DNA of 64,000 nt, taken from positions 28,212,001-28,276,000 of the forward strand of contig CM052816.1 of assembly GCA_028534125.1 (NCBI GenBank), in the 5' to 3' direction. The notes under the pieces were generated by a model. It had not been told where the DNA came from. It did not search any database and saw only the letters and a program-made list of their open reading frames with translations. Shown one piece after another: positions 1-64,000 of the stretch. The stretch is from Lama glama. Its lineage: Eukaryota. Numbering within the stretch: position 1 is the stretch's first letter; each line of letters opens with the position of its first letter. Made by a program: the position numbers and the translations under genes.

Positions 1-3000
1 TTCCCTCTTCCCCAAACCCCCATCTCTGATAACAAGCCTGATCTCTTTTTCTATGAATTATTTGTTTGTTTATTTGTTTATTCTGAAGTATAACTGACCT
101 ACAAAACTAAGTTAATTCCTGGTACACAATATATTAATTTGATATTTCTACACAATACAAAATAAACACCGTAAGTCTAGTTATGACCTGTCACCATACA
201 AAGATATTACATAATTACTGACTGTATTCCCCATTCTGTACATTTCCTACCCATGACTCATTAGTTTAGTAACCAAAAGTTTGTACCTCTTAATCAGCTT
301 CCCCCTACACCTTGCCTCTCTGGCAACTACATGTTTATTGTATCTATGATTCTGTTTCTGTTTACTTGTGTTTATTCATTTGTTTCTGTGTTCTAGATTC
401 TACATATAAGTGAAATCATGTAGTCTGACTTATTTCCCTTAGCATAAAATGTCAGTCCATCCATGTTGCTGCAAATGGCAAGATTTCATTCTTTCACTGG
501 CCAAGTAATACTCCAGTGTGTGTGTGTGTGTGTGTGTGTGTACAGATAGATAGATATGTATGTCTTCTTTATGTCTGTCTGTTGATGGGTACCTGGGTTG
601 CTTCTATATTTTGGCTAATGTAAATAAATAATGATGGTATGAACACCAGGGTGTGTGTATCTTTTTGAACTCGAGTTTTTATTTTATTTGGACATATACA
701 CAGGAGTGGAGTAGGTGGATCATATGGTACTTTTATTTTTAGTTTTTTGAGGAACTGCCATATGGTTTTCTATATTGGTTACTTCAATTTATATTACCAT
801 CCACAGTGTATGAAGGTTAGCTCTTCTCCATATTCACTCCAACATTTGATGTTTTTGGTCTTTTTGATGATAGCCGTTTTGATAGGAGGGAAGTGAAATC
901 TCATTATGGTTTTGATTTGCATTTCTCTAATGATTACCAATACTGAGGATCTTTTCATGTTTCCATTGGCCATCTCTATGTCTTCTTTGGGAAAATGTCT
1001 ATTCAAGTCTTCTGCCCATTTTTAATCAGGTTGTTTGTGAATTTTTTTTTTGATATTGAATTGTATGAGCTGTTTATGTATTTTGAATATTAACTTATTA
1101 TTGGTCATATCATTTGCAAATAATTTTCATTCAGCAGATTGCCTTTTTTTGTCAATGGTTTCCCTTCCTATACAAAAGCTTTTAAATTTTTAGATTCAAT
1201 TTGTTTATTTTTGCCTTTCTTTCTTTTGCCTTAGGAGACATATTCAAAAAAAGATGCCTAAGGTTTATGTCAAAGAGTGTTCTGCAACATTCTCTGCTAG
1301 GAGTTTTACAGTTTCCAGTCTTATATTTAGAACTTTAATCCATTTTGAGTTTATTTTTGTATACGGAATGAGAAAGTGTTCTAATTTCATTCTTTCACAT
1401 TAGCTGTCCAGTTTTCCAAGCACCATTTATTGAAAAGATAAATGTGCCTTTTCTCCACTGTGTATTTTTGCCTCCTTTGTTGTACATTGATCGACCATAA
1501 ATATGTGGGTTTATTTCTGATCTCTCTATTCTGTTCCATTGATCTGTGGGTCTGTTTTTGTACCAATACCATGCTGCTTTGTTACTGTAGCTTTGTAGTA
1601 TAGCCTGAAGTCAAGGATACTGATACCTCTTGCCTTATGCTGTTTTCTTCAGATTGACTTGGCTATTCAGGATCTTCTGTGTTTCCATAAAAATTTTATA
1701 AATATTTGTTCTAGTTCTGTTAAAAATGCCATTGATGTTTTGATCCGGATTGCACTGAATCTCTAACTGGTCAAGGACAGCATTATGATTTTATTTTATC
1801 ACAATATTAATTCTTCCAATCCATGAACCTTGAGTATCCTTCCATATTTGCGTTGTCTTCAGTTTCTTTCATCAGTGTCTTACAGTTTTTGAAGTACAGG
1901 TCTTTCACCTCCTTAGACTTATTCCTAGGTGTTTTGTTCCTTATGATGTAATTGTAAATGAAATTGTTATCTTAATTTCTCTTGCTGATGTTGTATTGTT
2001 AGTATATAGAAACATGACAGCTTTCTATATATTAACTTTGTATACTGTAATTTTACTGAATTTATTGATGAGTTTTCTTTTTTTTTGGGTTGTGTACTGA
2101 GGAGTCTTTATATATAGTATATGTTACCTGCAAACACTGACACTTTTACTTCTCTTTTCTAATTTGGATTTCACTGATTTATTTTGCTAGTCTGATTCCT
2201 GTGGCTAGGATTTACAAAACTCTGTTGATTGAATAAAAGCATGGGCATCTTTGTCTTCCTCCTGATCTCAGAGGAAATGCTTTCAGCTTTTCATTTTTGA
2301 GTATGATATTAGCTATTGGTTTGTTGTATATGGTCTTTATTATATTGAGGTATATTCTCTCTATACTGACTTTGTTGAGGTTTTTATTGTAAATAGATGT
2401 TGAATTCTGTCAAAAACTTTTTGTGCAGTTATTGAGATGATATTAGTTTTATTCTTCAGTTTGTTAATGTGGTGTATCCCACGGATTGATTTGTGAATAT
2501 GGAACTATCCCTGCTTTCCCAATATAAATCCCACTCACTGATCATGGTGTATTACTCTTTTAATGTATATTTGACTTCAGCTTGCTCATATTTTGTTGAA
2601 GGTTTTGCATCTGTGTACATCAGTGATATTGGCCTGGTCCTTTCTTTTTGATATCTTTGTTTTTGTATCGGGATGTTGCTGGCCTAGTAGAATGAGTTAT
2701 GAAGCATTTCTTCTGCTGCATTCTTCTGGAAAAGTTTGAGGACTAACTTCACTAAATGTTTGGTAGAATTCACCTGTGAAGCCATATGATCCTAAACTTC
2801 TGATAATTGGGATTTTTTTTTCTTAATCACTAATTGAGCATCATTACTGGTATTTGTTCTGTTCATATTCCTGGTGAAGTCTTGGGATATTGTACATTTC
2901 TAGGAATTTGTCCATTTCTTCTAGATTGTCTATTTTATAGGCATGTAATTGTTCTTAATATACTGGCATTTAATTGTAATTTCTTATAATCCTCTGTACT

Positions 3001-3662
3001 TCTGTAGTGGCAGTTGTAATTTTTCCTTTTTCATTTCCTATTTTATTGATTTGCACCTTCTCTTTTCTTCTTGATAAGTTGGGCTAAAAGTTTAACAGTT
3101 TTGTTTTTCTTTTCAAAGAACCAGCTCTTAGTTCTATTGATCTTTCCTACTGCATTTTTAGTCTTCATTTCATTTATTTCTGCTCTGAATTTTATGATTT
3201 TTCCCTTCTACCAACTTTTTTCTTGTTTTCACTTTACATTTTTTAGTTCCTTTAAGTGTAAGGTTAAGTATTGAGATTTTTCTCATTTTTTTATGTGGGC
3301 TGCTATCACTATAAACTTCCCCTTTGAAAGTTTTTGATGCTTTCCAAAGATTTTGGATTACTGTGCTTTCATTTTCATTTATTGCCAAGTATTTTTTTAT
3401 TTACTATTTGATTTTTTCAGTGACCCATTTGTTGTTTAGTAGCATATTGTTTAACGTCTGCATATTTTGTGGGTTTTGCAGTTTTTTTCTTGTTGATTTC
3501 TAGTGTCATAGACTTGTGGTTGGGAAAGGTATTTGTTTTGATGTTAATCTTATCAAATTGATTGAGACTTGTTTTGTAGGCTGTCCTATTATCTATCCTG
3601 GAGAATATTCCATGTGCACTTGAAAATAATATGTATTCTGCTGCTTTTGGATGGAACGTTAT
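1..3662 (-). mobile_element. 5'-truncated, degraded LINE-1 (ORF2 from the endonuclease region to the C-terminus, plus 3' UTR)
   Basis: ORF2 peptides in the track ([43 protein letters not shown]) and an L1 3' UTR at about 1-560. Confidence 0.95.
516..552. repeat. (TG)n plus (GATA)n microsatellite
   Basis: Read directly from the sequence. Confidence 0.95.
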
Positions 3663-3814
3663 ACTCCTGTGATTCTTCCAAAGAGACTTAGTCAAATTCA
3701 AAAAACAGAAAAAGAATTTTTAGATGGAAGTGTTCACAATAAGAGTTCACTAATCAATCACAGAGTGTAAGTTTTTCCCCTAAAACAACAATTTTAGATT
3801 GCTAGTCTATTTAC

Positions 3815-5993
3815 CTCGTTCTTGCTTCCCATGACGAATGATGGGGCAGCTATACCTGGTGTTTTCTATTTCTAAAAACACCGATTCTTCATTGGCAGCT
3901 CATTTTGCTGAAAAATTGGAGTTTTGATTTTAGGAGACTGTTGTTTTCTCTAATTTCTTCTAGGGCTCTTAATCCTGATAAAGAATGTAAAAGCACTGGT
4001 TCAAACTTCCTGGTTTCTGTATTTGACTTGTTTTTGTCATCTCTTATATCTTAATAGGCTTCAATAATAACTTTTTTGAGCAACAGTTTTTGGGTTTTTT
4101 TTTTTTGTTGTTGTTGTTGTTTCTTAACTAAAAATGGCAACTACTTTCTTTCTTCAAAATGAAGAATGACTTTCCCACTGAAGGGTATCACCACTTTTTC
4201 TGTCATGAGACATGAAAGACTATTTGCAAAACCTTTCATCTTCATGTAATTTTTCCCCATTACTCTCACCACCAAGAATGATACTAGAACATTTCTTTTG
4301 CAGGGGGTCACTTAATGTTTCCACTTGGGGGTTAGCATGTATCTTCTAGGGTTCAGGGGGAACTACAAACTATTTTTCAGAAGGCTTTGACAAAGAATTT
4401 GGAATATCCACTACTTTGGGTCCATGTTCTAATCTTGGCTAAACTTTCTTTTGGATTATTCATTGGTTTCTTTGCCAATATTTTGTCTTCTTTCCCTTTT
4501 TGCTCACTGATAACAGTTACTTCATGCTGTATCTTACTGACATCATCACTTGAACACAAAATGCCTTTGGAATGATTATCTTTTGAAACATTCTTTAATG
4601 ATTTAACCTCAGCAATATTTTCTCTTGTATGTTTTGGACCTTTGACAGCAACTTTTAACATCCTTTTCTTCTTTTTTTATTGAAGTACAGTCAATTACAA
4701 TGTGTCAGTTTCTAGTGTAGAGCACACTGTCCCAGTCATGCATATACATAAATTGTTTTCCTATTCTTTTTCATTAAAGGTCATTACAAGGTACTGAATA
4801 TAGTTCCCTGTGCTATAGAGAAGAAATTTTTTATTAATATATTTTTATATATTGTGGCAGACATTTGTATATCTCAAATTAGCAAATTCACCCCTTCCCA
4901 CCCCTTGTCCTCGCTGACCATAAGGTTGTTTACTATGTCTGCGAGTCTGTTTCTGTTTTGTAGATGAATTCATAGTGTCCTTTTTTTTTCTCTTTTTTTT
5001 TTTAGATTCCACATATCATTGATATAATATGGTATTTTTCTTTCTCTTTTCTGACTTACTTCACTTAGAATGAAGATCTCTAGGTCCATCCACGTTGCTA
5101 CAAATGGCATTATTTTACTCTTTTTTATGGCTGAGTAGTATTCCATTGTATAAATACACTACAACTTCTTTAACAAGTCATCTGTCAGTAGACATTTAGG
5201 ATGCTTCCATGTCTTGGCTATTGTAAATAGTGCTGCTATGAACGCTGAGATGCATGTATCTTTTCAAATTAGAGTTCCCTCCAAATATATACCCAGGCAA
5301 ACCATTCTCTGACAGAAATCTTAGCAATGTTCTCCTAGGGCAGTCTATGCAGGCAATAGAAATAAGAGCAAAAACAAACAAATGGGACCTAATTAGAAGT
5401 TTCTGCACAGCAAAGGAAACCATAAGCAGAACAAAAATGACAATCTACAGAATAGGAGAAAATATTTGCAAATGATGCAACTGATAAAGGCTTAATTTCC
5501 AGAATATATACACAATACAAACAACTTAATAAGAAAAATAAATAAATAAATAACCCAATCCAAAAATGTGCAGAAGACTTAAACAAACAACTCTCCAATG
5601 AAGACATACAAATGGCCAATAGGTATATGAAAAAATGCTCAGTATCACTAATTATCAGAGAAATGCAAATCAAAACTACAATGAGGTATCATCTCACACC
5701 AGTCAGAATGCCACTATTAAAAAGCCACAAATGATAAATGCTGGAGAGGGTGTGGACAAAAGGGGATGCTTCTACACTGTTGGTGGGTATGTAATTTGGT
5801 GCAGCCATTATGGAAAATAGTAGAGATTCCTCAAAAGAATAAAAACAGACTTACCATATGATCCAGCAATCTCACTTCTGGGTATATATCCAGAGGGAAT
5901 ATATGTTTTATTTTTGACAGAATCCATTGTATCCTGGTGAAGACAAAGTAGAATTTTGGTTTTCCAATTCATAGATTTTTAGATAGATAATGC
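3815..5993 (-). pseudogene. Large exon (~0.95 kb without the insertion) split by an L1: HYLSKNL*IGKPKFYFVFTRIQWILSKIK / [22 protein letters not shown]...FEPVLLHSLSGLRALEEIRENNSLLKSKLQFFSKMSCQ*RIGVFRNRKHQV*LPHHSSWEART
   Basis: Acceptor ttttatcttgaag (exon starts 5993), donor GAG|gtaaat (exon ends 3815). After removing the L1 the frame plausibly joins track ORF 4377..4661. Frameshift near 4440, microsatellite expansion near 4095-4123, several stops. Confidence 0.7.
4663..5898 (-). mobile_element. 5'-inverted (twin-primed) LINE-1: 4663-5297 minus (ORF2 end, 3' UTR, poly-A), 5298-5898 plus (inverted upstream ORF2 segment)
   Basis: T-rich tail near 4663-4680 and a strand switch near 5297. Both segments meet at the same L1 position (ctgggtatatat..gagggaa). 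Confidence 0.9.
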
Positions 5994-6449
5994 CTTCAAG
6001 ATAAAATTCCACTCTTTTTATTTAAAGATGAACAAAGTAAATTACTTTCAGGGTCTAAGAGATGATTATTGCTAGAGTAGAAAGAGATTCCAAATCTCTT
6101 AATTTCCAATGCTTTTCCCACTGCATCTTGCTACTTATTAAATATTTATTTGTATTAAGACAAGTTATTCATGGAATTAATCATTTAACTAAAAAAAAGG
6201 AAAGTATTTCTTACTTTTTTGCTTTTCTTCTACTACAATTTCTTAATTTTTCTAAAATTTCTAATATGCCTAAAGTTTCCAGCCAAAACTCTCTACTTTC
6301 GTCTCCTTGCAAACACTTTTGAAAATTCTCATTTACTTCATTACTTCAGCTGTCGTCTGTCACCTCCCACGTTCATGCAAAGGAGCCTCAAATTTACATC
6401 TTCAGTACTCATAGCTCTAGTTCCTCTTTAAACTTTAAGTGAGCAGAGA

Positions 6450-7112
6450 TGTCAATGTGCAAAATAAAATATATAAACTCTCAAAGAAAATGTAAATCTG
6501 GACATTAGTATAAAAAACTTCATTAAGGGGAACTACTGCAGTAGAGAGAATGCCCGACCATTCAACTTACATGTTTCTTAGAAGTCAGATAGAAAGGGAT
6601 TTTTTTAAGGGAGGAATAATCAAGACTAGCAGGAACTAGGTGTAAGAAAATAGGGTGAGTAGGTGGCAAAATCAGACACTTGAGCAGGAAATGTTTTTCT
6701 TTGTAGTCCCAATTCTAGGGAGGGGTAAAAGGAAGACGTGTTTCATGCTTAGGTGCTTGTATAACCTCAAGGGCAAGTCACAGTTCAGAAGAAAGAAGAA
6801 ATGCCTAAGTAAATTCTGGTTAAGTCACATTAGTGAGCATTTTGTTCAGATGGGTCAGTGAGAACAAACAGTATACTTAATTGTTTATCATATAAAAAAT
6901 TTAGATTCTCTGAATAAATTTTAGATCTTTTAGAGGAATTTTAGAGAAGATTTAGAGCACTGGCATCTGGCATTGTCATAGGTGATGAAGGGGATCATCA
7001 CAAGAGGTATATCTAAGTCATATGGAGAAGGGTGTTTTCTGGAACACAAAAAGGTAGGGAATTCTTAATTATTACTATTTTCCAGGAGCACAGGGGTCAC
7101 ATAAAGTTCAAC
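6450..7112 (-). mobile_element. Solo LTR, ERV1 MER34-like
   Basis: Minus strand begins tgttgaactttatgtgacccctgtgctcctggaaaa and ends ...gaca; resembles MER34-type LTRs from memory. Confidence 0.6.
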
Positions 7113-8380
7113 ATTGCCAAAACAAATACAGACTTTTATTTTGCCTCACCTACTATTATTTGACCTCATTAAAATATTTCATCTTTCCAGCTTCTCCATT
7201 CTCATCAGTAATGTTATTAAATGCTCCACAACTCTGACCAGCACTCACTCAGATAATCTCTGAAGTGACTGCCATTGATCAACAAGCACTCCAAACTGGT
7301 GCATGTAAGGTACCATATATGCTTGGGATGAATTATTGGCATTTCCTCTCTCTCCACCCTCTTCTTATCAATCCCTGTTACTTCTATAAATAACACTTAA
7401 TCTTGGAAAAGTGGTATAAAATCTTCAGGAGAAGACTCAGTCCCATATACTTTCCTATAGTCTGATATCTCACTCAAGCATTTCATACTGTTTTGTAATT
7501 GTTTTTTTCTAGCCCAACGTTTTTACTTTCCTAAAACCCCTCTCACTGTGCCTTCTCAAACACTCTATTACCACCAACTCTCTATGCATCTTCAGCCTCT
7601 TCTCAGTGTGTCCCCTGTTCATCCCCTTGATGACACTGCTTCCCCATGGTCTCCCATGTAGTTGCTTTTTCTCTCCTACCCAAAGCCCCTTTAGCTTGAA
7701 CTTTCACCAGTTTCCCTGGTGACTCACAGGCTTTTAAAATACCATGCCCCACACATCTTCTCTATTTTCATGACTGTTTTGCCTTCCCTGGAATGTTGCA
7801 AATTTATAACTCTACAGACTCTCATCTGACAAGAGACTACCTGCTTCCTTCCCCACCCTATTGATGAGGGAGCATTTAAATTTAATCCATACTTTGTTAA
7901 TCTATTATGTCCACTACTTTAGGGGAGAAAATACCTACTTCTCATTCTAATGCTACAACTAGCTGATTCATAATCAGACTAGCACATGGCTTACTGGGAA
8001 TCTGTGTTTTCCTGTGAACTGGAGTTAGACAGCTAGGTGTTACTAATAAGTATCAGCCAGACCATATGCTGGATGTGTCGAATTCTCTCTCCTTTAAAGT
8101 GTAAATATCCCATACTGGGGTTCTTCCTACACACTGGTGACAGAGTGTGAGATGGTGCCCTGTTCCTTTAATTCAGAGTAAATCTCTTAACATAAAGCTT
8201 CTGTCCAAGAAAAGCATCCCAGTTATTCAAGTCGCTCTCTTATCCTCTTCCTACAGCAACAAGTTCAAACAGAAACATAAAGAACAAAAATTCATCAACA
8301 GTAACTCACCGGTGAGTTTGGGAACTTCACTTGGACCTCTTAATGGTTCCACACTTGTGTGTCCCTATTCCTCTCCCCTT

Positions 8381-8580
8381 CAGTGATTATTATTCTTGGT
8401 TGCACATTATAATACCTGGGGAGATGTAAAAATACCGATGGTCATGTCCCACCTTACCCCACTATCCATGCCTTCACCTCCACCAACATTTTTATTTAAT
8501 TGGTCTGGAACATGACCTGGACATTGGAATTTTAAAAGGCTTACCAGATGATTCTAGTGGGTGTTCAGGATGACTAGCAC
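8381..8580. mobile_element. MER5A-like hAT-Charlie MITE
   Basis: ggttgcacattataatacctgggga...ttaattggtctgg...ggaattttaaaaggcttaccagatgattcta. Confidence 0.75.
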
Positions 8581-8652
8581 CTCAAGAGTTTTTCTTCCAA
8601 CCTGCATCTAACCCCTCTTGCGAGATCAGATGTGGGTTCTTTCTCAGAGGTT

Positions 8653-8823
8653 AGGACCAGCTATGTAAATTGTGGCACACAGCGCAAAATGATAATACAG
8701 AGCCCCTTGTTCAAAAATTGTTAAGAATTTCAAGACTGTGGCAACAGAGTATTAAATCAAGTATGGTGCTCTTCTAAGCATGTATCCTTGTGCACAGGTA
8801 TCATGCCCAATAAGCTAGCCCTG
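8653..8823 (-). mobile_element. MER45A-like hAT-Tip100 MITE
   Basis: Minus strand cagggctagctt...cttgaaattcttaacaatttttgaacaagggg...atagctggtcct. Confidence 0.75.
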
Positions 8824-9675
8824 CCTGAAATCCAGTGGTAATAGTTAAGAGGTTTTCATCTTGTGGGTTTCTTTTTTCATCCATATTTTTCTGTTTCCCT
8901 ATTGAGTCTCTTTGATCCACTCACATATTCTTAAGATTACATTATTCTGCTCCCACACCCTCTCCCTGCTTTGGTGGGTAAAGGTGGCACAAGGAGCAAC
9001 TTGAGTCATGGTAGAATTTTCTCTCTATTTCTGTGGCCATCCCTTTTTGTAGTGGCACTGTCCTCTTCCTTATTTGGTTATTGCTAGGAAATTTTAGTGA
9101 TTATTTTTTAAAAGTATAGCTTTTCCACAACACTTTTACTCAGAAGATATTTTGCAATTTTGAAATTTTGATTTTATCTGATTTAATGTAGCCAGTTATA
9201 TTTAAGCAATGAAATCATACATTTTCAAATGAAAATTAACCGGGACAAAGAGAATGAGAAAATGATCCTAAAGCCATTCTTGTACAAGCAATGGGTATTC
9301 TTAAAACAAATGTCCCATCTTGGGCTGAAGAAAAATGAAGCATAATGTAACTAGTAGATACTTAACACATACATATAATTGTGCATGACTCTCTGGACTA
9401 GCTTTCTTCCTGCCACTCCTGCCCATTTCAATTATAGCTCCTTCTCCCTCCAGCACTTTCAACAACAAGGGACCATAGAAGATTCACGTCTGCAAAGAGA
9501 TTTAAGGATTATAGAAACACCGTCCATAATAATCATCACATCCTTCGAGATGAAAGTTTTTTTGATTCTTGGGCCAGGATTGCAACTGAATGTCAGGACC
9601 TAGCATTCCCTCTCCTTCAGAAAGATGGAGCTGTCAGCACCTCTGACAGGACCCTGCATCTAATACTCAGCTGAC

Positions 9676-9883
9676 CTTGTGGCTTGCAGTCGATTTACAA
9701 TATACACTGGGGAAGGAGCCAACATCACTAAGACGTAGTGCTGTGTCAAATAAAGTGGGAGAAATGCTTCTCCAAATCTCAGGAAGACGTTAATCCTTGC
9801 TAGACTGGAGCTGAAGTGTATATGACAAGCAGATGTAAAATCTCCACTGGGAATTCAGATGCTAAAGGCTCAACAAGAACACA
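9676..9883 (-). pseudogene. 208-nt exon, phase 1->2: CSC*AFSI*IPSGDFTSACHIHFSSSLARINVFLRFGEAFLPLYLTQHYVLVMLAPSPVYIVNRLQAT
   Basis: Strong acceptor ttattttcctttttcag, donor AAG|gtcagc, two TGA stops. Confidence 0.7.
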
Positions 9884-10793
9884 CTGAAAAAGGAAAATAA
9901 AGGCCCACTAACGTAAGATATGCTGTAGTGAACTAACAGGTTAATGTGCTTTTGTGGATCTAGGGCAATCCCCTTGCTGATACGATTTGCTTAAATTCTG
10001 CTTTCCTCTTTTTAAGCATGTTCTCTGAATTCTTCAATGTTAAGCTCAAGTATAATGCCTAAATAAAGTTCTCCCCAATGACATCCAACACTACTCTTCC
10101 CTTTTCTCAATTTTTCTCCCTATTCTTGATCCTACAATTTAATATATATGTAAACATATACTTATCACTGTATTCTATTCTATTGATAAAACACTCATTT
10201 TGTATGTTAGAAAATCAATACAAAATGTATATGAATGGCTTAATATACATACATTTTGTCACACCAGCTAGAATACCTAATTCCAAGAGCAGAACCACTA
10301 TATAAACCCTATTTAATCATTTTGTCCCTAATTATGCTGAATACAATGCTGTGAACATATCACCCAACATTCAGTAAAACTGGGTATTGTTGGATACATT
10401 GAAAGCAGACTAATTTATCAATTCTGAATGAAGAATTATTTTAGGTAAGTATAATCCTTGTGAATTTGGAATAAACTTAGTAAAGCTAACATTTTTAAAC
10501 CGGATTTGAAGGTTCAACTATAAAAAGGGTGGAAAGTAGAGGAAAAGAACGAGTAAGAAATTAGAAACAGAAAAGCGTGGCACTGAGGTAAATGAAAACA
10601 TCTTCATCTTATATATCAATACTGTGTGATCCAAATCTCAGAGGCTATTTTTTCTACTACAGTGGTAGACATATGTTTTAACGTCTGTCCAAACATAGTT
10701 CCACAGAACAAAGTTTTTTGTAAAAAATGAATGCAGATCTTGGGGTAGGAATTTAATATGAACCAACAAACTGTACAGTAAAAATAACTTTAC

Positions 10794-10873
10794 CAAATAC
10801 CATGAATCCCTCTGCGGTGAAAGTGTATTCCCCAGGATAAAAGTCAAAACCAGGTGATAATCCACTTCTGTTC
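10794..10873 (-). pseudogene. 80-nt exon, phase 2->1, open: NRSGLSPGFDFYPGEYTFTAEGFMVF
   Basis: Weak acceptor gctaaaattag, donor TTG|gtaaag. Phase is compatible on both sides. Confidence 0.65.
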
Positions 10874-12986
10874 CTAATTTTAGCACAATGACAAATTTAG
10901 TCATCTTAGCTCTAGCTTTTATCAATTTTGGACAAAAAAAAAAACACCATGTATAAATTCTACATTTTTTTCTATAATAATTTCTGTATTTTTTTGAATC
11001 AGTTCTGCCACTCAGAGTTTAAAAGAGAAAATGAATCTTCCCAGTTAACTTATATAGTTTATCCAAGCTATATAAGTCTTCTTTTCCTTAATTTATTCCG
11101 AGGGCTCTGGCTTCCCATTAGCCCCAGAAGCAAGAGTACATTAACTATTACTTCTCCTTGTGTCATTCTCATCTTTTCTGTACCTCTAACTTTAATTCTC
11201 AAGCACAGCCCAACAAAACCAGTTCTCCTCCTTCATCTATCCTACATTCAAGAAAAAGTCTTACTATTACTTGCTCTGCTTTATTCAACAACGATGGTTT
11301 ATTTATAATTCAGGTTAACCTCTGGAATGTTATCCTGATTAATTCCTTCAGTTTTTATCAATCTTGGTGGGTTTTCATAGCAGTATTGTGTTTTAGCTGA
11401 CCCAATACTTCTATAAGGCAGACACGGACTACTAACAACAAAGGAGCCAGAGCTATGCAAGGAATGGGAGAGTAATAAATGAAGGACATGGCATTGGCAA
11501 TTAAACAAAATCAGAATCTGTGGCTGTACAATTGAATCAAAGTAGGTCAAGGATTCTGGCATATAAACCAAAGGAAATCACAGATCCTCTTAGCTACTGA
11601 CCTACTTGCGGTACACAGTCTTATAGATGACTACCTATGACTAAACTCAGAATACTTCTATATTCTCAAATTTAGTATCCCTAGTGTCTTAAACGAAGCA
11701 AAACATAGTAAATCCTAAGTACGGCTATGATCCTTTCATTCACTCCTGTAGCTACTATAAATTCTTTGGTTTGTTTTGTTTGAATGATTTTCTATTACCT
11801 GACTCATCTGTTATTTTATTATTATATTTAAATAGATTCTTGGGAGCTGTGAATGTATTTCAAGAACACAATATACATTTATATACTTCAGAAACTGTAA
11901 ATGAAAACTGACTATCTAGTCTATGCCTAGAAAGCAAAAAAAGAAAAGAAAAACTAAAATGCTTAATCAGTTCATTGATCATTTTGGCTTTACAACAATA
12001 AAAAATAATTGTCAATAATATCTTCCACTCAATGAAATGAACATTTTCAACAAATTGACTGATTACTTTGGTAGTGTGGTGGGAAACTGAATTTAAAATT
12101 GTCTTAAAATGATATCAGAGAAAAATCATTTCTGAATTTAATTCCTTTAAAACATGATGTTAAAAAAAGAAATAACATGTTATCAGGGATTTATTAGGAA
12201 ATGGAGTGCATTGACAATTTTAACAAATGCAAGAAAAGCATCCTTAACAATGTCTTTTTATGAGAAAGTTAACAAGGTATTTAAAAAGCACAGAAAACAA
12301 CAAAAATATAAATGGGAATAATCAGTATTCTTGTAATTCATAAACTTCAAGGTGTATAGATCAAAGTATTTTACACACAAATATAAAATCAGAATAAAGA
12401 ATAAAGTAAGGAATTAATTTTGAACATTCCCAGTGGGAAAAAATATAATTACTTGGCTTCTGAATTTTCATAATCACTTCTTTAGGCTAAAATATGAAAT
12501 GGATGTAAGTGAAACAATTTCTTAGGTAGTGATAAAGTTAACTCTGGATATTAGAAAAACTCATGAAAACATTATTAAATGTATTCAAAATACCTTTTAG
12601 AATAATATAAATTAATAAAGCAAGACATTCTAAAATTTAATACTTAGTCTACAACTATCTTAAATTAAAAAGATATTCTTTTTAAAAATGTCAACTAAAA
12701 ATACCAGTATAATGCAAATTTAAAGACATTTACCAAAAATTAATTTTTATTAGGATTCTAATCACTTTAGGTACTAAATTGTAGCCAGTTGGATTCCTGA
12801 CCTTTTAAACTGAGTTCATAGTATAAATCTTAAGCTAAAAAGACTTAAACTCAGAATACATGTATGTGATGCACACCATTTTGTGAATCAACAAGAACTT
12901 TTACTTAAGGAAAAAAAATGACTTCAATAACTCATTCCAAAGAGATTGCTTCATTACAGCAATAGAAAGTGACTTTCAGAAAATAC

Positions 12987-13087
12987 TTGCTGCATCTGTT
13001 TTGATTTAAAATGTTCCTCTGACATTTACTTGTTTTCTCCACTGAGTTTTCCTTAAGGCTACCTATATAATAATGTGTTCCCTTATA
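12987..13087 (-). pseudogene. 101-nt exon, phase 0->2, open: YKGTHYYIGSLKENSVEKTSKCQRNILNQNRCS
   Basis: Acceptor ttttttttcccctcctctggtaaaccag, donor CAA|gtattt. Confidence 0.65.
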
Positions 13088-13414
13088 CTGGTTTACCAGA
13101 GGAGGGGAAAAAAAAAAAGGTACGAATTCACAATGTTTTATGACAAAAGAGCCAAGACTCTGAAACACTACCCCAGGGAGACATAAGCCTTTTTGTTTTT
13201 GTGGTACAATGGAAGTATGTGCTGTTTTCCTTCATACAGAGCAATGAACCCACAGTCCTTACTTTCTTTCTTTAATATATTTCAACTGATTTCCAAAAAA
13301 CCTTCTACCAGTTAATGAAACAAACAAAATAGCTCCACATTCGTCCTAAATTCATCATTCCATTCTCTTTTTGTTGGGATTGCCTGTTATTTAATTTAGA
13401 ATGCTACTTTAAAA

Positions 13415-13992
13415 ATACGTACAGCAAAGCAGCTTTTACTCCACAATTGGCACATAAATATGGTAAAAAGGTAAAAGCAACCCAAGTGTCCACTGATGGA
13501 CGAATGAACAAACAAAATGTTGTGTATACATACTATGGAATATTAAGCCAAAAAGGGGTTGCTCTCTCATGCCCTCTAAGACAGCCCACACTCTGTCTAT
13601 GGAGCATGTATCTCTCTGAATAAATCTACTTTTACTCAAAACAAAAGTCATAAAATGGAAGGAGGTTTGGACAAACACTACACTATGAACTTTTCAGATA
13701 TTTATATCAAGTAATATAAGCCACTTATAAGAAGAATTTCTATGAAGTACCTAGATTAGTCAAATTCAGCAGCAAAAAGTAGCATGGTTGTCAGGAGCTG
13801 GAAGGAGGGGAAATGAGGAGTTACTGTTTAATGGGTAGTTTCACTTCTGCAAGATGAAAAGATTCTGTGGATGCACAGTGGTGATGGCAGCATGACAGTG
13901 TTAATGTACTTAATGCTGGACTGTACACTCAACAATGGTTAAGGTGGAAAATTTTATGTGATGTGTATTTCAACACAATGTTTTTAAAAAAG
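13415..13992 (+). mobile_element. Old LINE-1 3' end (L1MB-like)
   Basis: aagcaacccaagtgtccactgatggacgaatg...gtacttaatgc...aattttatgtgatgtgtattt. Confidence 0.85.
13555..13646 (+). mobile_element. Retroposed LTR 3' fragment with AATAAA and a short A tail, nested in the L1
   Basis: Non-L1 insert ending gaataaatctacttttactc-aaaacaaa, flanked by aagccaaaaa / aagtcataaaa. Confidence 0.55.
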
Positions 13993-14096
13993 TTAAGGGC
14001 TCTGAAAATAAATGAATATGGTGAACTTCATGAGTACTGTAGTTGGATTTAAGATCAATCTTCGGAGTCAAAGATAGTTGTGTTTGAACCTTTTAC

Positions 14097-14336
14097 CATG
14101 TAATGACTTGGCCTTGCTGGTTTCCAATGGGAAGGAAATACACATATATTCATTATTGTGTTGTCTTGACACATGAATGAGAAAAATTCAGCCATTTCTA
14201 TTGCAGCATAAATTTTTTCAAGGCAAATTGTAATGTGACCTATTTGGTGATGATGAGACTGTATCTGCTTTACAGAGACTGTTTTGCTTTGATTCAAACT
14301 GAATCAATCGTTTCCATCCAAAATGAACAACTATGG
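14097..14336 (-). pseudogene. 240-nt exon, phase 0->0: P*LFILDGND*FSLNQSKTVSVKQIQSHHHQIGHITICLEKIYAAIEMAEFFSFMCQDNTIMNICVFPSHWKPARPSHYM
   Basis: Acceptor tttctgtgctgtag (an alternative in-frame AG lies 6 nt downstream), donor ATG|gtaaaa. Same frame as track ORF 14055..14297. Confidence 0.7.
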
Positions 14337-14562
14337 CTACAGCACAGAAACTGTATTTGAATGGTTTGGACTTTATTTATTCTATCAATGAACACTAAAC
14401 AGAGCAATTAGGTAAGAAATATGTCCTTAAGTCCTGATGCCAAAAAGAGGGAGTCACATAATTCCTGAACTAAACTAGTGAAATCAATGCTAGATTTGCT
14501 CAGGGAAACTTAGGTTTTATAGCTATACATATTTAACTATGTAGTTTAAAAAAAAACTTTGT

Positions 14563-15885
14563 TACTGAATGGGAGAAGTTATTTTAAAATGATGTATCTG
14601 ATAAGGGGTTAGTATCCAAAATATACGAAGAACTTGTATGTTAACATCAAAAAAACAAACAACCCAGTTAAAAAAAAGCAGAGGACCTGAAAAGAGATTC
14701 CTCCGAAGAAGATATACAGATGGCCAATGGGCAAATGAAAAAACATTAACATCAAGAAGAATTAACATCATTAATTAACAAGGAAACGTAAATCAAAAAC
14801 ACAAGGCATCACCTCACATATGCCAGAGTGTCTACTATTACAAAGTCTACAAATAACAAGTGTTGATGAGGATATGGAGAAAAGGAAACACTCATGCACT
14901 GTTGGTGGAAAATATAAACCACCATGGAGGACACTATGGAGATTCTTCACAAAATTAAAAATAGAACTATGATATGATCTAGCACTTCCACTACTGGGTA
15001 CTTACCTGAAGAAAGTAAAAACACTAATTAGAAAAGATACATGTACCCCTATGTTTATTACAACACTTTTTACAATACCCAAGACACAAAAGCAACCAAA
15101 CTGCTCATCAAGAAATGGATGGATAAAGACAATATATTATACATACATACATACAACACATATATTATATATATACATACACATACACACACAAGGGAAT
15201 ATACTCAGCCATAAAGAAGAATGCAATATTGCCGTTTACAACAACATGGACTGACCTAGAGTGTATTATGTCAAAAGAAATTAGTCAGACACAGAAAGAT
15301 GAATACTGTATGATTTCACTTATATGTGGAATATTGAAAAAAAAAGTGAAGAAACATAATAAAACAGAAACAGAGTTATAGATACAGAGAACAGGTGGTT
15401 GCCTGAAGGGGGAGGAAAGAAACAGGTAAGACACAATAAGTGTTACAAACTTCCAGTTTCAAAATAAATGAGTCACAGGTATGAAATGTGCAGTGTGGGG
15501 AAATAGTAACTATGCAATATCTTTGTATAGTGACCAATGGTAACTAGACTTATCTTGGTGATCATTTTGAAACATATGGAAATGTTGTATCACCATGTTG
15601 TATAACAGGAACTAACTTAGTGTTGTGGGTCAAATCTACTTTGAAAACAAGTAAACGCATAGAACAGAGATCAGATTTGTGGCTACGAGGGGCACAGAGG
15701 TTGGGAGAGGGAAAATTGGATGAAAGCGGTCAAAAGGTACAACCTTCCAGTTATAAGATAAATAAGTACCAGAGATGTGTATGTACAATATGATAAATAT
15801 AATGAACACTGTTTTATATTACACATGAAAGTTGTTAAGAGAGTAAATCCTGAGTGCTATCACAAGGAAAAAACCTTTTTTTATT
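14563..15885 (+). mobile_element. LINE-1 3' fragment (ORF2 end plus long 3' UTR)
   Basis: ORF2 C-terminal motifs (WEK, KDTC.PMF). The 3' UTR resembles that of the element at 1-3662. Confidence 0.92.
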
Positions 15886-16345
15886 TCCTTAAAATACAAC
15901 AAATTTTCTCTTCATGATGCCATGAAATAGAATAAATCCCCTCTTTAGGAGATGGTTTGATAGGTTTCAGAGACTTCCAAAGTTTATATAATGACATTGT
16001 CACGTTAAATATCACACATTTTATCTTTTAATCAAGAGTTTATCCATTTAACATTTCCTATTAATGACATGAAATTGTGGGCTTTGAATTATCCGCACAG
16101 TCTCAGAGATATTTCTCTTTATCAAACTTTCCTCTTGACAAAATTCCTGCCTTCCTGTATGTCTTTAGTGACTTATATGCGGAATGAACGGCACTGTTCT
16201 TAACCAGATCAGTGTTCATGTCTGTTAGTGAGCACCAAGGAAAGCACTGCTTCAATAATGCATTCTAGACCTACTCCACTCATCTAAGAAGACTGAAAAT
16301 ACATTCTAAATCTAGAGGGTAACAATACCATTTTTTCTTCTCTAG

Positions 16346-16682
16346 CAGAGTTGGGACTAGGATGACACAATGATTCATCTGGCTTGGCTGCAAATTTAAG
16401 GGTATGTCGAGACATTTGGCCATCAAGATAAATAATGTTTAAATTGATACTTTAAAAAATTAAACTAATGTAAAAATCCATGGGAAACAAACTATCAAGA
16501 TTTTCAACCTAGAGAGGATGAGTAACAGTGCGCTGGAGAGCCATTATTAATCCCTGAACCAAAGGGAAAATTAGTAACATCATTCCTGTTTTGAATTAAT
16601 TTGGATATTTTGTGTCCCTTTAAATTTTGCATCCAGAGGCAGCTCTGTCTCTCACTTCAGCCTCACTTCAGTGTCACCCCTG
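16346..16682 (+). mobile_element. MER96B-like hAT MITE
   Basis: aatttaaggg...atcaagataaataat...aaaatccatg...agtaacagtgc...taaattttgc...ccctg, with partial internal palindromy. Confidence 0.7.
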
Positions 16683-17283
16683 TTTTTGCCAGTTAACTAA
16701 AAGTTCATTGAATGGTAAGTAAGTTGAAAAGTCGCTTTGGAAGTAGCTGACTTTCCAGGAGTTGGAGAACATTGGACAGTTTGCCAACAGTATCACATGT
16801 AGCTGGTATCGATACTACCAGTGTAAGAGAGGACATCCCCTCCCTCTGATGTTCCTCTCTTTCCCATGTCCCTTCTTTCTCTTTATATTCCCTTGACATT
16901 ATTTTGCTCAAAACACGATGCACAAACCTGGGCTTGCCCCTTATATTCAGAGATAAATAAAGGCCTGACCTCCACTCTTAGACCTGGGAGCTCAGTCCTA
17001 TGTTACTAGGTTATATTTTCAAAACTGGATAATTGGCCCAAGGGACACAAATAGTTTATTATTTAAAAAGACCTAATTTCTTTCCTCCTTTAGCTAACGA
17101 GCAGCAAAAGAATTTGTGGATATTCAGTGAAATGTTATCACTCACTGCATCAAGCAGCATTTCCCAGGCCCTCTGGGACAGGGCTTAGCCAATGTATAGG
17201 ATATTATATGCCAGCTTTACCATGAATGAATGTAAAGACAAAGGACTTGTAGTGATTTCTTTTTTAAAGAGTCTATGAGGCAA

Positions 17284-18199
17284 TGATGACCCGCAGGTTG
17301 GCCAGAACAGCCTTAACGTTCCTCTTAATTTGACTCAACTTTAGACAGGTTTTTTTTTTTTTCCTGAGTAGAGTCCCTGACCTCCCTTTTCTTAGAGCAT
17401 TAACTTTGTAACACTTGCAATTGTAAATTCTTCTTCTATCCCTCTAAGGTGTAAATCTCCTCTCAGTCTCTTGCCATATTTACAACTCAGAAATATTTTT
17501 CTCAGGGACTTGGGAGCTATCTCTGAAATGTAATCATGAAGGAAGAAAGTGCCTGCTATGGAATCAATTGTTTCCACCCCAAATTTATATGTTGAAACTA
17601 ACCATGCACATGACCGTATTAAATATAAGACCTTTAAGGTTATTAAGGTTAAACAGGATTATACTCATGAAGGTTTATACAATATAACTTGTATCCTTTG
17701 AAAGAAAAAAATAAATAAGAGATTTCAAGTCTCCCCGCCCTCACCATCCCCACCCTTTGTGAGGACACAGCTGGAAGGCGGTCATATGCAAACCAGGATA
17801 AGCACCCTCTCTATAATCCACGCTGCAGACACCTTGATCTTGGACTCCCCAGCATCCGGAAATGTGAAAAAATAAATTTCTGTTTTTTTAAGGAACCCAG
17901 CCTGTGGTATTTTGTTATGGCAGCCAGAGCAGACTTAGACAGTGCCCCTATCTCCCAGTCTCTGTAGAAAAATAGGAGCCTAACTTGGAGAAGTGTCAAT
18001 CAGCAAGCCCAGATGACCAAATCCTACTGACCAGCCTCCCTCCTAACTTTTTCCACTAGCTCACTTTAGTGCTTAAAAATTCTCCTGCCTTTTGTTTAAG
18101 CCTAGTTGAAGTCACTCTCTCTCTCCCTTATTGTGACAGTGTTAGATAAAGTCTTCTTTGCCTGTTTAATTCAGTCCAGTGCAATTTTTTTCTTTGACA
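17284..18199 (+). mobile_element. Solo ERV1 (MER4-group) LTR interrupted by a MaLR LTR
   Basis: cctgacctcccttttcttagagcat...gaaatgtaatcat resumes after the insertion as ccctatctcccagtctctgt; ends tctttgaca. Confidence 0.75.
17554..17941 (+). mobile_element. Complete MLT1A/MST-like MaLR solo LTR
   Basis: tgctatgg...aataaatttctgtt...ttagaca, with a perfect 5-bp TSD GTGCC (17549-17553 / 17942-17946). Confidence 0.9.
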
Positions 18200-19036
18200 A
18201 AGTTACTCACTGATGATCTGTTTATTCCCTGCAGTCTTTTTGCCTTTTTTTTTTTACCAAAAGCATGAGTATTTTAAATATATGTGAAATTTTGTTAATA
18301 TTGAGCCAATACACTATTTTTGTCTGTAATTCTCTGCAGTATTTCTATGAAGAGAATTCTCTTCCTAAGAGCAACATTGATTTCTGATAAGTTTGTTGAG
18401 TTAATCTCATGTAGACACTTCTCTCTCTCTCTTTTTCCTTTTTTTTTTCTTTAATATTCAGGCTGCTTTGTGCTACATGATGATGAGAGGCTAACAGATT
18501 CACTTAAGCATTCAGTGAAACAGAAAGTTTTCTGTTTTCTAGAAAAATATGTTTAAATAAAAGAGTGGTCATTTAAAAAAAAAAAGCTTGCTATAAATTG
18601 AAAAAAGACTCAGTTTTTCCCTAACTCTCCCTGGTTTGGAAATGAAAGTCCAGGTTCCCAAGAAGCTTCAGTCTCAGACAAGCTGGTTTAATAGATCTGT
18701 CTTCCTATTCTGGTTTCTCTAGGATTAGCTATCCACCAGGTCATAAAAAACACAGCCATTGCAAATGATCAACAGGTTCTTTATGGGGCTGATGAACTGC
18801 AGTAGGTAAGGATAGTAGTGGAGGGAGAGGGGAAAATAATTAAGCAGAAAGAGGAAGAAAGAAGAATAACAATAAAAATAGAACACTTTCTCAAGCCTAC
18901 TACCACATGAGGAAAACTACGATTCTTAACATACTTATTTACAACTATCAAATAACTGTACCCAGCTATTGTTCATGTTTTTATACATGTATAAGAATCA
19001 CATTTAAATTTATTTTCAGGAAATGTAAAGTCAGAC

Positions 19037-19109
19037 CAGTGTTCTGTGAGGGATAATGTATTTTCAAACAAAGATAAAGGCTTCAAAGCAAAAGCGACTC
19101 AGCAGTTCA
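19037..19109 (-). pseudogene. 73-nt exon, phase 2->0: ELLSRFCFEAFIFV*KYIIPHRTL
   Basis: Acceptor tttcatttttcttttgtgcaaag, weak donor CTG|gtctga, one TGA. Confidence 0.55.
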
Positions 19110-19730
19110 CTTTGCACAAAAGAAAAATGAAAGATAAGTTTAACAGCGGAACCGATCACTGAACAATACTGCGAAAGTGAGAACTGAGTTATTGCTTTAG
19201 TGAGAACCCCTAACATTTTTAACTTCCAAATGCATAATAATGACATTTCAGGAAAATTACCATACTTAGACACAGATTTTAAAGAGAGAAGTTATTCCTT
19301 GAGCCTAGCTCTCCAGCTATCATGATAAAAATTTCCTGCCCATGGCAGCATTCAGTAAGGTCAACCTTTCTACAGTAGCAACTTGACATACTCAAGGACA
19401 CAGACATGCGATAGTAAATCTTGAAATTCCTTGGTTGGTGTGGTAGTAAAAGTATGTTTTCAATTTATATAAGCTATTTTCTTTTATAAATAAAAAGAAA
19501 GATATAAATAAAAGCACATTTTTACTTATATATCAAAGAGTTCTCCCCTTTATAATTCTATTCAATTCATTCTGTCCATTGAGGGAAATCTTTTCAGATG
19601 TACAAACTGAAAAGTGGTTAATATAATTTATTTCTGTGCATATTACTGCTATGTATTTGTTGATTCACCTGTGTACTATCTTACGTAGAGTTTACTTGGC
19701 TTTAGAATATGCATACTTTTCGAACCTTAC

Positions 19731-19821
19731 ATTTCCTTCAAATTATCGATAACCACTGACCACAGTCTCACTTTCACGTGCTCTCCTTCAACTGACAATT
19801 TTATAAAAGCAATAGATAATA
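19731..19821 (-). pseudogene. 91-nt exon, phase 1->2, open: LSIAFIKLSVEGEHVKVRLWSVVIDNLKE
   Basis: Acceptor aattttttatag, donor AAT|gtaagg. The only stop-free frame is the phase-compatible one. Confidence 0.7.
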
Positions 19822-19951
19822 CTATAAAAAATTAACTATACAGAAGTTCTTTCCCCTAGTTATGACTCATCATATCCCAATGTCCAGCTGCCGATTCAGC
19901 TTGGTTTTTATCTAGTTTATAGTCCTCCTACTCCGTGTTCATAAGAAATAC

Positions 19952-20108
19952 CTATAAGGACTGCTGAGCATACAGATGTGTTCGCCCAGTCCCTGGAAAT
20001 TTTTATTTGATAAAACCCAGGTAATCCTGTTCAGTCTCAGCAGAGCCATCTTAATTAAACAGTTTTTGATAGAATTGACCTGGGTAACTTTACAAATGAC
20101 ATTTTCCC
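19952..20108 (-). pseudogene. 157-nt exon; frame ambiguous (three stops in phase 0, or one frameshift giving ...KMALLRL-TGLPGFYQIKISRDWANTSVCSAVLI)
   Basis: Acceptor tcttttacttctgattttttag, donor TAG|gtattt. Confidence 0.6.
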
Positions 20109-20192
20109 CTAAAAAATCAGAAGTAAAAGAAAATTTTCCCTGTGTGGAAACAACCAGATGGTACTAATACACGAAAATTACACCAAACAAAC

Positions 20193-20231
20193 CACCAGCT
20201 CCTGGGGATCATTTGGGTGTTGGTCCTTGTG
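20193..20231 (-). pseudogene. Tentative 39-nt exon (HKDQHPNDPQELV in phase 0)
   Basis: Acceptor tttttttttaccctccgtgcccag, donor GTG|gtttgt, 84-nt intron to the next exon. Confidence 0.4.
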
Positions 20232-20601
20232 CTGGGCACGGAGGGTAAAAAAAAAAGTGGATGGAGCAAGAAATCCAAAGAAACTCCATAATAAGAAATG
20301 TGCATTTTCACACACTACTCAGATCATACACTGCATATAAACTTTCCTCCTTTCAAGGTTACCTTTGACGTTTTTATGCACATCATTTTCCTGTCTTTTT
20401 AAAATTTATTTTTTATTAGAGGAAGAAACAGGAAGCTGGTGTAAGGTAGCGAAGTACTTTCCACAGTCTGGCTCCCTCCATCAGTATAGCCACACACCTA
20501 CGTTACCTAGGAAAGATGCGGCCTTCACTGACAGTAACTACTGATATACAGACAGAAAAGTCTCTCGTGAACTCAGAAAAAATCAATCTGTACTTTTCTT
20601 T

Positions 20602-20713
20602 TGGGAGGGTAATTAAATTTAATTTATTTATTTTTAGAGACAGTACTAGGGACTGAATCCAGGACTTCATGCAATCTAAGCATGTCCCCTACCACTTGAG
20701 CTACACCCTCCTC
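20602..20713 (-). mobile_element. Camelid-type tRNA-derived SINE (vic-1-like)
   Basis: Minus strand gagggtgtagctcaagtggtag (A box)...tcctggattcagtccc (B box-like)...aaataaataaa tail. Confidence 0.8.
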
Positions 20714-22379
20714 TTATTTTTACTTTCTGTAGTTACAATCTCCCCTACTCCCCACTCTGAAAGCATCTTTATAGTATTTGAACTATATTTGCATTTGAAA
20801 AAAGAGATTTAAGAAACCCTAAATGTTAGAAAAGCAAAAACCACTGAGTAACACATATGAAATGTATTATATCGAGCAAGGATAAGTCGTTGTAGCTATC
20901 ATGTCTTTTTTCTGCTTCCCTAGGACTCTTTAAACTTTCAAACTCTATTAGATTCTTTGCTTAGATCTATATTAGGGGAAAATCACTTATTTTTAAGGAG
21001 AACAGAGAGAGTTTGCTGCTTTGCAATAGCGAAGGCTAAGGAAAAAACTGAATGTTACAAAGCTGAAAGCAAATCTATAAAAACAAAAGTAAATGCAAAT
21101 GACACAGGACTTAATCAAATCATATCCTTTGAACTACATCACAGAAGCAAACATTCAACAATGTTCTACACTTTGGTGTCAATAAGAAACTTGGAGCCCT
21201 ATAATCCACTGAGACTGATTTCAAATTTCAAAATGTAAAATCATTTTTATAATTATTCAGCTTTTTAAATTGCAATTATCCATTTTTTTGCATTTTAGTG
21301 AAAAGTTTTACTGAGGATGTGACTTATTTAAATGAACACTTAGCTTACAAATCTTTAAAAAAGAGAGTAGGATTGCTAGGATTCCCATTTTCATCTCTGT
21401 TACAGAATTTAAAGTATTTTTTCACCAAACTTTGAAGAGTAGAATGTATCATCAAGAGAAATACTGTCATGGCCAAAATAAAAATTTATAATTTAGAAGT
21501 TTCAGAATCTTGATGTAAAAACTTCCTAAAGGTGCTAGTTTTTTAACTGAGCATACAGAATGTAATTAGGTACCTAACATATTTAATGACAATGAGTAGA
21601 TTTATTGATGCATATTAATTCCTAATGTAGTTAGTGGCATTCCTGATGGTATTCATGGAATTCATTAGATGCTTAAAAATGTACAAGAAAGAAATTTCCC
21701 AAATGAATTACACTCTGGTAAATTATGTCATAAGGGACAAGCTCCTTAAGTAAAACTAAATCCCTCCCTCCTCACCACAGCCATTAATTTTTATCATACT
21801 ATTGAAAATATCTACTCTTGAAGATTGTTTTTGTATTGAAAAAAACAAAATATGTCTTAAAGTCAAGAAATCATTTTATATTATATTCAATTGGCAAATG
21901 ATAAAATTCTGTAATAATACTAAAGTATTATTATTTCTTTCCTGCAATTCTAATTATTGAACAAATCTAAAGAGAACGATCCTTTAATTTTTCGGTAAGG
22001 ATTCTAATTTTCTTTAGTTACCATTTATCATCTAAAATATCTGATAATATTTTGTCATTTTTGTAATCTCCCTTTTATTACATTTTGGTGGTATCTTTTA
22101 ACAAGATGAGGAGTAAAATTAAACATATACTAAATCAGTAGTTAATAATGAAAAAGTAAAACGTGTCTGAAAGAATGAGTAAGCTATGTGGCTAATGGTG
22201 AGAATGTAAGCCTAACTGCCAACTTAAGAGCTAGGTTAAGATGGACATCATTGATCTTTATTTAAAAGCAGTGTATGGGCCAATAAAACAAAACAGAACA
22301 AAAACACAATTAAAAGACTAAAATGACCATAGCAATAACAGTGACAGAAGCCTGAATGTGTCATGATTTGGAATAATAC

Positions 22380-22520
22380 AGTTCAGGTCTTGGCCATATC
22401 ATGTAATTAATTCTCACTGTGATCCTGAGCAATCCATATCACCATAGGCTTAAGTTCCCTCATCTGTAAAAAGAGAAGGTTGGATCAATGATTTCCAAGT
22501 AATTATCCAGCTTTAATGAT
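22380..22520 (+). mobile_element. MIR fragment
   Basis: ctgtgatcctgagcaat...agttccctcatctgtaaaa core. Confidence 0.7.
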
Positions 22521-22799
22521 TTCCATATTCATCTGACAAATAATAACTTCAATAGGGCTTGTGAACACAGCCAAATTTTGCTAATTGAATCTGATTAAAT
22601 TTTTCCAGTATTGCTCTTGAAAAGCAAACTGTCACAAGTCAGTCACAATAATGTAATAAAAAAATAAAGTCAGAAATAATCTTGATTGTCAGCACATAGA
22701 GTCAATTTGCGTATTCTGGAAGCAATACCATGGAGTCTGTGCTAAAATGCACAAACCAATGGAATCCTATTTATGTTAATAAAAAGTGAAATATTTATT

Positions 22800-22945
22800 C
22801 TACAATGATCTTAAAGACCAGATATCTAACCCTTTGAATTTAAGGAATTGGATATTGAGACTCAGAAAGCTAAAGACCTGCCTAAGAACAGAATTAATGG
22901 CCCAGTCACAGATCATATCTTGACTTTCTGATATCCCAAAATCAC
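22800..22945 (-). mobile_element. MIR fragment
   Basis: gatattgagactcagaaagctaaagacctgcctaaga. Confidence 0.6.
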
Positions 22946-23319
22946 ACTGTTTTTTCTTCTCTATTGTGGTAACTCTCATTTCCTCTAAATGAGGAGTATG
23001 GACAATTAAATGACCCAAGTCCTCATGTGGTTCTAAATTTATTAACTAAAAATTAGAATACATAAAGTATATTAAAAATTGGTCATTAAATATACAAAAC
23101 TAAAGCACTTTAAGTAATTTTGTCTTTTTAGATGAACTGAAAAATGTTTTCCTATGCCCTCTCTCAAAATTACACTGAGATTTTTTTAAAAGAAGGATAA
23201 ACGAAAATGACAAATAGGAAAGGTAATTACACAAATAAAAACAGAAATTTGAAAGATGGTTATTTTGGTATTAGATGACTTAGAAAGTCTAATTCTAAAC
23301 TGGCCACAGAAGTGTAGAG

Positions 23320-24045
23320 CAAACTAATACCAAATAATCTCAAAAAAATTAAGGATTTTGGGGAACAGACCTCTCTGAAGCTGGGTTACAGTTCCTCTTC
23401 CCTTACCTGTGGGTAAGAACAGTCTTCCCCACTGAGGAGAAAACCAGAGTTTTTCTCTCTGGAGAAACTGAAGTAAGGATAAGGAGCTGGAGAACTGGGA
23501 AACACATGGCTCCCATGAGGATTTAGAAACCATATTGAAAAAAGAAGATTAAAGGAAATCCTTCCTATTAAATGGTCAGATGAAATATTCTTCCTCTATT
23601 TAGTCTGCGAACGTTGGCAGCCAGAGTTATGGGTCATAGGTCCTAAAGTGGATAAGTCCTCTCTGGCAAACCTTACCAGCTCCAGAGAAAAATCTCAAGA
23701 CACTAGAACTGGGTGTTTAATAATTAAAAATGTCTGGATCTAATATCTCATAATGAAGCCCAGGAATCAATAAGCTAAAACCATACACTTCCCATCAGGT
23801 ATTTGAGTGCCCCCTGTATTTAAACAAAGACTAAATTAAGGAAGTTGGAGAACAGTACAAAGCAATGATCAGAAGTAAAGTGCAAAAATAATTTATAGCT
23901 TCAGAAAGAACAAGAAAATATTATATCAATAAAATTATGTGGTATAGAAATTCATATGAAAAAACATGAAAAAGAACTTGAACTTAAAAATTTGATGGCA
24001 AAAATGAATATTTAAATAAAGTATTTGTAAAATAAATTGTAGAGA
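23320..24045 (+). mobile_element. Possible very old L1 5'/ORF1 remnant
   Basis: A-rich, ORF1-like text near 23960-24045; weak. Confidence 0.35.
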
Positions 24046-24059
24046 AGAATCTTTAATGC

Positions 24060-24429
24060 CTTTATTCGTTTATTTGCTTAACACTATTTAATGAAATGTG
24101 TCAAGGGCTAAAGATACAACAGTAAAAAGACAAAACTTCCTTATAAAGCCAAAATCAAGATAAAGCAGTAGAACAGTATACTGGTAGTGTAAATAGCTAA
24201 CAAATAAAAAAAAGCAGATGGGGAATATGAAATTTTGGAAGAGGATTGAAGTCGTAGATCAGGTTGCCAGTAAAAGATTCTCTGTGACATTTGAGGAAGA
24301 GACACAAAGGAAGTGAGGTAGTCAGTGATGCTGACAACTGAAGGAAAAACATTCTAGCAAGAGATAACAGCCTAGTATCTCAAAAGCTTGCCTGGCCTAT
24401 TTGAAGGACAACAAGAAGCAGTGTCCTGG
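24060..24429 (-). mobile_element. L2 3' fragment
   Basis: ttattcgtttattt...atgtgtcaagggctaaagatacaacagt...tgacatttgag...attctagcaagaga. Confidence 0.65.
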
Positions 24430-24967
24430 TGTAATGGGAAGAACACATCTGGCTCCATATTAGATCTATTCCTTTAGCTCTAACCCTGTGCTCCGTTTCC
24501 CATGCTTAGTCATGCTGGTTCTGTACCTTTTGTAAAAGAATGTTGCCTATAGCCTGAAACAGACAGGATAGCCCATTCTCAAGGCTCTGGCCTTCAAGGA
24601 TTTAACACTTTTCCATTCATTTAGAGAGAAAAGTTGCAGAACAGAGAATAACGTTTATCTGGGAGGGTTACAGGAACATCATGACCTGATCTATATGGAC
24701 AGCTAAAAGGACAAAGGATTCTGACACCAAGAAGTTTGCAACAACCAACCAAACTCCCTTCCCTTTTTAGTATAAAAGGAGACTGAATTCTTACCTGAAT
24801 AACACAATTCTCTAGAATATTAGTCCCCCATCATCTCTGTATGCTGGCTTTCCAAATAAAGTTATTTGGAAAATAAAGAAATAATTGTTATTTCTTGCCC
24901 CAATACCTCGTCTCCCAATTTACTGGTGTGTCATGTGGTGAGTAGAGTGAGTTTGGAGTAGGTTACA
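24430..24967 (+). mobile_element. Complete solo LTR, ERV1 class
   Basis: TGTAA...TTACA termini, 4-bp TSD CTGG (24426-24429 / 24968-24971), TATAAAA at about 24771, AATAAA at about 24855. Confidence 0.88.
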
Positions 24968-27900
24968 CTGGAACTGAGAAATTGATTTGAAATCTATTGC
25001 CAAACGATTGACAAAAATCACTGTATTTAAATAAGTACAGGGCAATTTCTAAAACAGATGTAACTATTAGAACTACAAGAAACAATACAAATATTACATG
25101 ATTCAATAATATATGTAGATAGAACTAAGAACTTGCAAAGAAAAGAATGAAAAATTATTTTTTGGTTAAGTCTGTTAATTAACTGTTGTTAATCTATTAT
25201 AGTCAAGTGTAGTAGTCAGAAGTCAAAGTATATCATTTATAACTAAAGAACTATAGATGTACTAACATATTCAACAGTTTCAAGAAAACTTATAGCAATA
25301 CAGTGTTATATTCTAGTATCAGGTGGTGGAGACAAGAAGAGAGGAAGAAGAAATTTACTCATTTTAACAATTCTCATTATAGAGAAATAATAGACATTGT
25401 AAATATTAAAGAAAAGGCCTTTTCCAATAAATGTGAAATTTTAAGAATTCAGTATTACCCTTCACACCTAAATGATCCTAGATCATAAACTGAACATGAG
25501 TCAAAAAATGTAATGCTGGTTAATTAGCAAGTCTTATAAAGTGATAGAACAGAGCTTCCCAACAAATGAGTCGCAAACACTATTAAGACGCTAATGGTTC
25601 ACAGGCATACTGAGATGTCAATCTCAACAGGCTTTGTGTATTCAGGAAGGGGCTGAACTAGACAGACTTCCCAAGGAGTTTTATTCATCCAACAGTGATG
25701 AGTCTCTTCTCTTTGTGCTAGAAGGTTGTAAAATATAATTTTCAATATATTTTGATGTAAGAAATAAAAGACACTCTACAACAAGGCATTGCATGAACAC
25801 GTAAGATAATTCTTACTTTTTTTTCTTTTCAGTTACTCACTCATATATAATTTTGTTGCCTGGCAATTCAATTTAGAAAAACTCTGGGAAAGCACTAGAG
25901 ACTATTAAAATGAACATCATTGAGGTAAATATAAACTTTGAAAGGAAGAAAAATCCGATAATTGCGGCAGAAATGATTTTAATTAGACATAAAGGAAAAT
26001 TTTCCTCACTTGCTGGGTTGCAAATAAATTACAGTAATATTTTATGGTGCTATGAAGAAGTAATATCTGTCTACAATGTTTAAATTAAAAATGGGAAGTA
26101 GGCAAATAATCTTACTGATTCTGACATTTATTCATTTTGATAAGACTAATAGTTAGTTTAAATGTCCCCTTCATATTGCCCCTTGAGAAAGCTGCTGTAT
26201 AACTGGATTATTGAAGGGGAAAAGAGGAGTGACACTAGATATTTAAGAATAAAATTCAGGGTACTTTTCTTTCAAGGGTAGTAGATTTAGCATCCTATTT
26301 AGAATATTTTACTTTCAGGACAGTTTGACTTCACAGTCCTCATTTTGTCAAATAATGCCAATAATATCATTATCACAGCCATCTGTGCTCTAACCCAGAG
26401 TCACCCTTACCCTCAACAGGCACCTGCTTCATGGTCGCAGAGAAGGCATTCCAAAGCCCAAGGGAGTATTTTGTCTAAGTGTAGGAACTACAGATGAGAG
26501 TACTAGATAATGTAAACTATATTTATGGGAATCTCTAAAATCAAGTTTGACACACATATTTTCAAGGAAATATTTAAATTTCTAAAATATTTCTATCAGA
26601 TTTTAACTAATAAAAATTTGGCATATCTCTATTATCTTTTTATAAAAACATAATAAATATTAAATATACTTATGAAAAAAGAGAGAGGATGTGAGAATCC
26701 CTTATTGTATTTTTTGTAGTGGAGGACAGTACATTATTGAAAACCATGCCTAAGAGAAGGGCTCATTATTTTTGTATCTAGTATCTTTCAAGTAAGTGTT
26801 AAATTCATTTTCCTCTCTAAAAATTATGCATTAACAAACTCTACATGTATTTCATGGTTATGAAATAAGTAACATGACAGAAACATGTTACCTAGAGTAC
26901 AATACACGGTAGGACTTAATAAGAACCAGGCAATCAATAGAAAAATTAGAATTTTATTCTGTTTCACATAGGAGAATTTCAATATTAATGAAAGAATGAA
27001 AGAAAAGAAAAAAAGGAAGAAAGGCAAGAAGGGGAGAGAGGGACAGAGGGAGGAACTAATTAAGTTATGTAACCTTGAAAGGAAGGGATAAAGTTACATA
27101 TGTCTACAACCAGAGACACAAAGTCATCAGGAATCAACTCCACAATCCTTCCCCTCTAACAGGACATGGAATAAGATTGTTGTTATTATTTTGGAATTCT
27201 GGTTAAAGTCCCAAATCTGAAGATAATGGGTATAGCAAGGCTTTAGATAACAACACTTCAGTTTCAAGAATGAGATGGCCAAATAGGTCCTTTGATGTTC
27301 AGCTCTATTATCCACCTTCGTATAATACAAAATCAAGCTAAGGTTTTGTTAGAGATCACTTGATTGGTCCAACTTTGGTCATATTTTCACAGTGGTTTGG
27401 GAGTATGTGGGGGGAGGTAGGTGAAAGGTCTGTTACCTGAAGAAACTGGATAGTGTTACAGGCAGGAACAGTAGAACAGCACCTTTAGTGGAAACTGGTA
27501 CAAAGTCAGGATAGTAGTGCCCAGCTACCCCCAGGAGAGGCCAGTAATCACCTACTCTTCAAACCTACCTGACTATGATGAGGACTGGTTCCAGTATGTG
27601 GGGTGAGACCAAATGTACATGAAGTGTACCAATACCATCAGGTCAGAAAATTAGAGTAACATGTTAAGTAGGTTTAACTCATTAAATTCATTTTCTTTAA
27701 AGGTATGTTTTTACCTTACCTCTTGGCTGAACTGCTTTGCAGTTCTCAAAAAGCATGCCTTTGAGCAAAGGTAAAACTGTTCTTTTGAAGTCAAAATGTA
27801 TAATGTACATGTAAAACTTTGGATACATTAAATGGTTTGTCCATAAACTGACTCAAACAAATACTGCCAGTGAAACATGATAATCTTTTGAGTGTGCTTA

Positions 27901-28031
27901 ACTTCACAGGTACATGATTCTTGGAGGCAGAATTAATATAGTTAATAATTTACTTTTAGCTTTTTAAGTATAATTTTTCTTTGGGTTCGCCTTCAAAAAT
28001 CTAACAGTAAGAGTCATCATGGAAATCATCA

Positions 28032-31000
28032 TTGTCTTAGTTTCAATTCCCCAAAAGCAGACACCAAGTTATGTATAGTACTGGACATAAGTGACTTATC
28101 TAAGTGATAAGAAAGAAATACAAATTGGTAAGCAGAAAAAAAGACAGAAGACAGAAAATTCAATAGGAGCTTTGATAAACACTGATATGGACAACTGGGG
28201 ATAGAACTGCCTCACAATTGCCCTACAGAGGCTTACAAAATACTGACCCTAATTGGTTGAGGGGGTTGTGGGTTTTCCTGGTTTAAATATCAGGCACTTC
28301 TGGGCTGCTCTTCCTATGGGCTGAGCAAGCTTCTAAAGCCACTGGCTGGCAAAAGCCCTAAGCAGAAAAGCAGACAGATTCTGACGCTTGCTGCCTGACA
28401 TGGAATGCAGCGTGCAGGGGAATCGGTCACGTAGTTTCAAGTAAATTCAGGGGTAAACTGAGAGGATATAGACTAAGGAATTACTAGCGCTTACTGCAGT
28501 CCATCCCTTAACTACCTAAATCTATTTATGCTCCATATTGCATATGTTTGGATACTGCTATTTCAAGCCACTAGCTACCCAAAATCTCTGAAAAACTTAA
28601 GGGTTAATAACAAGCTAAAGTTTGTCATTAAACAAGCTGGAGTTCTACTGCTCCAAGAGGTCCCAAGGCATTAAGTGACATTCAGCAACTCTCTTCTATT
28701 ACCAATTCTGGATTTCTTTTTCTCTGTTAGTACTTCTACTGAGCTAGGCTGTTTACCTGAAGTTGCCTAGACTTAGTCTCTAAGAAGTATGAGCCCCGAG
28801 TTATCTTGGACTGTTGGAATTGCACATTTTCCATTTTCACTGACTGCTGAAATATCAAAAGGCACCGCAGTGATTTCCAGCCTCCAGACATACTCTACTC
28901 TTCCTGCATTATCTATTAGCAACCCCAGGTCCCCAGGCCTTCATGATTATAAGTGTTGATTATATACAAGAGTACAATAATGACTTTCTTTCTCTGTCGT
29001 TTCTGTAAGAAAGGCTTATGTTTCTTAACTATTGAGGACATACACTGTTCAATAGTCAGTGGTTCAGTGTACACGGGACCCTGTAGAATACACACACTTC
29101 AGGCTCCCACCCAAACCTATTGCACCCAAACCTATTGCCCCTAGACGCTTTACTTCAGTCATCTCCAAAAAAATCCAACTTAGGATCATTCGTACCAGAA
29201 AGATTCAAAAAGGCAAGATGGCGATTCCTTGTCTTGCCTACTAGCTCATATACACAAGGGGTCCAAAGTAACCAGGTGGCAGCCATAGCTGAGATTTCAG
29301 TGGGACTTCTGAATGTTCCCTAGAAAAAAAGTTTCCTCTTTGGGGGCCAAGACCTCTAACCACATAGAGTAAAGAATTTCAAAGAAAAGAAGTAAAATGC
29401 CCCCCAGCGGGTCAACGGGAGTGATGTTAAGTGGGACAACGCCTGCTCTACTCCCTGCATTCTTCCTATTAAGGACAAAGTATAGTATTGAATATTTGCC
29501 ACAATTTATATACTACATACCTAAGGATGGACTTCCTTAAACTTGCAAAGTATTGCCTGCAATTTGACTTTTCAACTGTATCTTTTATGGTTTATTCCAA
29601 CACTTTACCACTTCAGCAACTTCTGAGTGGTATAGTAGGTGATAGAAAAGGTGGATTCCATGGTGCTAGGATCATTTCCATACTTCCACTGAGGGAAAGA
29701 AGGTCCCCTGATCTGTTTTAATATGTGACACCCCATGCTTACAGACTAAGTGCCCTATTTGGATAATGGTGCTGACTGGAGCCCTGTGAAGATGAAAAGC
29801 AAACCTATACTCAGAATGTGTCTTTTCCTGTTAAAGAATAAATACACGACCTTTCCAGAATGGAAATATTCAATGAATCTACTTGCCACCAAGGGGACAA
29901 TAGGAATTCCAGAGGAATATAGTGACAGCAGTAACTAAAGGAGCCTTTGTAAAAGGGACCCATGCTACTGCACCTACATAGGGCCTCTTCTCTGCCACCA
30001 AGGCTCCTTCAAAGAGTTTTAGGTTGAAAAAATTGCTCAGGTCCAGAAATTGGACAAAGAATGGTAACTTATTTATTGCAAAGCCAGCTCTCAGTCTCTA
30101 AGACATATATCCTCACTTTCTTCTGCTGGTACAGACTGAATAGTACCCTTGTGGGCTGCTCATTTATTTTTTCCCCTAAGGATGACATATTCTGTTAACC
30201 ATCTCCAAAACACCCTGCAGTCAAACTCCTCTAACTGCCACTCCTACCCTACCACTCTTTATGATAACTGCTTCCACCCAGCTCACGGAGGTTAAGTGCT
30301 CCCATGTGGCCCAAGGCCTGTTTTTTCAGGATTCCATCATCCCTAATGTTATATATGACCCTGTGTCTACCTTCTTGGCCTTTCCATGAACATCATCATC
30401 TGATAGGTTTTCCTGCCTCACACAGTATATCCAGTTCAGCTTGCCCACTTTTCTGAATCTTTTAATACTTTCTTCTACCAAGTGATTCTGCCATTTCTAC
30501 TTCACTTATGAGCCACCAGTTTTTCCACAGGTCCTTACCAGGGTATTGAGTCTTATATTCCAGGAGACTGTTTCCAAATAAACAAATTCAGAATGCAACC
30601 CCACTTATTATACTCTACTGGCTCCTGGTGGTTGTTTTGCAATTTTTATAGGGTATAAAATAGCTTAATCCTAGTTTAAGGCTAAAGGCCATAGAGGTAA
30701 GTGGGCTCTAATCTTAAGCGTCACACATGACTTTCAGGGCTGCAGACTCAGGGAGCTCAGAGGAATCTGAGAGTTCTTCATTTGGGGGACACCAGTCCAT
30801 TCCTATTTTATGTATCTGGGTCCTCTTTTTTCCCAACCATGGTCCTGAACTTAGCAAGTGAATCTTGACTCTGCTGAGAGTTTAACCTCTTTTGGGAATT
30901 ATCTTTTCTGATCCTTGGAACCTGGGTTTGAGTCTCAGCTTGCTATTCCCTCCTACTGCACGAGACATTAACTTCTTTGCAAGCTACCAAGGAAGACCTC

Positions 31001-31830
31001 AGGCTTTCACGTTTAGCTTGTAATTGGCAATTTATCTGTCTCAGTTTTTCCAGAAAAAAAAAAAAAGATTTTCCAAAGCAACAATGAAAGTGGATGTAGG
31101 TGTTCACCACAGGCTGTTAATACCACCCCAGAATAATGTTCATTTGTACTAAGTATCTCCTCCTCTTTGGTCAAACGTTACAGGGTTTCAGTTATCTCCC
31201 TATCAGGACCCCTGATGTAGTGTTGGAAGAATTCAAGGCTTTGTATTCCATCTACTTTATAGCTCCTCCATTCTTATAGTCAAATTCTGGGCCTACTTTC
31301 TAGCATAATCTTCTTTCCCACTTCAGGAGATACGAACATCTTTAAATGCTGCCATAGATGTCTTCTGGCTTTTAAAACATACTCTGAGTAAGGAGTTGGC
31401 TGCTCTGATTCTCTATTATCTGTCATCAAAATTTGGGGGGCAGTTAACAAAAGCCAGCAAGGCTTTCCAATCACTATTGCCCTTACATCTTTCAATTACC
31501 AGAGTTCTTACATAAGTCACTAATTATTCTTTCATCTAAACATTATCCCAATTTGCCACTCATGGGGTTCATGGCATGCTCACTGGTTACTACCACTCTT
31601 TCCACTTGCTACTGAAAAACATTCTGTGTTGCCATCTGACTGATGAGTAATTCAGTTCCAGAACACTATTCTTGGGCCATTTCCTGTACAATCACCATGG
31701 TGTGGGAGAAAGCCCTCAGGCAAAAGAGTAGAAAGATTTAGGAGCTTGATGTGGAAAAGCTATTATCCCATATGTTAACTGTCCACAGAAGTTACTCAAA
31801 GCTGAGCTCAAGTTATATAGTGTGGGCATC
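28032..31830 (-). mobile_element. Old, internally deleted ERVL-class provirus (LTR16 / ERV3-16A3-like)
   Basis: LTR16-like end tgtcttagtttcaattccccaaaagcagac at 28032 (LTR to about 28498), degraded ERVL-like internal sequence, and a second partial LTR near 31655-31830 sharing aaagccct..gca.aa. Confidence 0.7.
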
Positions 31831-34464
31831 AAAAGCGCCTCCCATAATCGTTTAATCATTTCTCTTTAAAAGGTAATTCTGATGGACTACTTGAACATAT
31901 TTGCCCTCTGCCTACTCCATAATTTTCCAAAGAGTACATCTAAAGATAAAATATACCAATTTGAATATATATACTAATAAAAAATTAGTAAAATTGAATA
32001 AAGGGGTAAAATCTAAATAACTATATCTGGGTTGAGAGATGGTGAACCTCAGTGGAGAGCTGAGAAAGAGGGAAAAAGAGCTACTTTCACCATTCTTATT
32101 CATTGTTTTGAGCCATTTTCCCCACCCCCAAAGTTTCAGTTTCTTTTTCAAGATAGATAGAAAGTATTCTAAGGCTATTAAGTAAATTTTAGAGAGAGAA
32201 CAATTCTATAATTAAAATAAATATCTTCTTACAGGCAGACGACCTTAAATCTATATGCCTATTATAATGATAGATTTTTCTTTATGATGATTTGATCAGA
32301 GAACAGTATTTAAAAGTGTACACAATCTTTTTTGAAATAAGTATGGAAAAGAGCTATCAGTATTCTCTACTACCTCCCTCTTAGCCATATATGCTATCCT
32401 TCTATTATGAAAAATGACATATACCTACTTTCTCAATTGATATTTCAAAGAAAAGTCCTTAATTATCAGACAAAAAAATAGTACACTTATATAACCTGTG
32501 TTTCATAAATTAACACGATGGAAAAATTAGGATTTATAACTTTTACACTATTTTCATTAACAAATAGCTTAAGACTGTAAGTGAAATGGAACAACATATA
32601 GCTAAAATTCAAACCAAAAAGGAAATTCACAAGCATGCAATAAAAATAAAAATCTTGCTTTCTAAAAATATGATTTTCATTAACATAATCTGTACAAATG
32701 TATTCCTTCACTTTCTGCTATTTCTTTGCATTTATTTTCTTCTGATTTCCATAGAAACAAGTTATCTCATACCAAGATAATTGTTGTCTCACATTTGCTT
32801 TGCTCACTTGTTGACTTTCCCATCGATTTTCCATCTGGCCCAAAACAATGTTTTTATAAAACTTTAGAGAAAAGATAAAAGGAAGCTTTTTCTGGACTTC
32901 TCATAACCTTATATGCCTATGTTTTAGTAAGTCTTCAATCAAAAGAAAAGAGGAAAGGATATCCAGGTTTAAGTGAAAAGAAATTATGAATTAGAGATGA
33001 CCCATCACAACTTTACAAGAAAAAAAAAACAGTTTTTGAAGAGCTGAAATATCTAAAAATGTGAAATGTGAATATTTACAACACAGACAACTGCTTCAAA
33101 ATTTGAATTCCCCTCTTGCAACCATCCATCAGTAACAAAAGACTTCGGACCACTCTTCTCAAGTGTACCTCCCATAAACCCATAATAAAGATGAGGCTAA
33201 ATCATTATTTTTATAAGGCATCACAACAAACCTATTACTTCTATTGTATAGATAAGAAAACATGCTCAGAAATAGGTGCTAAATAACTTTTCTTAAAGCT
33301 AGGGTTTCTAACTCTGTCTTTATATAGTACTACCTTCAATCTCATAATGTTCCTGCTTCTCACACATGTATCAATCTCAACTCTTTATCTCTTGTGCCCA
33401 TGTACTGTTTGTCTTTTTCCTTCCTTCCTTTGAATTCACTCCATGCACTAAGTTATCTTTCCAGGTGCTGCCTCCACAATAAGGCTCCTAAATACAGATT
33501 TCCCTCTGCTCTCTGGGAGAGTATATGAAACTCGGCTCTATCTATTGACATCAATCTTACACCATTTCTAAAGATAAAATCAGTTCACCTTTTGAAGTAT
33601 TCCTAACACCTTGATAAACTGTTAAATTTACAGCAAAATCCAAGGATTTTAAGATTTTTTTCTGAAGCATTTGCTGTATTATTGAACTCTCTCCAAAGCA
33701 TTTTTTTCTTCTAAAGACTACATCTGTTTCATAATCTGTGGATTCAAAATTACAAGTATAGTGTTAGCCCAGAGCTTGTTAAATATTTTATTTTAAAAAA
33801 AGCTTTATTGTGCTCGCTACTAAGTGCATAACAAAATTCAACTCAAAAAAATGCAATCCTTTTCTAAAAATTGACCCAATATTTCCTAGAAAAATTGAAA
33901 GCTAAAAATTAAAAGAAAATGTACGAAATCATTTTAGTGTCCTTGGAAAATTAGTTTCCCGATTTAAAATTTATACCTATAAGTAACACAGAAATTATTT
34001 TTAAACTGTTACTTCAAGCCTTTTTAAAGAAACAAAATTACCTTTTGTAAACATTTTAGTAATTTGAACTCTAAAAGTTAATATATATTGGGACTAGGTA
34101 AACCTCCTTACTTCTCACTTAAGCTGGTATTAGAAGACTTCCAATTTAGGCTTTTACTAAATGGGAAATGGAATTAGTAGGGGAATGAGTAACTGTGTTC
34201 TGGAATTTAATACTGTTTGAGTAACGTTCCTCTCATAAAGACTTGATAGAAAGACTTGAAGTTGTGTTCTCATGACACATTATGACTATTCACATAAAAT
34301 ATTGGGAAAGGGTCCTGAATAGGATTAAGAGTGATTAAACACTGTTTAAGATCACTAATTACTGGGACTACCCTCCTAAGACATTTCTTGGTGACATCAG
34401 TAGGCATAGAGGAAAAAAGTGAGAGGAAATAGTAGAAGCGATAGAAGGAAGGGAATTTACAACA

Positions 34465-37400
34465 CATAAGCAAAAAGAACAAAGGGTGTCACTCTTCATC
34501 CTATTATACAAAGGGTTAAGTCACAACCTGCTGTAGTCAGCCAAAGACAGTGCACCCTGAGAGGACTTCAAGGTGAAAGATAAGATTAAATATTCTGTGC
34601 TGTGGACATACAAGCCCCTAGATAGTTAAAAGCCTATCTAAGGAAGAATTCAATGATCCCAGATTTTTGGATTTTCCCATACATAGAAAAGCACTAAAAT
34701 CATTAACTTGAGGTACCTGTTCTTTGTGATTAGTAGTAAACTTTTACCAAGATGTATACTTAAATGTATGTATTTCCAAGCCAAAAATTCATACGTACAC
34801 ACACATACACACACACACACGCCTCTCCCCTACCTATTTGACGTAGTCCCTTCAGACCTACTGAGGGGCTCTTTCCTGGGCTCTAGTCTTCAGTAACATC
34901 CCCGAATAAAACTTAATTCCTAACTGTGTGTGACACTGTGCATTTTTCCTTAAGTTAGCAGTTTTGTGACTGAGGTAGGACTCAGAGAAGACTTTCCTTT
35001 TCTACTTTGCCTGCTGTGAGGATCCAGAGGCTTGGTACCAGCAAGGGTTCCTTAAGCCCATCTGCCTCGTTGAGTCCAAACAATTGCTTCAGATTTCCTA
35101 TCCTGGTTAAAAATCCTATGTTTTATTCAGTGGTGGAGAAACTCCTTGCTCTGAACAGTAGGGTTTTCCTAAACTTCAGGAAGTTTGGGAAAGAGGTACC
35201 TGAATTCTCAGTTGAAAGTCGCTGTAAGCAGAATTGAAATATTTATTTTTCCTCTCTACCTGATCCCTCTAGAATTTTGAAACTCTTAGTGAGTATTCTT
35301 ATTTTTATGCCAATAAAGTTCTTTGCATATGTTCAGTAAGAATCTGTTCTCCTTATAACCGATTCCTTTTAACAGATTGGAAATAATGGTTATATTACTA
35401 TGGCTTTGACTGGAATACAACATTTGAGAATATGCATAAAATCAAATATGTACAGATAATTTTAAAGAACTAAGGTAGACTTTATGGAGCCATAAAGGCT
35501 CTTTGAAAAACAACCTGGTACTCTGCTTAAAGGGTTCCCAGCAGCCTTATCAGGTGAACTAAGGAAGCCCATTCCTTGGCAGGTACAGGAATCTCAAGAC
35601 ATTTTAGGGATCTTGAGAAGGCAGGAATCCACTCAAATCAGTAGGTAAGATAGACGGAATCTGATGGCAAGTTCTTGGCACGACTTTCTTGGTCTTGAGA
35701 GGCCCGTTAAAGTTTAATCTGAGATTCCTTATAAAAAGTTCCAGCAAAGCCAATTTAGAAGAACCTACATGAGCAATTCTATTTATGTAAATGATTAGGC
35801 CAAGTTTATTGAAACCAGACTTACTTTGCAAATAAATTGGCCTTAATTAGGCAGAAATAAGGATAATTTTAGAGAAAAAAAATACCTCAATAATATACCT
35901 TTGTGGATAATACATCTTAGTTTTAACAGTATTTGAGATCTGGAATTTACTCACTTCCTAGGTAACTCCTTATTAACTACACTTCATTGTTGTAGGGTTT
36001 AACTGAATTATTAAAAGGACATTCTAAGCTTGTTTCTGAGATTTACCATAGCAATATACCTTTAGATGAAGATCAAATGCCCCATTATCTACCGTCAGAT
36101 TATATACACTACAAAAGATGTAATTCTCTCCAGCATAAATGGAAACTCCAGCATAAATGGAAAGGCCCTTATCAGGTACTATTAAGTAGCTTATGCAGAA
36201 CAAACTGAAGAGGGTTAACTCTTGGATTCATATTTTCAACATAAAAGGGCTCCTGTGATGGACTTGTCTATAAAGAGGACTACTGACCTCAAATTCACCT
36301 TAAAACAATGCTTAGAGGAGAAACAACACCTACACCAGGATGAGAAAAAAGATGACATCAGAAGTAGACAGCTATCCCAAGATACCAGACCTGACCTGTA
36401 TGATTATTTATAGTGTTTTCTCGATTTCTTGGATTTCTGCACAATGTATCATTTTTTTTTCTATTATGGGCATAATCCTATGCAAACTTTACAAACCAAT
36501 CCAGACTTTGGATTTGTGGTCATTTACCTATGTCCTTTCCATTCTGGTTTATCTTCACAGATTTTTCTTCTCCAAGGCTCTGAATGGATGACCTTTAGCA
36601 AATTTATTTTAGAAGTTCTAATTCTTTTCACTAGATGTGATCCCCTCACTTGGCCAATCAATCATACTTGCTCTGACCCTGGCCAGAGTGAATTTTCTTT
36701 TAGAGTTACTTAAGTTCAGTCAGCACAATGAGCTTAATTTCAGTCAAAGAATATAACTTCCCAGTTATTATGAGGGATCATCCTTCAGTTATGGGATGGT
36801 TTTATATGTTTAACATCAGGCCATGGTAATTTAAGTTTAACGCCCCCTGTGTTGGGAACAATTAAATCATACTAAAGATAATCAACCTAATAACACTAAG
36901 AAATTAGGCTGGTGCCTTTTGAAAAATGCCAACATCATTTTTCTTAAACACAGCAGCTCTATGAAACAGATTGGGTCAGATGACCGGATATATACTAGGT
37001 CATACCTTATGGAACTCAATGGCTTTGTGCCACCAATTTGTGGCCCTGGCTTCCACCAGAATGGATAGGAAGATACACTGTAGGAGTCCCTTGGGCTCAA
37101 GACCACACATGTTTCACTTTAGATATGATTCCAACAAATTAATCTTTAGTATAAGTCTGAAGGATCAGGAAATTTGTATTTCATTGAAGTATCTAGTTTT
37201 ATGCCTTCAGTAGAATTGGAACATAACTTGCCTACATCAAGATCTTATTAAAATTAACCCAACAGACCCAAAACAATAGTAATCAGGCTATTAGCCTACT
37301 GAATTCTGAGGTCTCTATATGAGAAAAGTGGTATTACAACATTGCATGGCCCCCAATATCCTTACATCTCAAGGATGCACCAACACCATAATTCAAACTG

Positions 37401-38447
37401 AATGCTGCATTTTATACCAGATGAATCTTCTGATGTAATACATTTAATGACCCACATGAAAATAGATTTCTGCCTTAAGAGATATACTTCTTAATCTTGG
37501 CAATCTTTCGCTCTTTTAAAGAGCTGGCTCTGGAATCTCACAGCTTAAATCTCTACTTATGACCATGTTAATGCCACTGGCTATATTAGTTATATCCTGT
37601 CTATTTGGCAAGATTGTTGTTTCTTGCATTATCCAATGTGTAACCAGAACTCTGATGAAATTAATGATGACTAAAATCTTGAAACAATTGATCACATAGA
37701 TAGTCCTATATAAAATTTTGTTAGTGCAACTCTAGCTAGAGGAAGAAACAACAAGAGAAAACATTTCCTAATCATAAAAGAATAGTAATACAGGTGATCC
37801 AGGGAATTTTTAGGTTATTAACAGGGCCTAATTCAAACAATGCACATGAATGGCCTATCAACTTAATTCTCTCCCTACCTAGGAATAAGTCTTCCCAGTG
37901 CCATAGGACAAATTGGTAATGAAATGTCTCCTAAACCTTGGTCAAATTTATGACTAAAAGAGGGGAAGCTATAAAGAAAAAGAGCAAAGAGTGTCATTCA
38001 TCATCCCGTTACACAAAGGGTTAAACCAAAACCCACTGCAGTCACCTATATTCAGTGCATCCTGAGGGGAATTCAAGATGAAAACTGCGGTTAACCATTC
38101 GTGCTGTGGATATACAGGCCCTTAGATAGTTAAAAGCCTATCTAAGGAAGAATTTCAATGACCCCAAATTCTTGCATCTTCCCATACATAGAGAAGCACT
38201 AAAATCATTAATTTGAGGTATATGTTCTTTGTGATTACCAGTACTCTTTCACCAACATGTGTGCTTGAATATAAGTATTTCTCAGCCAAAACATTCACAT
38301 ATATCCTGGCTCCTCCCCTACCTTTTGGAAGCAGTCCCCTTAGACCTACTGAGAGGCTGATTCCCAGGCTATAGTCCTCAGTAAGTATAGTCCTGAATAA
38401 AACTTAACTCACAACTTTTATGTTGTGCATTTTTCTTTAAGTTGACA
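34465..38447 (+). mobile_element. Non-autonomous ERV1 provirus: 5' LTR 34465-34960, internal region with env remnant, 3' LTR 37970-38447
   Basis: Two alignable direct repeats of ~0.5 kb, polypurine tract aaaagaggggaag (37957-37968), 4-bp TSD AACA (34461-34464 / 38448-38451). No recognisable long gag or pol. Confidence 0.92.
36400..37700 (+). pseudogene. env: Decayed gamma-type retroviral env
   Basis: Frameshifted peptides LPPEWIGRYTVG (~37050) and NQAISLLNSEVS-MRKVVLQHCMAPNILT-SQGCTNTIIQTECC..PDESS (~37280-37430), matching the heptad, immunosuppressive domain and CX6CC of TM. Confidence 0.85.
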
Positions 38448-41207
38448 AACAAAAGGGTTTCTTACGACAAAGTTGAGGGAATCTCAAATTAGTGGATGAT
38501 AGGAAGTGTAGGAATGAGCAAGAATAGAGATGGCCTGGATAGAGTTGAATCTAGAGATGAAAAAAAGCCAGCGAAAGAGAGGGCTGGAAAAGAAGTTGAG
38601 AGCTAAGGAGCACTAACAGTTTCCTCCTTGAGGTAGATTAATTTTTTAATATAAAATGACAGTGTTTGTTCTAGATTTGTTTAAATTTGTTGAACTTACT
38701 TAAATTTTGCAGTATTTTAAACCAACTAGAAAAAAACCAGTAAAATATTTTCAAGAGAATTTTATTGTTAAAAATTTAGCCTTGATTCTATCTTTGAAAA
38801 TATTTGTATGAAAGCAAAACATTTAGATAACAGAAATACAATTTTTCTGTCTCTGTGTGTCTGTCTCTTATACACACACACATACAGTAAATACTTAAAT
38901 ATTTCATTTCTTTGTTTCTCAAGGGAATCTTGTAAGCATCTATAGAAATAGATGCATTTTTAAAAGTTGATTGCAAGTATTTCTCTACTTATCAACTGCT
39001 AAAAAACATCACATTACTTTTATAAACGTCACATTAAATTCAGCCAGATTTCACTGTGCTCTGGCTCTGGTGATGTTCCTATCAAAACATTTTAGAATCA
39101 GAAAGAATGGATTTTATTTAAATAGATTAGATCAGCTTCAATGGTGCTATGATTTTCTTTTGTGACATTTCTTTTTTTTTTCTTTTTTCAGTTCTATTAC
39201 ATAGAATTATTAGTCTGACTGCATACACATTGTATTGCATATAAATACATATATACAATATACTGCACTTTTTTTAAATTTATGTATATGTACTGATTAT
39301 TGTTTCTAAAAACAGATTAGAGCCTTGCCTTTTAAATAGTTATCAAAGGAGTAAGGTCAATTTCTTGCAAATTATCAACTTTTTCTTAGTTTCCAGAGTC
39401 CACTTCCTAAATACAGTGGTTGAATGGTGATGATGATAAACAGAAAAAATGGTCCTGAAAATACCAGCTAAATTCAGAGAAAGGAACAGCAGATGCTGCA
39501 AATAAAAACTTATCAGAAATCATTTCAGTAGTTCTTAGTGTTATGCTTCCAGAGGGAAAAAAACTTAGATTTGGATGAAATATTACCAGTGTGTAAATCT
39601 CAACTTTAGACTCTCTAGACTGCTCAATTTTCTGTAAATCTAAAACTGCTCTAAAAAGTAAAGTTTATTAATTTTAGAAATAAAAATAAATGGTCTCCCT
39701 AGATTCTATACATCTATTTCTGTAATTTAACAAATAATTCTGGAAGAGTAATCTAATTATAATTTATAGAAATCATTATATAAATAGTTTGTCTCAATGT
39801 TTTTCATTAGGACTAGGTATTTGCAAAGAGATGGAGAGGATTTTTGTTTTGCAATATTTTCCAAAAAAGCTTTCAAGTTACATTTAATTTTTATGACCAG
39901 TTTCTTTTCTTGTTGAAATTTTATGTCATTTATGGAAACTGCTCTAACGGGATTATTGGTTCACACTGTTTTCAGTATTTTCTGAGTGAATTATTTGAGA
40001 GTGGATGGAGTTTATTGCTCATTCCATGGGACAAACATGTTTCCAGGCAACTTTTTAGTCAAAAACAGTCATGTGAATTATGAGAAAATAAAGCATGCTT
40101 ATCCAGTTTTAATAAAATCTCAAAATTATGCATATAAACTCACGAGTGAGCTGATGACAATTTTTACACCTTTGAGCTTCAATAAGTCCGATGATGTTGA
40201 GGCAACATTAATTCTTAAGCCTCAAAAACAAAAAAAATTAAGAGTCCATTGAAACAAGTTTTAAAAAAGAATTCTGCTGGATAGCATGGAAATGCCCTAA
40301 ATAATATGGCTGCCTCAAGGAGGAAAAGGAAATTTGTGGCCAAGAAATAATCTAGGCCACTTGTGTTTTTGATGACTTATCTGCTATTCAGGCATAACTT
40401 GCTTCTAAAAAATCATTGAGCAAACTATGATTACTGAAGAGACAAGAGCATAAGGGTATCATGGCAATATTGCTTTATTTTACCATCAAGAGTATCAGGT
40501 AGCAAAAATGGGGCACTCTGTGGAGAAAAAGGCAAACATTTTAAGTGTAAATACGAAGGTGCAAAAAAATTTTTATTCTCAAATCAGGACACTTCCAACC
40601 CCAGACCTAGCCCCTGGCTCCGTCCTTACATGTAGGCAGGGAGCCCAGCTCTAATTTAAGTGGGTAACAGTATGCCAGCATGGTCATGTTACTATTACCT
40701 CCATTCTCCAAAATAAACCTTAGGAAATAAGACATCATGCGTTGTACCGTTAAAAATGGGTGACGAAATTGAATTTACTCATTCAATTAGGTATTCATGC
40801 ACCCAATGCATAGGTGTTGAGAAGCTATTATATGTCTCTGAGATTCAGCAAGGAAAAAAATTATCTCAGTCCCTCTTTTCGTGGAACTTTCATTCTGAGT
40901 GGCCTATATTGTGGCATAAATAGATTTAACCACAGAAGATTTTTAGGCAATTAAGTACCACTTCAGAATACAATTTCGTACCTGGGAAGACAAAAGGATG
41001 AGCACCACAAAGATGGCTATCTCTTATGTTATTTATTACCTGGACTTTCTTTGTAAGACCCCTTTCTCATGGACACAGTAATGCACAGACACAGCTATAC
41101 TCAGAGCTCAATCATTTCTGAACACAACAGCCAGTACAAACTCAAACTCACTAGCTGCTGGAGTCTGGATTTTTTTTGCTGATGCTATACATTTCAGAAT
41201 TTATGAG

Positions 41208-42029
41208 CAGTGGTGTAGGAAGTAGTTAACAACTGGCTGTCTAGAAAAAAAAGTGTATCTATAGATCTACAGATATGGATATATAGAGATATATCATAAA
41301 ATTGTACTAATGCAGTAATATAAAAATAATAATTGACAAATAATAAAAATATACTAATTATCATTTACACATAGCCAATGAATTCTCAGTGTTTTCGTTG
41401 ATTTTTGCCAACCTCTTACAATTGTTGCCACCTGATAATTTCAACTTACGAATCAGTGTAGTTTCAACATGAATGTGGTTTGATATTTCTCCTTATTTTA
41501 ACGAGTAAAATAAAAGTGAAATAAAAAAGACTTATGTTGGAACTTCACTCGTTAGTCAACAACATATGTGACTTTTTACTGAGAAAGATAACAGTTCTTT
41601 CCTTTTTTGTATGTATGAACTACACAGCGTAACACCTATAGACATCATAACTTGTAAGTTTAATCTACATTATGAACACTGCTGCCATCATTTTCCAGAG
41701 ACACAACAAAGCACCTTCTTTCCTATCTCAAGCTACCAGCATGATGTCAATGAATGCACAGTTGGGAAAAGATATGCAGTAGCCCACCACTTGGTAGTAT
41801 TTCTACCATATGGATTGATACAATAAACAAACAACCTCACTGAGAGAAAACAACCCTAAAATTAGAAAGTGGTGACTTTTTAATATTGATTAATAGCCTA
41901 ATATAATGAATTGTAATTTGTATAAATTAATTTTCAATAATACTTATTTAACAAGCAGTTTGCAAAATTTCCAAAACTTTAATAATTAGCTCTCATGAGC
42001 GCCTGTGAACCAGCTTCAGCACAGCACTG
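41208..42029 (-). mobile_element. MER63-like hAT element
   Basis: cagtggtgt...acagcactg termini, imperfect 8-bp TSD (tttatgag / ctaatgag), internal ggaacttcactcgttagtcaa. Confidence 0.85.
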
Positions 42030-42069
42030 CTAATGAGCCTCTAGGAAGCCCCAAGCACCTGTACACCCA

Positions 42070-42184
42070 TGACACCCTTCCTGGTTTGCTAGGAACTTTC
42101 CACTTCCCAGGTTTTAGCACTCAAAGTCCCACATTCTAAGAAACTCTTCAGTCCTAGGCAAACTAGGACATTCGATTACCCTAA
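42070..42184 (-). mobile_element. MER81-like hAT-Blackjack MITE
   Basis: cctggtttgct...ttttagcactcaaagtcccacatt...ggcaaactaggac...attacccta. Confidence 0.75.
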
Positions 42185-43105
42185 TCCAGGTACCATCCAA
42201 AACAGTTAATGTATCTGGCTAGTTACTGATAGAGCTGGATTCTTTCTATGAACTTAGAGCCCTTGCAAATTCCTTTCCCCTCTGGGTCCCTGTCCTCTGC
42301 TTCTGCTGTCTGCTAGGATGACAGATTCTGTAAGATAAACTCTGTCATGGTCCTAGTCACTGTCAGACTTTGAATAGCACAGCTGTGTTATACCTCACCT
42401 TGAATTTGTTATAATTCAGGTACACACAGGGTAAGTTTATTATCTCCTTTTGGTTTATTGGAATCAAATCTTTGGGATCATTAAGCCCTCTTTTCCTGAC
42501 ATAATGGGGGTTCTAAATATTCACTTTAAAGAGTAATTCTGAAATTAATAAGATTATGTTCATACAATATAGTTGTTCAATAAGTAGTAACTATTACACT
42601 TGTATTCTTATGGTTAGTCTCAGTTCCTACTTCAACCACTTGCTTTCCCTGGCAGCCTCTGCTGAGAGCTGGTCTGCCTTTCAGCCGAGTATATGCAAAT
42701 ATTACACAGCCTGTCCCCACTACACATGACTGAGATAAGAGTCCTAGAGCTGACACTTCACAGTGGAGCAATGAGTATTAGCCACGAGCTTGTACCAATG
42801 ATTCAGTCCCTGGTTCTGCCCCTTTTTTCCAAGCCAGCTCTAAGTATAGCTAATTTGTATAGTCAACCTCTATAAGCCATATTTCAAGTTTTTATCTCAC
42901 AGTTGTTTTTCAGATTTAACTCATACATACATCCAGAAAGAGCACAGGACTACTTCTTGGCCAGAGTGAGAAATACTTCCCATTTTGGAAAAGGACTACA
43001 AAATGTAGGTAGTGAAGAATTTTTCATTACTTTTTTTTTTTTTTAAGAAATGGTTTACAGAGCTACTTTCAGAGAGGACCTAAAAGATAAAACAATGCTC
43101 TAGAG

Positions 43106-43316
43106 CAGAGGTTAACCCTGGCCCGCCTACATTCTGCTTTTGTAAATAAAGTTTTATTGGAACACAGCCTAGCCCATTGATTTACATATATAGATCCCTG
43201 CTTTTGCACTACAATGCCACACACTGGTGGGTAGTTGTGACAAAGATCAAGTGGCCTATAAAGTCTAAATATTTACCATCTGGCCCTTATAAAGAGAAAA
43301 CGTTTGACAATCCCTG
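43106..43316. mobile_element. MER58A hAT-Charlie MITE
   Basis: ttttgtaaataaagttttattggaacacagcc core, 8-bp TSD ctctagag / ctctagtg. Confidence 0.88.
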
Positions 43317-46300
43317 CTCTAGTGTCTAAATGAAGAAATAGTACAGTAGTTTTGCCTGGTCAGGGGGAGATGACTTAGGAAAAGGGAATACTGTTCTCTA
43401 GCTGCTCCTAGATACTCAAATCAGGAAAGGACATGCTCTTGTTCCTTCCCCAAATAAAGCCACGTAGGCTCATGCTGGGAATGCATCTACCTAGAATAAT
43501 GGGAGACCAGGACTATGATCATTACTTGCTTTGACAGAATTTTCTAAAACAAAAGCCAGAGAGCCTGCATTGTCAGATATGGATATGTTCATTCCTTAAA
43601 TGCTGTGATTGTTTCTGTTTGGCATGCAGCTTTCAGAACACCATCATCATTTTCCAAAAATTAGATCTAAATTCTCTGACAGTGAAGGATTAACAAGTTC
43701 TATCACCCCAAGCCAAAACTAAATTTGCTCCTTCATAAAAAAAGTTCATCTTTCGTGTAGAGAAGTAATCATAATTTAAGAAATTCTTACCATAGGCTGA
43801 GATTTATACAACAAAATCAAGTATAATGTCAGTCAATAAATGTGTTAATTACACTGTTATTCTTTTATTGTGCTTCATTAGAAAGTTGTTTAAATTAGAG
43901 ACATTTCCTTCTCAGTTCTTACATTGTTTTTCTGTACACATTTTCAGCCAATAAAACCGAATGACCATGATTTGTGATGTCTGCTTCAATTGATATAGTA
44001 GAAAATTAGGTTAGACTGTCTGGATTCTTACTCTTCAAGGTTTTTTGTTTTTTCCCCTCAGTATCTTTAAATAAGATACCACATTCTTGCCTGAATTACT
44101 GGCAATAAAAATGTTCAAACTTGGAAGCTCTTCCAAGATTAGCATATCATGGGTAATTTTTTAAAAAAAGAATGCTGTAAGCCTCCTTCATTGAGAAGCT
44201 GTCCTTCAAGGGTTTTCCAGTAGAATCAATAGAATTATTGAGTCAGGCCCTAAAATGTAGCACATTTCTAGTCTTCACAGAGGTATGAGAAGAAAAAAAC
44301 AAAAAAGACTGGGATAGAAGGACAATTTACCTCATGAGCAGATCTCTTTTTCTGTTCCACTGCACAAGTGTGGGGATTGGGGGCAGAGGGGGGCAAGGTG
44401 GCTGGGGTGTAGGGCCAAGGCTGAACAAGTCTGCGTAAGTAGTCATCACCATCAGCTCCCTTCCCAGGGCTCTACCACTCACGGCTATGTCCACCACCAC
44501 AAACACATACAAACACACACATACATGCACATGACTGAGTCGTACACAGTTTCAAGAAAATTAAAAGTTAGATAAAAGCAGTCACCTCAGAAGCCAATTT
44601 GAGCTCAATGCAGTAAGTACTGACTATGCCTAATTTTCCTTCACTTGAACAGCCCAAAGCATCATCAGCGTAGAACAGATACCACGTTTACATTGTCATT
44701 CTTGACTGGGCTTTAAGCAAAATCAGTTATAACTTATAGTCTAATCTTGGGGGGGTGGGAGGGGGTGGGAACGATAGAGCCTGATGATAATCATGAAGGA
44801 AACGGATCATCTATTCCCCGCTCTGCTTCAGTCTCACAGCTGCGTTATCATTGGTGGCAATGGAGAAAAAAGAAAGGCACGCTCTGTTGTCTCTGTTGTT
44901 AAAGCCAGCCCAATCTTTAAGGCAAATAGTGTCCTATTTGAAAAGTATTCCCTCACCTGCAGAAGAAAAATTAAATTCTCTTTACTGAAGTACTCAGGGA
45001 CTTTGGTTACAGCTTTACTTTAGCAACTTATTACCTCATGTGACTAATACGAATGAGCTTTCCTTAACACTTGACAAGTAAGAGTCAGCTGGGGTTGAAG
45101 AACTTGGGCACTTCGGCAATTCATTTGTGAAAACTGAACCGACTACCTCTCTTCTGTTTTGCTACCTGTAAATATACTTTTTTTAATCCCCCTGCAAATA
45201 CACCACTCTATGTAAACTGACTCTTTCCAACAACCATATATTTCTCAACAAACCACTACTGATTATAGGTCTTTAAAAACTAAGCAGAAAAATTAATATA
45301 AAATGATATTCATTGAAATTTATATTACTTATTTTTCAACTAAAATGTTACTGAATTAGTAAATGTTTATTTTTACACATAAGTATAACTATGCTGATAA
45401 ACACATTATTAGTCTGGCATCTTTAATCCATCATTTAATGAATGTTTATTAAATGAAAAAGAAACTATTACATGCAAGACACCTATGTAGTGATACGAAG
45501 ACGTTCAATCATGAAAGAGATTCTGCTCAAGAGATTACATTTTAGTTCCTAAGTCATATATATAACTTGTGTAGGATAATACTTTACCAATAAATTGAGG
45601 GTAATTTTTCTTTTAAAAAACATTATGAAACCTTTAGAACATTGATAATATATTTTAAAAAAAGAAAAAAAATCCATGAATCGATCATGCAGCTAAAACT
45701 GTATTTGTCTCTTCAGAAACCTAATTTTGCTAAACAGTAAACACTGACATGTTTATGCTGATGTGAAGAAAGAAAAAGAGATCTATTTCTCATTGAAACT
45801 CATTTTAACTGCTGAATACATATAACAATTTATTTTTTACTCCTTTATTAGGTGACTGGATGATTTCCACTGAATAAAGTTTTTATTTCCAGAAAAATTT
45901 CTTGCTATCATGTGATCCCTAAACATACAGAGACAGTAGTGCCTATTGATGAGGATGAAAGAAGGTGATGTTTAGAAGAAAAAAAATTGCTTGGACTTGA
46001 ACTTTAAGACTTATTTTAAAAGCTCTTGTCAGAAATAATAGTTTGGAGAACAATGTATTTCAAGACCCAGATTTTATTAAAATAAGAAAATCTTAATAGG
46101 TTCAAAATGCAAAAATATAAAAATTAGAGAACTAAGAAAGGAAGGAAAAGAAGAAGAAGAAAACAACCTATGAAACTGTAGGGAGGGCCTTGGAGAAGAT
46201 TAGAGAGAAGAGGTTATTTTACACTTGAATGTGATCCTGACCTTTCTTCCAGGTTTCATATCCTGGAGGGCAAAAGATAAATTCACCAGTTAAGTTCAGC

Positions 46301-46382
46301 ACTGCAGGTTATGGGGTAGCTTAGCCAAGATTTTCTAGAAAATAAACCTAGGGCAAGGAATAAATATGGATTCTTTCTTGGT

Positions 46383-46695
46383 GTGATATAGTATTTATAA
46401 TAAGACGTATATATTTGCTCTTTGTCCCCGTACCTGGCACAGAGTTTCTAAAGACCTTGGAGTTTCCTAAGTGAAGACAACCATAAAGATGTCTCTTGGG
46501 AATGAAGTGACTTTAGGAAAGCACCTAAGGATGAAGGCTGGATAGCCAACTATGTGATTAGATGGTTGAGCTTTTCACTTCTACCCCTTGACCTCCAGGG
46601 AGGGGAGAGGGCTGGAGGATGAAACAACAGCCAATGGCCAATGATTTAATCAGCCCTGCCTATGTGATGAGGCCTCCAAAAACAAAAAACAAACC
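46383..46695 (+). mobile_element. 5' half of a MER21-like LTR
   Basis: tgtgatata...cctggcacagagtttctaaagaccttgga...ccaatggccaatgatttaatca. Confidence 0.8.
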
Positions 46696-46696
46696 T

Positions 46697-47925
46697 TCAA
46701 AATGTCTTAAAGAGCCAAATGCCAGACTGGAAACCTTAAAACTCCTAAAAGAAAACATAGGCAGAACATTCTTTGACATAAGATTTAGCAATATTTTTTT
46801 GAATCTATATCCTCAGGCAAAGGAAACATACACTAAAATAAATAAATGAGCCCTACTTAAACTTTTGCACAGCAAAGGAAAGCATCAACAAAGTGAACAG
46901 ACAACCTACTGAATGAGAGAAAGTATTTCCAAATGATGTGACCAATAACGGATTAATACCCAACATATATAAACAGCTCATACAACTCAACATCAAAAAA
47001 ACAAATAATTCTATTACGAAACAGGCAGAAAACCTGAAGAGACATTTTCCCAAAGACAGCCAACAGGAACACGAAAAGATGCTCAGTATCGCTAATCATC
47101 AGAGAAATGCAAATCAAAACCAAAGTGAGTTATCACTTACCCTGTGTCAGAATGGTTATCATGACAAAGAACACAAATAACAAATTTTGGAGAGGATGTG
47201 AAGAAAAAGAAACTCTCATCTGGTCTTGGCGGAAATGTAAATTGGTGTAGCCACTGTGAAAAACCATGTGTTAAGTTCCTCAAAAAACTAAAAACAGAAC
47301 TACCATATGATCCACCAATTTCACTTCTGTGTATATACCTAAATGAAACAAAAACACTAATTCAAAAGGATACGTGCATCCCCATGTTCACAGCAGCATT
47401 ATTTACAATAGCCAAAATATGGAAGCAATCCAAGTGCCCATCAACAGATAAATGTATAAAGATTTGGTATGTATACACACACACACACAGAGAATGGAAT
47501 ATTACTCAACAATTAAGAGAATGAAATTTTGCTATTTGCAACAATATAAATGGACATGGAGAGGATTACGCTTGGTTAAAAAAGAGAAAGACAAATACTA
47601 TGTATTATCACTTATAATTTAAAGAATAAATCAATAAAATATGCCACAACAGAAACATACTCACAGATACAGAGAACAAATTAGTGGTTATCAGTGGGAA
47701 GAGAGATGAAGGAGGTACAAGATAGGATAAGGGATTAAGAGGTACAAACTACTACGTATAAAATGTGTATGAAATAAACTACAAGGATATATTGTACAGC
47801 ACAGGGAATATGACCAATATTTTATGTTGACTTTAAATGGAGTATATTCTATAAAAACACTGAATCACTCTGCTGTACACTTGAAAATGATAAGGCATAT
47901 CAACTATAATTTTGGAAAGGAACAA
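46697..47925 (+). mobile_element. 5'-truncated LINE-1 (ORF2 C-terminus plus 3' UTR)
   Basis: ETLKLLKENIGRTFFDI, KLKTELPYDPPISLL and KDTCIPMFTAALFTIAKIWKQ peptides. Confidence 0.95.
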
Positions 47926-48148
47926 AGAATAAGAAGAGACAGGCAAGCTCTCTCTCTTGGAATACACACTAAGGAAAGGCCATGTGAGCAGAGAGAAAGC
48001 AGCTGTCTATAAGCCAGGAAGTGGCTCTCACCTGACACTGAATGCCAGCACCTAGACCTTGGACTTTTCAGCTCCCAGAACTCTGAGAAATAAATGCCTG
48101 TGATCTAAACCACCCAATTTAAGGTAACAGCCTGCACCGACTGAAACA
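47926..48148 (+). mobile_element. 3' half of an MLT1 MaLR LTR
   Basis: ggccatgtgag...aagccaggaag...ttggacttttcagctcccagaactctgagaaataaat...gactgaaaca. Confidence 0.85.
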
Positions 48149-51100
48149 AACCTTGTCTTTCACTGGCAAATCTGAATTCTTATGCTTCTCTTTTCTGTAT
48201 TTTTGCAGAATCTTCTTCCTTGATTGTTAACATCGTTTTGAGAAAGAACGCTGCCTTCGTTAGGTCCATTTTGATTGATAACCAAAAAAAATAAAAACTC
48301 TAACGGAGGTTGGGTGATTAAATTTTGCAGAAAATATTCTGAAAACTTCCTATTTGTCTTGTTCTTAGTTTACATAATATTTTTTTCATCTTTTCACTTC
48401 TTAATTCTCCTCAGAGTAGCTACATTTTTGATCTTGGATATCTGGGATTCCTGAGAACCTGAAATGCACATTTGGTGTTCTGGGGTGTCCTAGAATGGCT
48501 TCAAAACTTCATGGGAGAAGGGAATGATTCAACTACAAAGAGAAAGGGAACTCAATTTCAAGAGTAAGGAATAAGGAAAAAGGTCCTTAGAAAAGCAGAA
48601 ATCTTGAAAAACAAACAAAAAACCACCAAAAAACCCCAAAAAACTACATTGCATCCAGGGATCACAGAGTACCTGTGAGGGAATGATTTACAGATTCCTG
48701 TAGTCTGAACACTATATACCCTTTATCCTGATGAACCACAATCAGGGGCCAGCAGCCTGACCTGGCGTGAGGAAGTAGGCATTAAGATTTACGGGGCTCC
48801 CTGCCTTGGAAAAGATCAACTCAGCTTGAGCAGTGAGCAGCTCATCAGTGACCTTCACGGACTGAACAAAAGAAGTCTGTCTCCCACACTTCCTGCATTA
48901 CTTAATCTCAAGGTTTGTGTTGGGAAAAGGGCCCAGAGAAATTACTCATATAAGGTGTTAAGCCAGAGGTGATGAGAAGGATGGCAGCTGGGTTAAATCT
49001 GAGTTAGAAAAGTAAGCAAAAAGTTACCAAATAGTATCACCTCAGTTACAGGAGCACATTTGGCTTAGAGTGTCTTTAAATAAAGTTGGGGAATTATGAG
49101 AAAACAGGACTGAGTCTAGAATCTTGCTTTTTACAGAGATTTCCAGACTTGAAATTTCAGTTCAAATATTATCTTATAACAGGTTATTTTCCTTAAGAGG
49201 TAAACAGCTTTTTATACATGAAAGTTTATGTGATCACTGTGTGAGGCATGTGATTATTATAATACAAGCTTTTAAAACACACCGTTTTTACTCTAATGTC
49301 ACTTTACAGCTGCTAGGCACATTATTACCTACTTACCAAAGCTATGCCATTATCACATTTTGGAAACTAACCCTAATCATAGTTTGCAATCCTGGAATAG
49401 AGAAGACCCAGAAGAGCACAGAAATATAAAAGAACCCAAATCTTTGGAGTCTTCCATGTCTACAAATCTACATATTATAGAACCTAGAACCTGTTCTGTG
49501 GAACTAACTATGTCCCTGTATTTCCCTTGGACTTGACTGACAACATTTCCCCTTTTTTTGACTGACAATCCTCACTAAAAGCCATTTAAGAATGCACAGC
49601 ATTTAAGGCCCCCTCTGTATTATAAAAAGATAGTTCTATGAGAAAATACAGTTGGCTCCATTTTTTCTCTTCATTACTTCAAGTGAAAAATACAACTTAA
49701 TATTTCACACTTATTTAAAATATTAAATTTGTGTCTCCTTTGCTTTCCATCTCTTAAGCATTACCAAATTATACTTCAAAAAAAATACAAAACACATTTA
49801 TATAGAAATGGCTAAACAAGCCAGCTCACTAAGAAACTTGTGTTTTAATTCTAAGTGTAGCCTGTTAGAAACCATAGATGCATTTGTGGTTAAGTATTTA
49901 TTTTAATGTTAACTACTGAAATTCAAGACAGGATATGTTAAAAGTCTTTGTTTACCTATTTTTAACTTCTCTCTGATTTTTTTTTTCTTTACAGTAGAGC
50001 AGGCAAAGCTTATCAAACAGTTCCTCTATACAACACCTAACACCCTACATTTCTTGTTTTTATTTTTATTAATAAGACTTTAATTACTAATATAACAAGA
50101 ATTCTTTCTTTTTGCTCTCCTGTGGTGCATTTGTTATATATAATGTCTGCATGTAAGTAATAATCATATAATAGCTTATGTCTGCAAAGGGACTCCCAAA
50201 GGGCAGGCAATTCTTTTTCATTAAGAATTATGTATTTTTAAGCACTGTTTATTGCAGTAGCCCCCATCCATACATACTAGTGATCCCATTCAGTAGTGGA
50301 TATAGGCATTTAGATTTTCAGAGGAACGTGAGAAACAGCTATTAGCATCACTTCATTGTGAAAGACACCTATTGCACATTAAAGACTGTAAAAATGTAAT
50401 ACTAGGATTCAGGTAAAAGAACCACAAGGGAAAAGAAGCCTATTCTCTTACCTTCAATCATTCTTTGTATCTACTGTACTTCTTACTGTATTTTCTAAAA
50501 ATTCTTAGCTGTAGACTGTAGACTGTGAAAGTATAATCTGAGTGTGAATTCTAGGACAGAGTTTGAATCTCCTATTGCTTTTTGAGCATCTATGCCATAC
50601 CAGACTGGTATCAATAAATGTTTCTTTCTGATGGCCAAATACAGATGTTTTGCCAATGTGACATTAATTACCAGTGGAAAATCAAAAAATATTTCCTGTA
50701 CATTATTCTTTGAGGGAGAGTTATAGTAAGAAAATGGTAAACAAGAGTTAATTTGACTAAATCAATATTTTAGTAATTTTATGAAAGTTTAAGATTAAAC
50801 AACTTTATTATTTGTTATATAATTATTTTCTATCTATATTTTTAGATTTAAACCATTAGTTTCAAGTCAAAGAAGCACAGTTTGTTTCTTTTTTTTCATC
50901 AGTTATCCCTCCTCTTTCTTTCCTTCCTTTGTTTTTGGAAGTACTGTATATTATAGATTTCAAAGCAATGACTTCGATTCTCAATTTATTTTGTGGGTAA
51001 TTAAGGAAGATAAATGATCCTTCGGTCACTATTTTTTAGCAAATCAGCAGAAGCAGACAGTTACAAAGTCACTAGGAAGTGACCAGGTACAAATGCAAAG

Positions 51101-51759
51101 GGCTGATAATGGCTTTTTGCCAAATAGTGCTTAAAAAAAAAAGGGAACAACCACAACTTTAAAATACCACAACTAACTGAAAATAAGTTTATGTATGAGA
51201 TGGTTCTACTCAACGGTGGAGGAGTAACTTTAGAATGTTCTCATGTAGTATATCCCTCAGCATGATATCTTGATAGGTCTTCTCTTTCCATCATGGTATT
51301 CCTTCAGTAGGTAATAAACCCAGAATTCACTTAAACATGATTCCTGGGTGAGTCTGTTGAAGAAATGTTGTTCTGTTTCGATCTTTCCTTCCTGTATTTC
51401 TACTATGTTTCTATAATTTCTTGTTTTTATTTCATACCTTCCTAAATCAGCCCTATCTTTCTCTTTCTCTCTCTCTCACACACACACACTCTCCTTCAAC
51501 TGTGTGTGTATCGGGTACAGATCTTTAAGTTTACAAACCCAGATGTATAAAAATTCTTATTTATGTGTTTTCTTTATAACTATGCTTTCTTTTTCTAGAA
51601 GCAGGATCTAAATTCTGATAATGCCAAGAACTGAGGCCACTCTCATGTGCCATTTTTCTTACTCTAGCCCAGTCCCTGACTTCCCTATTTTTCAGTCCCG
51701 AAAAGAAAAACTAGAGATGTCTCATTTTACTCTTTGAAACTGGTAATAATGTAAGTAAT

Positions 51760-53655
51760 TTATAAAAACTATTTTATCTTCATGCCAAAATTAGACATAT
51801 ACTGCAAAAAAAAAACTGTTAGCCAATTTTACTTTTAAATTTTTATGCAAAAAGACAAAATAAAATATTAGCTAAATGAATTCAAAAATGCATAAAAATA
51901 AGTAGGGAAAATCATTACCAAGTATAATTTCATCACAGCAGTATAAAAGATGTTATAACCATGGGAAAATCCTTTAGGTAATTCACCAACATGAGCGATG
52001 AAAGATCAATCCCAAATAAATTATCATAATCATATATGCATAAAAATGTTTGTTAAAAGTTTAGCAATTCATAATCTTTTAAAAATCTCATAGCTAATAA
52101 GGAAGAAATTTAACTTCTTTAACTTATAAAGGATACCTGTCAAAAAAAACAAATCACATATAATGGCCATGTATCAGAAGATATCTCAAAAGTTAGGAGC
52201 AAGACATGAAAGCCTACTATTATCATCCTCTTCAACACTGTACTAGAAAACTTAGGTAATACAATAAAAGAGAGATTGAAAGATATATTAAGAATTAGAA
52301 TAAGAGAAAATGGTTATTGTTCACTTAATATGTTATACATTCATAAATCAATCCACGAGAACCTACAAATTATTACAACTACTTTATATATTTATAAAAG
52401 CTTATTACACAAAATCAGTCATTTTTCTATAAACCAGTTAGAAACATTTAGGAAACAGACATTTTAAGGGTTTTTATAATAAAAATAAAAACTACAGCAA
52501 TTGAGAATAAAATGAACAAAAATCATAAAATAATTGAAAACCTTTAAAAATGTTATAGAAGGACATCAAAGAAGACTTAAACTACCTTTACTGGATGGGA
52601 AAACTACAATAAAGGTAATGATATTCATATAATTAATCAAATCAATATCTAAATTGAGGTTGTCATAAAAATTTAAAAGTTTTCTCCAAATACATAAAGC
52701 TAAAACATTGAGAATAAAGAAAAGTATACTCATTATGATATTAAACTTTTTATTAAGTTTTATTTCAACCATATGGTATTGTTATAAGGATAAACAAATA
52801 AACCAATGGGCAAAATAAAGATCTAGTCAAATTCAGATACTTTGTATATGAAAGCTGGCATTACAAATCAGTAATGCAAACAAACCAGGAAAGGTACAAC
52901 TGAATCACTAGTTTACTTTATCAAAACAATTTACCATGTTACCATCATGTAAAATATGAAAAGTTGGGCCAAAAGGAGCTGCTTTATTAACTTTGGCAAA
53001 CAGTTTTTTGATTGGATGATACAACACAAGAGACAAAGAGAACTGTACATAAGCACCGGACTTTCGATGATAACCTTGGTTCTCACAGGGGCAAGGGCGC
53101 ACATTTCTGGAATTACTTTACGTGCATACTAGGTTTGGAAAAACAAATTATAGCTAAATGGAGTCAGTTTCTCATTGCCATTATCAGATAAAGAAGCTAC
53201 AAATAGGCAAGGGGTGACTTGTAAGGTGAATTAGATTCAGAGACAACAGTATGAACAAAGGTTTATGATATATGCATGTGAAAACATCACAAAAACCTAA
53301 ACTGACTCAAAATATAGCTACTTATTAATTCTAAAAAGTGTCCATGCCATGAAAAACAAGGAAATACTGAGAAACTTTCACAGATATAAAGAACTAAGCA
53401 CACACACAATCTAAATGCAATGCATTATCCAGAAGTGAATCTTGGAACAGGAAAAGTTATTAGCAGAAAAACTAATGAAATCCAAATAAAGTCTATGGTT
53501 TAGTTAGTACCACTGTACTAATGTTAATTTCTTGCTATTGATAAATATAGCATAATTACATAAGGCATTAACACATGAAGTGTATACTGGAAACCTCTGT
53601 GCTATCTTTGCAACTTGTCCCTAAATTTAAAATTATTTCAAATTAAACAGTTTAA
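51760..53655 (+). mobile_element. Old, heavily deleted LINE-1 (L1MC/MD-like)
   Basis: Degraded ORF2 (ttcaacactgtactagaa, ctggatgggaaaac) and 3' UTR (ctctgtgctatctttgcaactt...aaattatttcaaatt). Confidence 0.75.
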
Positions 53656-54536
53656 CAAAACAACTTAATTTCAACTTTACTTAACTCTCTGTTCTTCAGT
53701 TCCTCTAAAAGACACAGTAATAATAAATTCTATAAAACATGAATCTTACTTTTATCTAAGATATTTACATAGAGACAAAGTATCAGCAAACATGTTCACT
53801 TATTAAAAATTACATTATGAGAAATACGACCTCCCTATACAACCCACCTTCCCATCAAATGAGAATTGTGTTACTGGGCTATAAAATTAATTGCATGTTT
53901 TATTTTCCAGATTGGTTTTTTTTAAAAAGGACATCTCAATTTTTTTTCTAAATAACTGACAAATATTTCTGACCATAACTAAAACCTCTCTTTGTGTAAA
54001 GTAAATGGAAAACCTATAGTATTAAGTGATGGTGGTCATTTTTTTTAGCAATTTGTTCTTTCTCCTGTTCATTAACAGGGTATTTCATTTTGAGACATGT
54101 TTATGAAACAAAGTTTGATGTCTCACTATTTTTATTAAATAATCAAGACAATAATTATACAGCTAATCCTGAACAACACAAAGTCAAAATTAACCTCTAT
54201 TTGAATTTGTTTTATATTCTCTCATTTGAGTTGTATCTGTGTGTTTGTGTGTGTGCATGCATGTTGAGACTGTATAATAATTACAGGCATCCCATGAGAA
54301 GTCAGTAAATGAATATAGGAAAGAAAAAAGATTTGGGGTTTAATTGGTTCTCTGTTATGCAGGTAAGAGCCGAACCTCATATTAATTATTATTTTTTCCT
54401 GATTCAATCAATACTTTTTTTAATACTTCAAATATTTATCATGCAATGACTATCCTCTGAATTTTTATTATAAACATGAATCTTACTTTTATCTAAGACA
54501 TTCATGTAGAGACAAAGTATCAGCAAACATGTTTAC

Positions 54537-54790
54537 CGTATTTCCCCATTCTCATACATGCACAGCCTTTCCCATTATCAGCTTCCTTCACCAGAATGGT
54601 AGTTTTTTTTTCTTCTTTTTTTTTTTTTACCATGGATCAACCTATATTGACATACCATAATCACCCCAAATTTCATAATTTACACCTTAACATTCACTCT
54701 TAGTGTTGTACATTCTTTAGGTTTGGACAAATTTATGACATACATCCTTCACTACAATATCATACAGAATATTTTTCACTGCCCTAAACA
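54537..54790 (-). mobile_element. Internal fragment of an old L1 3' UTR (L1MC-like)
   Basis: caccagaatggta...cctatattgacatac...gttgtacattct...ttcactgccctaaa. Confidence 0.8.
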
Positions 54791-55264
54791 AATATTTTTA
54801 TAACTCCAACATTTCACCACTTGATAGTTCATGATCAAAAAAGTTGCAAATATTCATCTCCTTATGGGGTTTCCAACGATTTCTTCTAAGACCTGATAGA
54901 AATTATTAAACACTATTTAGAAGGATCTTCTTCTGATAAAATGAATGTACCTCTACTTGCCAATTTCCTTTGAAAGCATACATAGTATTTAAAATTATTT
55001 GCAAATCATCATGAACTAACTGGAAGATACAAAACTAAAATACTAGTTCAGATATGCATGAAGCCTTTCAAGGGGCTGCTTCTAAAATGTATTATTAATA
55101 CCAGTTATTTTATTATTAGCTTTTATTGAATCGTTGTGCTAGTGAATTTTTTCCTGAGAATTCTTTTTCTCTCTTTTTTTTTTTTTGTACTTTAAGGCCT
55201 TAAAATTAAACAAAGCTTTCCAGAGATGGTATTTATCTAGAGTCTGTGTCCAAATTCTTTTCAT

Positions 55265-55410
55265 ATGTTGTCTCAAAAGCTTCTTATGACCATTGCAACA
55301 AACAGGAAAGTATAATAATTCTCATTTTGTAGGTGAGGAAAAGGACTCAGATGTTATTTATTGCCTAAAGTCACACAACTAGTAAAATTCCTTAATCACT
55401 GAACACAGGC
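55265..55410 (-). mobile_element. MIR fragment
   Basis: ctcattttgtaggtgaggaaa...ttgcctaaagtcacacaactagtaa. Confidence 0.75.
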
Positions 55411-58400
55411 ACATCTTGATTGTACTCGTATTTATACAAATAAATAAAGGCAAGTAGGATAAGTGTTGTATTTTCTACCGAGTAATAAAAATACAGAGAT
55501 TAACTTGGAAACACAATCTTGAGTTTAGTTTACTTTCCCTCAAAGAAGCAACTCTTGATATCTCAAACTCCTTGAGTCTAAGATATCAAGAGGAACTGAT
55601 TCTAGAAAGAGGTAAGGGGAGAGCTCTGTCTTATCTTCAATTTTCCCTTTGGTTTACTGTACAATCTAAACTACATTTCCCTCACCTTTTTTTAATGGTT
55701 ACTTGTGGATTTCTATTTAGGTTCTGTCTAGACATGCAATTTATAATTATTCTAAGCTTTGCCCAAAGGGAATGAGTCTCTGGAGATATTCTGATTCCAT
55801 CTATCTCATTTGACTGGTAGGTTAGTGCTGCTTTCAGTTCAACTAGTTTCTGTGTGATGATACACATTTAACATCATCAAATCCTAGAGACTGCCATTTA
55901 AAGTAAGTAGAAAATATTTTGCAGATCCTTAATTAACTTAAGAAACTGACACTGATAACTTTGATTAAGACAGAATTTGTGTATTTCCATTCAAAAATCC
56001 TTTTTCTGCCTTCATATTGTTGCCCTTCTCAAATCTATTAGAATTTCCTACCATTTTTCTAGCAAAAACACTGGTATAGTCATTCAGCTAACAGAAATAA
56101 TCTGGGTTGACTGTTACTAGATACTCTCATGGAAAACAAAGAGAATGAAAGAGACAAAAATAATTTCACTACTTCCATGTATGCCTGATTTTCCTAAGAT
56201 TCAATATATGTTTTATTTAATGGTCTGAGCCCATTAGCTACTGAGGATTAAATCATTACAGTATCATTCGTTCATCTGCTAATTTTCCCTGGCTGACTCA
56301 AAATCCTGTTTTTAAAACTTCCATTTGGTTTTCACTTAAAAACTTTGTTTCTGGTGGTTGATCTCCTAAAACAATGCAAGTGCCATAAGAATATTTTGCC
56401 TCTCTTTGCAAGGCTTTGAGCTATCTGGAACAACCAATTATAATTGATCATTTAGCTTCTAGATGCCCACCCACCTCTTCTAACTTGTTCAACCTGCCAT
56501 TCTAGAGTCTGTGTGTAACAGACTGTAATGAGCCACATATTGCCTTGGAAGAACTCTGAAGATTAAATCCCACTTGAATCAAGGTATTAGTTACTTTTGC
56601 TTTCTTAGCAGAATTTCTGAAGAAGAAATGATGGAGAATAAATCTAGTTCTCAGGTGAAAATAAATGCCAACCAACAGAAGGCAGAAAGACTGAAATTAT
56701 TCCTCATGATGAATTGCATCAGCATCACACTGCTATCGACTAAGAACAGAAAGTTCTTTGGTGAACAGAATCTCAGAAAAGAAAAAGGAAAGAATAAAAG
56801 TCATTTAGGAAAAGTCGCAATTGGCTATTTCTTTCCTTCACCATTCACCCCCTCTTCAAATGATGTCATGTCCCACCTTCCTCTTGTTCTCATTTTCTAC
56901 ACTTCATGCTTAAAATTCTAAGGTAATGTATCTCAAGGCAGGAAAGCAGGTTGTGCTGTCAAGAGAGGAAGGGGAAAAGTTGCTAACTTGATTCTATGCA
57001 GCTGATAAGTGACAAGATGAGAAACATGTATGGAATTGACTTTCCTTCTAGGCTTCCTGTATTCCAGATAAACTCGTCCCACTGACAGGCTTTCTCCAAT
57101 GTGCTCCAGCCAGGGAACCCTGAACTCTGAGAAAGCATGACTCCAAGTATGTTGTCCAAAAGGCTAATTTGCTTTTCTCTTATCTACAGAAAATATTTTT
57201 TCTTTTTACTTAAAAAATGTTTTCCAGAATCAATAAATATGATATATATGTATGTTAAATTAATACAAATCAAATATAAAGGCTTTGATAGCTTCAAAAG
57301 TTCACACAGATAAAGTAATGAAGCCATAATACAGAATGCAGCCTGCCATGGTGGAAGACATAGGAACCAGAGCCTTGAGAGGCTGAAGAGAGAAAAGATG
57401 TCTTAAGAAGGCTGGAAATAACCTTCCAAAGTTCAGAAATGATCATGGATATTAAGACATGATCATTAAATCTTTAGAGCTGTAGAGATAGCTATTAGAG
57501 ACCTAAGATGTTTCCAACTTTCAGGCATATCAGGTGCCCTGGCTTTAAGGATTGCTGGAATTCTACAAATAAATAAAGGATTTATAAATAATATTTCAGA
57601 GACAGGTTACCAAATGTATGCCTAAACTGGCCAGGATGATGCCTGAAATTTCTCCAAAATAAATCTACTCTGTTGGCTTGATGCTGTATACCATTTTGTG
57701 TGGCTAAATTTTGTTTATGCTTTATCATTCCTAATAGTAAGACCAATGGGAGAAAAGAAAAGGGTGACAGCGAATGTGTGAGAAGTTGAGGGAAATGGAC
57801 CCCATTAATGTGAGAGAAAAAAAAAAAGGCAATGAATCCCGGAGGTGGTTTGACTACTTCCCAATTTGATGAGGACCTAAAGGGGCATCACCATTATATT
57901 CCAGTATTTTTTTTATTGTGCTAGAATTGAATGGTTAATTTAAAAAATACCTGATTAAGTTTTTTAAGTACCTGGTACTTCGAGCTATTATATTTGGAAA
58001 GGTAAGAGGAAAAGTGCTATACTACTATTAGTTATTTTTATTTCTCTTTGTATCCAGTGAAAAATTCCCCCCACAAAACCCTGGCCTATAAAACATATAG
58101 ATCCCATTTTTATCCTGAATCATATAGTAAGGCAAGAAAAGGCAATGAACACTGTCAGTGGATTTGCACAAATCCACACGAGTGAGTTGTTTATTTTACC
58201 AAAAAAATATTTTATTACAATGTATATTTATCATGTAACTGGTAAAGGTTTTATAACTATCATTACTTTGAATTCTAAAAAGATTACAAGCTAGCTTTAC
58301 AGCCTACTGGAAAATCACAATTTTGAATGACAGTCATAGGGAATACAATGCTGAAAAATTTTAAAGATACTATTCAGCCAGAGACACATGAGGCTTACTT

Positions 58401-61269
58401 GAAAATCTAAAAACTTCACTAGTTATTCTGAAGTTTTCAAGGTAAAATTACTAAACTTTCAAACAAAAATTGTGTGCAGCTCTAAGATGAAATTATATAC
58501 TATATTTTTGCAATATAAAAGTGGACTTCAGGAACAAAATCATTGCCCTTTTTGAAGGTATTTCTAGTATTACTATAAAATTGCAGAGATTATGCTTTCC
58601 CCTGCGTTGTATGAGTTTACTGTCAAAAGAACCTTAGAGACTGTATCATCCAGACCCCTCTGTGACCTTTTCTTTCATTTCAACCTTGTGTGTGTTAATA
58701 CACTTTAATACTGGAGTTGCATAGATATTTTGCAACTAAACATGTGAGCATTAAATGTACATGCTTGAAGACAAACCAAGCACATGCATTGTGACAACCA
58801 TTAAAATTGCGTTGCATTGCCTTCCTTTCTAATCACAGTAAGACGGCAGAGTAGGAAAGGTGATATTCACATGGCCAAGGACCAGATTTTCCTGTTTATA
58901 CAGAGAAATATGACAGTCCAAATACCATGAAGATCATTAGTTACTTTAGGTTCAATCCCACATTTCTTCTTTTTTTTTCTTGGGTTTTAGAACATATTCC
59001 ATCCATACTTCATAATTACTGAGAGCTAAGCTTTTTTAAAAAAGGAACTGAGTTTGTTCTTTCTGGGTTTTCATAATTTTGTTCATCTGTTCTTCTCCAT
59101 CAACACCTGTCCCTCAACCCTCTAGATGTATTTTTCTAGATTGGCATTATCCAAAATGATGTTACATAGCCATCCTATGTAGATCAGTTTCTGAGATCTG
59201 AGTTAGGAAAGGCTGTCTTCTACACTCTTCTCTCTTAAGAGAGTCACCATGCACACCCCCTATTGAAGAATCCGAGAAAATTAAGAAGAAATAAAACTTA
59301 TTTAAATACATTTTTCTCAAATGTATTTGATCACAACTTTTTTCCCCATAGCATACATGGAAATCTTAGGGGAAAATATAGTGATGGGGAATACTATGTT
59401 AGATTCTAATCTCTTGAACAGCTGCAACTCTTGACTACTGGCCTCTTATATGCAAACTATTCAGAAGGTATATTATTAACAAGAAGACAGTATTCAGAGC
59501 AGAGCCAGCATTCTTAATTACAGACTTAGAGAAGCTGTATGTTTAAATCCTTCATATCTAATAAGCATATACTGTAGTGGCTCAAGATGGCAATAGCCAG
59601 AGATTCTTCCACCAACACACAAAGGTTAATGAAGGCCTTTTAATTCTTTACTTATTTCATACAATTTATTTAGCACAGCTAACTCTTTTTTGTTACCCAC
59701 CTGGAGATTTTTCTATACAAAATAGAAGAAATCACAGAAATAAAGGAGTATAATGAGAACTAAATAATACAATTGTACCCTTTCAACTTAATGGCAAAGT
59801 TTGAGCAAATAAGTTATGTATTACTAAAGAATATTTTAAAAATAAAAAGCTCATTTAAGGTTAAGGGAACCCAGACCCAGATAAACAACTCCCTTAAGTC
59901 AGCCCCTTATGATCTATCACTAGTGAAATGACTGATTCAAAAATGGCAGGTCTTCTTAACAAATTAGCTTTGAGATTCCTGAAGAGGATACAGCATACTA
60001 GCTAGGAGACTTTCATGCCAGAATCCTGTCTGGCTCTAGACAGAATATATAGAATATGGACACAACACAACACACACACATATGCAAGCACACATATGTT
60101 GTGTATTGCAGATGAGCAGTTTTTGTATGCACAAAAAATGTTTCCCTTAGAGACAATCTGTTTCTATTTTGCACTGAATATGGTTCTAGCTATGAGCTCT
60201 CCTTAGAGAAAAATAAAGACCACTTTGAGCATCATTTCATTCTTTAACATAGTAAACTTCTTCCCATATCAGGATCATCAGGACTCTTCTTCCTCCTTCT
60301 CAAGCTCTTTTTTTTCAAGTTTTAGCATAAATATCTTTTTTTTTCCAGTATATTTTTTCCCAAAGTTACTTCTGGTGCCCATTTTATTCTTTCATTGAAT
60401 ACTCTATTTCTTATTTTGTAATACTTATTGCAACTATAATTCAATATTCCTGAAATTAAATATTTTATGATTGTCTCAGTATCTAAAATACCCATGTTAG
60501 GTTCATCAGTATGATCCCCAATCCTAGGATACCTAGCACATAGTAGGTCAGCAAAAACCATTTTTTAAATAAATAACAGAAGAGGGTAATTATGGAATCT
60601 TAGTTTTAGCCTAGATGAACATATTCTGAAAGATATTTTTGCCATAATTTTTATACTTTTATCATCCTCTGTTATTTCAGTTTTATCTAAGAGTGTTCAG
60701 TAACTCTCCTGTCTTCTTCTCAGAGAGATCTTTGTAGGTGAGACTAGTACATTCTTGCTATTACTTTTCAAACAAAATTATAATCCCCATGCTTTTTATC
60801 AGAAAGGGCCAGAGCAACTGCATCACTCTTCATTTTGTACAGCCTCCCAGTTAACTCTGACAGGAGCTTCTATCTCCTTTCCAAGAGAAAAGGTGTCTCT
60901 TGGCAGTTTCCAGTCCTTTCTCTTCCCAGTTATTCTCTAAAAATTACACTTGGAGGACTGCTGAGTCCAAGACAGAAAAGCGGAGATCAAGAATGACCTC
61001 TAACTTAAGGTTAAGCACCCTGTAAAGGGTAAGGCCATATTGTCAATGGTCTGTATAAATACGTAAATGTATATGCAAACAGTAAGAAAAAGACGGCATT
61101 ACTCATGTCTTTAAAAGAGACAGAAACTGAAACACAAGATATAAATAAGAAGATAATAGTTCTCAGAGCTCCTCAGATAATATGACTGAAAGATCCAAAT
61201 TATGAGGGGTATGCATTTATATAATTAGTGAAGAGGCAACTTTAACAAAAAACAATACAAAATTAAGTA

Positions 61270-62592
61270 GAAGACTGGCATAGGACAGACAAATAGACTA
61301 ATAGAAGAAAATTTACAGTGCAGAAATAAACCCAGACATTTACGGCCAATTGATTGGGGGGGGGGCAGGTAAAGAGTTTTGTTTGTTTGTTTGTTATTAT
61401 TATTTAAAGGAGGTACTGGGGATTGAACCCAGGATCTCGCTCATGCTAAAGATACACTCTACCATTGATCTATACCTTCCCCTCTAAGGCCAATTGATTT
61501 TTGACAAGAGTACCAAGGCTTTTCAATGGGAAAAGAACTGTCTCTTCAGCTAATAGTGCTGGTACAACTGGATTTCCACATGCAAAGGAATGAAATTGGG
61601 ATCCCTACTTACACTGTATGAAAAAACTAATTTACAATCAATCAATGACCTAAATATAAGACCTAAATCTATAAAACTACTAGACTAAAACCTAAGGGTT
61701 AATTTTTGTTACTTTGGTTTGGCAATGGCATCTTAGATATGACACTAAAAACAAGCAAAGCAACAAAAGAAAAAAAGACAAACTAGACTCCATCAAAAGT
61801 AAAAAAATTCTGTGCATCAAAGGACATGATCAAGAAAATAAAAAAGACAGCCTAGAGTATTTGTAAATCATGTATCTAGTAACGGTTTAATGTCTAGAAT
61901 TGTAAAGGACTTCTAAAGCTCAACTACAAAAGACACTCAATGAAAAAAATAGCTTAAAAATTGGAATAGACTAATGAAGATATACAAATGGCCAAAAGCA
62001 CAAGAAAAGATGCTCAAAATCATTAGTCATGAAGAAAAAGCAAATCAAAATCACAAAGAGATACCATTTCATACCAACAAGTTTGATTATAATAAAAAAA
62101 TCAGAAAATGTCAAGTGTTGGCTGTGATGTGAAAAATCTAGAACCATCACATGCTGCTGGTGGGAATGGTGCATTTATTGTGGAAAATAGTTTGATGGTT
62201 CTTTAAAAGTTAAACATACAGTTCGCCTATGATCCTGTAACTCTACTCCTACATACATATCCCAAATAATTGAAAACAGAGGCTGAAGGAGTTATTTCTA
62301 TATCAGTGTTATTTCAGCATTATTCACTAAATAGATAAAGGATGAATGGGTAAATAAAATGTGGTATATCCACACAATGGAATATTATCCAGCTATAAAA
62401 ACGAATGACTTCTGATACGCTACAATATGGATAAACCTTGAAAACCTAAGTGAAATAAACTAGAAAGAGAAAAATATTTTATAATTACACTGATATGAAA
62501 TATAAAAAATTGGAAAATTCCAACAGAATGTAGAATAGGGGCTACCAGGGACTGAGTTGAGGAAGCACTGAGGAGTTATTGCCTAATGGTTT
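61270..62592 (+). mobile_element. LINE-1 3' fragment (L1MB-like)
   Basis: ORF2 C-terminal text (gacaagagtaccaagg...caatgggaaaag; gaagatatacaaatggcc) and 3' UTR. Confidence 0.9.
61356..61484 (-). mobile_element. Camelid-type tRNA-derived SINE (vic-1-like) nested in the L1
   Basis: gaggtactggggattgaacccagg...ctctacca..ga.ctatacc, TSD ggccaattgatt (61344-61355 / 61488-61499). Confidence 0.88.
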
Positions 62593-63614
62593 TTCATGAC
62601 CCCAAACATAAATTCTGAATGACTACAGAATTACAGAATAGGCCATGTTTGTTTTCCCAAGGGACTTAATTTGTACCTCAGATACAGTTCGAGATTCCTT
62701 AGCAAACCCTTACTAAGGATTTAGTGGAATTCTTTGCCACATCCTCCTTGTATACATTTTAGTCTCTGAGAGGTTTCAAGATCTCACAGAAGGAAAGAGT
62801 TTTCATAAAAGCACTGAATGAAGTTCAAAGTGACCGTACAAAGCATCTAGTCCAGGTTTCTTTAAATTCAGTCATCTAAGATCCACCCTCACAGTGTTTC
62901 CATGTCCATACACTATTTTTGCTCTTACTCACTTATTTACTTTCCAGTTGTTTAATTAGCCATTCATGTGAGCTGCCGTGACACAATTCTATTCATAAAG
63001 TCACAGGTTTGAATTGAAGCTTATATTTTTTTCTCAGTGGACATTAAAATACATTTATGGCTCAAAAAAGAAAAAAGAGAGAGTCCTTCTTGGCCCAGGT
63101 AAAACTTGTCTTATGCCCTGTGTGCTGTTACAGTAGATGATGAAGCTAAGTATAGTGACTGGAGAAGAAGACTTTCACTGAGGAATTTAATGATAAAGGA
63201 GAAAGAAATGCCAGTGATGAAACTACATGGAAATCTTATTATTTTTCAAGGGCAAAGTAATTATCTTTTTATTAAAGAGAAGAGGTGAAAACAGCTGTGC
63301 CTGCATTTGTTTGTTTTCTTTTTTTCCTCTACAAATGCTTTTTTTCCAACAAGAATAATGCTATTCATTAGATTATAGCAATGTTTAGTGCACTCAGAAG
63401 TCATTTTAATCAAGTAGAAAAAAAATGAAATTAAGTAATAAAGAAAGGAAGTGAGGAAACCAGGCCCAGAGTTAATGAAGGACAGAAAAAAGATCTTGCT
63501 TTGGGCCCTTCCTCCCTGAATCCATCAAAACTTTCCCTCTCATTTCCCTAGTCAATCTCTACAGGTACTAACAACTATCCTATACTTCCTGAGCTGTATT
63601 TTTTACTTTTCTCT

Positions 63615-63715
63615 TCTATAGTCTATAAGCTCTGGGGAGCACAGAAGAGGCCTTATTCCATGGACAGCCCTGTTACCTGGAACCATGTTAAGTACATGAG
63701 ACTTGCTTAATATTG

Positions 63716-63720
<5 letters not shown>
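63615..63720 (+). mobile_element. L2 3' end fragment
   Basis: ctataagctctggggagcacag...cctggaaccatg...gcttaatattgttgaa. Confidence 0.55.

Positions 63721-63768
<48 letters not shown>
63720..63768. repeat. (TA)n microsatellite
   Basis: Read directly from the sequence; about 24 units. Confidence 0.97.
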
Positions 63769-63771
<3 letters not shown>

Positions 63772-64000
63772 AGGTATCTAGAGAAAAATTATTTTAACAC
63801 TTATTATTAATAATACTTAATAAAATGGAGAGTATTCCTAAAAATCAAAGCCCCCATTATAAGAAGTGAATGAGTACATATTTAATAGGAGGAAAAACAA
63901 GAGACATTTCTGTAAATTTATGTAAGACACAGCATTAGTCTACATTTAAATGAAGTGAGACAAGTGTTAGCAGACTCTCCACTATGATAATTGGTGTTAC

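Follow-up and report, generated by a model that had tools for sequence, protein, structure and literature searches.

Whether a ~16-kb interval of the Lama glama genome preserves a multi-exon gene that was lost in this lineage was examined in a window of 64,000 nt, the whole stretch of DNA analyzed (GCA_028534125.1, CM052816.1 28,212,001-28,276,000, forward strand). The interval under study (window positions 3815-20231, minus strand) had been annotated initially as a hidden fossil gene. The sole genuine fossil in this interval is very probably a processed (retrotransposed) pseudogene of SRFBP1, the gene for serum response factor-binding protein 1, a member of the BUD22 family. The locus represents neither a gene loss nor a multi-exon unitary pseudogene; it is an ordinary broken retrocopy, one more processed pseudogene of an already known gene.

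An open reading frame (ORF) of 99 amino acids at 4380-4676 on the minus strand matched the SRFBP1 proteins of two placental mammals at 64-66% amino acid identity over residues 110-192 (horse, E = 1.8e-20, 66%; rhinoceros, E = 3.3e-20, 64%), and these were the two matches among 109 candidates in the protein search. Comparison by tblastn gave three colinear pieces over residues 110-428, in three frames and with stops present. Aligned to the spliced parental mRNA (positions 57-1128; window 4673->3662), the block contained 778 matches and 208 mismatches (78.9% identity; JC distance, 0.248), with the parental stop codon aligning to window ~3754-3756. The claim of a dead protein-coding sequence on the minus strand was therefore correct for the block 4673->3662, which derives from SRFBP1 and not from an uncharacterized gene, as had been proposed. 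The features of the block and of the elements around it were as follows.

3662..4673, minus strand: in-window part of the SRFBP1 processed pseudogene (parental codons ~110-428 and ~92 nt of 3'UTR)
3915..4651, minus strand: three parental exon-exon junctions (4651, 3956, and 3915), each seamless
1..3659, sense on the minus strand: 5'-truncated L1 with ORF2 from ~residue 183, running off the window start
4664..5297, minus strand: 3' part of a younger L1, with the ORF2 C terminus, 3'UTR, and a short A tail at ~4668-4680
5295..5899, plus strand: inverted 5' segment of the younger L1 (twin-priming-type 5' inversion)

Introns were absent at 3/3 covered junctions, of which the one at 4651 rests on ~20 nt of the upstream exon, and the parental introns at those junctions measure about 0.75, 1.2, and 3.1 kb. 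What had been read as part of a multi-exon gene is a single intron-less block spanning three parental exon junctions. Compared with functional SRFBP1, the copy carried 9 premature stops in the 291 codons compared and 14 frameshifting indels (14/18 indels), and codons 1 to ~109 were absent from it. Divergence between copy and parent was similar at synonymous and nonsynonymous sites (dS, 0.281; dN, 0.228; dN/dS, 0.81). Horse SRFBP1 scored 49.6 bits on Pfam BUD22 (cut-off, 37), and no Pfam family, BUD22 (PF09073) included, was found at E ≤ 0.1 for three read-through pieces of the copy, among them the C-terminal one. With its frame broken and no BUD22 score, the copy is, judged from its sequence, not a functional SRFBP1/BUD22 member.

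The parental gene was located by a search of the same genome, in which 13 of 13 candidates were scored and 9 matches were obtained, corresponding to six parental exons and three pieces of the window copy.

C1:27,587,050-27,627,009, minus strand: six stop-free parental SRFBP1 exons, 74-91% identical to the horse protein

One further exon of the parent, a small one, brought the total to seven. All seven parental coding exons located were open and their translation ran to the stop codon, with the first coding exon not found; the parental gene is apparently intact. It lies about 0.59 Mb from the retrocopy on the same contig and strand, with the copy upstream of the parent, and the presence of open parental exons at this distance contradicts the proposal of a unitary pseudogene or lineage-specific loss. 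The alternative offered in the initial annotation, a dead duplicate, held for the last ~0.95-kb "exon," which is the SRFBP1 retrocopy, and failed for the upstream segments.

The retrocopy is interrupted by two L1 elements. The read-through translation of the L1 at 1..3659, which is inserted in the pseudogene 3'UTR, corresponded to human LINE-1 ORF2p residues 183-1018 (window ~3659-1179; E = 1.1e-85). Past this L1, 3'UTR homology resumed at window -281/-342 to -427 (82.6% over 86 nt) and ended ~34 nt beyond the parental AATAAA, followed by an A-rich tract present in the copy alone (15/20 A); this tail lies outside the window and is short and decayed. The copy yielded no match to the ~350 nt of parental 3'UTR that separate these two homologous blocks. 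On the 5' side, the L1 at 4664..5297 adjoins the first recognizable sequence of the pseudogene. Its positions 4973-5158 (minus) matched ORF2p residues 1226-1265 (E = 1.3e-8), and positions 5546-5731 (plus) in the inverted segment matched residues 1066-1126 (E = 2e-21). Many genomic copies of the 4664..5297 part were found at 77-88% identity (best, about 85-87%) among the 39 scored of 46,634 first-look candidates, and other genomic copies matched both younger-L1 segments adjacently on opposite strands. The L1 at 4664-5899 abuts or replaces the 5' boundary of the retrocopy, which is hidden, and target-site duplications were not demonstrated because this L1 occupies the 5' end.

The initial annotation had assembled its gene from AG...GT-bounded segments of 157, 91, 73, 240, 101, 80, and 208 nt and a terminal piece of ~0.95 kb, all of which were found on the minus strand, and the in-phase chaining of the segments holds as claimed. 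The four peptide stretches quoted with it mapped to eight colinear minus-strand blocks.

19819-19733, 19108-19037, 14243-14097, and 13087-13055, minus strand: first four peptide blocks
10851-10795, 9884-9843, 5995-5906, and 4667-4650, minus strand: remaining four peptide blocks
19887-19731, minus strand: 157-nt segment with 2 stops, apparently a chance segment (second 157-nt candidate at 20108-19952)
19821-19731, minus strand: 91-nt segment, apparently a chance segment
19109-19037, minus strand: 73-nt segment with 1 stop, apparently a chance segment
14336-14097, minus strand: 240-nt segment with 2 in-frame stops, apparently a chance segment
13087-12987, minus strand: 101-nt segment, apparently a chance segment
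10873-10794, minus strand: 80-nt segment, apparently a chance segment
9883-9676, minus strand: 208-nt segment with 2 in-frame stops, apparently a chance segment
6011-5906 and 4667-3815, minus strand: ~0.95-kb piece (959 nt), joined over the L1 insertion

Because the donor at 19731 is common to the 157-nt and 91-nt segments, they cannot follow one another as exons and represent alternatives; the second 157-nt candidate (20108-19952), when combined with the 91-nt segment, was either not open or out of phase. GTRAG donors were present at 1 of the 7 donor sites in the chain. The "one continuous protein" of ~600 amino acids proved to be a chain of 605 codons (~1.8 kb) broken by 26 stops. Stops numbered 7 in the ~286 codons of the six upstream segments, and the 959-nt piece showed no frame preference, since its three frames held 18, 19, and 17 stops (background stop frequency, 6.0-6.5% of codons). 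The remark that most stops lie one C>T change from Arg or Gln codons is uninformative because every stop codon satisfies it (CAA to TAA, CAG to TAG, and CGA to TGA). Within the last exon, the first 99 codons were read in the true frame, and the reading left the true, frameshifted frame after residue 192; the 3' "donor" at 3815 sits within SRFBP1 coding homology.

The best stop-free in-phase AG..GT chain was determined for 16.4-kb tiles on both strands and for 30 dinucleotide shuffles. With any AG/GT sites allowed, the best chain was 8263 nt (minus) and 7929 nt (plus) in the studied interval, 7292-8003 nt in the six other tile-strands, and 7244 ± 296 nt (range, 6518-7883) in the shuffles. Every one of the 8 real tile-strands and 30 shuffles thus gave a stop-free chain of 6.5-8.3 kb, and those of the controls were four times longer than the 1.8-kb chain of the initial annotation. 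When strict sites were required (pyrimidine tract and YAG acceptor, GTRAG donor), the chain in the interval was 366 nt, compared to 163 ± 119 nt (maximum, 503) in shuffles. The exon chain does not exceed chance. Open AG..GT frames on the minus strand of the interval were more numerous (3022) than in shuffles (1949 ± 188) or in other real tile-strands (1915-2404), and a faint nonrandom component could still be present among them.

Homologues of the upstream segments (six or seven, 5.9-20.2 kb) were found in none of the databases searched. The nine exon translations contained no Pfam family at E ≤ 1, and the 208-nt segment had no homologue among 23 candidates. Searches of the llama genome itself returned only the query for the 208-nt segment (5/5 candidates scored) and for the 99-amino-acid ORF around the 101-nt segment (9/9 candidates scored), and the 240-nt segment (14336-14097) was single copy. 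Three matches to the ORF of the 240-nt segment among 1.84 billion representatives were rejected as artefacts (tandem-repeat proteins, 5 stretches each). SRFBP1 residues 1-109 gave no tblastn match, and the upstream segments do not encode the N terminus of the parent. Positions 5906-6011 (minus) were also considered as part of the SRFBP1 fossil and rejected, as comparison of parental exons X2-X5 with 5900-6600 (minus) fell within the null (4-16/224 and 65-85/718 null windows scored equally high). RNA-labeled runs contained 16-24% of sampled words of 10794-20231, an observation not counted as evidence. The upstream "exons" at 5.9-20.2 kb appear to be ordinary AT-rich noncoding DNA.

Expressed retrocopies can recruit upstream exons, as is well established, and the segments offer usable AG/GT sites; nevertheless, it is very improbable that a promoter farther 5' once drove the SRFBP1 retrocopy, that its transcripts took in some of these segments as exons by splicing, and that the whole unit then died. 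The proposed acceptor at 6011 lies in sequence without detectable SRFBP1 homology, the upstream frames contain stops and lack homologues, the chance null accounts for the upstream segments, and the dN/dS, stops, and frameshifts of the copy give no sign of a functional period. A single 16-kb gene of 8 to 9 exons that died in place, as a unitary pseudogene or by lineage-specific loss of an uncharacterized vertebrate gene, is extremely unlikely. Its segments are AG/GT bounded with phases that chain, its upstream part lies in DNA found by the searches to be single copy, and the minus strand is somewhat richer in open AG..GT frames than shuffles, but these points are opposed by the longer stop-free chains in every control, the stops in the joined chain, the scarcity of GTRAG donors, upstream segments without homologues or the N-terminal 109 residues, and an apparently functional SRFBP1 elsewhere in the genome; the model is judged already refuted for its last exon, which is SRFBP1 derived and intron-less. 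A DNA-level (segmental or local) partial duplication of SRFBP1 has next to no probability despite the ~0.59-Mb distance, the shared orientation, and the undemonstrated target-site duplications, as it is opposed strongly by three seamless junctions in place of kilobase-scale parental introns and also by homology that stops near the polyadenylation signal and gives way to an A-rich tract, and by blastn, in which the only match to introns or flanks of the SRFBP1 locus was a repeat-like one at 62%.

The processed pseudogene of SRFBP1 resembles other mammalian processed pseudogenes, which arise when L1 reverse transcriptase copies mRNA, in its multi-exon parent and loss of introns at all three covered junctions, in what may be an end at the parental polyadenylation region with a short, decayed A-rich tract, and in its stops, frameshifts, dN/dS near 1, and later L1 insertions. 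A spliced, polyadenylated SRFBP1 mRNA would have been reverse transcribed, presumably by the L1 machinery, and the cDNA integrated, in minus-strand orientation, at a site ~0.59 Mb upstream of the parent, after which the copy probably decayed at a near-neutral rate. Later, an ~4-kb 5'-truncated L1 would have inserted into its 3'UTR and, also later, the younger 5'-inverted L1 at its present 5' end; codons 1 to ~109 may be missing by 5' truncation or may have been lost. Unitary pseudogenes are in-place gene losses, such as GULO in primates, that keep their exon-intron structure and leave no functional copy. The llama locus shares with them a dead coding sequence with stops and differs in having no introns and a parent that is still present.

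The main value of this result is as a correction, since the hidden 600-amino-acid gene lost in the lineage was wrong, and it advises caution in readings made from the letters alone, because AT-rich mammalian DNA always permits phase-compatible AG...GT chains. Unlike typical processed pseudogenes, the copy shows neither target-site duplications nor its 5' end here, and it is unusually close to its parent, on the same strand. No other SRFBP1 retrocopy was detected in 2.35 Gb, and uniform insertion would place a retrocopy no more than about 0.6 Mb from its parent and in the same orientation with a probability of ~5e-4. This proximity is mildly interesting and would matter only if systematic genome-wide. 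That it is not coincidental, with reverse-transcribed mRNA inserting preferentially near the transcribing locus, seems doubtful from this single case. Interchromosomal colocalization of retrocopies with their parents is reported in a study that excluded same-chromosome pairs (PMC10733166), and near-parent insertion here would mirror that colocalization within one chromosome.

The last piece of the proposed exon chain, which the initial annotation had read as an exon of ~0.95 kb in a multi-exon fossil gene on the minus strand (window 3815 to 20231, ~600 amino acids), was found to comprise 6011 to 5906 joined to 4667 to 3815 (959 nt), bridging an inserted repeat. Past the repeat, the piece begins with a 99-amino-acid open reading frame (ORF) at 4380 to 4676 (minus strand). 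Compared to proteins of similar length, this ORF had no match; compared to longer ones, it was similar to serum response factor-binding protein 1 (SRFBP1) from horse (E = 1.8e-20, 66% identity) and rhinoceros (E = 3.3e-20, 64% identity), with 84% of the query covered. A tblastn search of the window with horse SRFBP1 returned three pieces, colinear and each in a different frame, with internal stops:

4676-4428, minus strand, horse SRFBP1 residues 110 to 192
4435-3881, minus strand, horse SRFBP1 residues 190 to 379
4110-3757, minus strand, horse SRFBP1 residues 304 to 428

In the rest of the window, the best match had an E value of 1.2, and residues 1 to 109 had no convincing counterpart. This resemblance to SRFBP1, together with the L1 content, marks the window as placental-mammal DNA.

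Searching the source genome (2.35 Gb, >1 million contigs) with horse SRFBP1 produced nine matches, with all 13 of 13 candidates scored. Six were stop-free exons on the minus strand of the contig that holds the window at 28,212,001-28,276,000 (C1 of the llama assembly, G000; exons at 27,587,050-27,627,009), 74 to 91% identical to horse, and the other three were broken pieces inside the window. Reading of the parental splice sites added a seventh, small coding exon to the six. The parental exons had an open translation as far as the stop; no candidate for the first coding exon was found. These exons were joined by script, and the spliced mRNA was aligned to the window. Positions 57 to 1128 of the parental mRNA aligned to window positions 4673 down to 3662; the 778 matched and 208 mismatched positions correspond to 78.9% identity and a Jukes-Cantor distance of 0.248. 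Exon-exon junctions fell at window positions 4651, 3956, and 3915, where the parent has introns of ~0.75, 1.2, and 3.1 kb, and all three were seamless in the retrocopy. Within the coding part of the retrocopy, 14 of 18 indels were frameshifting, and premature stops occupied 9 of 291 comparable codons. Divergence from the parent (dS, 0.281; dN, 0.228; dN/dS, 0.81) reflected decay essentially without constraint.

On these alignments, SRFBP1 gave rise to the fossil, a processed pseudogene that is intron-less, in near-neutral decay, and hit by two L1 insertions; its parent, ~0.59 Mb away, is apparently intact. A multi-exon gene is not what the real block represents, as it is SRFBP1 derived and intron-less across three junctions, and the lineage-specific gene loss that had been proposed is contradicted by the presence of the open-exon parent at that distance. 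No description of an SRFBP1 pseudogene was found in titles and abstracts of the literature. At its start, the small penultimate coding exon (window 3915 to 3956) carries three additional codons in the retrocopy and in the SRFBP1 proteins of horse and rhinoceros. In the parent (G000:C1:27590313-27590413), those 9 nt sit just upstream of the sole available AG, and the older position has no AG; the parental acceptor may since have moved 9 nt downstream, which would preserve the frame.

On the 3' side, homology to the parent extended ~92 nt beyond the stop and was then cut at ~3660 by a same-orientation, 5'-truncated L1, whose read-through from 3677 downwards matched human LINE-1 ORF2p residues 183 to 1018 (PDB sequence search, E = 1.1e-85). 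In the 9 kb to the left of the window (negative coordinates), parental 3' untranslated region (3'UTR) homology returned at -342 to -427 (82.6% over 86 nt) and was extendable to -281. The copy yielded no match to the ~350 nt that separate the two homology blocks in the parental 3'UTR. Homology stopped ~34 nt past AATAAA in the parent, and at that point the copy ran on into an A-rich stretch that is absent from the parent and would fit a decayed poly(A) tail. A run of 500 N at about -6378 marks an assembly gap 6.4 kb to the left of the window.

At its 5' end, the homologous stretch abuts the short A tail of a second, younger L1, made up of two segments that were likewise identified by the PDB sequence search:

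4664-5297, minus strand, 3' part of the younger L1 (ORF2p residues 1226 to 1265)
5295-5899, plus strand, inverted segment of the younger L1 (ORF2p residues 1066 to 1126)

Other genomic copies (mostly 77 to 88% identical) matched both segments adjacently and on opposite strands, a pattern that suggests a 5' inversion across 4664 to 5899, as expected of twin priming. Continuation of the last exon upstream of this L1 (6011 to 5906) was not borne out, with the comparison of parental exons 2 to 5 to 5900-6600 (minus strand) falling within the null. When the absent 5' portion was sought upstream of the L1, the score was 12.5 versus a null mean of 12.9 (n = 156) in the first test; null windows scored as high in 4, 5, and 16 of 224 cases in the second test and in 65 to 85 of 718 in the third. 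A match drawn by eye between 5995-5906 and parental exons 4 and 5 was discarded because the scores in these tests were within the null. The retrocopy was either 5' truncated or lost its 5' part. The younger L1 is ~85% identical to its relatives, and a Jukes-Cantor distance of 0.25 separates the retrocopy from its parent, which is under constraint; from this comparison, we infer that the L1 insertions were probably later, separate events and not part of one chimeric retrotransposition. A clock-style guess from the same two values would give the retrocopy about double the age of the younger L1.

No SRFBP1 retrocopy other than this one (3662 to 4673) was detected in the 2.35-Gb genome, and it lies on the strand of its parent, ~0.59 Mb upstream. 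Under a uniform model, the probability of a same-strand insertion within ~0.6 Mb of the parent was roughly 5e-4. Non-random interchromosomal co-localization of retrocopies with their parents was described in a 2023 study from which same-chromosome pairs were excluded (PMC10733166). Proximity-biased insertion near the parent is a candidate reading that one case cannot decide.

The features described for the rest of the chain were present in the sequence. The four peptide stretches quoted in the initial annotation are encoded by the minus strand, split into eight blocks that run colinearly from 19819 to 4650; AG...GT-bounded segments of every claimed length (157, 91, 73, 240, 101, 80, and 208 nt) were located, and their phases chained as stated:

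19887-19731, minus strand, AG...GT-bounded segment of 157 nt (second candidate of this length, 20108-19952)
19821-19731, minus strand, AG...GT-bounded segment of 91 nt
19109-19037, minus strand, AG...GT-bounded segment of 73 nt
14336-14097, minus strand, AG...GT-bounded segment of 240 nt
13087-12987, minus strand, AG...GT-bounded segment of 101 nt
10873-10794, minus strand, AG...GT-bounded segment of 80 nt
9883-9676, minus strand, AG...GT-bounded segment of 208 nt

The 157-nt and 91-nt segments had been placed as consecutive exons; because one donor serves both, they are alternatives. One of the seven donors in the chain was GTRAG. The joined chain of 605 codons contained 26 in-frame stops: 7 fell within the six upstream segments (~286 codons) and 19 within the last piece. 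The background stop rate on the minus strand was 6.0 to 6.5% per codon. With 18, 19, and 17 stops in its three frames, the last piece had no frame preference. The observation that a single C>T change separates most of the stops from Arg or Gln codons was true and had no discriminating power, because C>T at the first base of CAA, CAG, and CGA yields TAA, TAG, and TGA, respectively.

The longest stop-free, phase-compatible AG...GT chain (segments of 60 to 300 nt, introns of ≥70 nt) was computed by dynamic programming. When any AG/GT sites were allowed, the best chain reached 8,263 nt on the minus strand of 3815-20231 and 7,929 nt on its plus strand, 7,292 to 8,003 nt in six other tile-strands of the window, and 7,244 ± 296 nt (range, 6,518 to 7,883) in 30 dinucleotide shuffles. 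Any such DNA (window G+C content, 33 to 40%) offers stop-free chains of 6.5 to 8.3 kb, and the proposed 1.8-kb, 26-stop chain therefore falls far short of that. With strict sites (pyrimidine tract and YAG acceptor, GTRAG donor), 8 exon-frames were open on the minus strand of the same interval and the best chain was 366 nt, compared to 3.5 ± 2.4 open exon-frames and a chain of 163 ± 119 nt (maximum, 503) in shuffles. One result was contrary: open AG...GT frames on this strand numbered 3,022, versus 1,949 ± 188 in shuffles and 1,915 to 2,404 in the other real tile-strands. The excess was patchy (1-kb bins 7-8, 10-11, 13-14, and 16-17 kb) and was attributed to, rather than proved to result from, compositional heterogeneity and combinatorial counting. 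The upstream "exons" are best explained by chance.

No Pfam family was matched by the nine exon translations (E ≤ 1), and among 76 window ORFs of ≥75 amino acids, two sub-threshold matches, both outside the proposed exons, were not meaningful. Clear L1 read-through translations gave no family either, which makes Pfam uninformative for this region. Three HMMER hits among 1.84 billion representatives (E = 2e-6 to 4e-5) were obtained for the ORF of the 240-nt exon. Inspection of the sequences led to their rejection as homologues, because they were three different tandem-repeat proteins, each aligned over five weak stretches, and thus score-summing artefacts. The open part of the 208-nt exon had no homologue among 23 candidate proteins. 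In the llama's own genome, the 240-nt exon (DNA search), the open part of the 208-nt exon, and a 99-amino-acid ORF around the 101-nt exon (protein searches) matched only themselves.

Of the 31-mers sampled from 10794-20231, 16 to 24% occurred in four RNA-seq runs of one study ("reproductive system metagenome"). These shares, which may reflect transcription, pre-mRNA, or DNA carry-over, do not bear on transcription or splice junctions either way. In DNA runs, 81 to 89% of sampled words were present.

A 221-kb local library placed no repeat beneath the upstream "exons," nor was any repeat found under a proposed exon in own-genome searches of 5901-14560 and 15800-20231 (40 of 4,669 and 40 of 2,716 candidates scored, respectively); this counts neither for nor against their being exons. 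Among the same scored candidates, old interspersed repeats with 66 to 86% identity to many genomic copies were seen at 13460-13556, 13736-14002, 17298-17555, and 17832-18201. The 3' fragment of an older L1 (14563-15394, plus strand), 66 to 77% identical to other copies, lies between the 240-nt "exon" and the segments further upstream.
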